Positions 1 through 64,000 of a DNA stretch of 64,000 nucleotides are shown here, in pieces (positions within the stretch are counted from its first letter, which is position 1; every line of letters starts with the position of its first letter). The stretch lies in the NCBI RefSeq assembly GCF_006345805.1, contig NC_043003.1:30380001-30444000 (forward strand), read 5' to 3'. The notes under the pieces were generated by a model that saw only the letters and a program-made list of their open reading frames with translations, searched no databases and was not told the origin of the DNA. Position numbers and translations under genes: made by a program. Source of the DNA: Octopus sinensis (Eukaryota).

Positions 1-2
1 TA

Positions 3-71
3 CATACTAACACAGGTGAGAAACCATACCACTGTGATATCTGTGGTAAAATATTTTCAGGAATTTCTTAA
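3..71 (+). CDS. 3' end of a C2H2 zinc-finger gene (ZNF0) running in from the left edge
   Basis: The frame starting at nt 3 reads [22 protein letters not shown] (TAA at 69-71): a TGEKPY linker plus a truncated last finger. The 3' flank is homologous to that of ZNF1. Confidence 0.8.
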   Translation, partial: HTNTGEKPYHCDICGKIFSGIS

Positions 72-769
72 CTTTTTAGAAGCCATACTACTGATCATTA
101 TCATTTTTTGCTGCAGACTAACTGGAATGTTAGAGTCCAAGTCAGTTCTTATTCAATGTGGCTGATTGAAGATTACATTTCATCCTTACTTAATATTTTG
201 ACAAGGCTTCTACATCAGGATTCCCTTCCTAAATGTAAACCACTTGATAGAGTGTAATGGTTGCATTTTATGTTGACACAAGCACTAAGAGGACAGAGTG
301 GTAATGGTAATGGATGGGTTGGTTTTGTGGACCCAGTGGTAGAATGCATCAGTCTACTTGCCATGCCTATAGGGGTTGGTTGGTTAATTAGAGTACACGA
401 CAAATTTTATTAGAGATCTTGAATTAGTTTTTTGCCTTTTACAATCTTCTTTTAAAAATAAACTGCTGTAACACCCATATGCACACATACATATTCTTGT
501 ATATGTGTAAAGAAAATATACATCAAAGGACACAGGAAGAACAAAGTTTGGCAAACATGGTATTAGCTTAATGATTTAATGGAAAGTGTTATATTCCTAT
601 CAGTTTGGATCTTATTTCTACATCACTAGAAAAGAAAGAAATAGAGATGTAGAGGGGAGTGAGAAAGAGAAATATTCTGTGAAGAAAAATAAGGTGAAGA
701 GTTAATAACCAGGTGTGAATGCTCTTCTGTTGGGAGTAGAGAGTTAAGAAGAATAGAGTGGGTGTATGT

Positions 770-1065
770 CATCATCATCATTTAACATCCACTTTCCATG
801 TTGGCATGGGTTGGACTGTTTCACTGAGGACTGGCAAGCCAGGAGGCTGCACCAGACCCCAATCTGATCTGGCAAGGTTTCTACAGCTGATGCTCTTCCT
901 AATGCCAATAACTCCGAGAGTGTAGTGGGTGCTTTTACATGCCACCAGTCAGGCAGCACTGGCATCAATCACACTCAAATGGTGTTTTATGTGCCACTGG
1001 CACAGGAGCCAGTCCAGCGGGACTGGCATTGGCCATGACTGATTTTACTTGACTCAGTAGGTCAG
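770..1065 (-). mobile_element. SINE-like interspersed repeat with (CAT)n/(ATG)n tail (family B)
   Basis: Starts catcatcatcatttaacatccactttccatgttggcatgggttgg. Related copies at 20688-20835 (+), 22175-22610 (-), 28365-28500 (+), 29370-29600 (-) and 56190-56330 (-). Confidence 0.7.
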
Positions 1066-4000
1066 ATCCAAATATCAATGGCTATCTGTGTCTATGAGGA
1101 GTTATGTGTATGTATGTTAATGTAGTGTAGGTATGGCATTGATTAATAGGAGCTGGGTGTTTGTCATTGATGAAGCATAAGGGAAGGCAAGAACAAGATG
1201 GATGGTGTGAATGCAAATGTATAATAAAAGTATGAAACGTCTTAACAAAGAAGGTTTAAGCATAAGTACAAAATTAGAGCAGTATACTTGGATTCTGTAA
1301 TGAAAAGAAAAGTAAAAGAATTTGGTAAATGGGTTGAGTCCAGAAGATGGTAAGATGTGCCCAAGAAACCGCTATGTTTTATACAAACCAGTTACAGGAA
1401 TAAGCAGTTGCAGATTTTTTTTTCTTTTTTGCATAATTTCTAATGACATATACATACACACAAAAAGTAATTTTACAATTCTTGGTTCATAGTTAATTTT
1501 GTAAAACAGACAGTTTTGAGACAAGGGAGACCTTATGTTTTTGGTATGCTGTGGTTACTGTAGTTGGTGTTATTAACAATATGTGAATAGATTTAACAAA
1601 CCAAAAGTTTCAGTTCAAGTTTTCAAAATTTACTTTTGTATTGACAGCAAATATATATCTTTTGCAAAACCTTCAGTCTTCTTAAGGGATACAGTAATTG
1701 GTTACATGTACAATTTCCCAGAGAGAGTAAGATGGAATTTATGCTCTCCAATAAGTAGGGATTTGTTGAAAATATTCTAGATATTTTCTGGGCAGATAAT
1801 TTCTTTGGTTTTAATGCCTTGAAATAAAATGGGATATTTAGGTGAAGTTTTCCCTAATGCTGAAGTATATTTGTAAATGACAATTCCCTTGCAGTACATG
1901 GCATTGATTCTTGTGTAGTTTCTCAGGTGAGGTTTCCCAATGAGAAAACAGAAAACATGATTTAATGGACACATTACAAACCTTACTTTTTCATAAATGA
2001 CCACTTGTATAACCACAAATTTGCCTTCAAATCATGAGAGTATCTCCCTCATAAATAAATTTTTTAAAAAACCTCCAGAAGTTTAATGTAGACTTCATTT
2101 CTCTGATTTAAACTAAGATTTTGGCACTAAACCAACCCTTTGCTTTATCCTTTGAACAACTATACAAGACCTTTCAAATAAAACCAGCAGTGTACCACAC
2201 AACAGTCTCCCATATAGCAATGATACCAAAACAAAATTACTAAAATAAACAGCATAGTTTATGAGTTTCTTCACAGTGGTTCTCTTATGTCACTCCTTAG
2301 GACTACATATTGAATTTGTTCACCAACATTAAATGTTCATTGATTAATCCTTCCAAAGTGGGACAGGCTAAGTAACTAAGCATTTTTTTTATTCTTTCAA
2401 TTTTGATATTAGATAAGCTACTTAATTAGTTCAATAAAACTGCTATTGTCAATTGGTTCTATGATATTGCTGGCAAACTAATCTGAAAATTGAACCAGTT
2501 TAATATCCTTTCATATCAAATACTAAAGTCTCTGGAATTTGTGAGACAGTTGAATATGATTAAGGATTTTGATATTAGAATAGTTACAGATTTAGGGTGT
2601 CTGTTGTACTGTGATAACATACTAGGACAAAAAGTAAGATAACCTGCTATGATTAATATTTCAGATTACCTATCCTGGATGTCTTCAAGGAGCATATATA
2701 CTTCTCTCCCACATCATGAGTTTGTACGGACAATGTCCTGAGAATTACAAGTAATGAGAAAAAATAGAAAGGGGAAAACATGAAGGAGAGAGAGAGAAGG
2801 TCTATATTACTCTGTATTTTTGTGTTAAAATCACAGGTACAATTGAAATTGTGTCAAAAATCTATAAATTCATGTTCTAATATAAAGTGAAATAACCTTA
2901 AATAGCTGTGGATATTACACTTTTATCTTTTACATGTTCCAGGTCAAAACCTGTGGCCATGCTGGGGCATTGCCATAACCCTCCCACTTTTTTGTTATTA
3001 AGTTTAAATGCTTCTCAATATGAAAATAAGCATATACATGGGCAGAAGGGAATGTAGACATGATAGTTACCTAGACAGACAGACAGGTAGGTAGATAAGC
3101 TCAGCGCTATATCAAAAGTTATGCAAATAGATTACTGAAATGAAATAAAAATCTCGGTAAATAACTCAAACTGAGCCTTGGTGGTTGTTGGACAGCAAAC
3201 TAGTTTGTTTACCATTTAAAAAAAAATTCTGTCCGTACATGCGCATTAATGCTTTTAATTATCTGTTCAATTGAAACATTTGTTTATTAAATATGGACAA
3301 TGTTAGAAGACAGCTAAAAAGAGAAAGAACAAGGAGGATTACTTTTCAAATATAAGCATGCAATACATGTAGGATGTGTCAGCCTCCACAATAATTTCAT
3401 TGGAGCCACTTCAATAACAAATGCACTTCCTAGTACCTCACATAAAGCTGGTTCCAAATGACTCCAACCTTACTTTCATTTTGGAATGAGTTTAGTTCCC
3501 TGTAAGGCTCTCCTGCTCTGTGACAATAAATAAGGCACAGAGATACTTAGAAAAATTGGAATATTGTTGCTACCTCCTATGGAAATTGTCTGATATTACA
3601 GTAAGACGAGTTGAGACCAACAGACGAGGCAAACTGGAAGGTAAAACTCTTACAAAAGCATCTGTATAAAGAAATGCTGCAAGAGTAGAATTTATATGTG
3701 TGCCATTCATATTACATTCTGTTCATACAGTTTCTCAAATATTTTCTGTGATCACATGCAATGTATATTTTATACACATTTAAATTAGTTCATTGTTTTG
3801 GATTTCTGTTTATATATGTATGTCACATACAGTTTGTATAGTCCCATTTGTAATTCAGTAAGTTTCTGTTTTTTCCTATGAAAATACAGTTTGTATTTAT
3901 TTATTTATTTACTTTGTAAATATGTAATAAAGATTGTAATTAATAAACATTTAATATATATGAATAAGTTTTATCTTTTTAATAAATCTTTTATTTCCTC

Positions 4001-5899
4001 AAACTATAAAGCATATCATATCTGTCAAATGTATTACAAGGAGGTAAATAGCAATACAATCGAAATTCATTTCAGTTATGTCTAAAATCACTTTTGATTA
4101 AATAACAGGATATCAAAAGAATTTTAAAAATTCCTTGCTTGTGTTTAATATACTAAAATAATGGTTTCAAATGTGCTGACTTACACTGTGGAATTTCCGC
4201 AGGTTCTGCTAGCCACTATCAATTTAAATAGTCAATTATTTAGGCATTCTATGGCCTGAAAGTCAGGTAAGATTTACCTCCACAAGAAGCTTAAGTAAAA
4301 GGTCCTATGCATGCACAGTATTTCCTTCATCCTTAGCAGTTGGCATTGCTGAAAGACTCTAATTTCACCTCAAAAAATTCAATCTCCCTTTCAGTTTAGA
4401 TGTCGATGAATATAGTTGCAAACTATCCCAAATTAAATACCATTTCTTGAGGACCCATAAATATCACCAGCATCTATAATATCATGGTTAGTTACTCTTG
4501 TTTAAACAACTACTCTTTAAACTGCATGCTATAATGCAAATAGCGTACATATATGGAGCCTCAACTCTTGACACCTAATTCAACTGCTGAAATCATTCTC
4601 ATTGTTCAGCAAGGGTTCTATCTTTCTGAAACAGTGGTTTGTAGGGTGAACCTCACTTTTCCTGATTGTCTTTTGCAGAAAAATTTGCATGGCATATACA
4701 CTCTACTGGGGTCTTTCACCTACCCTTTTCTAACTCTTAATCTTGTTTTCTATGAGTTTTACTCCAAAATATTAAATTTCTGTTTTTTCTCATTACAGTT
4801 GTACGTTACTGCCTTTATACACTCTATTACATGTTTTGAGTGTGTGTTTTGCTGCTTGTTTACCTTTCAGTGCCTATAATTATGTGTGCATGTATATATG
4901 AAGTCATAGTCAGGTTAGGTGTGGGGTCATGTGCTGTTGTTGCGTTCACCATTTGTCAGTATATTCCCAGGTCCTCCTGAGTGATCTGTTAAGCAGAGTC
5001 CCAGTTAGTCCCCAACTCTGTAAGATACTTCCTCATCTACTGTGACCATATGGCATGTGATAAACTAACATGTACTGTCAGACCATCAGTGAACAGAACG
5101 CTAACTCTGAAAATCAAGCATCATGATCAAACTATCTGAGCTGGCACTCACAAATCATACAGCAGAATGCATTCCAGTTTCTGATTATAGTCATTGGTTA
5201 GATATGAAATTTGACTGATGGTAACCAATAATCCTGTGAAGTGTCCTTGTACCAAAGGAATTCTGATGTATCTAAAGGCTGCAGACAAAGTTCAAGTCTC
5301 ACAATTATAGAGCAAGATGGGGAGGATGAGAAACCTAAAGATCTGAACCTTTTCCTCAGCAGCACCAAATACACTCATCCAATGAGTCAACAAGTGCACC
5401 AGCTCATGCAAGTCTTTTTAGAACTTCAGACTCACAGTTAATGCTGCTATGAATCTCATTGCTGAGATAAATGAAGCAATCAACAATACTTAGTTTGAAA
5501 GAAAATGAGACAAGTTAATGTTTGGTACTATTGGTGTGAGTAAATTAAAACCAGTTGCAAGGGAGGTATTCTATGCTGGCTCTCTGTTGGGTTGTTGACT
5601 GCATGTAAATGATAAACAACACTCATAAACAATTAATGGAAGTTTTATTTACTGCACATAGTGTTTTCCACATTGGTCTTTAGATAAAAAAATTAAAAAA
5701 TTATACACACAGGGAGAGACAAACTCTGGTGGTTAAAACAAAATAGCTGGTATGTATAAGTTTATGATCAAGCCATCACAGCTGGATAAATACAGGGTTA
5801 AATTCCTGATGGCATATCTGTACCTCGAACCTGCTTGACTGGAGTATAGAAACATGAGTATGAAGTTGTTAAAACAACTGTCTTGGTTTTCTCTATCTG

Positions 5900-6270
5900 C
5901 AAATGACTGGAGAAGGAATTGAGAATGGAGTTGTCACCAACGAATTCCCTCAAGCAGCATCTTTCCAACCATTTGTCCTCCTTCAGAGTTCTGGAAAGGA
6001 GATGCATAGCATCACTGGCCAGTCACGTCTGGCAACTAAGAGATGACAGGATACCATTCTTGTTCTCATGGAAAATCTTTGAAAACCCTGGCTCCTACAT
6101 TAAACGGGATGAAATGTTGCAAGTTATGCATTGCTGAACACATGAGAATCCTAAAAGACTCGTTCATACCAGGCTTGCAGTTTAGAAGATTCTTGCTAGC
6201 GTTTTGGAATCTGCAAGGTGACAGCACAGCCGGAAGTTGATAGCCAAGGCTGAAGGGAGACAATCATTTA
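5900..6270 (+). mobile_element. Penelope-like element fragment, GIY-YIG endonuclease C-terminal part (decayed)
   Basis: Translation TNSLKQHLSNHLSSFR...SLASHVWQLRDDRIPFLFSWKIF...(fs)KCCKLCIAEHMRIL matches the PLE endonuclease pattern FKxRxxNHxSSFR / LSxxIWxLK / WKI / CxLC. Confidence 0.7.
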
Positions 6271-7679
6271 CCTTCGTAATTTTTGGTGACACCCCCACCC
6301 ACTATTTCTCTAAATTATAGCAAGCTTTAAGTTTTTTTCCCTAAATTCATTTTGCCACAAACATAGCAAAAAGAAGCAATGTAAGCGTTTTGTTTTTTAG
6401 TACTGATGTAAATTGTGTTTTTAAAATGGTTTATCCTTTATATTGGAAATTTATATGGTTGTCTGCATTTGAAGAGAGTTGTGTCTTTCAAATTGATGTA
6501 ATGTTTTCATTGATCGATTAAATGAAGCTGCTTGAAACAGCCAATATTATTTTGTTTGGTGCGTATCAAAATACAATGTTGACAATATAGTTATTTCCCT
6601 TGATTGTTTCCTATTTCTCTTCACTTCCTGCTATAAATAGCTGCATATGTACGTTACAGTATCATTTTCACCTAACAAATGTTATTTAGATGATCGAATT
6701 GAATATAGATGATTCGTCATGAACTCTGCAAGAAATAGGTTCGTTATTCTTTATTATGTGGACCTGGAAATGGAAATTAATATATGATGTAAAAGTTCTT
6801 TTGAAGTTATCATTGTTTCCTCTACCTCAGGTTCTCCTTATTTGTGTATGTATTACTTATTCTTCATTGGATTTATATGAATACGTATTATTAATATAAT
6901 GTGGTAAACAGCAGTTTACATACACGCGTTTGTTTTGTTCTCTATAAAAGAAAGAGAAGAAAATGTATCATTTACGAAAGTAAAATATTTTTGTTTAAAG
7001 TAAAGATGATTTTGTTACTTTTACTCCAGTCCATTCCTAAATTTCCCAATTCCAAGCTAAAGCCCGAATTCCCACATTATCGCTTGACCTGCTAGAAATA
7101 ACCAGATCGCATCCTCATTAAAAAAGTGAAATACATTTCATTATATAGTCGGCAAACATTCGATCGCCATATAGTCTTGGTTGGATACAGTATACCTAAA
7201 AAGGACGGCTGAAATAACTTTCATTCCTTTGATGCTAAGGATGTGCAAGCAGAAGTGACCAAGTGCTAAACAAAAGGAAATATTGGACAAAATAGTTCTC
7301 ATGCGATTTTTGTATTTAAAGTATACCACTTTTAGTTTTGTAACTGAAAGTGTCACACCCCAGAGATAATGATCCAAAGCAATCGCTGAATCGACTGTAG
7401 AATAGATTCAACATTTCATATAACGCTTCGAGGATTTTTCCATTTTCTTTTTACCACGCGGGTATACAAATGATGTTTTATGAAAACATTCTTTGAACAT
7501 TTATGATTTTTTTTTACACACTCCCCCCTATCCTACCCTCACCCAATCCAAACCGATTTGGGGCAATTTCTTTTTTGCCTTATGCACTTTAAAACGATTG
7601 ATGAAGCCATTTCAGAAAATATTTTAGATAAAAACGTATACCAAATATACCATCATAACACGTGAATAAAGAAGTAAAG

Positions 7680-7939
7680 GTAACTATTCTAATATTCCAA
7701 ATATTCATTTTAAAAATGTATACATCCTGAGAATTTTTAATGAAATTATATAAAGTGACCTACGTGATTGTCAGGCTGATGATCTATAATATCCACACTC
7801 TGTATCTTTTCTGTAGATATTTACTCTCTCTTCCTTTTTGTTCTATCTTTCAATATTTATGATTTAGTATCATCTCTCTAACACAATTTGCGTTGACTTA
7901 TAATAGCCTCTTATATATTATGCTGTCCCTATGTTTCAG
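7680..7939 (+). other. Putative 5'-UTR intron of ZNF1
   Basis: Donor aaag|gtaact at 7680 and acceptor tgtccctatgtttcag|g at 7939. The donor context (tgaataaagaa...aaaggtaactat) recurs at 21851-21893 upstream of ZNF2. No transcript evidence. Confidence 0.35.
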
Positions 7940-8443
7940 GATATTTGGTAATATTGATGTGACAATTTCCCACAGAAGACACGTCAGCAGATCAATGAAT
8001 TATCTGGAAGACTAAAGAATGACTTCATGAGGATAACATGATAGAGGTCTTCTAACTTGAAATTGACTGGAAGTGTATGTTCTGGCTTGATTATGTATGG
8101 TTGAACTCAAGAAATTTAATAGAAAACATCACCAGCCTTTTGTGTAATGCCTAAGGTATCTGAGTATACTTTGAGAACTGAATATCATGTGTGACAGGAT
8201 TGGATTTAATCTAAAAATTATAATTAAGGCGAATGACTTTTATCTGAAAAGAGTATATGCGATATAACTATAAAAAATATTCCAAATTTTAATTTATATT
8301 ATCCCTAAAAATAATCTGTATCTTCATAAATTCCTGCCCAGTAATCTAACATCTTAATCACAGTATCATTTTGCTTTATAAAACATTGAATTTTTAAAAA
8401 AAACTAAATATAAAGAAGGAATTCTATTTGTATTCTGTGAGGA

Positions 8444-9844
8444 ATGAATAACATGGAAGAGAGATTGAGTGAGAATGAGGAAATACAATATGAGGATAAT
8501 GATTTTCTTCAACCAGATAAAAAAGATATGCAGATGAAATCATATGGCTGTGACATCAGTGCAAACCCCTCCATGAAAGTTAAGGACACCAGTGAACACA
8601 ATTTACTTGATACAAAATCAAATGTTTACCACAGTAAATTTTGTGATAAAGAGTTTACTACATGTGGTTCTTTGCTATCACACAAATGTACTCACACAGA
8701 TGAGAAAACATGTTTCTGTGATATCTGTGGTAAAATTTTCTCTTGTAAGGATGACTTGACTGTTCACAAATGTACACAAACAAGTAAGAAAACACTTAAC
8801 TGTGATGTCTGTGGGAAAATGTTTTATAAGAACTATGATTTAACTCGTCATGTACGTATTCACACAGGTGAAAAACCATTCCGCTGTGATATCTGTGGTA
8901 AAACATTTTGCCAGCAGTCTCAATTAAATCTTCACAGACGTACTCACACAGGTGAGAAACCATATCATTGTGATATCTGTGGTAAAACATTCTCTACAAA
9001 TACTTTAACTCGTCATATACGTACACACACAGGTGAAAAACCATACCACTGTAATAACTGTGGCAAATCATTTTCTCGAAATTATAAATTGACTAGTCAC
9101 AAATGTACTCAAACTAATGAGAAACTACACCCCTGTGATATCTGTGGTAAAACATTCTCTCAGAATTCTGTCTTAGTTCATCACATGCGTATTCATAGAG
9201 GTGAGAAACCTTACCACTGTGATATCTGTGGCAAAAAATTTTCTGGAAGTTCTCACTTAACTCGTCATGTACGTACTCACACAGGTGAGAAACCTTACCA
9301 CTGTGATATCTGTGGCAAAAAATTTTCTGGAAGTTCTCACTTAACTCGTCATGTACGTACTCACACAGGTGAGAAACCTTACCACTGTGATATCTGTGGC
9401 AAAAAATTTTCTGGAAGTTCTCACTTAACTCGTCATGTACGTACTCACACAGGTGAGAAACCATACCGCTGTGATATTTGTGGCAAAACATTCTTTTGTA
9501 ATAGTGAATTGACTATACACATATTTAGTCACACAGGTGAGAAACCACATCATTGTGTTATCTGTGGTAAAACATTTACTACAAAATTTCACTTAACTCG
9601 TCACACACGAACTCACACAGGTGAAAAACCATACCATTGTGATATATGTGATAAATCATTTTCCACAAATTATCAGTTAACTGTTCACAAATGTTCTTAC
9701 ATGAGTGCGAATGCATACTACTGTGGTATCTGTGGTAAAACATTTTACCGACATGGAGATTTCACTATTCACAAGCGTACTCACACAGGTGAAAGTATGC
9801 CACTGATATCTGTGCTGAAACATTCCAAGGAAATTCTCACTTGA
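8444..9844 (+). CDS. Poly-C2H2 zinc-finger protein ZNF1, 466 aa: 13 fingers (10 C2H2, 3 ending H-K-C without the last His) plus degenerate N-terminal fingers
   Basis: Uninterrupted ORF with repeated CxxC-x12-HxxxH and TGEKPY linkers, a short acidic N-terminus and no recognisable effector domain. The second ATG (8453, MEERL) matches the start context of the paralogs. Confidence 0.92.
   Translation: MNNMEERLSENEEIQYEDNDFLQPDKKDMQMKSYGCDISANPSMKVKDTSEHNLLDTKSNVYHSKFCDKEFTTCGSLLSHKCTHTDEKTCFCDICGKIFSCKDDLTVHKCTQTSKKTLNCDVCGKMFYKNYDLTRHVRIHTGEKPFRCDICGKTFCQQSQLNLHRRTHTGEKPYHCDICGKTFSTNTLTRHIRTHTGEKPYHCNNCGKSFSRNYKLTSHKCTQTNEKLHPCDICGKTFSQNSVLVHHMRIHRGEKPYHCDICGKKFSGSSHLTRHVRTHTGEKPYHCDICGKKFSGSSHLTRHVRTHTGEKPYHCDICGKKFSGSSHLTRHVRTHTGEKPYRCDICGKTFFCNSELTIHIFSHTGEKPHHCVICGKTFTTKFHLTRHTRTHTGEKPYHCDICDKSFSTNYQLTVHKCSYMSANAYYCGICGKTFYRHGDFTIHKRTHTGESMPLISVLKHSKEILT
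9199..9462 (+). repeat. Perfect 84-bp coding tandem repeat, 3 copies plus 12 bp (three identical fingers)
   Basis: Units start at 9199, 9283 and 9367 (partial unit at 9451) and are nucleotide-identical; each encodes [28 protein letters not shown]. Confidence 0.95.
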
Positions 9845-9975
9845 TTTATAATGTATGTACTTCTATAGGTGTAAAATTATATTACTGTGATATCTGTAAT
9901 AAGTAATTTTCTCAGGATTATATACTGACTATTCACAGTTGTACTCCCACAAGTTAGAACCCATATTACTGATCC
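9790..9975 (+). pseudogene. Fossil (frameshifted or stopped) zinc fingers at and after the ZNF1 stop
   Basis: After an apparent 4-nt deletion in the last linker, the shifted frame reads DICAETFQGNSHLIYNVCTSIGVKLYYCDICNK*FSQDYILTIHSCT. Confidence 0.8.
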
Positions 9976-12409
9976 ACATTATCATAGTTATTTTGTCTAC
10001 TGAATGTGTTGCTAGGGTCCAAGTCAGTTCTAATTTGTTATGGCTGCTCTTACTACTTAATATTTTGACACAGTTTCTACAGCAGGATTCTTTTCCTAAC
10101 TGTAAACCAATTTACAGTGTACTAGGTTCATTTTATCATGGCTCCAGCTCTAGAAAGATTGTCATGTCCTTGACATGACAGCCTCTCACTCTTCTCTGTG
10201 CTTGTTTGTTAGCCACTTTATGAACTTGTCTTCCACTCACAAGAGTTCTCACTTAACTACATTGTTTCTGTTTGTTAAGTACAACATAGAAGAGATGGAC
10301 TTTGGTCAGACAGATGAAGATACAATATTATAAAACAGAAACAATGATTGTGGTGACAGTATGGAAGAGGAGGGAGAAATGGAAAATGTATGAGGAGAAG
10401 TACTGGAAGAGACAAAGTGATGGCAAGAATGTGATGGATGTCATGTGGAGTAGTAGTTAGTCATACAGAAAGCTAGTGTTAGCTGCTGAGAGAATATGCA
10501 AAGTGATGAGTAGTTGAGACGATAATGGTTAGAGTGTGATGGATGTTAATAAAAGAGTGAAACGATGGAGAGGGAGTATGATTAGTTATGTGGGAGGGTA
10601 AATGGAGAGGTCTATTGGATAACAACATACCCAATGCAATCCTTCATTACTCAGGAACTATGATGAGAGAAAGAAAGGAGTAGTTTTGTATGGTGGTTGG
10701 TGAGAAAATGAGATCTCATGTCTTTCTGCATCAGAAAACTGTTACAGGTGAGGGGTGAAAGAAAGATGAGAGGATATTGAATAGGGATGAGAGGCAGCAG
10801 GAGATCAGTATGGACAAAATGGGCAAAAGATTGAGATATTAATATATTCCAGTCTCCCACCATTACTCCCATTTTAATGTACATTTTTCTATGCTTACAT
10901 AGATGGTTAGGTCTTCTCAAGCATCATGTATTACTAATCAACATAATCTTTTGTTGTTTTCTCTATGAGTTGTAACATCTTAATATGAGTTTTCCTTTCT
11001 TCACTCGAAGTCTTCCTTAATCTCTCTCTCTCTCTTTTACAGATTTCTTTCACATTGTACACAGTTCAGACTGTAAATATAGTAAAGTTACTGGGTCTTG
11101 GAGTGTAGTAGTCCTACATAAGTGATACAGAGGAGAGAATTTTTTAGTTTTGTGTGAGTGTGAGAGTTTGTGTTACTATTGTTTAACATTTACATTTTGC
11201 ATTTTCCCAATGGTTTGAAATTTATCTTTAAAAGTAGATAAAGGCTGTAGCTTATTTTTGTAAACATTGTTCCACGATGCTTATTATAAAAGCATCTATA
11301 TTATGCTAGACTGGAAAATGCAAGCAAAGGATAACAATATTAACTATTTAATATATCTGGAGAAATACAGGACAAGAAGTAAGCTTAGAATAAAAGATAA
11401 GAGTTTAAAATATTGCAGCTAAAATATAATTTGAATGGGTTTCCACTTGAATAAAACATTCAAATAAGCCAAGCCATTCAATACTGATCAACTTTCTTTC
11501 ACCTAAGAAGTAAACTTAAAATACAGCGACTAAATATAAAATTCGATAAAAATAATCTGATGCTTCATCATAAATTCCCATGTATCAAAAATTAATAAAT
11601 TAATATTCTCAAAGATTTTTGAAATAGAGATTCATTTTTGTTTATTTATTATTAATACAATGTTATAAAGATGATCTTTATTTTCTTTCATTATGATTAC
11701 CTCTATGACATCTGCATTTATTTGAGGAAAATTTAGATTTACCTGACAGGAAAATGAACTGACAAACTGTTAACTAAGTAAAAATTAATATTTTAAAAAT
11801 AAAGTAAAATAATTTTGCCAAAAATAAAACAAAGAACACATTTAATTACTTAAATAGGCTTAAATTTTACTATAGTCAGAAATTTTATTTATTTACCTAC
11901 TTTCTTTACATTTGTAAAAAAAATTTAGTAAATAAAATCTCCAAATTGTGGCGTGGTCATGAAGAAAGACGCTGTCAGTATATATGCATAAATTTTCATT
12001 GCATTAATACAGAAGGTGTTCATGCCATATAAGAAGTGTAAATTTTACATGAAATGCCGTATATTGTAAGTACAGAAGATCTTCATCAGAAATACACATT
12101 TAGGCTGATTCTTCACATCAATGCATATTCTTGCTGCCACGGTAGGTTTCTTCATCTGTCTCACAGGGTTGTTATGAGAACAGCTATTAGAACAAACTCC
12201 ACCAAAGATCAAATACACTCTTTTTTTTTTTTTGTTTTTGCACTAACCAGCTGTATTTGTAGGTCTGTTCACAGACGGTCCTAGCTATGCCTCCAGACTA
12301 TCATGTGAACAAAAAGCACTGATTGGACTAAAATGGGAGTCTGTACATATGATCAACTCATGAATTCCATATGGGCAAACATGAGGTCAAATTCAACTGT
12401 TATAAAGTC

Positions 12410-14170
12410 AACAAAATTTGGCATTTGTGAAACCATTTGAACATCATGAAAGAAAAAAAAGCTAAAACGAAACATAAATCATAACTTATTAGCTACTCTT
12501 TACCATATGGGATAACTTCTGGTGTATGACATGGATCTGTTCTTGGATTTCTACTGTTGCTTATATTAATGACATAGATGTTAACTTGTGGAAAGTTACA
12601 GTGTTGAAACATGCAGATGACATCAAGCTGTATCTCAAAATAAAAAGAACAGATCATATGCACTATAGATCTTTCCTGCAATAAGACCTGGACACAATGC
12701 AGGAATGGATTTCTGACTGCCAAATCAAACTAGCTGTGGACAAGTGCATCACTATGCACTTTGAGAGGAAAAACCCAACCTTTACATACTCCCTCAAAAA
12801 CACCAATCTCAAGAGGTCTTCTAGTGAACATGATCTGGGTATTACAGTAGAACCTCGCAGTACACGTCCCATTGTATGAGTAATTTGGTTTGCAAGCCAA
12901 GAGACGTGTGAATTTTTGTCTTGAAGTATGAGCAGAAATCTGCAGTACGAGCACAAAAATAGTCCCATCTTTAAATTAATTCAGTTAATAAAACCAGTTT
13001 ACATATCTCTTTTTTTATAATTGTCATTTTACTTGTAACCACACCTTTTCTGTTTTAAAACCAATAAAAAAGTTATTTTTGGGGCTGGAGCAGATTAATT
13101 ATATTTAATTTCAATAGGGAAAATTGATTTGTAAGATGATTAAATCATAAGACGAGTTCAGTCATGGGACGAATTAAACTTGTACTGCGAAGTATCACTG
13201 TTTAGATGGTCATGGTCTCATGCTGCAAAACCATCTAATGATGACTCTGTTCAGAAGGCTGTAATATGTCATACAATAAAGGAACACTGTACAAAGAATT
13301 CAAAGAACAAAACTGCAACTTTAAATACCTTTACTTGAGGTCTCAAATATATACAAGTTGAATAATAATGGAAAGAGTTTGATGAACATGGCCTTCACTT
13401 GTAAAATCTGTGTATTACCTCATGTCTGCTAGTTGCTGCATGTGTATGAGAGGTAGCTAGGTTATATATTTACGCTCCAGCGTCTTGGATGCGAAATAGA
13501 AAGGGGTAAGTGTCTGAACCTTAGTGTTGCATGTAACCCCTAGTGGCTGGCTATCTAGGCAGCCGCTGTCAAGGGAGATAACTGCGCCTACAACTGTATT
13601 GTAAATAGTGACCTGCATTGCAAAACCATATTGCTAAGATTGTCAAGAAAGTTGAGCATGACTCGGTAAGACTTTTGTCAGCCACTCTCCAGCTATCTAT
13701 TTATGACTATATATGATAAGGATACATCCACACTTGGAATTTACTTCACCAATCTGGAAACCCTATCTTGCTCAGCATATAAATCTCTTGGCAACTGTTT
13801 AGAAACATGCAACAAAACGAATACCTGCCGTCAGGCATCTACCATATTCTGAACATCTTGCTTCCCTGGGCATGGACACATTAAATCTCAGACATCTGGC
13901 AACTGACATGGTAAACACCCACAAGATTATGCATCATGTTTCCAACAACAATCTTGGGCACCTTTTTGAATTCCATATGACAAACACTTGTGGACATGCT
14001 TACAAAATAAAAAAAACAATATTGCACCTATGGTTTTCGAAAACATTTTTCATGCTCAGAATTGCTTAAGTATGGAATAAACTACCCATGTCATTTGTTA
14101 GCTGTCAAATCACTATAGCCTTCAAAATTTCCATGCTTCCTGAAATCCACCAACAGTACATCTGATGGCT
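12410..14170 (+). mobile_element. CR1/L2-group LINE reverse transcriptase remnant, split by insertions at about 12845-13590
   Basis: ITSGV*HGSVLG (12511-12546), INDI, HADDIKL (YADD equivalent, 12610-12630), DLDTMQEWI..DKC..MHF..DLGI; resumes at about 13600 with HIAKIVKK, PHLEFTSPIWKPY, NTCGHAYKI and WNKLP. Confidence 0.85.
12845..13200. mobile_element. pogo/Tigger-like MITE inserted in the CR1 remnant
   Basis: TIRs CAGTAGAACCTCGCAGTAC (12845) and GTACTGCGAAGTATCACTG (ends 13200); TA immediately to the left. Confidence 0.7.
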
Positions 14171-15839
14171 TTTTTTTTTAAGGTTCTGTACCTGAGCACT
14201 GTATACAACAATTTATTTCATATGTCTGTAGCATAAGTGATTTACACTGTCATTGTGTGAAATATTTTCATTTTGTCTCATCTAGGCTTAAATACCTCAA
14301 TATCGGCTCCAAATTTGCCTTTTCGTTCCAATGGTCACATGACCTCATGTTTAAACAAACCTGTTATTAGCATTGGTTGGCTTCCAGCTGTCCACTCACA
14401 TTGGCATAACAGTTTATTTTTCCTTACGCAAAAAATTAATCACCAGCTTCTGGGAGCCCTCTATTCCCTATGAGTACAACAGTTCTCCACTGTTCTAGAT
14501 CTTTGGCACTTGCCACTGACCACAGGTACAACTCATCTCCAGCAACGATGTATCTGACACCAGCCAGGCTCCGTTTTCATCTTCACCAGATGCCTGTCAA
14601 CATCATTGCTGTATGAACATCACACAACCAACAAACCAAAGGCTGCCTTTACACACCACCAAACAGTACAGCCTAACCACAAAGTTCTCTCACACATCTT
14701 TGTAATAAGCTGTTATGTTATGTTAATCCATGTATGGCAATGATTGTATTATATAACGGAGAATAAAACATCACCAGTTTATTTTGTAGGCATAGTTACT
14801 TCTATTGACAATGGGTTTAAACAAGCTTGCAATAGATGGTGCAAGCAGTGGTGATATTTTGACACGTGGCCTTGCAAGTCCTCTTTTGGCATCTAGACGT
14901 CGTAGAGCAAGGACATGATCTAGTTGGCTCTCTAATGACACGCAGTGACTAGCTGACAGGAGGTAATGCACAGAAGAGGATCATGGTCTCCACGCATCAA
15001 GCTATTTCCATTTATCATTCAACTTATATGTATGTGTGTGAGGCCAACATTAAAGTTATTTAAAGTTACAGCCTTGTTCTATGTATTTCTTTGTACCATG
15101 TTCCTATCAAATGATATTACAGCCTTCTGAAGGAGTCAACCTTTAGATGATTCCACAACTCTGATTCATATACCATTTAAAATGGTGATCTTGACGTGGC
15201 ACACACCACAATTCCTTCTAAAATGGTGAAACCCGGACAAATGTCTGACCAATGGATACGTATTCCTTTTTCTCCTTCTCGACTTCATCTATGCAACCAG
15301 ACCACCATTCACCGTATAGGAACATACCACTAGTCTCTCTCATCACCATATTGTCTTCTTCACCAGAAAATTTTGGTGCCATTTTCAAGCAGGAAACTGC
15401 ACATCATTTTTCCTTGTGTTGTAACTGAATTTACAATTTAATCCTTCAAAGACACTGTCCCAGGAAAATTTTCTATTTGCATGTAAAAAGAAGGAAAAAA
15501 AATTATCTGGAATTTTCTTCAGAATTCACACGGACAAAAATTTTTCCTATGTGCTGGGTATGAGTTTCTTTTTCTCACAATGATCCAATTTTTGCCTTCA
15601 TAACATTCAGGAAAACAGGTATCTTTTAATGAAAGTTTATATAAACTTTTTAAACGACATAGATTACAATTAGAAGGAAATTTGTGGGGGAAAATTTTTT
15701 TCCGAGGGGGTGGGAAGAGAAGTTTTGGATCAAGAAGACCACATAAGTTGGAATTTCCCTGTTTTGATGAGGATTTTTCCAATTGTTTTTCACTACAGAC
15801 TTTGAAATGATGGGGAGCATCTTTTTATGAAAAAATGGT

Positions 15840-16200
15840 TCGGAAAATTTATGATTTTTTTACTCTCCTCCTCTCTTAATGATGATACCAATGGACCACA
15901 CGTGTGCTCCATTGATGGGATATAAGCATCAATAAAAAAAAATGGTAATTTAAATTTTTACCTCCCACCTTAATTAAGTGAGGCTGTGCATGTGTAAGAA
16001 AGATACATTTTTTAACAGAAAAGTATGCTATTAAAATGAAGTATCTTTTGTGGATCTAGTTTTTTTCATTTGCAAAATATGCATATCTACTTTTTTAAAT
16101 CAGTGGATAAATGACCTCAGGCTTTCCAATATTTTCAATCATAAAGAGAAACAATCAGAAGTGGGGTGGTGTGTAAAAAAAAATCATAAATTTTCAAATT
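15840..16200. mobile_element. Foldback/MITE-like element with inverted termini
   Basis: gaaaatttatgatttttttac (15843) versus gtgtaaaaaaaaatcataaattttc (about 16171-16196), with an inner inverted pair aaagatac...gtatcttt. The same terminus occurs at 7495-7530. Confidence 0.5.
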
Positions 16201-16689
16201 TTATTTTATTGCATAAAATGTAGTTATGGGGAGAAAAATATTGAAAAAACATCAATACATGCAACAGTGAGAAAGAACTGAGGAGGGTTGTCTTGGGGTG
16301 TGCTAGAAACAACAGCCAAATCTCCCTTAAATCACACTTTTTAATCTGAAAATATTTACAATTTTTAAAAAAATTTAATTCTGATGCTTAAGAGAAAATT
16401 TGGCTGTTGTTAGCAGTTTACTGTCCAAATGGGTCTTGTCTATGCTGTGATAATGAGGTCAAATAAGACTAAAACATGACCATTACTGTCTCCTTTAAGA
16501 AAAAAAATCAGATTTTCCCATAAGCATGAAATCTTTTTTACAAGTAACAATTTATTGAAGCACACAGGATATCCCACAGTGGAATAGTAGAGGTCTAGGT
16601 TACTAGAGGAGTTCTTACAGCAGTATTGCTGAAAGCTAGGTCACTAGCATACAAGTGTTCCCACTACAGAGCTGCTGAGAGCTAGGTTG

Positions 16690-19600
16690 CTAAGAACTGG
16701 ATCACTAGCCTGCAGTTTTTGTGGCTGGGCTTCTGAAAGCTAAGCCACCTGCATATAGGACTTCTCAGCCTGTCCTGATTGGGGCGATATATTGTACCAG
16801 AACACTGCTTCCAGCAACGAGATGTGCCCCCTCTCTGCCATGGCCTTGATCGTTCAATGATGTCTTTCCATGATCCCATTTCCACTCAGCCAGTATGCTG
16901 CTCTGAAGAAGCGGTGCACATTCCACTTATCAAGTGTCTCCGAAGAAAATGCAGTGCCATTGTCCATCAACAATTCATCCACAGGGCTCCGTTCCAGAAA
17001 TATCTCATTCAGGATACATGCAATCTCGGCTGCAGTACCTGTCTTCAGTTCCTTTTAAATGGCCATCCGACCCGGCCCACAGTCAACTATTGAGAGATAC
17101 ATCCCCTGCCAGAAGTGTGTCACATCCATTACCAATTGTCTCCAGTTGTGCTCTACTGAGATATTTCCCTGCTCATGCACACCCAGAGCAGGGTCAATGG
17201 ATTGATACCTATCACAATTCCCGACCAGCTTTTGGATGTTCTGCCTAGTGATGGTGGCGTCAACCCTCCTGGCAAGATACAGGATTCAATCCATGCCCAT
17301 ATAATGCATGGCATGCAGTCTCCTTAGCTACAACACACTGCAGCTATCCCCTGCTTCGAATCTTCAAGCTCCGCCAACCAGTCCTTTTACACCATGGTTA
17401 GAATGTCTGCCTTGTTCCTTTCTGAAGGCACAAAAACCACACTCATCTTCAAACCAAATTCAGCAGCCAGTTCTCCTAGAATCCCTAGGTGGTACTTTAC
17501 TAACATCTCTGCCACCCCTTTGGTTTGAACCCTCTTTTTATGATTACTGATCCTACCCAGCCAAAAACTGTAGCTGAATCAGTTTGGATTTCAATGGAGT
17601 ACATCCCCCATTTCAAGGTCAAATTCATCTTCAGCACTGCGTCCAACTCAGCCATGTTGATGTGGTTGCAATTGTCAGCTTTTCAACTTCTATTTCCATT
17701 ACAACCCTTATCGCTTTATTGCTAGCATTGCACTATAGAGTCCCATTCTCCAATTTGGGCATGTACCAGTTCCCCCTTACTGGGTCTTCTGCTCATCCTC
17801 TCTATGATCTCCTGCATTATTGCCACTGTCCCCTTTCCCAATTTGTCTCCCCAGTTTTTCCCTTATCTCTTGTAGCTGCACACTGCCTGCAGCTACCCTT
17901 TGATTAGGTAGTGTCCCAGGAGCCTCCCACACATTAAGAACAGTTCTCTCCTGCTGAGGCTGGTACCTAGTTCTGGGATCTCATTCCCCCTCTGGAACAC
18001 CAATGAGTCTGTTTTATCTCTTTGAAGCTTGAATCCCAGTGTGGCTCCTCCAACCATTGGCTCCAGTGGCTTTGCAGTCAGTTCAAACCTCTTGAGGTGA
18101 CCTACTACCTCTGTGGCAGATACTACGGTCTCGTCTACCAAGATGTCATCTATATACGAATTGGTGGCCCTTCTTATCCTGTCACCTTTCCCTGGATAGA
18201 CTTGAGCACTGTTTCTATGGCCTTTGACAGCATGGAATTTAGCCCAGAACCCAGCCCAGTCAGACAGTATATCTGGCCCTTATATCATACCAGCTGATAC
18301 TGTCACAGTTTCTTGTTCACATGGAGCTGCAAATATGCTGACTTCAAGTCGACAATCATCACTGCCCTTGCCATCTGTCTTCACTTGTGTAGCATCTCAC
18401 CACAGACATCAGTCACGTCACCACCTGTGTGGCATGATACATGGCCATTCATCTCCTGAAAGTCCAGTACTGGTCTGATTTTACCCTTTGTTGGCTGCAC
18501 CACCTCTTTTCATGGGATAAGGACACCCTCCTGAATTCACCTCTCTATCTCTCCTTCAAATTCACTCCTGGCATGTCCCTTCAAGGTATGCTAGTAGCAG
18601 CTCAGCCTGTTCTTCAGAATTGGGGGACTCCCCTTTCCAGCACCCTCCCCCCGAAAATCTTTGTCCTCAACAGTGTAAGCTGTACAGTTCCTTGTGGAGC
18701 TCTGCTCCCTCACATGTTGCACTCATGGTCCCCTGCACCACCAAACGAAACCATGTTTCCACCAACACTGACACCTCTAAAGTGGTTGATTGTATCCATT
18801 CCCATCACTACATCAATTCTGTCTACCACATTGTCAATCACAATCACCTGCAGCCTCAGTGTTGTGCCTTGCACCGCTATATCCACGTTACTGCCACCCT
18901 TATATCCAGTCTCATTGCCTTCGACTGCCTGAACACTTCTCGTCCCCTACTATTTTTTTGTCACTCTCGCAGTCATGAGAGATGTCATACAGCCTGTAAG
19001 TTCAAGGGCTTTCAACACCTTTCCCCCAACTGAGACTTCTACTACAGGCAGCGACTGCACGAATGCCTCTACTTGCTTGCGAGAGAAGTTTGAAAGGCAG
19101 CAACTTCCCTGTGACCGTTTTCCTGGCTGCAATTTTGAGTGATATGCCCAGTCTGCCTGCACTGGTAGTAAACAGGTCCGGGCTTTGTTTCCATGCAGCC
19201 CCTCACAATGTGCGGCCCTTGCCACTTAAAGCACCAGCCCATGAATGGTCACTGTTGCTCCATGGTAGTTTTCTTCTCCCCATTCATTACTCGTTGTTGT
19301 ATCACACTGTGGGCTTCCACAACGGCCATCACCACTTCCCTCTGCCAGGTATTTTGTGTTGACATGTGGATTTGAACGATAAGCTCGTTCACTGCCATTT
19401 TCTCACTGCCTGGCAGTTGTACCAATAGATCATTGGGAAAACCATTTACGAAGGCCACTCATGCCACCTTCCCTAAATCCTCTCTAGTGAAGTTGGACAG
19501 CATGGCCAGTCTCCAAACCTCCATGACATACTCATCAACATGTTCCTGTCTACCTGACTGTTCCCAGCTTAGCAAATGTGGCGTACATCCCCTCCGTATA

Positions 19601-19835
19601 ATCTTCCCTCAAGCACTGCTTGATCCTCACCATCCACAGTTGGTCTTCCTTGTCTACCTCAAGGTACAGCATCAGCACACTTGCCTCCAGGTACAGAGCC
19701 AAGAGACCTCCTACATTGTTGATGCCTTGTAGCCAGGCCACTACTTTGATCTTATGGATTCAGGCCACTACATCTCCTTTGCCATAGAACGGTCCAATAG
19801 CATTGCTGCTGATCCTTATCTTTGCTGTCATCACA
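16690..19835 (-). mobile_element. Ty3/Gypsy LTR retrotransposon internal region (gag-PR-RT-RH-IN), decayed
   Basis: Minus-strand translation in Gypsy order: gag, two CCHC-type knuckles (CFKWQGPHIVRGC, YQCRQTGHITQNC), protease (KALELTGC for ALVDTGC), RT YIDD at 18145-18156, RNase H (HINMAELDA, TDSATV, NKAD), integrase (HAMHYMG..CDRY, MDVTHF, LMDNG, GNGIMERHH). Many stops and frameshifts. Confidence 0.92.
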
Positions 19836-20130
19836 TAGTAGGGGATAATAACAATGAAATAGCTTGTTTTATGAGGGAAATAAGAAACAATTTGCCATCC
19901 AGCTCTACTCAATGCAAAACTTGCACCTAGTCTGCACACCTAGCGATCGCAGCTGCTAATACCCATCCCTGTCAGTTCACTTACCTCTGTTTGTCATGAG
20001 CACCCAAGGCAAAAGAGGATGACCCTCACTTCCTCCCTCACACTTCCTGTTCCACTCAAGCCCCTTGACCATTGACATCACAGTCCTTTCCTTCCGGCTC
20101 ATTTCATTCTCACATAAGCTGCACAGCATT
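19836..20130 (-). repeat. Putative 5' LTR of the Gypsy element
   Basis: Lies next to a PBS-like TGATGACAGC (19833-19824, compare TGGTGACAGC) and is more GC-rich than its flank. No matching second LTR was found near 16690. Confidence 0.4.
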
Positions 20131-20631
20131 ATCATTCATATTAGTTTATTCTTTATATTTAACCATTTTTAATACAATAAGGTGATATTTACGAAAAGGT
20201 TTACTACAGTTTCATGCATGCTGAGTGACCTCATAAAGGCTTCTTAACTGGGTTGTCATTCAGGATGGTCAATAGCAAAAACCTAAACTTTATCATAGTA
20301 TCTTCAAAAAAGAAAAAAAAAAGGATCTCCAGAACAAATAAAACAGTGCATGACACTAAAAGTCAGCAAATACTTGAGAATTTATAGATTTTAAAGTAAT
20401 ATGTCTTGGATGGATTAGATTTATAAAAAAAACAACTTTTAGAGTGGTAAAGCCTTCTTTATAATATATTATATTTATATTATTTGTTATTTATGTATTG
20501 GTTTATGTCTATCACTGTTTGAGTTGCCTAATAGTGGTTTTATCTCTAATTCATATTTTATATATTTATAATGTGGAATTTGATTTAATACTAAATTTAA
20601 TTTTTCCCTGTACGTTTGGAGCTATACTCCC

Positions 20632-20679
<48 letters not shown>

Positions 20680-20684
20680 TATAT
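20632..20684. repeat. (TAT)n(AT)n compound microsatellite
   Basis: Read directly from the sequence. Confidence 0.95.
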
Positions 20685-20687
20685 TAG

Positions 20688-20835
20688 TTGGCATTAGGAA
20701 GGGCATCCAGCCGTAGAAACACTGCCAAATCTGACTGGGCCTGATGAAACCTTCCGGCTTCACAGACCCCAGTTAAACCGTCCAACCCATGCTAGCATGG
20801 AAAGCGGACGCTAAATGATGATGATGGTGATGATG
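20688..20835 (+). mobile_element. SINE family B 3' part with (GAT)n tail
   Basis: ttggcattaggaagggcatccagccgtagaaac...ccaacccatgctagcatggaaagcggacgctaaatgatgatgatg; an inverse-orientation relative of 770-1065. Confidence 0.75.
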
Positions 20836-22174
20836 ATTACTTTTTCTTAAGAATATACATGTTTTTATGATATACACAAAAGGTTATTTCTATACGAGAG
20901 GCTCTTTATTATCTTTATAAACTATCTTTCGAATTTATTTCGAAGTAGATAATTTTCTTAAAGCTTCACTTATTCGTTTCGGTAATTCAGAGAAGCCTTG
21001 TATTTTTTGCAAACCCCATTGTCGTTGGTCCCAATTTTAATAACACCGTTTTCTTCCTCTTATCCCACGTTTCCTTATGTAAGCATTATTTATATATATT
21101 TTTACATATTTCTTGTCTCGAAAATTTCTCTTTTAAATTTATAATTCTACTTCATCTGCACAATTCCTTCTCCTTACAAAAACCTGTTTTCTTTCGTCTT
21201 TATTTTTGCTTGTTTTCGTTTTCTCTGATTTTTCTCTTCATTTAAACTTCAGTTAATATTGTTTTCAGGGAGTTACGGCATTCGTTCGATATAGATATTT
21301 TGAGTATATCTTTGTTCTATTTCTTTAACCATGTTTTTTTACTCTTGTTTTTATTCTGTAGTCCTCTCGAGGACTGATAGACAAGAGTGTAGACTTTAAA
21401 TGTTTTACGAAATAGCGGCTAGACCCTACTTATTCTCATTACGTGTGATCTGCCTCAAGTAAACCTAATCGGTTAATGTTTACATCTTCGGATGACACTT
21501 TGTTGTACAAACACCGTAAATATGAACAGTGATTCCTGTTTCCTATAGCGAAACCCATCAGTCTTAGAATCTTGGACGACTTTGTGGCAGATGCAATTCA
21601 ATACCCCCAACGCGTTGTAAAGTTTCTTGGTTTTATAATACAAACTTCCTTTTAAAGTGATCTAAATTTAAACCTTCTATCAAACTTTCGTTTTAATATA
21701 TGTTACAAACATCAGCTTAATACTGACAGTTATTTTACTAAATTCTTCATTATTTTAAAAATTAATCGAAACAGTGGCAGTGTATTTCAAGAGACATTTG
21801 GTAAGGAGAGTTAATAGAATTTTAAACAGCATAAATCCCAATGAAGTATTTGAATAAAGAAAGTCAGGCATTTACTATGTAAAAGGTAACTATGAGGATA
21901 ATAGTAGTGATAATGATTGTCTAAATATCTCCTTTCAAATGACCGGCTCTTAAGTCATGTGATGAGAGTACTGGAAGAAGACATTCGGACGGAACCAAAG
22001 TCTTGTAGACAAGAATTATATTGTTAAATAACATTTTATATTCTTTGTTGGTCATCAATGTAGGTTACTAATATGTTGGTACTTCTTTCCTATGTTATCT
22101 TTGTAATAACATAACTACAATAGTTTTCAAAATTGTTGAATGTTTGAGAAAAGAAAGGAATTGTACTTGTGTCC

Positions 22175-22610
22175 TCATCATCATCATTTAACGTTCGTTT
22201 TCCATTCTGGCATGGGTTAAACGGTTTAACTAGAGATGGTAAGCTAGAGAGCTGCGCCTGGTTTCAGTCTGTTTGGCTTGCTTTCAACAGCTGGATGCCC
22301 TTTTCAGCACCAACCACTCTACAGTGCATTGGGTGTCTTTCCTGTGTCACCAGCACAGGTGCCTATTTACATGTCACTGGCACTGGTCATGACCACGATT
22401 TCACTTCGCTTGAAGTGTGTTCTCAAGTGCAGCAAATTGCCAGAAGCCTATGCTACTTGTCATTGCCTCTGTGAAACTCAACAATCAAAGATCATATTTC
22501 ACCACTTCATCCCATGTTTTCTTGGATCTACCTCTCCGGCAGGCTCCCTCCACAATTATAGATTGGCACTTCTTTCTCCAGCTATCTTTGTCCATACACC
22601 TTACACAGCT
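22175..22610 (-). mobile_element. SINE B / RTE-LINE 3' end in the putative ZNF2 5'-UTR intron
   Basis: The family B tail continues into sequence resembling the RTE C-terminal coding region also seen at 32640-32800. Confidence 0.65.
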
Positions 22611-22749
22611 GTCTGAAAACTACAATGGAGTTGGCAGTTGTCTTATCTCTGGAAATATGTTCTGATTCTTTTTATTATAATTTTCAGTATGTATGATCAA
22701 ATATTTTTTCCAATAAAACTCATGTTAACACTTCATTGTCCTTTATGTC

Positions 22750-22794
22750 TTATATTGTCTTTTTATTTCAGGTTATCTGATGGTATTAAGGTAA
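22750..22794 (+). promoter_or_regulatory. Conserved splice acceptor (ttttatttcag|gttatct; exon starts 22772) and 4-codon uORF MVLR* (22780-22794)
   Basis: Homologous acceptor plus uORF at 41200/41209-41223 (MTLR*) and 50930/50942-50956 (MTLN*). Confidence 0.65.
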
Positions 22795-23378
22795 AATGTT
22801 TTCACTAAAGATGATCAACATATAAAGTTCTGAAGATTAAAATTAACTTCATTAAGCTATGTCAGCCTGTTAATACATTTTCCTTGGAATTGAGATTATT
22901 TACTGTAATACCAAAACCAACAACAGATGGAAGGCTGTAGTAACAGTATCAACAGCATATGCATGACTGCAGCTCTTTTGTTACAACTACTGCTACAGTA
23001 AAAGATTAATTAGACTGAAGATATAAGGACTAAAAACTTCATCAAGCTGCTGTCAGCCTGTTTCTGAAACTCTTAGTTGAATGGATGTGAACTATTTCCT
23101 TGGAATTGAGATTGTTTGCAAAAATTCCTACATAAATGTTTACAGGGAAATTTTCTTTATAAATTAATTTAGAAAGCTATACTGTGAACTTTTAATAATT
23201 TTATACTTTAAGAATTTCATATCTGGATATACCTTGTTAATTGGAATGACTTTGATATTTTAGTTGTTGGCTGTCACATGATAAACTAATAAATCCCTTT
23301 GAAGTATTTTTTTTAACAGTTAAGTCATCAGACTTTACAAAGAATATCACACAGAAAATTAGATAAAAAGTAAAAGTT

Positions 23379-24356
23379 ATGGATGAAAAAGCAGAACCCA
23401 AAAATATTGATTCATCAGAAGAGAAATTACATTCTTGTGATATATGCAAGAAGTTATTCACAACAAAAAAGAATTTAATTCAGCATAAATTAATTCATTC
23501 ATTCTCTAATTTTTATCAGTGTGAAGTTTGTGGCAAAAGGTTCACTGCAAACAATTTATTTTCTCTCCATAAATGTAGTCATTCAGGAAAAAAACTGCAC
23601 CACTGTGATATCTGTGACAAAAATTTTTCTTCAAGTGGCAGTTTATCTACCCACAAGCGTATCCACACAGGGGAGAAACCATACCACTGTGATATCTGTG
23701 GTAAAAGATTCTCTCAGAAAGGTAGTTTATTTACCCACAAGCGTATCCACACAGGGGAGAAACCATATCTTTGTGTAGTTTGTAACAAAGCCTTCTCTGA
23801 TAGTCGTAGTTTATTTATACACAAACGTATTCACACTGGAGAAAAACCATATCACTGTGATATCTGTGATAAATCATTTTCTACAAAGGGTCATTTAACT
23901 TGTCACATACGTATTCACTCGGGAGAGAAACCATACCACTGTGATATCTGTGGTAAAATGTTTTCTGGAAGTGGTGACTTGTCTTCCCACAAACGTATTC
24001 ACACAGGGGAAAGACCCTATCACTGTGACCTGTGTGGTGAAACATTTTCTAGAAATCATAATTTAACTTATCACAAACGTATCCACACTGGGGAGAAACC
24101 ATACCAATGTGATATATGTAATGAAGCATTTTCTACAAGGAGTCATTTGTCTTGCCACATACGTATTCATACAGGAGAAAGACCTTATCACTGTGAAATC
24201 TGTGGCAAGACTTTCTCTCAAAGTGCTCATTTGTATCGACACAAACGTATTCACACTGGTGAAAGACCATACCAGTGTGATATCTGTAATGAAAAATTTT
24301 CCAGAAGTGATCATTTAACTCAGCATAAACGTATCCACACAGGAGAGAAATCATAG
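23379..24356 (+). CDS. Poly-C2H2 zinc-finger protein ZNF2, 325 aa, 11 fingers
   Basis: Intact ORF with TGEKPY/TGERPY linkers; start context aaagttATGGAT; ends HTGEKS-TAG. Confidence 0.93.
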
Positions 24357-24436
24357 TTGTATATTTGTAGTGCAATATTCCTTTCAAGTAACAATATATA
24401 TATATATAATAAATGAATTTTTTAATGAATAATCAG

Positions 24437-24497
24437 GTGGTGCTCCAGCATGGCCACAGTCAAATGACTGAAACAAGTAAAAGAAAAGAAAGAATAT
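24437..24497 (+). mobile_element. tRNA-SINE family A 3' end in the ZNF2 3' flank
   Basis: ggtgctccagcatggccacagtcaaatgactgaaacaagtaaaagaaaag matches the 3' end of the copies at 44885-45243 and 62286-62630. Confidence 0.75.
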
Positions 24498-26459
24498 CAG
24501 TGTTATGAATTGTAGCATGCAAGTATCATCATCATTATTTTAATGTCCATTATTCAATGGTATGCATCTAGAGCAATTGATGTTTCGATCCTATTAACCC
24601 ACCAGAATGCCCCTACATCCTTTTCATTCCATTTTAATTTTACCTACTTCCAAGGTGGCTATGAGATATTGTGGCATTTTAATTAGCACTCTGGTTATTG
24701 CTTTGTCTTTAGACTAAATCATTCCAGGTTTTGAATTTTTTTTTAGCATTCTTGACACATTTTGTTATTGCTGCTTCCAAAAGCAACTGTTTGGAATTCT
24801 TGTATTATAGAATCAAGAACTATGATGAGCAGAAGGGAAATAAGGAAAGAAATGCTGTGGGCATCTAACTACATGAATAATTTACTGCTAATCCTAACTT
24901 TGCCTTAAAGCATCTTCATACTTGGGTTGAATGGCTTTTGAAGGTCACTCATCTACATCTTATTTTTGCAGTACACACCAAACTATATTGTGTGTGATTC
25001 TATCAAAAAGTATTCTGATTGATAAATGCTTGATGGTTTATGCTTAACTAATACCTCTTGTCATTGTCTTGCAGTAGTATAGTATTTATGGTTCTACATC
25101 TAGACACAAATACAAACTAAATCCAAACTTTCTCCTGTACTGACTTACTAAAAAATTTTGTCAGCTGTTTTCTAGACTTTGTCGTCATACAGAGATATCT
25201 ACCATTGTTCAATCCCAGCACATCTTACTTCATCTTTGTTGCCATTAATGATAATACAGCTACACCAGTCTTCCTTCATCATTTAATTAATTAATTGTCT
25301 AGTGTAGTAGGTACATTTCTTAGTTATTATCTATGATGGGCCTGTCCACAATGTAAAAGGTATTATGCATTCAACACTAATTAATCTGATTTTGTCATTG
25401 GATTGTGTCAGTGTCAACAGTTTTGTTAGCTCCCGTATTTCAGCTGGCTAGAGCAATCATATATTTGTGAAATGTGTGTTTAGTTATCTGAAAGTATGTC
25501 CAATGAAAATTAAAATTTTTGAACATAAAATACTGTATTTAATCTTTATGGAGAATGGGGTCAGGTGCAAATCATAAAAGTATGTGATGTTCAACACTTA
25601 TTTTTTCTATTAACCTTTCTGTTGTAGCCTTAGCCTCTCTTCTACACTGATGAACTTTTAATGCAAGCTTTTAAAAGTAACATTTTAACTCTGACTGTAC
25701 AATTCCATTCACCCATGCTAATTTGTGTCTTTGTCCAAAAGTATTTCTATTGTCTGCCATGTTACTGGCAATGGATAGAAAATGAAATCTGACAATAAAA
25801 AGTTGAGCTCCTGACATGATATATATTGAGTGGACCAAGAGTCACAAATTCTGACTACATATTGCAATCTGTGGACATATTTTTATATTTTGTGACTCTT
25901 GGCTCATTCTACATATGATTATGGAGTTCAGGTTATAACCATTATTTTCATTTTTAATCTTGATTTTTTTTCAGCCCTTCTTTACAATGTAGTTTCAAAA
26001 TTTATCAGTTGTTTTTGTGCTGCTAAGGGCTTATCACTTAAAATTGCAGCATTATCACTGGAGGCTAATTCAAGTAGTTTTTCAACAGTAAATCTGGGTA
26101 GTCTTCTCTTGATTGTATCTATATTCTTGCAGAAATATACAGATTACATAATCCATAATAATTATGAAGATGTATAACGCAAGCTTGTCTTCCCCAAAGT
26201 TGTCTCATTACAGTTACCAGGAGGATTATGAACAAAAGCATAAATATCTGTGTACAAGAACATAATTGCATTAATAAATAAATTTGGCATTTTATTGAAA
26301 CTTGGTATATCTTCAACTTTTCCTCTGTTTATACAGTTCAACAATGTTAGAAGAGTCCTCAGAAGTTTTCACAAAACTGTTTTCTTAACTGCTTGGCTGT
26401 CGTGCATATTCTTGATGGTAGTATTTGTTTAGTAGCATTTCTCTTCAGACTTATCATCA

Positions 26460-26855
26460 TTGTCGTTATTTTAATATCTACTTTACTGCACTTGCATGGC
26501 TTGGAAGGCAGTAATTGAAGCAGATTTTCTACAGCCAGATGCCTTTCCTATCACCAACTCTCATCTGTTTCTAAGCAAGGTAATATTTACTTGTGGCCAG
26601 ACATATTTTCACAAAATATCGGAATTGAATGACACTGGTTGTGTGACAGCAACATTTACAACTATTACATTAGGTCAGCATGAGACACAAACACACACAC
26701 ACTTGCACATGTGATTGCTTTATTTTATCCATCTACCAAATCCATTCACAAGGCTTTGGTCAGCCCAGGACTATTGTAGAAGACACCTACCCAAAGATTG
26801 ATGAAGTGGAAATGAACACAAAATCATGTGGTTCAGAAGTAAACTTCTTAACTAC
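26460..26855 (-). mobile_element. Composite SINE (family A tRNA head plus family B-like tail; family D)
   Basis: The head (ccaaatccattcacaaggctttggtcagccc...gaagacac) is the reverse complement of the family A head. Relatives at 40395-40745 (-), 43665-43900 (-), 50490-50765 (+) and 61275-61505 (+). Confidence 0.65.
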
Positions 26856-27415
26856 ACAGCACCTGTAAACTTAAAATTATTTTCTTTATTCTTCTTAGTC
26901 TTGTGAATAGCACTCAATTAAAGGGTAATACAGCAGTACATGTGCGATAAGTTGGCTTGTCATCTACAATGACTATGGAACTCATAATTGGTACAAGTAG
27001 CACAGGGAAATAAGTTGCAGCTCATCTGATAGAACTTTGACTGATCTAGTAGCTTTTCATCAAATAGTTGCATTTGCTGCTGTTTTGATTTCTCTTTATC
27101 AACAGATTCAGTGCATATTTAAGGTTCATTAGTTAAATCATAAATTGATTCCAAGTCACTGGTAGATTTTTCTGCCAAATCTTAATTCACCATTGATTTT
27201 CCTGTTTTATGGTGATGTATGGTTTCACTGGGTAATTTGTCCAATGTTTGTTTCTTTTCTTTGTCATTCATAAGGTTGTTTGGAGGTCATGTTCTAACTC
27301 AATACATTGAGCAGAAGAGAACAGTTCTGATCTGTGTTAAATGTTTTTTGATGAAATTATTTCAAGATTGCAAATCATAATCCTGGCAGTTTATATATAT
27401 ATATACATATATATA

Positions 27416-28322
27416 CAGGATGTTGGACAAAATAATTAAAATTACTTTGTTAAATGGAAGTTTTATTATTTAATATGGAGTTGTTCCTCCCTGATGTATT
27501 ATTCAAGGAATTGACTCATGTAGGTCATACAGGTTCTGAATAGTTGGGAGAATTTTGAGCCATTCTTGTAAAACCTGCTTTAACTCTTTCAGTGATGAAG
27601 GAAGAGGTTCCTCACCTGCTACTACAAAATGCACAATAAATGTTTGATTACATTGAGATCCAGTGATTATTGCAAAGGCCATTCCAAGTGGCCTGCTTCA
27701 CTTTTGTGCTCTTTGTACCAATTTCGAATAACATTAACCATATGAATCTGCACATTATTGTCTTGCAAGATTACTCTACCACCAGGAAACAATGTTTGTA
27801 CCATGGGATGGATATGATTGACCAAAATATGCAGATAATTATTTTATGTTAACTCTGCCATGTAGAACAGTTGATGGGCCAAGAGATTTCTATGACATGA
27901 CTGCTGAAATCATCACAGATCTACCTCCATGCTTCATAGTTGTGTTGAAGGCTTCTTTGGGCTATCTCTCTATATAAATTCACCCTGAAGTAGGGAAATA
28001 GTAAATGAAGATTCATCAGAGACAACATTGACTACTACTTGGACACTATATTTTCTGCATATTGTTGTTGATGGGGAAGAGGAGAGGTATAGCAATTCAG
28101 CAGTTTTAGTGATTGATACTTTTTCTGTCTGCACTCCAACAATTTGTTCTTTTTGGAAATCAGTTAGTCATGCATTTTAACTTTAAGTATAAATATCTGC
28201 AAAGAAAAACGGGGCTATAATCATGAAGTACAAATACACATATACCAACTAGAATAACTTTGAATTTGTCATGTTGCCAATAAAAAAATAAATGTGGTTT
28301 CTTTTACTTTGTCCAACCCCTG
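27416..28322 (-). mobile_element. Tc1-like (DD34E) internally deleted DNA transposon
   Basis: TIRs ta|CAGGATGTTGGACAAAATAA and TTACTTTGTCCAACCCCTG|ta; minus-strand SDESSF, HIHPMVQTLFPGGRVILQDNN, HLEWPLQ*SLDLNVIKHL. Confidence 0.8.
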
Positions 28323-28649
28323 TATGTGTGTGTGTATATATCTATATACCCAGTACACTCTATATAGTGGTTGGTATTAGGAAGGGTTTTCACTATAGAA
28401 ACCAGACACTGTAGCAAGACAGTTTTTCTGACCTGTTTGATCCTGACAAACTGTCAACCTGTACCAGCATGGAAGATGGACCCTAAAAGATGATTGTATA
28501 GACTGAACTATGAAAAAAACACAAGGTGTGTGTGACTGTGAAATATGTTTTAATTTCATTATGTCATAGATAAATTTTGATAAATCTGATAAAGTAAATT
28601 TCTTGGATGCACTTTGACCACAGTCTGTGGGTTGTTCTGTGTCCTGGTA

Positions 28650-29220
28650 GTGAGCAAATCCAGCACATTGAGATTGCAGGGCATGACATGTTCAATATTA
28701 TACATGCCCTCTCTATGTGTTCAAAACGGCCATGCACCATCAGCTCATGGAGTGCATGAGGCAGTTCACAAAAGCCATTAGCACCTGTGCCCACACTCTG
28801 AGGAAAGCTGCCTCCATTTCCACATGAGTTGTTGGCCTTGGGACCACCTGGTTCAGCCATCTCTGGATTTCATGCCACAGGTGTCCAATTGGATTTAAAT
28901 CCAGGCTGAGAGCATGGTTCTGATGTTGTACTGATGCAGGAAGTACCTGGTGATCCTGGCCATGTGTGGAGAGATCATTGTCCTACTGGAACATGTGGCG
29001 GTGGTAACACGAAGAAGGGCACAATGTGAGGTCTTAGGATCTGGTCAACATAGCACTGCACTGTGATGCAATTCCCTCTGCCTTCACCAACATTTTGGAA
29101 CACATGGGGCCCAATTGTTTGATTGAGGCCTATAGCACCTTTAACCACGATGCTTTGGCCACCCCACATGTCTCAGTGCCCAATTGACCGACGCTCAGTC
29201 TGCCCCTGCTCTCCAGTGTT
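28650..29220 (-). mobile_element. Tc1-like transposase C-terminal fragment
   Basis: WGGQSIVVKGAIG...YVDQILRPHIVPFF, Q*DN, SLDLNPIGHLWHEIQ...EMEAAFLRVWAQV, with frameshifts. Confidence 0.7.
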
Positions 29221-30174
29221 TAAACAATTTCTTCATTATCCCACTAACTTAAATCTCAATCACTTTACGTTTATGCTATGTGTCTTTTCGTAAACCTAAT
29301 TTATATATCTTATAATATTGCAAATCACAAGTTTTCCAAAAATATTATTTGATGGAATGACTTATTAGCATCATCATCATTACCATTTAACGTCCATGTT
29401 CTCTGCTAGAATGAGTTGAGCTGTTTGACAAGATCTGATGAGCCCAAGGACTACATCATGTCCCATTGTCTGTTTCTACAACTCGATGCCCTTTCTAATA
29501 CCAACAACCACTTTACGGTGTGTACATGGTGCTTTTTTCATGCCATCAGCACAAGTGAGGTCACCATGCAGCTTGCAAGACTATGAAACTTATGCTAAGG
29601 GAATAAGGAGAAGGGTAAGTATGAGAGAAAGTGGCAAGAGCAAAGCAAGTTCTTTACTGAAGAGTAGCTACATGACTACTCATCTTTTAGAGAGAAAAGG
29701 GTGAAGCTTGAAATTTGTGATAAGGTATCAGAGTGGATCTTCAAAGTACAAAGTGGGTAGGAATGAGTAGGATAGGAGTGCAAGCAGTGATAGGAAGAGT
29801 AGGGGATGTCCAGTGAGTGGGAGTAGAATAAAAATGATGATACAGTAAACAGGGAGATGAAATAAAGCTGACATGCTGTTAGGTAGGTTGCAGGGGTGAA
29901 TGGGAACAATTCAGAGGCAGGCGCACTGTATGAGGAAAGTGGGAATGAGGGGAAATAATATGGTAGCACAGTGCAGGGGAGAGTGGTGTGTGAAAGTATA
30001 GGTGGAGATCAGAATGGATGAACAAGGGATAACAAGTGGAGTGATTTGGGGTAGTAAGAAAAGTGGTATCAAGGAAGAACTGCAGGTAAGGGAGGTGATG
30101 GGTGTCTTAAGAAGGAAGAGAATTGGGTAGAAGGCTCAATTGTGCATATATATGTGTATATGTATGTATGTATA

Positions 30175-32495
30175 CTGGGTGTTTCAAAAAGTTTGATATC
30201 ATTTTGCAATCTAATAACTTTGTCAGTTCTTGTTCAAATGACTTCAAATTTTGACAACAAATGTAGAAGATGGTCAAACTTTTATGCTTAATGTTTGATA
30301 TGTTTATCTTTTCAGGTATAGAAATGGCATTCACTGGAAGAGAAAAGCGTTTTGTGTGTTAGAGTATGCTCAAACACAGTCGAAGGAGATTGTGCTGTGT
30401 GCATTTGTGAGAGAGTTCTCTAAAAAGTCACCAACAGCAATGCAGATTTGGACATGGCACAAAAAATTCAAAGAGGCCAACAGGATCTAGCTGACCACTA
30501 ACATCAGAAGAGATGGTCGAACAGGTTCGCCATAAACTCTTGTGTAGCCCCCAAGAAGTCCAAAAGAAGAACAAGTCCGGAAACCCAGATTCCTCCAATG
30601 ACAGTTTGGCACATCTTGAAGAAATGCTTGCTAATGAAACCCTACAAGCTGCAGCTCATTCAGGCCATAATGGCAGATGGCAAGTGAAAGTGCAAACAAT
30701 CCTGTTTTGATATGCAAGAAACACTTGAAGCCAAGTTCAAGGAACATTTTGTTTTCAGTGATGTGTCACATTTCATATGAATGGCAAAGTCAATAAGCAT
30801 AATGTTCGCATTTGGGGTGAAGAAAATTCCCATGACAGTTGAGCACGAGAGGGACTAGTAGCACCCTCTCAGTTAATTAAATAATAAAATTTAAAAAAGG
30901 GATGTAGCTTGAGTGACCTTCCATTGAATGTTCTGGAACATTCCATGACTTTCCAGATGACATGGAAGTGAAGGACTTCTGCTCCACATATAAAACGAAA
31001 AAACGAAAGTTAATCTTGCCTTTTTGCATTTGAGCTTTGGATGAGAACCATTGAGCGTATGTAGGTTGTTCTTACAACTGTCTTGCGGTTATAAGATATA
31101 TTGTTTTTATTCCAAGTTATTCTTATATACTATGTTGCATACACAACATTGAGAAACTGTTATTTGTAAAGTTGCAAGCACACACCACAATGAATAAAAC
31201 CATTATTGTTCCTGTTTAAGGATTTTCTTCGAGTTGTTTTGTTTTGTTGAATGTCGAGGAGTTTTCACTTAGAAGATGAATATGTAATAGTGATCCTGCC
31301 AAACTTTCCTTCAAAGCTAAATTAATGGTTGGCATGCCAGAGGTGTCTACTGGAGTTGACAACCCAATATCTAATTCACTAAAACTCACCAAAAGTGAAA
31401 GTGAAGCAGCTTCATGGTCCGTTTTTCTTTGAGGGAAATGTTATCTGCAAATGCTTCAGAACTGACTAATAGATGAGGTCATTGCAAACGAACATGAAGA
31501 CTTTATTTTTCAACAGGATGGGGTTCCACCTTACTGTGCAGGCTTATCTCAGTGACAATCTGCAAGGGAGATGGATCGGGCATGCTGGTGATGAAGATAA
31601 TGTGCTGTTGAAATGGCTGCCACGTTCACCTGATCTGACACCTTGTGATTTTTTTCTCTGGGGCTATGTGAAGGGCCTTGTCTATGACCTCCCTCTTCTT
31701 GCAAACCTAGAGGAACTCGAGCAGAGAATCACTACTGCACTGGAGACTGTTACCCAAGACATGCAGCAGCATGTTTGGGAGGAGCTGGACTACCAATTTG
31801 ACATGTACCGTGTCTCAGGTAGTGCACATATTGAACATTTATGAAATCGTTGATGGAATCCACATACCTTTGAATTTCTCATCCAAATTTGGATGTATAA
31901 AACTATAGTGGATGTCAGTATGTAACATCCTATAATTTTTATAATTGCATCCGAGAAAGAGGGGTCACTATCTTGTATGTAAACGACAAGAAAATAAGAC
32001 ATTCATAATAAGTCATGACATATTTCTTACTGGATGTAATGCGTTAACATATAGGTTAATTGAAGAAAAAGCTTGGAATGTCACATGAACATATTTTGTA
32101 ACCACATGTCTCAAAGCAAATAGGGCAAACATCCGCGTATACGGGTGTGTATGGGAGTGGTGTGACTTAATGCATGTCTAGGAACCGACAGGCAAGAGCG
32201 GCACAAAATTAGAAATGTGTTCCTCTATATAAGGGATGAACCGGAAATCCCTAACTTCCACGTCATCCAGCAGTTAATTGGAAACTTCTAGAATGTACGA
32301 GAATTTTCGAGAAGGTCGAGGGAAATTACTCTCTTTAGATCCCCTTTTCACTTTGCTTTCCTGCTTGACTGCCATGGATCACTATGAATCTTATGTTGCT
32401 CAACATTAAGCCTGTTTAGTTTCATTTGCTTTGACTATGTAGTTTCTGTGATATTTACATATCAAATGATATCAAATTTTTTGAAACACACTGTG
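30175..32495 (+). mobile_element. Tc1/mariner (maT/DD37D-like motifs) element carrying two secondary insertions
   Basis: TIRs gtgtttcaaaaagtttgatatcattt (about 30178) and aaatgatatcaaattttttgaaacac (about 32464-32489); transposase pieces MAFTG..FCVLEYA..QIWTWHKKFKE, FSD, QDG, WLPRSPDLTPCDFFLWGYVK...AHIEHL*. Confidence 0.85.
30857..31386. mobile_element. Unclassified ~530-bp insertion in the mariner transposase
   Basis: Splits the coding sequence gac tca cca aaa gtg (DSPKV) with ACT duplicated at both ends. Its gatgacatggaagtgaaggact core recurs in inverted form at about 32230-32330. Confidence 0.55.
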
Positions 32496-32639
32496 TATAC
32501 GCGCGCGTGCACACACACACGCGCACGCACCCAGTTCTACCGGAACTCAGTTACACTGAAGTGGACAGATTTTCTTGAGAATGCTATATCACCAACTATC
32601 TTGGTCTTTTGTGATTTCCGCGAAGTTCTAGATCCTGAG

Positions 32640-33370
32640 ATCAGTTTTCATCACCTTGTCCTTTATCTTCCTGGTTTCTCTCTCTCTCTCTCTCTCTTCT
32701 GCAAGCTCCATTGAGTTTTAATGACTGGCACTTCTTTATAAAGGTGTCCTCATCCATATGCATCATATATTCATGCCTGAGCAGTCTTCTTCCTTGAACA
32801 TTACATCTAATTCCTCTTTTGACCAGGTTTTCTGTCAGCACGTATATACTGTATAGTTTATTCACCTTTGCACATCCAACAGATTATGCTTACTTCGTTT
32901 CTCTCCCGTCTTCACAAGTTCTCTGTATTCAAGGCCCATAACTCAGTACCATTCATCATTGAAACTCTAATGCATACATCATACCATTTGCCCTTCATGC
33001 TAAGGGAAAAGATCTTTGTTGCCAGCCGTGGTTGTAGCTCCGCGAACTTTCTCCAACCCATTCTTACTCTGATTTCTATGCTTTCCGAGCAACCAACTCA
33101 CTAATTACACTACTGAGGCAACAAAAGCTATCAACTACTTCTAGTGATCCATCCAGGCATTTAAGAGAAACTATTTTCACTGTACTCTTATGTACTGCTC
33201 CACTGCATATATCACATACCAAGCTTACATTCTCAGACAGCCTGACTTTGCTTCTACTCCTATCTTGTGTCCAATTCCCTAAAAGTATCTGAATCCTATC
33301 TTGGAGCATTATCTGCAAATTTGTAAAGGACAAACTGTGATTGCATATGCACTGAATGGTCTTCATTCAC
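32640..33370 (-). mobile_element. RTE-clade LINE 3' fragment (decayed)
   Basis: Minus strand: CDICSG, LEVVDSFC, GCSESIEIRVRMGWRKFAELQPRLATK, YDVCIRVSMMNGTELW, GIRCNVQGRRL..MHMDEDTFIKKCQSL. Confidence 0.85.
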
Positions 33371-33799
33371 TGGGGGTTTAGTATTTAACTGCAGCAAAAA
33401 ATTTCCATGATAGTAACTGAGTCAATCTTCTCTTCAGGATAGTCCTTTTCTTGTTGCTTTCAGTATTTGAGCTTCAATAAATAATAACCTAATAATGGCT
33501 TGTTGTCAACCTTATTATTTATTTAGCTTAAAAACTATACTGTCTTTTTTCTAACTAAAACCTTTGTCATTGCTGGGTTTACCGTAAGTCCTCTCAGTAC
33601 TAAGTTTAATGCCCATACCTGGAATTTCTTCTTCCTTAGAGTGTCAGCTATGAGAACAAGATCACTTGCCCAAATTGAAAATAAAGGATAAAACCAAAAG
33701 AACTGTCAGCGTGAAAATAATACAGGAAGTATATAACAGTAATGTCATTGAACATTTATGTCAGCTGGATTTGGCTGATAAATTAGACAATGGGGTTCT

Positions 33800-34140
33800 T
33801 TTCTACTCTAGGCAGAAGGCCCAACATTTTTGGGAGAGGGACCCAGTCGATTAGATCGACCCCAGGGCACAACTGGTACTTAATTTATCGACCCCGAAAG
33901 GATGAAAGGCAAAGTTCATCTCGGTGGAATTTGAACTCAAAATACCTATTTCTTTACTACCCACAAGGGACTAAATACAGAGAGGACAAACGGATTAAGT
34001 CGATTATATCAACCCCCAGTGCGTACTTATTTATTCGACCCCGAAAGGATGAAAGGCAAAGTTGCTCTCGGCGGAATTTGAACTCAGAACGTAGTGGCAG
34101 ACGAAATACTGCAAAGCATTTCGCCTGGCGTGCTAACTTT
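33800..34140 (-). mobile_element. Two tandem copies of tRNA-derived SINE family C
   Basis: Both carry a B-box-like GAGTTCAAATTCC followed by ctttgcctttcatcctttcggggtcga on the minus strand; further copies at 44600-44760 (-) and 54586-54712 (+). Confidence 0.75.
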
Positions 34141-34149
34141 TATAATCTG

Positions 34150-36230
34150 AATTAGAATTTTTGGTTAATGTTGACATTATTACCTGGAAACAAAATCGAA
34201 AAAGAAAAAAAAAATGGTTTAGGAAACGAATATGAAAACAAAAAAAAGTCCGGTAGCGAGAGGCCTTCGGAAAATTCACAAAATCCGATGTTTTTCCTCA
34301 TAACTTTTAGGAAAATGTTTGTTTTTTTTATGAAATTTTATATAAATACCTTTCAAATGGTATAGATTATGATTATAAAGAAATTTGAGGGGAAAGGGAG
34401 AGGACTTCGAAAAATTCACAAGATCCGATGTTTTTTCCCTCGTAACTTTGAGGAAAATGGATATCTTTCTACTTCACACCCACGTAGGAAACGAATCTGA
34501 AAACAAAAATGCACGGAAAGTCATGGGGTGGGTAGAGAGAACTTTGGAAAATTCAGAAGACATTCACTAGATCTGAGTTTTTCCCTCGTAACTTTGAGGA
34601 AAATATAATCCTTTTGAAATCACAAATTAGGCTTTTCTTCAGGACCTTGGATGCTAAAAATCCTATTGAAGGGTGCGGGTCCTTACTTCTACTAAATAAA
34701 TATGTGTGTATATATATATATATACACGAGGGGCGTTCAATAAGTAATGCCCCTGACCCACTTCCCATAGCAGTAGAGCAACGAAACTTGGCACAGTTAT
34801 TAGTCTTTTTCTACATAGGAATCACCTATGATGCGGCTCTGGAGACCGTTTTTGTAAAAGAACCCAGCTTGGTCCTCCAACCTCAACGTGACTTCAGAAA
34901 TCAAGGCTGCATCATCTGGGAAACGCTTTCCTTTCAAAAACAACTTCATGATTGGGAAGAGGTGAAAATCAGAGGGTACAAGGTCAGGAAAGTAGGGGAG
35001 ATGGGGAGGAGTTCATAGCCATACGCCTGTGCTCCTGATCTGGCGACAAGCGAGTTGTGGACCGGAGCGTTGTCCTGCAGGAGGAGGATGCCTTTGCTGA
35101 TCTTGCCCCGCCTCTTGATTTTGATAACTTCTCTTAATTTCCTCAAAAGTGAAGCATAATAGGCTCCTGCAATTGTGGTACCCTTTGCCAGGAAATCTGT
35201 CATCACTACTCCGTCCTGGTCCCAGAAGACTGTGAGCATGACCTTGCCAGTGGAGGGCTGCACCCTTGCCTTCTTTGGAGGGGGTGAGTCACGGTGCTTC
35301 CACTGCATTGACTGGGCTTTGATCTCTGGATCATCGTGATGGACCCAGGTTTCATCCTGTGTAATCAGTCTTTTGAAAAATTTTGACTCATCTTCTTGGC
35401 ACATCTCCAAATTCACCCTCGAGCACTCGACGCGTTCTTGCTTCTGGAAAGGCGTGAGCAACCTGGGAATCCATCTGGCAGACACCTTTTGCATATGCAA
35501 ATGGTCATGAATAATAGTTTCCACAGACCCGGTACTAATCTTGACCTCATGGGCTATTTGGCGAATAATTATGCGTCGATCTTCCAAAATGGCAGCCTCA
35601 ACTTGACGGACAGATGCCTCATCAATGGCAGAAGGGGGCGACCAGATCTGGGAGCTGTTTCCACAGAGTTCTGACCATGTTTGAATTCACGATGCCAGCG
35701 TTTTACAAGGTCATATGATGGGGCATCATCACCATAAGTTACTTTCATTTCATCAAAAGTCTCCCGTGGTGTGCGTCTTTTCAAATACAAAAACCGGATC
35801 ACTGCTCGACACTCAACAGGCTCCATTTCACACTTGACTCGGTTCAAACACCTGTAAATCAGAAACCACAATTAATTCAGAGCTGTAATTTGCCACTTAC
35901 TCTATAGAGATATAAAGGATTGCACATGCAAAATTTCAGCTAGATCAAACAACTGCAAGTGGGTCAGAGGCATTACTTATTGAACGTCCCTCGTATATAT
36001 ATATATATGTACACACACATACACACATCTAATTTTCCGAAGTCCTCTCCCTACCCCCCGTTGCTTTCCAGACAAGGCCTCTCCCCACTCCCCGCTGCTT
36101 TCCGGGCATTTTTGTTTTCATATTCGTTTCCTACACCCTTTTTTTTCCTTTTAACAGCCATTGCACTATTTTTTTTTTTCCATCTAGTTTCCGGGTAACG
36201 TCAACATGAACCGAATTTTTTGTTAAACAA
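34150..36230. repeat. Long imperfect inverted repeat (foldback) with modular subrepeats, interrupted by the mariner at 34727-35993
   Basis: The left arm ttggttaatgttgacattattacctggaaac..aggaaacgaatatgaaaacaaaaa..gagaggccttcggaaaatt is mirrored at 36025-36225. The module gagaggacttcggaaaattcacaagatccga occurs three times at 34259-34610. Confidence 0.7.
34727..35993 (-). mobile_element. Near-full-length mariner (DD34D) transposon, 1267 bp; transposase about 35826-34800 with two frameshifts
   Basis: 37-bp TIRs CGAGGGGCGTTCAATAAGTAATGCCCCTGACCCACTT with 2 mismatches, inside (TA)n; MEPVECRAVIRFL, WIPRLL, QDETW, QDNAPVH, (H)LPYFPDLVPSDFHLF, YVEKD*. Confidence 0.93.
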
Positions 36231-37252
36231 AATAAACAACTTGATCATTTTATCTATTTATTATTTTCGCACATACGATGTTATTTAAATTGTTTATCAC
36301 TTTATAATGAAAAATGTTGGTTGTTTGATTTCTCCTGTCAAGCTTTACATTATATAAAGAAAGGTGGAGAGAGTAAAGAAGATATAGAGTTAACAGAACG
36401 GGTATAGAATGAGTGCATATACTCTACTTGGAGGCAAACAAAATAAAAAGGTATTATTGAGAAGCGGGAGTCGGATCTTTTCACTTTGACCGGTAGATTT
36501 TTAAAATAATTTCTTTGTAACTAAACACTTTTAAACTTCGTATACTGGTAGTGTGTTACATAAAACATATTTTTCTCTTGGCTTTCTTTAGAAAATTCTG
36601 TAGTTTGTAAGCTATTTGTTGTTAAATTTCTTGCATTTCGGAAATTTCAACCAATCAATGACGTCTATTGAGGTGAATACAATTTCTGCGGTTGTTTGTC
36701 AATGCGGTGTCATATCAGTTCGTCACTGTTATTTATGACATATTTCCTATCAGTTACGTTCGTATGAATAAAAGATTATCGTAATTAAACTTTTATTAAT
36801 AAACACATATTCTAAGTTCACAACATATGCAGTTTTAATTTCCCTCTCTGTTGCACAGATACACACGTTACATCTTATATAATCGTTTAAGAAACAGATT
36901 GGGTTTATTTACATTTCTGAAGAAGAAAGATACCCTTGCCCCCACCCCTAACCCTAAAAGAGATCGAAATGCAATAGATCGATACTAAGGTTTACATCGC
37001 CATATATTCATATAGGGAGGTTGTTTTCCAAAGTATAAAATCAACACGGATAGTTTTTTTTTTAATTTTTGTATATTATTTTTTCTAATTTTATTTAAAA
37101 GTAATATTTTTCTTTTCAAAATCAGTATTCACTTTCTCATGTTCCACAAGCACCAAAAAATGTTATAAAAGTTAAACTATAATTAAAGTCTGTAAGCCGT
37201 GTTTCTTGATAGCGCCCACGGTGTCAAAAGTATGATGTGTAACACTCTAAGG

Positions 37253-37453
37253 CAGTGCTTTTCAAACTTTTTGCTGGAGCGGAACCCCAAGGAAACATTC
37301 CACTGGCTCGAGGAACCCCTGTGCAATAATTTAATAGTCTTATGCACACATATCTGTACAGGAGAATTAAAAATTACTGCCGATTTTAGCAGTTTTGTAA
37401 CTCATTGCGGAACCCCTGGACTGTACTGGCGGAACCCTGGTTGAAAACCACTG
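37253..37453. mobile_element. hAT (Charlie/Buster-type) MITE, 201 bp
   Basis: TIRs CAGTGCTTTTCAA / TTGAAAACCACTG and a perfect 8-bp TSD CTCTAAGG (37245-37252 and 37454-37461) with central TA. Confidence 0.92.
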
Positions 37454-37682
37454 CTCTAAGGTTTAGGGAATTACGAGATAGATTGGTTGCGGTTGATAAG
37501 TTGTACTCGTATGAAATTAAATTACTTTGAACATACGCAATTGAAATAAATAGGACTGTTTACTTTGATAATTTTGTTTCGGATCGTAGTAGACGGAAAA
37601 GCCCTTTGCTAATGAGATCAGATGAACACAGAACTGACATGTTCACTAAATGCCCTACAATACTGGCAAGATTTCGTGTTTG

Positions 37683-37784
37683 TTTGAGTATAGAACTCTC
37701 TAGTGATTAAAGTTGTTCGAGTAAAGAACTCTTTAGTGATTAGAGGGAAGTTGTTCGAGTAAAGAACTCTTTAGTGATTAGAGG
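37683..37784. repeat. 38-bp minisatellite, 2 exact copies plus 1 degenerate partial copy
   Basis: aagttgttcgagtaaagaactctttagtgattagagg at 37710 and 37748. Confidence 0.85.
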
Positions 37785-38479
37785 TGAATTATTCCGGCAC
37801 ACTTACTGTCATTTCCATTTTATCTGAACTACGGTCTCTCCTTCCATTCAAATATTGATATATCTTTTTCTTGCGTTGTTAGTGATAAGTAATTTACTTA
37901 AGAAATTGGTCATTAACCAGAAGATAATAGAGATATATCTCTCATTATTTCATCTTATTACTATAGTGTTAAGTAAGTATTATAGATTTTGCACATTTCT
38001 TTTATACTAAATATTTTCGTTTATACACCATTCCTACTTACTTCATGATTCTGTTTTTCCTTCAATTTTTCCTTCATTTCTCATAGCTAATTCAGTTTCC
38101 CGGAAAAGTATTTTTATATTTATTCTTATTCTTTCAGCTCTCATTTTATACTTACTCTACCGTGTTTTCTTATTCCAGGTTTCATTTTGTTTAATAAATA
38201 TACACCTAACATTTGTATATTAAACAGAAATATGTTACTACAGTAAATAGTTTACAAGTCCGAGGGAGACAGTGATATTGTCTGTGAACGTTGCTCACAT
38301 ATCTATGTGAATTAGCAACAATTATGAGTGGCACGGATTCAGAACGTGCTAATGTGAAGTCCTGCAAAAATATTTCAATAAAAACTTCATTCTGTTTTTA
38401 TGAATACTATAAGATTTCTTTGAAACCCAAATAAGATAAAAGTTTAGGAAGCCTAAAGATTAATCGAAAACACGAAATG

Positions 38480-38790
38480 GAAAAAAAAATTGTGCAACGG
38501 GTGTAAAAAGAGGTGTAGAAAACATGAAAACAAAAATGCGCGGAAGGCAACGGGGGTGGAGAGAAGACTTCGGAAAATTCACAAGATCGGAGTTTTCCCT
38601 CAACTTTTAGGAAAATATTTTTTTTTAATGCGTTTTTAAAGGAGCTCAAAAGTTTCACTAACCCCCCACCCCCATTTGCCTAAACGTTATGAGGGAAAAA
38701 CTCGGACCTTATGAATTTTCCGAAGTCCTCTCCCCAGCCACTCATTGCTTTCCGCACAATTTTGTTTCCATATTCGTTTCCTACTCCACG
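38480..38790. repeat. Foldback element of the same module family as 34150-36230
   Basis: gagaagacttcggaaaattcacaagatcggag (about 38560) versus ctcggaccttatgaattttccgaagtcctctc (about 38701-38732); outer arms are aaaatgcgcggaaggcaacgggg / ctcattgctttccgcacaatttt. Confidence 0.7.
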
Positions 38791-39769
38791 CGACTTTTTA
38801 AGCGAATTGATTTGCCAAAATAAAACGATGACGAAAAATCACCACGTGATATGGTGAGAACGTGTTCGACTTACTAAGTACATATCGATATTACTAATGT
38901 CATCAAATGGAAGTAGCTGCAAGATGTACAAACTCATGATTTCTTGTTTCGTTGACGTAGGTTTCTGCCTCTTTCCTTTCGTTTATTGAATAAACGTCCA
39001 TTTTGTGTTTTAAAAAAAATCCAGACAAAGAAATTTCTCGAAAGTTTTTTGCTTCTTAATTACATTAGCCTGATTTTAGTCGCGGGATTTATAGTTTTTT
39101 TATTTGCAATATTTTCAAGCGAATAAATGTACCTCCGGTGTATTTCATATGATATTTAAAATGAAGCCAAAATTAGTGGGTTATATACAAAAATAACTTT
39201 ACTATCTTCAATGGCCGAAACGAATAAAGAATGGTTAAAAGTGTTATGATTGTTACTTTCATTTCTCTTTCCTTTTAATCTGAATATGTTACAAATCTTG
39301 CTATAATGAACATGGAAACTAATGAACGAATCTTGACAAGTCTAGGACTCAAAACGATTGATTGCCCATTTTCTCTTTGATTAAACAAATTAGAATATAT
39401 ATACCCAAAATATTATTAATATGCTTATTTAACACATACGTCTTATCAAAGGTAAGTCGAAAGGCTTCGTTGAGTGAATGGCTGCTAAGATGTGCTTGTG
39501 GTGCCCTTTGTATCTTGTTTTAGCAACCATTTATGTACATTTTATTATTGTGTGCATCAAAGTTCAGTAATCTGGGACACATAATCACATATCTAATTTG
39601 TCGAATCATTGAAAAATAGACTAAGGCAGATCATGGCTTGTCGCTACTAGCTTACAGACTGGGACTTGTTCAACCCCATTTGGGTCATACGGAAAAGAGG
39701 TCCGTCTTGTGTGTTAACAGAATCAAGACATCTTAAATTCACATGAATGTCACTGACTTTGTTATAGTC

Positions 39770-39975
39770 ATATATATATATATAACGGGAAGCTTTATGA
39801 AAATAAACAAAAGACGAAGGCAGGTGGAATACAAACAAACAATTGTATTAGTATGGCGCTCAGGAATATAAATAAAACAAGTCTTTTACGTTTCGAGCCT
39901 ACGCTCTTCAACAGAAAGATACACAAAAGAAACACGGAGAGAAAAAAAAATGCGTGCAGAAGCTAGCGAGGCGAT
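39770..39975. mobile_element. Penelope-like terminal repeat fragment
   Basis: gtcttttacgtttcgagcctacgctcttcaacag resembles the gaagag..cgaaacg motif recalled for PLE termini. Assignment from memory only. Confidence 0.4.
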
Positions 39976-39990
39976 ATATATATATATATA

Positions 39991-40360
39991 TCTCTATATA
40001 TAAACGGCAGTTTCTCTGTGTGTGTTTCTGTGTGTCTGTTAGGTTGTACCCTCACCCTGACCATGGCTTTCAACCGATTCTGATGAAACTTGACACACAC
40101 ATAGCCCAATGTCATAATTCAAAACTAACGCAGCGAAAATTTTGAAAAGTTCCCCCAGTTCTGAAAAAAATCGATAAATTCGACATGGGGTCGAGAATCA
40201 GAAACACAAACCACAGACTGTCTAGGGGACGCAACTCGACCTTTTTAACTAAAAAAAAATTTACCATCATTTTTTTTTCCATTTTTTGGCTATAACTCTC
40301 TAAAAATGCTTTATAGTTATTTCTCTTACAAACCCGAGCAACGCCGGGCAATACTGCTAG
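39991..40360 (+). mobile_element. Non-autonomous Helitron
   Basis: 5' TC (tctctatatataaa), 3' hairpin cccgagcaacgccggg (40333-40348) then CTAG (40357-40360); inserted between A and T with no TSD. Confidence 0.85.
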
Positions 40361-40394
40361 TATATATATATATGTCTAGCATAAGACTGATGTT

Positions 40395-40745
40395 TTCATT
40401 ATCATTGTTTTAATGTCCACTTTTCAATGCCCGCATGGATCAGACAACATTTGTCGATGTGGATTTTCTATGGCTGGATGCCCTTCCTGTTAGCAACTTG
40501 TTTTCATGGAAGATTGGAACAAAGGACAACCTTTGTATGACAGTGATGCCCGTTTACAACTGTTGTGCAATGTCAACACAGACACTAACACATACATGCA
40601 CATCTATTTATACAATGGGCTTCTTTCAGTTTCAATGTACCAAATCCACTCATAATGCGTTTTTTGGCTTATGGCTTTAGTACAAGGCACTTGCCACACA
40701 AGTAAGACTGAAACTGGAACCATGTATGTGGGAAGCGAACTCTAT
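40395..40745 (-). mobile_element. Composite SINE family D in the putative ZNF3 5'-UTR intron
   Basis: Tail catcattgttttaatgtccac plus head ttctttcagtttc..ccaaatccactca..gaaccatgt. Confidence 0.65.
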
Positions 40746-41179
40746 GCCTAATCAAACTTTGGGCCAAACAAAGTGATCTAGTTAACATGTTAGATAAGAT
40801 GATGGGTTGGCAGAAACATAAGAGCATCTGACTAGATGCCTTGTGCTATTTGTTTCAGCCCTTTACTTCCTGTATTTAAATCTTCCTGAGGACAATGTAA
40901 TTGACTGTTCTCCCTCCTACAAATATCTGGCCTTGTGTCTATGCTAGATACAATTGTTGTATAAGTATTTCTATATGCTTGCATCAGGTGAAAAAATATT
41001 TTTAGGATGTTCTAGTAATGTTTTGCAGTGTTGGGTGTAGTGACCAGATCCACAGTCCTTATGATCCATTCCTACCTCATCTCTCTAACACAATGTCTAT
41101 GTTTTAGCTCTTCCTTGCTACTGTAACTTTTAATATCTGTTCTTAAATATGTTTTCTCCCATAATCTTTATAAGCTTTG

Positions 41180-41223
41180 TTACTTATCTTTTTATTTCAG
41201 GTTATCTAATGACGTTGAGATGA
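41180..41223 (+). promoter_or_regulatory. Conserved splice acceptor (exon starts 41201) and uORF MTLR* (41209-41223)
   Basis: tttttatttcag|gttatcta ATG ACG TTG AGA TGA. Candidate upstream donor aaag|gtaagt at 39452. Confidence 0.65.
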
Positions 41224-41576
41224 AAATATTTCACAAGGATCAAGATATCAAACTTTAGAGCTTGAAAATAATTTCAACAAATTATTTTTGCATCTCCTGG
41301 TTGATGTGATGTGAACTGAATTAAACTGATATTCCCTTGAAATTTTTACCATTGCTAGAAGGTTTTTCTGTACAAATTCATCTTAGATTTACAATGAAGC
41401 TTTAACAGTTATATGTATGTATGTAACTATTAATCGATGTTTAATCATCTTTTAGCTGCTACTTATTTAGAAGGGTCTTTCCTTAGAAATACATTTGAAT
41501 TGCATCCCTACCAGCCAAGATATCATAGTTTTATAAAAACCAGCAGACAGGAAAATATATATTAAGGGAGAAAGCT

Positions 41577-42236
41577 ATGGATTGGCAAGTAGGATCAAAA
41601 CATAATGATGTGTCTACTGATACACAGGAAGATATAGGAGAGGATTTACACTCTTGTGATGTATGTGAGAAGTTATTCACAAAAAAAGATCTACGTCAGC
41701 ATAAATTGACTCATTCACCCCCCATATTATACCAGTGTGAAGTGTGTAATGAAAAATTCTCTAGTGTCAGTGTGTTAGCTGAACACAAAGAAATCCATGC
41801 AGGAGGAAAAAATTTTCAATGTTATATTTGCGATGGCATATTTTCCACAATAACAGATTTATCTTCTCACAAATGTACCAACACAAGAGAAAGGCCATAC
41901 AACTGTGATATTTGTGGCAAAACATTTTCTAGAAGTGGTCATTTGCAAGCTCACAAACGAATCCACATCCATGGAAGACCATACAAATGTGATATATGTG
42001 GTGCAAAATTTTCTAGAGGTGGTAATTTGACTGCACACAAAAATCTTCATAGAGGATCAATAACATATGACTGTGAAGAATGTGGAAGACAATTCAATCA
42101 AATCTGTCATTTGTCTCGACACAAACGTGTTCACTCTGGGGAAAAGCCATTCCAGTGTGATATCTGTAAAGAAAGATTTTCCAGAAGTGATGGTTTAACT
42201 CAACACAAACGCACCCACAGAAAAAAGAAAAAATAG
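41577..42236 (+). CDS. Poly-C2H2 zinc-finger protein ZNF3, 219 aa, 7 fingers (one ends HKCTN)
   Basis: Intact ORF; start context aaagctATGGAT; shares the QHKLTHS first finger with its paralogs; ends HRKKKK-TAG. Confidence 0.9.
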   Translation: MDWQVGSKHNDVSTDTQEDIGEDLHSCDVCEKLFTKKDLRQHKLTHSPPILYQCEVCNEKFSSVSVLAEHKEIHAGGKNFQCYICDGIFSTITDLSSHKCTNTRERPYNCDICGKTFSRSGHLQAHKRIHIHGRPYKCDICGAKFSRGGNLTAHKNLHRGSITYDCEECGRQFNQICHLSRHKRVHSGEKPFQCDICKERFSRSDGLTQHKRTHRKKKK

Positions 42237-42699
42237 CCTTGTGATATCTATGGCAGAATATTTTTATGTAACAGTGTATTTTTAATAAACTAATTTCCTC
42301 ATTTTATATCAGTGTTGTATATTTTATTACATTATTATTATCAGGGGATAGTCTGAGGCTCCTTTGTGTCTTTTATATGCACTGAATCATTTAATAGATG
42401 GTACAAGAGTACCATCTATTAAACGCCTTTAGCATTTAAACTGGTTATATCCAGCCAGCCCCAAATATTAAAAGTGGCCAGATCTGGTCTCTCATACCTA
42501 CTTGACAGTGTCATTCAAATCATAAACAATGACATCATTGAAATCTCAAAGCTACAAAATGATACAGGATTAATTCAAAAGGATTAAACATTCTGACTCT
42601 AATCAGCTTTTTGATTTTTGATTCATAACAATTCTTTCAAATTCAGAATGGTTTCTACAACTCTTAGGGCTACTGTCTTTTGTAGCCACAGACCAATTA

Positions 42700-42970
42700 A
42701 AGCTTTGTAAGTAGACGAAAACCAAATGAAGTCTGTTGCATGTGTTTGTGCCTAACTGTCTTGATATTATGCAATACAAGTAGTGACATTTATTTTCAAT
42801 CTTCCTTGAAAATATCCAGTCATGGGGAAGTTTGCTTGGAAACAGGATGGACATTATCTAAGACTGGACAGAGTTACACTAATATCTATAAGAATGATTT
42901 TAGATTAGTGAGAATGGTTATATATGATAGCCAACATCCATTGAACAGATGATATATATGTATACCAATG
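42700..42970 (+). mobile_element. Possible very old L2/Daphne-type LINE C-terminal fragment
   Basis: NIYKNDFRLVRMVIYDSQHPLNR*YICIP resembles the RxAxxIxxDxxHPLxxxYxxLP motif. Confidence 0.35.
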
Positions 42971-43889
42971 TAGTTAAGTAACATGGATGAAATTAACTAT
43001 GATACACAAGTAGCCTCTCTGGTAAGATTAGTAGGAAGGATTGGTCATCCAGCCTGGTCTGTTGTTAACATTATGGAGAGCGTGTAATGACATTAAGTCA
43101 CATCTAAGTTAGTGTGACTGGCATGTTGTAAAGATGATGTATGGCAGCATGTCATCCAGCCTAATGTTACTGTTAGCATATTCTTGTAGGAATGGTGTGA
43201 CAGCAAGTCACATACTTCCTGCCATCTTCTATTGCAGTACTCTTTAATCTATTTTTGTGGGGTGAACATTGGAATTTGTGACTGGCTATATTTGAGGAAC
43301 TTTTGTGTTCCTGGCCATTTTTAAAGTGACTGGGAATGGGGGAGGGGATATGTCATGATAATGTTTGAAATTAATCTGATAAAGGATATAAGAGATTGTT
43401 ATTCGTGACTGCTCATCTCAGGTTTTGGTTATAATATTAGGAATATCAGGAGTAAGGCTTGAAGATCTACACTATATGAAGATGAATTTGTAGGTGATCT
43501 ATAATTTGACATTACATGTGTAATAGGTTCAATATTGACTGGGTAATTAAGCTATGTATGGGGAGGTTACCATTGATATTGTCCCAATAAGGCCACTTGA
43601 TATTGTGAATAATGCAAGAAAAATTAGCCTCATTATTGCCATTTGCTTACAAAGTGTTGTTTCATCATCATCAATGTCCACTTCTCCATGCTCACTTGAA
43701 TTACATGTAATTTGTTAAGGCAGATTCTGTATATCAGGTGACTTTCCCTGTTTTGTGAGTAAGGTAACATATCTGCATGGCCAGACGTATTTTCATGGAG
43801 GAATGGAAATGGACACCACTTTTATGACTGATGCTTGTTTACAACTATTACATAGTGTCTAAACAAAGAATCTAACACACACCCATGTA

Positions 43890-43941
<52 letters not shown>

Positions 43942-43958
43942 ATACATATACATATATA
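43890..43958. repeat. (TA)n microsatellite
   Basis: Read directly from the sequence. Confidence 0.95.
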
Positions 43959-44320
43959 CAGGGTGCAATGGATAAATTGTCATTTAAATTATGCAAAAAT
44001 GAAAATAAAAGTGGCATCTGATTTTAACATATATTTTCCAAAATTAAATTGAAATGTTAAAGAGTAAATTTATTTAATAAAACTGCCATTGGCTTCAACC
44101 ATGTTCTTTAGACGACTTTGGAATCTTCTGCAACTCTTCTGGATGGTCTTTTTAAGTTGGTGAATGCTACCATAGTTCTTGCCTTCAGTTCATCTTTGGT
44201 GTTACAAAGAATTTTGTTGGTCTCTTGCTCAACTGCGCCCCACACAATAATTAAGGGGAATGCAGTCTGGGAAGTTAAGTGGACAGATATTAGGGATGAT
44301 GTGGCCGCAGAAATTGTGCC
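43959..44320 (-). mobile_element. DD37D-type Tc1/mariner 3' fragment with one TIR
   Basis: ta|CAGGGTGCAATGGATAAATTGTCATTTAAATT terminus; the minus strand encodes HIIPNICPLNFPDCIPL..WGAVEQETNK..KDELKARTMVAFTNL. Same family as 59683-60454. Confidence 0.75.
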
Positions 44321-44884
44321 TGTGTTCGTCTCCCCTCACCCAATCCCTTGTAGGTGTGTTCAGGTTCTCGTAAGCTAGTGGTTCAGCAAAAGACTCTGAT
44401 AGGTTAAGTACCAGGCTTAAAAAAAAGTTATGGAGTCGATTCATTCGACTAACAATTCAAGGCATAGCCACAGGCTAATGATTGAAGCAAAAGACAAAAA
44501 AGTTATAGATTTATGCATCTAAATAGAACACTGAAATCACTCAATGTCCACAGTTACTGCTGCCAGCTATTAGATCATTGAACAATATTATATTATCTGC
44601 TGCTCTAGGAACAAGGCCCGAAATTTTGGTGGAGGGGCCAGTTGATTGGATCGACCCCAGTACGCAATTGGTACTTAATTTATCGACCCCGAAATGATGA
44701 AAAGCAAAGTCAACCTTGGCGGAATTTGATCTCAGAACGTAAAGACAGACGAAGCAGTTCACCCGGTGTAACTAAATGAAGCCTTATTCTATGCACAGGC
44801 AATAAGTTGGCAGGATTGTTAGAGCGTTAAAAAACTGCTTTGCAATTTTCGTTCCTCCGGTTCGGTAAAAACAAAATACTAATA

Positions 44885-45243
44885 GGCGCAGGCTTGGCTG
44901 TGTGCTAAGAAGATTGCTTCCCAACCACACAATTTCGGGTTTTGTCCCATTGCGTGGCACCATGACACCTTGGAAAAGTGTCTTCTGCTAAAGCCCCGGG
45001 CCGACCAAAGCCTTGCGAGTGAATTTTGTTGGCGGAAACTGAAAGAAGCCCGTCATATGTGTGTGTGTCCATCACCAACGCTTGACAACCGATGGTGGTA
45101 TTTATGTCCTCATAACTTAGCAAAAGAGACCGATAGAATAAGTACCAGGCTTTAAATAAAATAAGTACTGGGATCGATACATTGGACAGAAAATTCTTCA
45201 AGGAGGTGCCCCAGCAGGCTAATGACTGAAACAAGTAAAAGAT
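44885..45243 (+). mobile_element. Full-length tRNA-derived SINE family A
   Basis: A-box-like tggctgtgtgcta, B-box-like gggttttgtccc, core accttggaaaagtgtcttct..gccgaccaaagccttg, 3' end aatgactgaaacaagtaaaag. Confidence 0.85.
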
Positions 45244-45899
45244 TCAAGTATCGTGGGATATTGTAGTTGGATGGAAAGATATAGATCGTTACTATTTGAG
45301 TTCTGGCTGTGTGTGGAAAAGTAACAAAATTTCTTGTACAAAAGAAGGAGGCAATAAATCTATGGATTGCTGCATTAGAACATTTAATTTTCCTTGAATT
45401 ACAAAGCTTAATTATTTTAATATTAAGTATGAAAATTGGTTGTATGAAATTGGATAGTCTTTACAGAAAAAAATAGAAATATAATAACAGAAGAAAAGAA
45501 TACGACACAGCAACGACATGACTGGCTCAAAACGGAGAATGGCTAAAAGAAATCTCTGGGTTTGCGAGCTGCTTCTATAAGGAGAACGCTGGAGTTTTCC
45601 AGTAGCTCAAAATCTAGAAGCGTCCAAACGCGCACGCGATAATTGGTTACAATGAAGGGAGCTCACTCACTGTAATTTCCTGCGAAGGGAGTTAATTCTA
45701 CGATTTACTTCAGCGTCGATTAGCCCTCTCCTTTAAAAGTGCTACGGTTGCGCCAAAATTTGGGACTTAAAATAATGTGTATTAAACGAATGTGAAAACA
45801 GAAATTTATGCCAACGAATCGAGTGGTGGGGAGAGGACTTTCGGAAAATTCACAAGATCCGATTTTCCCCCTCATAACTTAGAGGGAAATGGATATCTT

Positions 45900-46010
45900 T
45901 TATGTACTAGTCGCGTTGATTGGACCCGGTTTGCGCACACGCGCAAGCCAGTCGTAGGTAGTCGATCCTACAGCGACATGCGTATGCAAATGAGCTGATT
46001 GGCGCAACAT
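45900..46010. promoter_or_regulatory. CpG-rich candidate promoter/enhancer motif cluster
   Basis: GATTGG (reverse CCAAT) at 45918 and 45997, NRF1-like TGCGCACACGCGCA at 45932-45945, octamer ATGCAAAT at 45984-45991. Confidence 0.4.
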
Positions 46011-46819
46011 TGCAAAAACTAAGTTAATAGCGAGCCCCTACTGAAGCTTAGGAAATATTTTTCAACGATATTCGGTGTATATTATTTTAAAGACAATTGC
46101 GTTTTTTTTTTATTACAAAACAATTAGAAGCATTGAAAAAAAAAGCAAAACAACCTTAAGGACAGTCAAACATTTTTTTTTTCAAAGTAGACCACTACAG
46201 GCGACAATTCACCTGTGTTTACTCTGAATAGCTCCGGCAAACTTTGTTAACCATTCAGCTATGTTCCTTCTCTTTCAACTGGAATTTAACCCCTGACCAG
46301 CCCTAAATTATTAGACATTTTGGTCGTGGCCATCCCGCTTTGTTGTAAATCCAATACTGCATTGTTCAGTTTGACTTTTTAAAAAATTCGGCTGCTATTT
46401 CTAACAGCTCGGTGGAAGATATCTCTTGACCGAAGTTGTACAAGGTCTGTGTTTGCTCCTTGTTTTCAGTTTCTCCAAAGACCCAACTAAACTCTCGTTT
46501 TTAACTTCAGCTGAACAGTTCCCAGTCCCAAGACTGCCCTGGTCGTGCAGACCTGATCAAAGGAGTTTATTTTTAACCAGACGTAAAGTAACCCTTTACT
46601 TCATAGAAATGTTTTATTTCTACGTGGGGGAAATTTGGTTACTATAAGTTTACATTGAAGAGACTTGGTCGTTGACAGGAGCCTCATAAGTTAACGCAGT
46701 GAACCATTTCATACGACGCAACTAAATTCTGACCCCAAGTTGTTGGCTTGTCACCAGTAACCGATTTTCCTGTTGAAGCCTACAGTAAAATGACCTTGTT
46801 GGGGAGGGGTTAAGCCAAT

Positions 46820-47366
46820 TTAAAAAAAATTTTTTTTGAATCTTCATGCTGCAGTTTAGTACTTCTGGAAGTACACCGGTACTTGTACCGTAACATCGCC
46901 CGAAGTTGTTTCACTTTTTCCAATAAAAACGTTTTTAAAAAGTTACAGAGGTTTAAAATTTGATAATTTTCATCCTATCAGGAAAGAGGATTTGCAAGCT
47001 GTCATTTTGTGCGTGACAGCTCGTCTTATCAACTGTAAACAGAGCAAATAAATTGGGTGGGTTGATGGGGATGGTAATCAAAATTAAAAAAAAATTTTTT
47101 TTGAATCTTCATGCTGCAGTTTAGTACTTCTGGAAGTACACCGGTACTTGTACCGTAACATCGCCCGAAGTTGTTTCACTTTTTCCAATAAAAACGTTTT
47201 TAAAAAGTTACAGAGGTTTAAAATTTGATAATTTTCATCCTATCAGGAAAGAGGATTTGCAAGCTGTCATTTTGTGCGTGACAGCTCGTCTTATCAACTG
47301 TAAACAGAGCAAATAAATTGGGTGGGTTGATGGGGATGGTAATCAAAATTAAAAAAAAATTTTTTT
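46820..47366. repeat. Tandem duplication, 265-bp period, two apparently identical copies
   Basis: gaatcttcatgc at 46838 and 47103; gggtgggttgatgggg at 47055 and 47320; the junctions lie in A8-9/T7-8 tracts. Confidence 0.9.
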
Positions 47367-47444
47367 GCGAAATTGTTATCTCCGATGGCAAGACTTCCTT
47401 ATGTCAACACCCACCCCAATCCCCCCTTTTTAATTTTTTTTTTC

Positions 47445-47800
47445 TACACAAACCCCCGTTTTCGGCTACGGAGAATACCAATCTGTCAAAAATCGGCATT
47501 TCGAAATTACACCCCACCTAAATTCTTCAGTTTTCAGAAATTTTCTTCTGAAAAAAATTTCCTAAAATATTTGTAAAATTTTTTTTTCACTTTTTTTTTT
47601 TTTTTGTCAAAATATGCGAAAAAATACGAAGATTATGATTCTGAAACAAATTTCCAAAAATTTTTCTACTTCGGGTTAGTGGGTTAGGGCTACGGAAAAA
47701 AGTGAAAAACGAAGAAATTGGGGTGGGAGACAAAAAATTTCAAAATTCCGATTGTTTGCGATTTTCAGGAATCTCCGTATCCGAAAACGTGGGTTTTTGG
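47445..47800. repeat. Foldback element with ~90-bp imperfect inverted arms
   Basis: aaacccccgttttcggctacggaga..caccccacctaaattcttcagttttc versus gaaaaacgaagaaattggggtggg..tctccgtatccgaaaacgtgggttttt. Confidence 0.7.
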
Positions 47801-47802
47801 GA

Positions 47803-47834
<32 letters not shown>

Positions 47835-47868
47835 TGATGATGATGACGATGACGACGACGACGGCGGC
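47803..47868. repeat. Compound microsatellite (AAT)10(GAT)4 GAC GAT (GAC)4(GGC)2
   Basis: Read directly from the sequence. Confidence 0.95.
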
Positions 47869-48747
47869 TAATGGCCTCTGGCTTAAAATCTGAAACAGAA
47901 GGGTTTATCATAGCAGCTCAAGATCAATGCCTACCAACAAGAAACTACCAGGCCAACATATTAAAGAACGGCAGTAGCCCAACATGTCGTGTATGTCGAC
48001 AACAAAATGAAACCATTGATCATGTTGTCTCCAAGTGCAGTCTTCTAGCGCCTATAGAGTACCTCAACAAGCATGATAGAGCTGCATGATATATTCACTG
48101 GGTAATTTGCAAAAACCTGGATTTGCCCCAGGAAAAAAACTGGTGGGAACACAATCCACCTCCATTGCTTGAAAATGACCACATCTCACTCCTCTGGAAC
48201 TTCACCATTCAAACTGACAGAAAGATAGATGCAAACAGGCCAGACATCATATTGAAAGACTTCAGACAAAGAACATGTCTCCTCATTGATATGACTGTCC
48301 CAATCGATATAAACGTATCTGTCAAGACCTACCAGAAACTGAGCAAATATAAAGATCTTGAAATAGAAATCAGCAAAATGTGGAACCTGAAGACTAAAAC
48401 AATACCTGTTGTCATAGGTGCCCTGGGAATGACAGCGAAAGGGGCTGGTTACTACCTAACTAAGATACCAGGAAACCCCAAAATGGCAGAAATTCAAAAG
48501 ATAGTGCTCATGGGAACTGCTCATATCCTACGCAAAATACTCTCTATGTAATCTAAAGGTTTAAAACAAACTTTTTAAAAAAAATTTATTTATTAGACAT
48601 TCACTAGTACAACACCAAAAAAACCCCAAATATATGGCACACTAGGCATAACAACAACGTGAACTTCCAACCTGTTGTCTCTTGAGGTCTCTGGGTGAGA
48701 CTTGGAGCCAACTTGTACAAACATAGAATAATGATAATAATAGTAAT
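47865..48747 (+). mobile_element. 5'-truncated R4/Dong-clade non-LTR retrotransposon (CCHC knuckle plus restriction-like endonuclease)
   Basis: ETEGFIIAAQDQ, CRVCRQQNETIDHVVSKC, RHD-like KHD, LWNFTIQTDRKIDANRPDII, IDMTVP, KLSKYKDL, PVVIGALG; one in-frame TGA at 48087; stop at 48549-48551; 3' UTR ends in TAA-type repeats. Confidence 0.9.
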
Positions 48748-50489
48748 TTGCAAGAAAATGAGGAGTGTGGCATGGGAGGAAGTCCCTCTACGATGTCGAA
48801 AACATGTGAATCCGAATTTTTTTTTTTTTAATTACTGGTTCATAAGTGATAGGGTGGGGCTTGGTCCGATGAAGTACCCATAATAGCTCTTTTTACAACG
48901 CTAGCCGTGCCATAATTTTCCATCAGTAACGTCACCAGGTGTAGTAAGGTCACATGATGAATTACAATTTTCACAGGTGTACATATTTATAATTAGTCGA
49001 CCCCGTGCCAACCACGGATAAATGTTGTCTCCGACATTTCCTAATTGAGTGATAGTCCACGATTCCTCTAAGATTGATTTTTTTAAAATTCTTTTACTAC
49101 TTATCTCCCCTTCAATTTTTATTTACTTTTTTAATCACACCAAACTGAACAATTACCTATTTTACTATCTTTAGTATTTAGTACTGGTCTTTCATCCAAT
49201 ACATTACTCTTTTATCAACGAGAATTATTGGCCTTCCATGTCTCGTACAGTTTACCTCTCCTAAATAAATCGTAAAATGCTCTCCAATGATTAGAGGCGA
49301 GATTTTTCAATACGAACAATGCCACTTCCGGTATATCGCCCTCTTTGAATCTATAAACCTTTTAGATATATTATTCCCTCGTTGAACATATTTACACTGT
49401 TAGTAATATCTAATTAACTCTAATTGAATTGAGGAATTGTACATTAACCAGAAGACGACAATAGAGATATCCTGTAAGAAGTTGTTGAAAGTTCTCATCA
49501 ATCTGTCCTCCTTAATATTCAAGCCTCACTACTTCAGTCCATCTCTCATTATTTCATTGTTATGCAAGTATTATTTATATGGATTTCGCTTATTTCTTGT
49601 ATACAAAATTTCTCTTTTATATTCATTTCTAATACTGCACCATTTCTACTCCCTGAACAATCATATTTTTCTATTCTCTTTTCGTATTTACGCTTCTTCG
49701 ACCTCCCTTCATTAAAAATTTGGAGTCAATCTAGTTTGCAGGAAATATCCTAATTTTTTTCACCCACTCCTCCTTTATCATTTCGATACATATTATTTAC
49801 TCTTGCTTCTTATTAGTGTTGCCCTTTAGAAAATATAGCCTTGCGTCATGCAGAGTTTATTATGGAATAAATAGCAACTTTAAATAAACTCAGTCACGTG
49901 CAACTACGCCAAATATATATTCCACAATATGAAGATGCCTTGCAATATACAGTATTTATAGACAATGGTTTCGCACTTTGTTATAAAACTAATATCTTCA
50001 TAGTATACTTTTTCTATATGTTTGATTCTGTTAATGCATTTGTTCTGCGTCTCTATCGCAAGTGCTTCTTATACAAGGCGAGTCACTACCGCTAACTGGG
50101 TACCGTTACTACTTTGCCACCTCCTCCCCTTATCAAATAGTTCAAGTTGAGACATGATTTGGTCTGCGTTAGCCAAAGTTTCAGTCTCGTTTCTAACAGT
50201 GTTTGCAGCTGGTATCACAAAGTTTGTCTTTTGTGGTATTGAATCGCTATTCTTTTTATGACACTTCTACAAATATGTGGAATAGGACATAGTCCTTGTG
50301 GTTAGTATCTGCTTTATAAGCAGCACAATGCATACATTTCCACTTGGTTTTAGTACAACTACAGTAGGGGATACCAAGTAGCTACCACAACATATATCAT
50401 ATTCAATAACTTTTCCTAATTTAAAAACCAAGGTTTGAGCCGAATGAAGCACTCTACTTTGTATTTGTTATAGTGTAGATGTGTTTCTT

Positions 50490-50765
50490 TGGTTTCAGGT
50501 TCAGTCTCACCGTGTCTTCTATAGTCCCAGGCTGACCAAAGCCTTGTGAGTGGATTTTGTTGAGAGAAACTAAAAAAAGTTCTTCGAGTGTGTGTTAGTG
50601 CCACCGTCATACTAATGGTGCCCTTTGTTTCCAATCTTCCATGAAAACATGTCAGGCCACGAAGAAATATTGACTTGTGTGGAAACAGGTGAGGGTTTTT
50701 ACAGAAAGAGCATTTGCCTCAACAAATTCCATCTGACTTGTGCATGCTTAGAATAGTTGATGATG
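50490..50765 (+). mobile_element. Composite SINE family D in the putative ZNF4 5'-UTR intron
   Basis: ggttcagtctc..ggctgaccaaagccttgtgagtggatttt head and a ttccaatcttccatgaaaaca body ending in tgatgatg. Confidence 0.6.
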
Positions 50766-50879
50766 TTCTACAGAATGTGAGTTATCTGCAAGTACTGTCT
50801 TATTTTGAATGTGCATACCCATCATCCTCATTATCCATTTCTTCAACATCTTTCTCTCTAAATATATTCCATTTTTGTC

Positions 50880-50956
50880 TGTTCTAACACTTCATTGTCC
50901 TTTACGTCATATATTATCTTTCTGTTTCAGGTTATTATCAAATGACATTAAATTGA
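50880..50956 (+). promoter_or_regulatory. Conserved intron end/acceptor (exon starts 50931) and uORF MTLN* (50942-50956)
   Basis: taacacttcattgtcctttacgtc..tctgtttcag|gttattatca aATG ACA TTA AAT TGA; the intron end matches 22726-22771 of ZNF2. Confidence 0.65.
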
Positions 50957-51353
50957 AGATATTTCATTGAACAGCATTAACATATTTATAAACTTTTTGA
51001 AGTTTAAAAATAACTTCAAGCTGATATCAGCCTGTTTCCACAATTCTTTGGATGAATGGATGTGAAATATTTCCCTGCAATTGAGATTATTTTCAAAAGT
51101 TCCCAAAGAAATTCTTAAACTGGAAAATGTGTACAAATTAAACTAGGGAGATTTACCTCAAAGTTTTAATTGTCCTATGTGTAATGACTTTAATAACTGG
51201 GTATCTCATTAAATTTATATAGATTAACAATCCTGTAGTTATTACTATATTATATCAGAAGATATAGTTATATCTTCAAGTTATTTCATAACAGCCAAGA
51301 TATCATCTTTAATAAAGCCTGTGAACGTGCAAAATATAGATTAAAACAAAGTT

Positions 51354-52355
51354 ATGGATGACAAAATACAAGCTGAAGTTATTGATTCATCTTCTCAGAT
51401 ACAGGAAAATACAGAAGAGAAATCTCACCCTAGTGATGTATGTGGGAAGATATTGTCACCAAAAAAGATTTTAATTCAACATAAATTAACTCACTCATCC
51501 TCCAAGCCATACCAGTGTGGAATTTGTGGTAAACAATTCTCCAACAACAATTTGTTAACTCACCACAAACATGTCCACACAAGAGAAAAACTATATCAGT
51601 GTTATATCTGTGATGCAACATTTTCTACAAAGGGTCTCTTGTGTTCTCATTCATGTATACAAAAAGGAGAACGACCACACCGTTGTGACATCTGTGGCAA
51701 AACATATTCTAGAAGTGGACAATTGTCTTCCCATAAATATATCCACACAGGAGAAAGACGACACCATTGTGAAATCTGTGGTGAAACATTTTCTAGAAGT
51801 GCTAATTTGTCTAACCATAAACTAATTCATACAGGAGAAAGACCATACCAGTGTCATATTTGTGGGAAAAAGTTTGCTAGAAATGCTGATTTGTCTTGCC
51901 ACAAACATATTCACACAGGAGAAAGACCATACCACTGTGATATCTGTGGTACAACATTTGCTCAGAGTAGTAGTTTATCTAAACACAAACGTATTCACAC
52001 TGGAGAGAGACCATACCAGTGTGATGTCTGTGATAAAAAATTTAATACAAGTGGTCACTTGTCTACCCACAAACGTACTCACACTGGAGAAAAACCATTC
52101 CACTGTGATATTTGTGGTAAAACATTCACTCGAAGTAGTTCCTTATCTCAACACAAACCTATTCACACAGGAGAGAGACCATACCATTGTGACATTTGTG
52201 GTAAAACATTTTCTACAACTCGGAATTTAACTCGACACAAACGGATTCACATTGGAAAGAAACCATACCACTGTGATATCTGTGATGAAGCATTTTCTAC
52301 AATGGTTCGTTTGTCTTCCCACATACGAATTCACACAGGAGAACAACCATCATAG
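51354..52355 (+). CDS. Poly-C2H2 zinc-finger protein ZNF4, 333 aa: 10 fingers (one ends HSCIQ) plus a first finger lacking Cys1
   Basis: Intact ORF; start context aaagttATGGAT; TGERPY linkers; ends HTGEQPS-TAG. Confidence 0.93.
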   Translation: MDDKIQAEVIDSSSQIQENTEEKSHPSDVCGKILSPKKILIQHKLTHSSSKPYQCGICGKQFSNNNLLTHHKHVHTREKLYQCYICDATFSTKGLLCSHSCIQKGERPHRCDICGKTYSRSGQLSSHKYIHTGERRHHCEICGETFSRSANLSNHKLIHTGERPYQCHICGKKFARNADLSCHKHIHTGERPYHCDICGTTFAQSSSLSKHKRIHTGERPYQCDVCDKKFNTSGHLSTHKRTHTGEKPFHCDICGKTFTRSSSLSQHKPIHTGERPYHCDICGKTFSTTRNLTRHKRIHIGKKPYHCDICDEAFSTMVRLSSHIRIHTGEQPS

Positions 52356-52560
52356 CACTGATATTTGTCGTAAAATATTCTCTCAAAAATATTTATTCTT
52401 CTTGGTATAAACTCACACTGGATAATGGTTAACTACTATAGTATCATATGAAATATTTTCATGAAGTCATTATTTAATTTAATACAAACATATCCATATG
52501 GGAGATAAACTACAGCTCTTTGCTATCAAGAGTAAAAATATTTTCTACAAGTAACATTTT
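52356..52560 (+). pseudogene. Two to three fossil zinc fingers in the ZNF4 3' flank
   Basis: Shifted frames give DICRKIFSQK..THTG, EIFS*SHYLI*YKHIHMGDKL and an aatattttctacaagtaac remnant. Confidence 0.7.
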
Positions 52561-52879
52561 ATAATCATCATCATCGTTTAATGTCCACCTTTCATACTGC
52601 CATGGGTGGGAATAATAAATGAATTTTATGTACATCAGGTTATGGATTTTAATACAGCAAAGTTACCACCACCATCATCATCATTAGTGTTTTTATTACT
52701 ATTTTTCAAAGTTTGTCAAAATATTTTTTTGCAAATATTTTGACATATGTTATGGATTGAGCATAAAATATCCCATTATATTAAAAATGATAAAGACCAA
52801 TGTATTTTTAGTGTTTACCATCATGGAATGTGAATAGTTTAAATGCATAAGAGATGGCTTACAGTGTTAAAAATAATAA

Positions 52880-53045
52880 TAATCGGAAGCATGTGACAGA
52901 CCAAGAGATATATGGATAGACGACGTCAAGGAGTGAATAAGTTACACTGTAATGTCAGTGTAAGATTGGTGTGAGAGGGAATGGAATGGTTATCTGTTTT
53001 TGTTCTGCCATAACTGCCTGACATCCAACAATCAGATGAAGTATA
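52880..53045 (+). mobile_element. Possible RTE LINE 3' remnant
   Basis: RPRDIWIDDVKE* resembles the GRPxxxWxDDIKEW motif near RTE C-termini. Confidence 0.4.
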
Positions 53046-54360
53046 AGGATAACAAACACCATATAATATTAATGTAGTTATTGAGTAACATTGGAGTCAG
53101 CTATGTCATAGAAGCAGTTGGTGAAATTGTGCAAACCACATCTCAGGATGTATGGAGTTCATTCTCCTTACCATCAAATACAGTGGCACTGTTAATATGT
53201 TCTTATGGATTCAAGACTGTAGTTGGTGTATGGCTGTGTATGAAGAACTATGGACAGTAGGTCATTGTGATGACATCTGTAGATGTTATGTATACATTAT
53301 AAAGAGGTGACGTAAATTGTACATGTGCAGGTTGAAAACTTACTAATGAGACTGAAAACTCAAGTACTTCAAGATAACATAACTGTTTATTTCATTAAAT
53401 AAATGTGATATCAGAATATTTATAGTTACCTGTAATAAAGTATCAAATGAAGATATATGCAATTATAACATAATCAAAGCCCTTTCAGTATAATGAACAT
53501 TTCCACTGCGTGTTGGCTTGATAATCATGTCACTGGTTTGTAGTAAAGTAGAGGTAGTATAACATAGACATTACATTAGGAGAAAACCTACCTCTAACTT
53601 ATTAAAATGATGTCAATAAATTCATTATAATTAATTATGAGGTAACTCTATCTTGATTTATTATTCCTGTAGATGGTATTGTAATTGCTTCCAGTTAACA
53701 ATTTATCCAGTATCAGCATTCACATTGCTGAAAAACCTATCAGTATTACAGAAATTACTGCCAAATTTATAGTTATCTTCTTGATCCTATTTTGTTGTAA
53801 GACAGTTTATATAACTTATGTTGTTGGTTTTACCTGTTACTTATTACATACCTGTATAGTTGCTTAGTTTTATTACACAGTAATCTTTAATTGTTAACAT
53901 ACTTGAGATGTTTATTGTTACACACATTCAGTACCAGCATAAAGTCAGTGAAGACTCTGAAATTAAAATCATTGATAAAAGTTGGGTATATATGTAGTGT
54001 TTGTTTGTATATTTATGTTTCTTCCTATATATTTTCTGATGTTGATCTTGCTTCTTTTTGTTATTAACACAAATTATTTGAACTAGAATATCAACGTTCA
54101 AAATTAATATTTTATCACAGGATCTGATAATAGATCCAGTTGTGTTCTAGAACATTTCTAAAGTAATCATGAAGAAATTATGTGTGAATGGTTACCATTA
54201 ACATATTTGAACTTAACATGAAGAAGGCAAGAAGAATGATTAACTTTTTGTATAGTCACCTAATATGAATGGATAATGTCTACTTGGTAATGTGTATGAC
54301 AAATTGAAGTAATCCACCATCATCCTTGAATGTATGGAGATTGGTAGTTACTGCTTGATA

Positions 54361-54888
54361 CTTTTACTCTTTTACTTGTTTCAGTCATTTGACTGCAGCC
54401 ATGCTGGAGCACCACCCTTAGTCGAGCAAATCGACCTAGTACTTATTCCATTGGTCTCTTGCCGAATCGCTAAGTTACGGGGACACAGATAGCAGCATTG
54501 GTTGTCAAGCGATGTTGGGGGGACAAATGCAGACACAAACATATACACACACATACATATATATATATATATTGCGTTTAAATTCCGCTGAGGTTTGCTT
54601 TGCCTTTCATCCTTTTGGGGTCAATAAATTAAGTACCAGTTGCATACTGGGGTTGATCTAATCAATTGGCCCCATCACCCCAAAATTTCAGGCCTTGTGC
54701 CTAGAGTAGAAAATATATATATACACACACACACATATATACGACAGGCTTCTTTCAGTTTCCATCTACCAAATCTACTCACAAGGTTTTAGTAGAAGAC
54801 ACTTGCCCAAGTTGCCACGCCATGGGACTGAACCTAGAACTATTTGGTTGGTAAGCAAGCTACTTACCACACAGCCACTCCTGTGCCT
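54361..54888 (-). mobile_element. tRNA-SINE family A with a nested family C copy (54586-54712)
   Basis: Reverse complement of the family A 3' end at 54361 and of the head (gtaagcaagctacttaccacacagccactcctgtgcc) at 54851-54888. Confidence 0.85.
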
Positions 54889-55199
54889 ATTGATATATAA
54901 AAGGTGAGATGAGAAGCGGGAGATACAGCTAGTTGTTGTAGGCAAGAAAAATTTCAGAGGGGGTAATTTGATCAGAACTAAGGAAGCTGCTAGCTGATAG
55001 ACAAGATGATGCAGTGAAAAATGATGCATTACAGACAACTTGAAACAGCAATGATTCACTCAATTTAAACTATTTCTACCATGACAACTACATCAATTAC
55101 ATTGGCAACAGCTGGATCAAACTCCTCAGTAACTGTTTTTTATCTATCCCAAGTACAAGTGTAAAGTTATACGTACTTTTGCCTTTGTAATTCATTTAC

Positions 55200-56062
55200 A
55201 CAAAAGCAGTTGAACAATTATATCATTTATCAACATAGTCTGTTTGATTTTCATTGCTCTTCTTTCAGTGGTCCAGAAGCTTATTTATTCCATTGGAGAT
55301 TTTCAGCTGGTCGTGCAGCCATTTATGCACTTCTTCCTTTACTTCTTTGTCTAGCAGATCAACAACCTTGTAATGGATGTTTGAGCAGTCCAGAAAAGTA
55401 ATAGTTGAAAGTGGGTGAGACCAGGACTATGCAGGGTGTTCCACTGTGTGGCGTGCATTATCATGCAACAATAACACTTGCTTTGACAATAGACCTTGGC
55501 ATTTGTTTTGAAATACTGGTTTCAGTTTGTTGGCCAGTATTTTGTTGTTGCCTACACTGATGACTATATACCCCCCTTTTCCAAGTATGTTCTAGTATCC
55601 CTTTTGCATCCCAAAAAGTGACTACCATCACTTTTTCTGTGAATGGTTGAATCTTGAATTTCTTTCTCACTAGCAATTTCTGGTTGTTTCCACTTCATAC
55701 TTTGCTCTCTGGATTCTAGCTCAAAATAATGGATCCATTAAACTTCTTGATCCAGTTGTATACACTTCTATGCAGTAGAGCACTATCCCCGCATTGTTCT
55801 GAAAGCCTGCAATGAATTTCAGCCCGACACACCTTCAGACTAGAGAAATCAGATCACTGATCTATTCCTCCTTAGTGCATACTGCGAGTGGAGCAACCAT
55901 GTTTACTCTGTAATACAAGAAAGAAACTGGAGTGATCAAGGTCAAACCTTGGGTATATGTAACCACAAGAATTCGATATTTTAGAATGTGAGTACCAAAG
56001 ACTGTGGCTAATCCAAATACGGTTTTGGCAAAAGTGCAGATAAATTTTTTTACTTCCCCTCA
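55200..56062 (-). mobile_element. Decayed, internally deleted mariner (DD34D-like)
   Basis: KKFKIQPFTEKVMVVTFWDAKGIL, HDNARH, EEVHKWLHDQ; right terminus ttacttcccctca|ta. Confidence 0.7.
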
Positions 56063-57099
56063 TATTTATATCACATCCACTGGTATTGTTGGCAATGTTG
56101 AATCATAAAACGTTACACTAGCTATGAAATTAAAGAAAACATTATTAATTCTGTACAAGAAATATGTAGTTATTGCTTCATAAATTTTTATGGTCCATCT
56201 TCTATGCTGGCATAGGTTGGACAAGTTGATAGGATCCAATGAATCTGAGGATGGTATTGCATTCCAGTGTCTACTTTGGCATAAATTATACAGCTGGATG
56301 TCCTTCCTAACACTCGAAGTTAGTTACTAACTCAATAGAGTTAGTAACTAAAACTTCAGGTTATAATAATTAGTCGGGTCTCAGTCATCTTCATTGCAGT
56401 CAGAACCACACACATTCACTGTTTATATGTCTATTTTACATCTGTTTTCTGTGCTATGGGTTGGATGATTTGACAAGAGCCAATGGGGTGGAGGACCAAA
56501 TCTTGCTCCAATCTCTCAACTTTTGTTTGATTTCTACTACTAGATACCCTTTCTTACATGAGCCACTTTACACAGTGAACAGGGTAGCACTAGTGGAGTC
56601 ACCTTGTAGCTTGCAAGGTGGAAGAGAGTCTTCATGATGGATGGAACAGATATATTTGTTGAGCGAGGATGGTAATGTTTCGATGATTATTAAAAATTTA
56701 CACAATACACTTTAGAATATATGATACTGTCAAAATATGTCAACTGACGATTTATTCTATATATTGGGTCTGATGTATGACCAATATGAGAGAGAATATA
56801 TATAGCATTGAATGTATCAAAAGCTGAATGAAATCCCATTATTCTTAATTTACAATTCTTCAGTTGAGTGATCCAGATGTTTTCTCTCATCATTTTACAT
56901 CTCCTTATCACTATGTACAGAGGAGTATTCATAATGTACAAGTGTCAGTGACTAAAATTCTGATTGGATACAACCACTGTTAAATATTGCTGTAATTATA
57001 CATTGCATAATTACTATTAACCAATATCGAAATATTTCATGGTGAAAAGAAAATAACCAGTTTCTGACATTTTGGTCTCTCAAAGTCCTGCAATGCATG

Positions 57100-58200
57100 C
57101 ATAGTGACAGTTATACAGACTCGACATGTTGCAAGTCAAACTTGCATATTATGCAACAAAGAATTTATTTTAGTGTTGTTTCCATCATCCTAGCATTCAG
57201 TAGAATCCCTTGTGACTGAGCAATCTTATATAAGGAGGGCACTGCTCGTCTAGTTACCAGGAGGTGAATAGAAAAGGTGTTTGGGACACCTTTTCTAATC
57301 CCTCCTGCCCCACATGCTGGTCAGTTTATCAGGACAACTGTTCACTTCAAAGGAGGGAACTTCTGTAGAAACATATATAAGCATAGGCCATGTCTACGTT
57401 TGTTCAAATTCTAATTGGGTCATGGAAATATGAGTGCCATACTACTTTTGTTGTCCCAAAGCTTGACCAATACAAGATCGATATTGCTGCCCTTTTTGAG
57501 ATTTGATTTTTGAGAAAGCCAGCTAATTGAAGTAGGTTATGATTACATTTTCTTTTGTGTTGGTAAGCTGAAAGATGCGAAATGTCTGCATGTGTAGGTT
57601 TTGCAATTGGGAAGAATCCTAGCTAATAGGCTAGATGAGTTGCTATCCATTGTGAGTGACTGTATCATTAAACTCCACTTTCCACTGTCTTTTGAGTGTT
57701 GTGACTTTCTTCTCTCTGTATGTACCAACTATTCACTCAATGAAAGAGATTTTACAATGAAAATCTTAGAAATGCTATCCATTCTGAGTTTGGTGTTTGC
57801 TTATAGACAAGTGGGGGACAACTATAGAGATTTTTTAGCTGTTTCACCTCATCAACAGAATTCAATTGTCTGAAGATTGCAGATGAATGAATTTGCTTTT
57901 ACACAAAGAAAAATAGTTACATGTCTTTTGAACTAAAAATAATTTGCCGAATTGAAATTTAAAGAGTACATATAGTGTTGGCTTCACACTGAAATACAAC
58001 TATTGTGATCTATGATTTGATTTCTTTCTTCATTATTTTCCTTTGATGCCGTTCCATCACACCAGTGTCATTTACACCTGACATCTTACATTGATCCATC
58101 AACATCACATTTCGCTACACATCTTTTGCTTTAGATTGTATAAAAAGGCAAGTATTAAGTTTCTCTATAAGACAGTAATCACAATATTTCTATTTATTCT
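57100..58200 (-). mobile_element. Probable piggyBac-like transposase remnant
   Basis: Ordered but degenerate minus-strand motifs: SVDEVK (about 57850), MDSNSSSLLARIL..TYTC (about 57650-57590), LVKLWDNK (about 57470). Confidence 0.4.
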
Positions 58201-58368
58201 TAAACACAGGAGCCTTATTTTATAGTGTCCATGTAATGTTGGTGGTTTCTCCTTATTCATCAATTTTAGTATCAAAGTGTTGTGATGTTCTCTGGGTGTC
58301 AGTGACAGAATGACCTATTGGGCTGATGCAAGTGACTCTTAAAGAAGTGTATTGTAATTCCTATAAAG

Positions 58369-59520
58369 CAGTAGTTTCCCACACTTTTTTGGACTCCCAG
58401 GTCACATCCCTAGCACTACCTCCAACAAGCAAACATAATCTCTTTCTGATGCAAATTCAAAATAACTGTATTTTGCAAATAAAACTATGTAAATCCATTT
58501 ATTTTGCTTTTTTATTATATGAAACAGTAAACTGACATTTCACCTGTAACTACATTGTTTTCATATTTTCTATGGGATGGATGTGCTTGAGGCAAGGATA
58601 TCAGCTTTTCAACATCAGGCTGATAAGTACTAAGAAGTAATCTTAGATTCTTGCATTCAATAATTTCTGATTCTGTGCTTAGAAAAAAGTTGGATGACTG
58701 CACTGAAGCCTTGCTCTACTAAATATAATATTGAGAAGTACATCTTCACTTTGTTTCATAGTGCAAGAAAGCATCAGGAAGTTTTTCCTAACAAAAATCT
58801 TGATATGATTATTTTTTAACTTTGACCCCAGCTAAAAGTCATTCTGGAGTAAAACCAGTTCTTCCTCCATTGTTCCCATTTCCTCATTACTGATATTGAG
58901 AAATGGATTCAATAGCCAGCCTGGTATTTTAAGAAAAAAAAATTCTGAAATCTATCAGACATATGGTCATCTTTTGTTATGTGATTTTCCTCCTCCAGTT
59001 CAGAAGAACTCATGACAGTTTGTTACATTTGAATAACTGTAACTTGAACAGAAACATGGAGAGGACTGGTTTTTACCTTGATATGGTTAAACCCATATCC
59101 TTGCATTTGCAAATTAACTTCACTGAACATTGTGAATATATCTACCATGTAAGCAATATCATGCTTGATATTTCTTAGTTCATCACAGAGAAAAGAATTA
59201 GAGTCTTCAAAGTATTCAATAGCTGTTTCAAGAACAGAGTATAAATGTCCCGCACAGTTTCCCTTTGGCAGTCATCAAAATTGTGAGAGAACAGATGTTC
59301 AAAATCATAATGATTCTCAGTGCAGAGTTGTTGAAACAGTCAGGAATTGAGAGCATGTACCTTGATTTTATCACTTAGGTTTGTTTGCAACCAGGTGTTG
59401 TCTGTGGATTACACAATGCACCGTAAACACACCAGGTACGATTTCTCATTAAACTGATAACGCCATAACAACCTACCATCAATGGTGCCCCCATCAGTTA
59501 CACAAACAAAAACTGCTGGT
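58369..59520 (-). mobile_element. hAT (Buster/Charlie-type) transposase remnant with one terminus
   Basis: TDG, VPGVFTVHCVIHRQHLVA, KIKVHALNS*LFQQLC, ELRNIKHDIAY, LRLLLSTYQPDVEKLISLPQAHPSH; terminus CAGTAGTTTCCC at 58369. Confidence 0.85.
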
Positions 59521-59682
59521 AAACAGGCTTTCTTTCTCTTTGAAAAAATTTAAACAACTTGAAATACTGACTCCTCTTATATATCTGCTTCTAGTTGTTT
59601 TGCAAATAAATACACTTCAACAAAGTCAAAAAACAAAAAACTCGGAGGGGTAAGGGATTAAATGGTGTTGCTGTGATATATA

Positions 59683-60454
59683 CAGGTTGTGATGGGTATA
59701 TTGTCACCATTTTATATTTCTAATTTTCTGCATGCGCATTGTCTGTTTTTGGTTTTGTCGACTATACAGTATAGTAGGGTCATTTGGGCACCATGACACA
59801 ATTCACTCTGCTAGAAATATGGAAACAATATGCTGTACTGCTTGATATTTGCACTGGAAGCTCCAATACGAACATTTCAGAGTGTTTGGGCATCAGTCTG
59901 AGGATATGTACCAAGAGCGATAAAAATCAAACATCCAGTCGACATCATGGTGCTTGGAATGATCACTAGTGACGGCAACATTATGTCTCCATTCATCTTC
60001 CTACACGGCCACACACTCAACACACAGGCCTACATCAAGTGTTTGGAGGAAGTAGTGCTGCCCTGGATCAAGAGGGTGGCTGCTGGAGGACCCTATGTTT
60101 AACAACAGGACTCTGCACCAGATCACCCCTAACATCTGGCCACCTAACTCCCCAGACTGCAACCCCCTTGATTGTTCTGTGTGGAGCACAGTTGAGTGAG
60201 ACCAATAAAACTCTTTTAACACCAAAAATTGACTGAAGGCAAGGATTACGGCAGCATTCACCAACTTAAACAAGGAGACCGCCCAGAAAAGTTGCAGGAG
60301 ATTCTGAAGTCGTCAGGAGGCTGTGGTTGAAGCCAATGGCGATTTTATTGACTAAATTTACTCTTTAATATTTCAAGATATTTTAATGTAATTTGGGTAA
60401 ATATATCTCTTTCATTTTCGTATAATTTAAATGACAGTTTAGTCACTGCATCCT
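59683..60454 (+). mobile_element. DD37D-type Tc1/mariner deletion derivative
   Basis: KHPVDIMVLGMITSDG, AYIKCLEEVVLPWIKRVAAGGPYV*QQDSAP, IWPPNSPDCNPLD, EAVVEANGDFID*; degenerate TIRs. Confidence 0.8.
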
Positions 60455-60466
60455 ACACACACACAT

Positions 60467-61269
60467 AAGGTGTTCAGGCTAAATTAGACAGTTTGCATAA
60501 AAGGAAAAGAAAACACAATATTGCATCCTAAAATAAAATATTTAAAAAAATAAAAAATATATCAAGTCGATTATGGCTGGGAGATAACAGTTTACTCAAA
60601 GTAGCCTTCCTGAAGATGGTTCTGAAACCTGGTACACACATTCTTCAGTGTTCCTGGAAAGATCTTCAAACACCTCCTTCACTTTGGACACCAGCTTGGC
60701 CTTGGTCTTGCAGGCAGAGTGGCTGTTGTCTTTCTCAACCATACCCTACACATACTAATCCATGGGATTACCATTGGGGGAATTAAAAGGCCAGAAATCG
60801 GGGCTTGTGAAGTTATAAAAATATCCCAACAGTTATCTCGGACTCTTTTCAGAGGTATAAAGGATCTGCTGCTGCCACACATATTGCCTTTCAGCAGCTT
60901 CACACAGTAGCCTTTAAAAGATTTGGAATGGCATGATGTCATCCTCACTGTAGACACACCCAAAGACCAGCACGGTTTGAGGGAACTTGGTTTTATGATG
61001 TACATGTCAAGTCTTACAACCTTTACAGTGTTCACAGAGCACTGAGCAGCAGTTGTGGTGTCAGCATTTTGATACCAGGTATGAATCATCATGATACATG
61101 TAAGTTTTTACCGATATTCATATGGTTTCCAATCCTCCATGTCAGCTGCCTTTTTTTCAACTACACCTTTAATCTTTATGCTCTCCAATGTCATTATCTG
61201 TTCATCAATACATCAAGCTGTTCCTGAAAAAAGATTTGTAAAAATCGTCAAATTAGCCAAAACACCCTG
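60467..61269 (-). mobile_element. Second DD37D-type deletion derivative, opposite orientation
   Basis: TIRs aaggtgttcaggctaaattagac / tcaaattagccaaaacaccctg|ta; minus strand YVWQQ..FTSPDFWPFNSPNGNPMD..VEKD..KEVFEDL. Confidence 0.75.
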
Positions 61270-61904
61270 TACATATATGTATCTCCTTGTCTTGACATTG
61301 GGTGATAGTCATGAACAAGCATCACCATCTTACAAGCAATGCCATGTGCTTCCAATTTTCTGTGTAAACATGTTTAGCCATGGGGAAATATTACCTTGTT
61401 TAGAAACAAGTGAGGGGTAATGATGGGAAGGCAACAGACTAGGAAATCTACCAGAACAAATTCCATCTGATCCATGGAAAATTGGATATTAAAACAACGA
61501 TAATGATAATTTGTTAAAAAGTAGCTAAACTATTGAAATCTGTTTACCGACAGTAGAGATACATTATTATATGAAGCATATGAAACAACAGAAAACTATA
61601 TTACTGACCACAATACTTCCAGATAAAAGTTATTAAGAACATTTGAAGACATACATGTCATGAAAATATTCTATGCTTTTATTTCATTAAGAATGGATAT
61701 TGAACAATTCTATATATTTTCTCATATTTAGTAACAGTTTACCTAAATAGTGTAAAGAAGCTATTGTTATGTGCTAGTAGTTCATCAATTGTGGCTTGAA
61801 TATTATTTAGTGGCATGAGTTTAACATCTTTACACATAGAAAAAATCTATTATCACATCTAGAATATAAAATATATCACAGAAGTATATCATGGATCAGT
61901 TTCA

Positions 61905-62045
61905 CCTATGGCTGTGCGGTTAAGAGGTTTTGCTTCCCAACCACATGGTTTCAGACTCAGTCACACAGGGTGGCACATTGGACAAGTGTCCTCAACTATA
62001 GCCCCAATCTAACCAAATCCTTGTAAGTGAATTTGGTGAACAGAC
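61905..62045 (+). mobile_element. SINE family A 5' fragment
   Basis: tggctgtgcggttaagagg..ccaaccacatggtttcagactcagtc..ttggacaagtgtc..aaccaaatccttgtaagtg. Confidence 0.7.
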
Positions 62046-62285
62046 GTACATACATATGTATGTATGTATATCTGTCTGTCAAATATATGTGTGTGCATTT
62101 TCTGTTAAAATATGATATAATACAAATAAATCAAGTAGTACAGATTTTATCAGACATACATACATGGTGTAATAATTCAGTATTTGCAGGAAGTGCTTTA
62201 CTTCAATAAATATGCACCTGAGTAAACATGTTTGTTGTAATGCTATACAGAAATCACCATTTAAAAAAAATGGTCTTTTAAATAT

Positions 62286-62630
62286 AGACACAGGAATAGC
62301 TGTGTCGTAAGTAGCTGGCTTACCAACCTCATGGTTTCAGGTTCAGTCCCACTGCATGACACCTTGGACAAGTGTCTTCTACTATAGCCTCAGGCCGACC
62401 AAAGCCTTGTGAGTGGATTTGTTAGATGGAAAATGAAAGAAGCCTGTTGTATATATATATGTGTGTGTATCTGTGTCTGTCCCCTCAACATCGCTTGACA
62501 ACCAATGCCGGTGTGTTTACGTCCCTATAACCTAGCAGTTTGGCAAAAGAAACCAATAGAATAAGTCCTGGGATCGATTTTCTCAACTAAAGGCAGTGCT
62601 CCAGCATGGCTACAGTTAAATGACCAAAAG
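62286..62630 (+). mobile_element. Full-length tRNA-SINE family A abutting the ZNF5 stop codon
   Basis: A-box-like tagctgtgtcgtaa, B box ggttcagtccc (about 62340-62350), 3' end aaatgaccaaaag; candidate TSD AATAT at 62281-62285 and 62631-62635. Confidence 0.85.
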
Positions 62631-62634
62631 AATA

Positions 62635-63918
62635 TCATTGATGGGGTTTCTTCTTTGAGTGAGTATGTCTATGTGAAGACAAATTAGATCTTTGAAAAAT
62701 TGTTTTACCACAGATATCACAGCAGTATGGTTTTTCGCCTGTGTGGATGCGTTTGTGGGAAGATAAATTAACACTTTTGGAAAATGCTTTACCACATATA
62801 TCACAATGGTATGGTTTTTCTCTTGTATGAATATATTTATGGCATGATAAATGACCTCTTTGAGAAAATGTTTTACCACAGATATCACAGTGGTATGGTT
62901 TCTCTCCTGTGTGAATATGTCTGTGGCAAGACAAATGGCCAATTCTAGAAAATGTCTCACCACAGATATCACAGTGATATGGTTTCTCTCCGATATGGAT
63001 ACGTTTGTGAGAAGATAAGCAGCCAGTTTGGGAGAACGTTTTGCCACAGATGTTGCAATCATATGGTTTCCCTCCTGAGTGGATGCGTTTATGGGAATAT
63101 AAATTACTACTTCTAGCAAATGTTTTGCCACAGATAGCACAGGGGTATGGCCTCTCTCCAGTATGAATATATTTGTGTTGAGATAAATGACCACTTTCAG
63201 AGAATGTTTTACCACAGCTATCACACTGATATGGTTTCTCTCCTGTGTGAATACATTTGTGTCGGTACAAATGAGAACTTCTAGAAAATTTTTCACCACA
63301 AACATCACAACCATAAGGTTTCTCCCCTGTGTGAATACACTTATGTTCAGATAAATAACCTCTCTGACAAAATGTTTTACCACAGGTATCACACTGATAT
63401 GGTCTTTCTCCTGTGTGAATATATGTATGACGAGATAAATGGCCCTTTTGAGAGAATGTTTTGCCACAAATATCACAGTGATATGGTTTCTCACCAGTAT
63501 GAGTGTGCTTGTGTTGAGAGAAATGTGAATTTCTAGAAAATGTTTCACCACATATATCACAATGGTAAGTTTTTTCTCCAGTGTGAATTCGCCTGTGTTC
63601 AGATAAATGACCCCTTTGAGAGAATGTTTTACCACAGCTGTCACAGTGGTATGGCCTCTCTTCAGTATGAATACGTATATGGTGCAATAATACATTGCTT
63701 GTAGTGAATATTTTACCACAAACCTCACAATGGTATTGCTTTAACACTGAGTGAATTAATTTATGCTGATTTAAACTATTTTCTACTGTAAATAACTTCC
63801 CACAGATGTCACAACAGAGTGATTTCTCTTCTGTATTTTCCTGTATCTGATCAAATATATCAATAGTTTCAGTTTCTGTTCTACTCATAACCAGGTTATC
63901 ACATAATTTCTCCTCCAT
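62635..63918 (-). CDS. Poly-C2H2 zinc-finger protein ZNF5, 427 aa, 14 fingers, inverted relative to the other five genes
   Basis: Intact ORF; start context aaagtcATGGAG; shares 29 identical nt (cagatacaggaaaatacagaagagaaatc, [10 protein letters not shown]) with ZNF4. Confidence 0.93.
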
Positions 63919-64000
63919 GACTTTCTCTTTAAATTTACTGTTTTCTTTGTATATTCATAATAGAAATATATCTATATCTATATTTACTTTCCCACTCTGA

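Follow-up and report, generated by a model that had tools for sequence, protein, structure and literature searches.

A tiny upstream open reading frame beside a conserved splice acceptor in the predicted 5' leaders of an Octopus zinc-finger gene family

This study found that a 15-nt open reading frame (ORF) lies at a conserved place upstream of the C2H2 zinc-finger genes of one octopus family. With about even probability, it is an ancestral 5' leader element of this large, Octopus-specific family and works as an ordinary, mild damper of translation, not as a stress switch. The best reading is an ancestral upstream open reading frame (uORF) of the ordinary regulatory kind, which is under weak selection or merely tolerated; weak purifying selection probably maintains its start codon in many of the copies. 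The architecture of the leaders gives no support to a stress or stage switch, and nothing in the sequences suggests an effect beyond that of an ordinary weak translational brake; a sizeable alternative is that the beginning of the exon is conserved for other reasons and that the uORF travels with it. Octopus genomes contain some of the largest known lineage-specific zinc-finger expansions, and to our knowledge almost nothing is known about the post-transcriptional control of these genes. No prior description of a uORF in octopus zinc-finger leaders was found in the searchable literature. The leader plan shared by many genes of the family, in which a conserved acceptor is followed at a fixed distance by a tiny uORF and which includes several conserved blocks, offers a concrete and testable entry point. 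If the uORF proves to be inert, it would provide a calibrated example of how common descent and tolerance preserve a uORF across paralogs.

The window, which is the whole 64-kb stretch of DNA analyzed here, belongs to chromosome CM016865 of Octopus sinensis; an exact match of the ZNF2 protein locates it at about 30.37-30.43 Mb of CM016865.1 in assembly GCA_006345805.1. It is AT-rich animal DNA (about 35% GC) and holds a tandem cluster of C2H2 zinc-finger genes, with four zinc-finger ORFs on the plus strand (ZNF1 to ZNF4) and one on the minus strand (ZNF5); their features are listed in Table 1. In-frame stops occur 1-16 codons 5' of every main ATG in the window (4 codons in ZNF2). The zinc-finger coding sequence is therefore self-contained in one exon, and the stretch from the acceptor to the main ATG is non-coding. 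At the main AUGs, position -3 is a purine and position +4 is G, the context of ZNF2 (GTTATGG) being strong, and the family proteins share an N-terminus of the form ME(E/N)(K/E)LC... or MD.K.... A homology search with the whole ZNF2 protein returned mostly generic vertebrate zinc-finger proteins, with no orthologue among the matches listed, and the five window proteins had no entry in the protein cluster collection. Orthologues of the window genes were searched for in the sister species and not found; the conservation test consequently rests on paralogs.

Table 1. Positions of the zinc-finger ORFs, uORFs, predicted leaders, and candidate splice sites. Positions are those of the window unless another record is named; a slash within a sequence marks the predicted exon-intron junction.
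Gene	Feature	Position	Strand	Details
ZNF1	Acceptor	7905..7939	+	Exon start 7940
ZNF1	uORF homologue	7948..7962	+	GTA ATA TTG ATG TGA; ancestral ATG lost
ZNF1	Main ORF	8444..9844	+	466 aa
ZNF2	Candidate end of non-coding exon 1	21073..21095	+	Donor-like TTAT/GTAAGC, GT at 21079-21080
ZNF2	Acceptor	22735..22771	+	Branch-point-like motif, polypyrimidine tract, and CAG (ttttatttcag); AG ends 22771; homologous in 24 copies
ZNF2	Non-coding leader	22772..23378	+	607 nt, 12 uATGs
ZNF2	uORF	22780..22794	+	ATG GTA TTA AGG TAA, preceded by ttttatttcag/GTTATCTG; 4 codons, start at exon base 9, context CTGATGG
ZNF2	Main ORF	23379..24356	+	325 aa, 11 C2H2 fingers
ZNF3	Acceptor	41165..41200	+	Polypyrimidine tract and CAG; AG ends 41200
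ZNF3	Leader	41201..41576	+	376 nt, 9 uATGs
ZNF3	uORF	41209..41223	+	ATG ACG TTG AGA TGA, preceded by cag/GTTATCTA
ZNF3	Main ORF	41577..42236	+	219 aa
ZNF4	Candidate end of exon 1	49558..49580	+	TTAT/GCAAGT
ZNF4	Acceptor	50895..50930	+	AG ends 50930
ZNF4	Leader	50931..51353	+	423 nt, 7 uATGs
ZNF4	uORF	50942..50956	+	ATG ACA TTA AAT TGA, preceded by cag/GTTATTATCAA; spacer +3 nt (TTA duplication)
ZNF4	Main ORF	51354..52355	+	333 aa
ZNF5	uORF	L002:9713-9727		ATG GCA TTG AGA TAA; leader outside the window
ZNF5	Main ORF	62635..63918	-	427 aa; leader past the window end

The first-pass annotation had quoted 4-codon uORFs in ZNF2, ZNF3, and ZNF4 and a start-stop ATGTGA in ZNF1; all were recovered with exactly these sequences and positions, the ATGTGA (7957-7962) being located 17 nt past the exon start. 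The homologous ATG site has become GTA in ZNF1 (7948-7950), and the TGA of its ATGTGA is the homologous stop triplet (7960-7962). The sequence TTTCAGG at the acceptor is identical in ZNF1 to ZNF4. These leaders also hold other uATGs, as had been cautioned: about seven further ones occur per leader, and they are non-conserved. Within the leader of ZNF2, a stretch of about 190 nt is duplicated (22845-22871 resembles 23035-23062). Farther upstream, a donor-like TTAT/GTAAGT, the candidate end of exon 1, keeps its position 1.3-1.8 kb ahead of the acceptor in ZNF2, ZNF4, and ZNF5. The other upstream regions consist mostly of interspersed repeats and tandem repeats of about 84 bp.

To obtain a family-wide sample, 24 leader copies were gathered through the 10-kb flanks of the family proteins and with an nhmmer profile of the block (-60..+190). 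They came from O. sinensis (CM016865, CM016868, CM016886), O. vulgaris (OX597837, OX597841, OX597842), and O. bimaculoides (CM046628, CM046629); the single Argonauta outgroup locus examined contained no family member. All 24 copies sit upstream of zinc-finger ORFs of one family, and the alignable leader common to them is about 170-230 nt long, with several conserved islands. The positional conservation of the uORF, initially noticed in three paralogs, thus extends through a 24-copy sample of the family from three species and eight chromosome records, and is far older and wider than first noted. The accompanying caveat that common descent alone could explain the three-paralog case was well founded. 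Homology extends to either side of the acceptor, and descent therefore fully explains an ATG at a fixed offset in these paralogs; with such homology, three copies cannot tell selection from descent.

The ancestral exon start reads cag/AATATCAG ATG ACA TTG GCA TAA, and the exact ancestral 15-mer is still found in L6b and L10a, which lie on two chromosomes of O. bimaculoides, and in L5b of O. vulgaris. The homologous ATG is retained in 17 of the 24 copies, or in 17/23 if only copies that still have the site are counted. A 3-4 codon ORF with the homologous stop is found in 13/24 copies (ZNF2, ZNF3, ZNF4, ZNF5, L5b, L6b, L7a, L7b, L8c, L9a, L10a, L12a, and L12b); it starts 1-12 nt into the exon and terminates ahead of the main ORF. 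Loss of the homologous stop behind a retained ATG has produced longer uORFs in L8b (8 codons), L4b (10), L6c (36), and L9b (42). Seven of the 24 copies, all with intact zinc-finger ORFs, are without an ATG at the homologous site: ZNF1, L3b, L3c, L5c, L6d, and L8a have no ATG there, and in L3a, start and stop were both lost and replaced by an in-frame ATG (-3) and TAA (+3), which give 6 codons. These ATG losses are independent point mutations and deletions, and L3a is the only copy that regained an in-frame ATG, 3 nt upstream. In L7a and L7b, a 3-nt in-frame deletion leaves the stop in frame. The uORF is also intact in L5b, though its acceptor AG has mutated to AA (the site reads CAA), and in L8c, though its zinc-finger ORF is frameshifted and pseudogene-like; in these two copies, with a dead acceptor and a frameshifted ORF, respectively, the uORF can hardly matter.

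Several features suggest that the leader is transcribed and spliced as a 5' untranslated region (5'UTR). The acceptor AG is kept in 23/24 copies, the exception being L5b. The acceptors have 12-15 pyrimidines among 17 positions (13/17 in ZNF2), with branch-like yTnAy motifs at -16 to -45 (-27/-20 in ZNF2), whereas conservation of the intron from -300 to -61 is at the level of alignment noise. With branch motif, polypyrimidine tract, and AG conserved and the intron diverged, the site appears, as judged from sequence, to be a functional 3' splice site. The depletion of ATG in the leader is strand-specific: the observed/expected ratio is 0.74 (z=-3.8), whereas CAT is at 1.08 and the ATG of the adjacent introns at 1.00. 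Toward the main AUG, ATG density declines from 2.57 through 2.10 to 1.06 per 100 nt, and the same gradient of uATG depletion is seen in eukaryotic 5'UTRs in general (PMC7889888). No conserved donor was found inside the leaders, and thus no hidden intron is indicated there; TTAAG/GTAAAA in the uORF of ZNF2 was considered as a donor and rejected, being conserved in no other copy. The conserved 3' splice site, the strand-specific ATG depletion, and the donor absence are indirect but consistent indications that the leader would be part of the mature mRNA. The RNA contigs searched (Logan/ENA) contained no match for ZNF2 or ZNF5, and among 60 short-contig matches screened, one family-like fragment (P0229, 586 nt) was present, which is too short to inform.

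Retention of the uORF was compared with a neutral simulation along the tree, in which branch lengths were taken from 155 other leader columns and hence reflect the leader's own average rate. The ATG is kept in 17/23 copies versus 5.7 expected (P=0.0005), the codon 3 triplet TTG in 14/22 versus 5.4 (P=0.0065), any stop at codon 5 in 16/23 versus 9.5 (P=0.055), and the codon 2 triplet ACA in 9/20 versus 5.0 (P=0.12). The comparison with neighboring sites that had been proposed as a check therefore came out positive for the start codon and only marginal for the stop. Calibration on 123 background triplets gave a median P of 0.50, with 5.7% of values <0.05 and a minimum of 0.0075, so none of them is as extreme as the ATG. 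The ATG is the slowest-evolving and best-kept triplet of the leader, but this depends on the yardstick: its P becomes 0.08 when the background rate is cut by half and 0.30 when it is cut to one third, that rate is inflated by misalignment, the alignment was made by hand for block A and by MAFFT for the background, and the site was picked post hoc. On the tree, parsimony assigns 3, 3, and 3 changes to the ATG columns versus an exon median of 6. In raw terms, the share of copies that agree with the consensus is 0.76-0.88 at the ATG columns, the codon 3 TTG is equally high, and further leader islands (TCA, AAG, TTA) are similar. The constraint on TTG, close to that on ATG, is unpredicted by a model in which only start and stop matter.

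The remaining parts of the uORF behave differently from its start. The stop (TAA or TGA) is kept in 13/16 ATG-bearing copies versus 3/7 others, a non-significant difference (Fisher P=0.14), and the stop triplet survives in three ATG-less copies (ZNF1, L3b, and L5c). Codons 2 and 4 are variable, with 9 and 13 forms, respectively, codon 4 being split between GCA and AGA. There is no third-position relaxation in the uORF; with codons 2 and 4 varying freely and no codon-position pattern, the peptide is thus not selected. Conservation of block A differs between groups: in the window subfamily, the block as a whole does not exceed the remaining leader or the third positions of the coding sequence, whereas in the group of L6b, L9a, L10a, and L5b, it clearly exceeds both. 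The context of the uATG is weak (-3 is C in 13/17 copies, and +4 is mostly A). A search for a conserved RNA fold over exon bases 1-75 gave 0 pairs, and Rfam gave 0 matches within the window. A proneural E-box (CAGATG) over the ATG was rejected, since the CA dinucleotide is unconserved.

If the uORF acts as an ordinary regulatory element, a minority of the scanning 40S subunits would initiate at its AUG, where C at -3 makes the context weak. The initiating ribosomes would translate 3-4 codons and then terminate. Most of the terminated 40S subunits would resume scanning because the uORF is tiny and the main AUG lies 180-650 nt away. Together with the roughly seven other, non-conserved uAUGs, the net effect may be a modest and mostly constitutive damping of zinc-finger translation. 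The octopus element resembles the ordinary uORFs of animal 5'UTRs (Zhang et al. 2021, PMC7889888) in that the uAUG is better conserved than the interior, the peptide is unselected, the uAUG has a weaker Kozak context than the main AUG, and ATG depletion is strongest near the main AUG. The free variation of codons 2 and 4 fits the general rule that constraint acts on the start codons of uORFs, while their peptides evolve neutrally (PMC7889888). Unlike such uORFs (PMC7889888), the putative octopus uORF was inherited by many paralogs of one massively expanded, lineage-specific transcription factor family and starts at a set distance (base 9) past a splice acceptor. It is doubtful that the M-x-L-x-stop uORF is more than this, namely a shared cis-regulatory module of a large part of the octopus-specific zinc-finger expansion, kept by selection since before the split between O. 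bimaculoides and O. vulgaris/sinensis and possibly toggled by the use of either the distal acceptor or a tandem or proximal one that bypasses it. Such a module, if real, would provide one translational handle on the whole family, possibly hundreds of genes.

A somewhat unlikely explanation, weightier than the other rivals, is that conservation of roughly the first 25 nt of the exon serves another purpose, for example splice-site definition (as an exonic enhancer) or protein binding. The uORF would then be a passenger that has no function itself, and its ATG and TRA would be tolerated, because a tiny uORF with a weak context, placed far upstream, costs almost nothing. This would account for the constraint on the codon 3 TTG, which is about as strong as that on the ATG, and for the TCA, AAG, and TTA islands that equal the ATG in raw conservation. 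It is also consistent with the stops of ZNF1, L3b, and L5c, with the non-significant link between ATG and stop retention, and with the intact 15-mers of L5b and L8c. The distal third of the leader is without ATG depletion, which suggests that uATGs are tolerated there, and the ATG signal would fade if misalignment has inflated the background divergence. However, by the same yardstick the ATG lies beyond every background triplet, and within the block there is free variation in the spacer and in codons 2 and 4, which argues against a uniform block constraint. The frame-preserving changes, i.e., the deletion in L7 and the shift in L3a, resemble selection for an ORF, and neither a conserved RNA structure, an Rfam match, nor an E-box offers another reason for the block to be kept. 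Constraint of a different kind would apply if the conserved TAA/TGA ended a longer uORF or small cistron that enters from exon 1 across the junction, with the ATG as an internal Met, and this is very unlikely. Spacer indels are multiples of 3 (+3 in ZNF4 and in L7b), that frame has a conserved Tyr codon (TAT/TAC) immediately behind the acceptor, and ATG-less ZNF1 and L5c keep the stop with the frame open from the acceptor. That openness is nevertheless non-significant because the spacer is only two codons long. Moreover, earlier in-frame stops interrupt the frame in L4b (TAA) and L3b (TAG), L10a is entirely without the spacer, and the candidate exon 1 of ZNF2, ZNF4, and ZNF5 has no ATG as judged by eye.

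Two further explanations make the uORF part of a switch. In one, the distal leader would be an alternative 5' extension, and a downstream acceptor or transcription start would yield mRNAs without the uORF, so that the choice of splice site, and not eIF2, acts as the toggle. Two candidate acceptors come into question, one in tandem about 40 nt downstream (Y-rich CAG/ATACATCATCAATATTG) and, in one subgroup, a proximal one (cttcag/ATAT...) 85-170 nt before the main ATG. L5b, which has lost the distal AG, is left with the tandem downstream acceptor only; a pyrimidine-preceded AG stands ahead of block B in many copies, proximal acceptor-like sites occur in L6b, L7a, L8a/b/c, and L9b, and ATG is depleted mainly in the leader's proximal third. 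Such a toggle is nonetheless quite improbable, given that it is the distal acceptor that is kept in 23/24 copies, several copies (L4b, L6c, L6d, and L8b) have no downstream AG, ZNF2, ZNF4, and ZNF5 are without a good proximal acceptor, and the leaders hold no conserved donor; the depletion gradient is typical of ordinary 5'UTRs as well (PMC7889888). The other explanation is the one that the first-pass annotation had proposed, a translational switch of the GCN4/ATF4 type, in which a short uORF licenses reinitiation and phosphorylation of eIF2-alpha leads to bypass of downstream inhibitory uORFs. The octopus element resembles uORF1 of GCN4 and of ATF4 in its length of 3-4 codons, its 5'-proximal place and AU-rich flanks (in 13/24 copies), and its transcription-factor target, and additional uORFs follow downstream in the leaders. 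The GCN4 and ATF4 switches, however, depend on a conserved inhibitory uORF, and both reportedly need efficient translation of uORF1. In the octopus leaders, no inhibitory uORF is conserved in position, and a uORF that overlaps the main start is found in only 4/20 leaders, with none in the window. The spacing between the uORF and the main AUG (181-1193 nt) is unconserved, the leaders having undergone duplications and transposable element insertions. The intervening uATGs differ among paralogs (1-15 uATGs per leader, mean about 8), and the weak context of the uAUG would let most ribosomes skip the uORF. Weak context, some seven non-conserved uATGs, and the absence of a conserved inhibitory uORF thus leave a switch of this type unsupported and highly improbable.

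The octopus element also differs from two other known classes. Conserved peptide uORFs (CPuORFs) occur preferentially in transcription factor genes (Hayden and Jorgensen 2007, PMC2075485). Like the octopus uORF, they are conserved across paralogs and species upstream of transcription factor ORFs, but they show amino-acid conservation and usually span tens of codons, whereas the octopus uORF has 4 codons, of which codons 2 and 4 are variable. Selection of the CPuORF kind, at the peptide level, was rejected: amino-acid conservation is not above nucleotide conservation, and a codon-position pattern is lacking. The second class comprises minimal AUG-stop uORFs, for example the AUGUAA of Arabidopsis NIP5;1. 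The ATGTGA of ZNF1, at the place of the uORF, is similar to these; the octopus element itself is 4 codons long, and the start-stop of ZNF1 is derived and limited to this one copy. As a separate observation, a second ATGTGA/ATGTAA, conserved in position, occurs further down the leaders of ZNF2 to ZNF5.

A second block, GAATGGATGTGAA(A/C)TATTTCC, is conserved in position in the leaders (the non-coding stretches between the distal acceptor and the main ATG) of ZNF2, ZNF3 and ZNF4 in the window and of ZNF5, whose leader lies in the fetched locus L002. The block contains an ATG followed directly by a stop, which reads ATGTGA, or ATGTAA in ZNF5. The offset of this ATG-stop from the main ATG is identical in ZNF2 and ZNF4 (-294), and ZNF3 carries a tandem pair of ATGTGA. 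Distant family members possess a related block, TCTATGGTGAA..CTGTGAAATATTTC. The leader of ZNF2 also harbors an internal direct duplication of about 190 nt (AACTTCAT[T/C]AAGCT..TGTCAGCCTGTT), which makes it the longest leader in the window.

In the O. vulgaris leader copy L5b, ATGACATTGGCATAA is intact; the AG of the upstream acceptor is mutated to AA (TTTCAA), and the next acceptor, tatttcag followed by ATATTTCATC, lies downstream of the four-codon uORF. L5b is a natural "acceptor knockout" with a candidate tandem acceptor remaining. The ZNF ORF of copy L8c is frameshifted past the second finger and is pseudogene-like; despite this, its leader still has the acceptor and a four-codon uORF, ATG TTT GTG GTA TAA. 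The leader of copy L9b has been lengthened to 1193 nt by repeat insertions, including (TA)n and SINE-like sequence, and a 1-nt insertion shifts the reading frame past the former uORF stop, which results in a 42-codon uORF.

A proximal acceptor-like motif, cttcag followed by ATATCAGTGAAGATTGC, was found 85-170 nt 5' of the main ATGs in the leaders of loci L006, L007, L008 and L009. It is similar to the distal acceptor plus block A, the uORF-bearing start of the coding exon (cag followed by AATATCAGATGACATTGG), but GTG replaces ATG. The motif may have arisen when the acceptor module was duplicated internally long ago, or it may represent an alternative 3' splice site. A 749-residue gene model on the chromosome's minus strand covers more than 40 kb of the ZNF cluster (L001 and L002, the whole window region); it represents either a long gene with the ZNF cluster inside its introns or a chain of ZNF exons. 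In the deposited CDS models of the family proteins P0216, P0152 and P0192, central portions of long, uninterrupted ZNF frames are spliced out; at L004, for example, the model has 200 aa versus 591 aa for the ORF. In this family, such models point either to exitron-like splicing or to artefacts of annotation. Within the ZNF1 ORF, three identical 28-residue finger units occur in succession, indicating that the fingers were tandemly duplicated within the gene very recently.

Coordinates of leader, coding and repeat features in the window and the fetched loci
Feature	Sequence	Position
Second leader block, ZNF2	window	23079-23099
Second leader block, ZNF3	window	41300-41318
Second leader block, ZNF4	window	51054-51074
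Second leader block, ZNF5	L002	about 9808-9830
ZNF2 leader duplication	window	22845-22871 and 23035-23062
Copy L5b	L005	about 9500-9565
Copy L8c	L008	12008-12240
Copy L9b	L009	8800-9850
ZNF1 ORF	window	8444-9844
Mid-ORF-spliced CDS model	L004	10001-12668
Mid-ORF-spliced CDS model	L003	10001-12730
Mid-ORF-spliced CDS model	L007	10001-13628
Raised-GC stretch	window	16000-20000
Low-complexity ORF, 163 aa	window	18441-18932
Transposase-like ORF, 213 aa	window	34946-35587 (- strand)
Direct repeat	window	46796-47366 (46796-47101 and 47062-47366)

A tandem repeat of about 84 bp forms long arrays 3.4-6 kb 5' of several acceptors (L006, L007, L009); these arrays are common to ZNF loci of different chromosomes and different species. 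They are reminiscent of the 70-90 bp tandem repeats that reportedly flank octopus C2H2 genes according to the 2015 genome paper. Within the window, the raised-GC stretch reaches a GC content of 0.42-0.48; its GC skew is strongly negative, and it probably represents an island of repeats or transposons. The 213-aa ORF resembles a mariner/Tc1-type transposase fragment and lies between ZNF2 and ZNF3 in a slightly GC-richer stretch. The two copies of the direct repeat share 97% identity and point to tandemly arrayed units with a spacing of about 266 bp.
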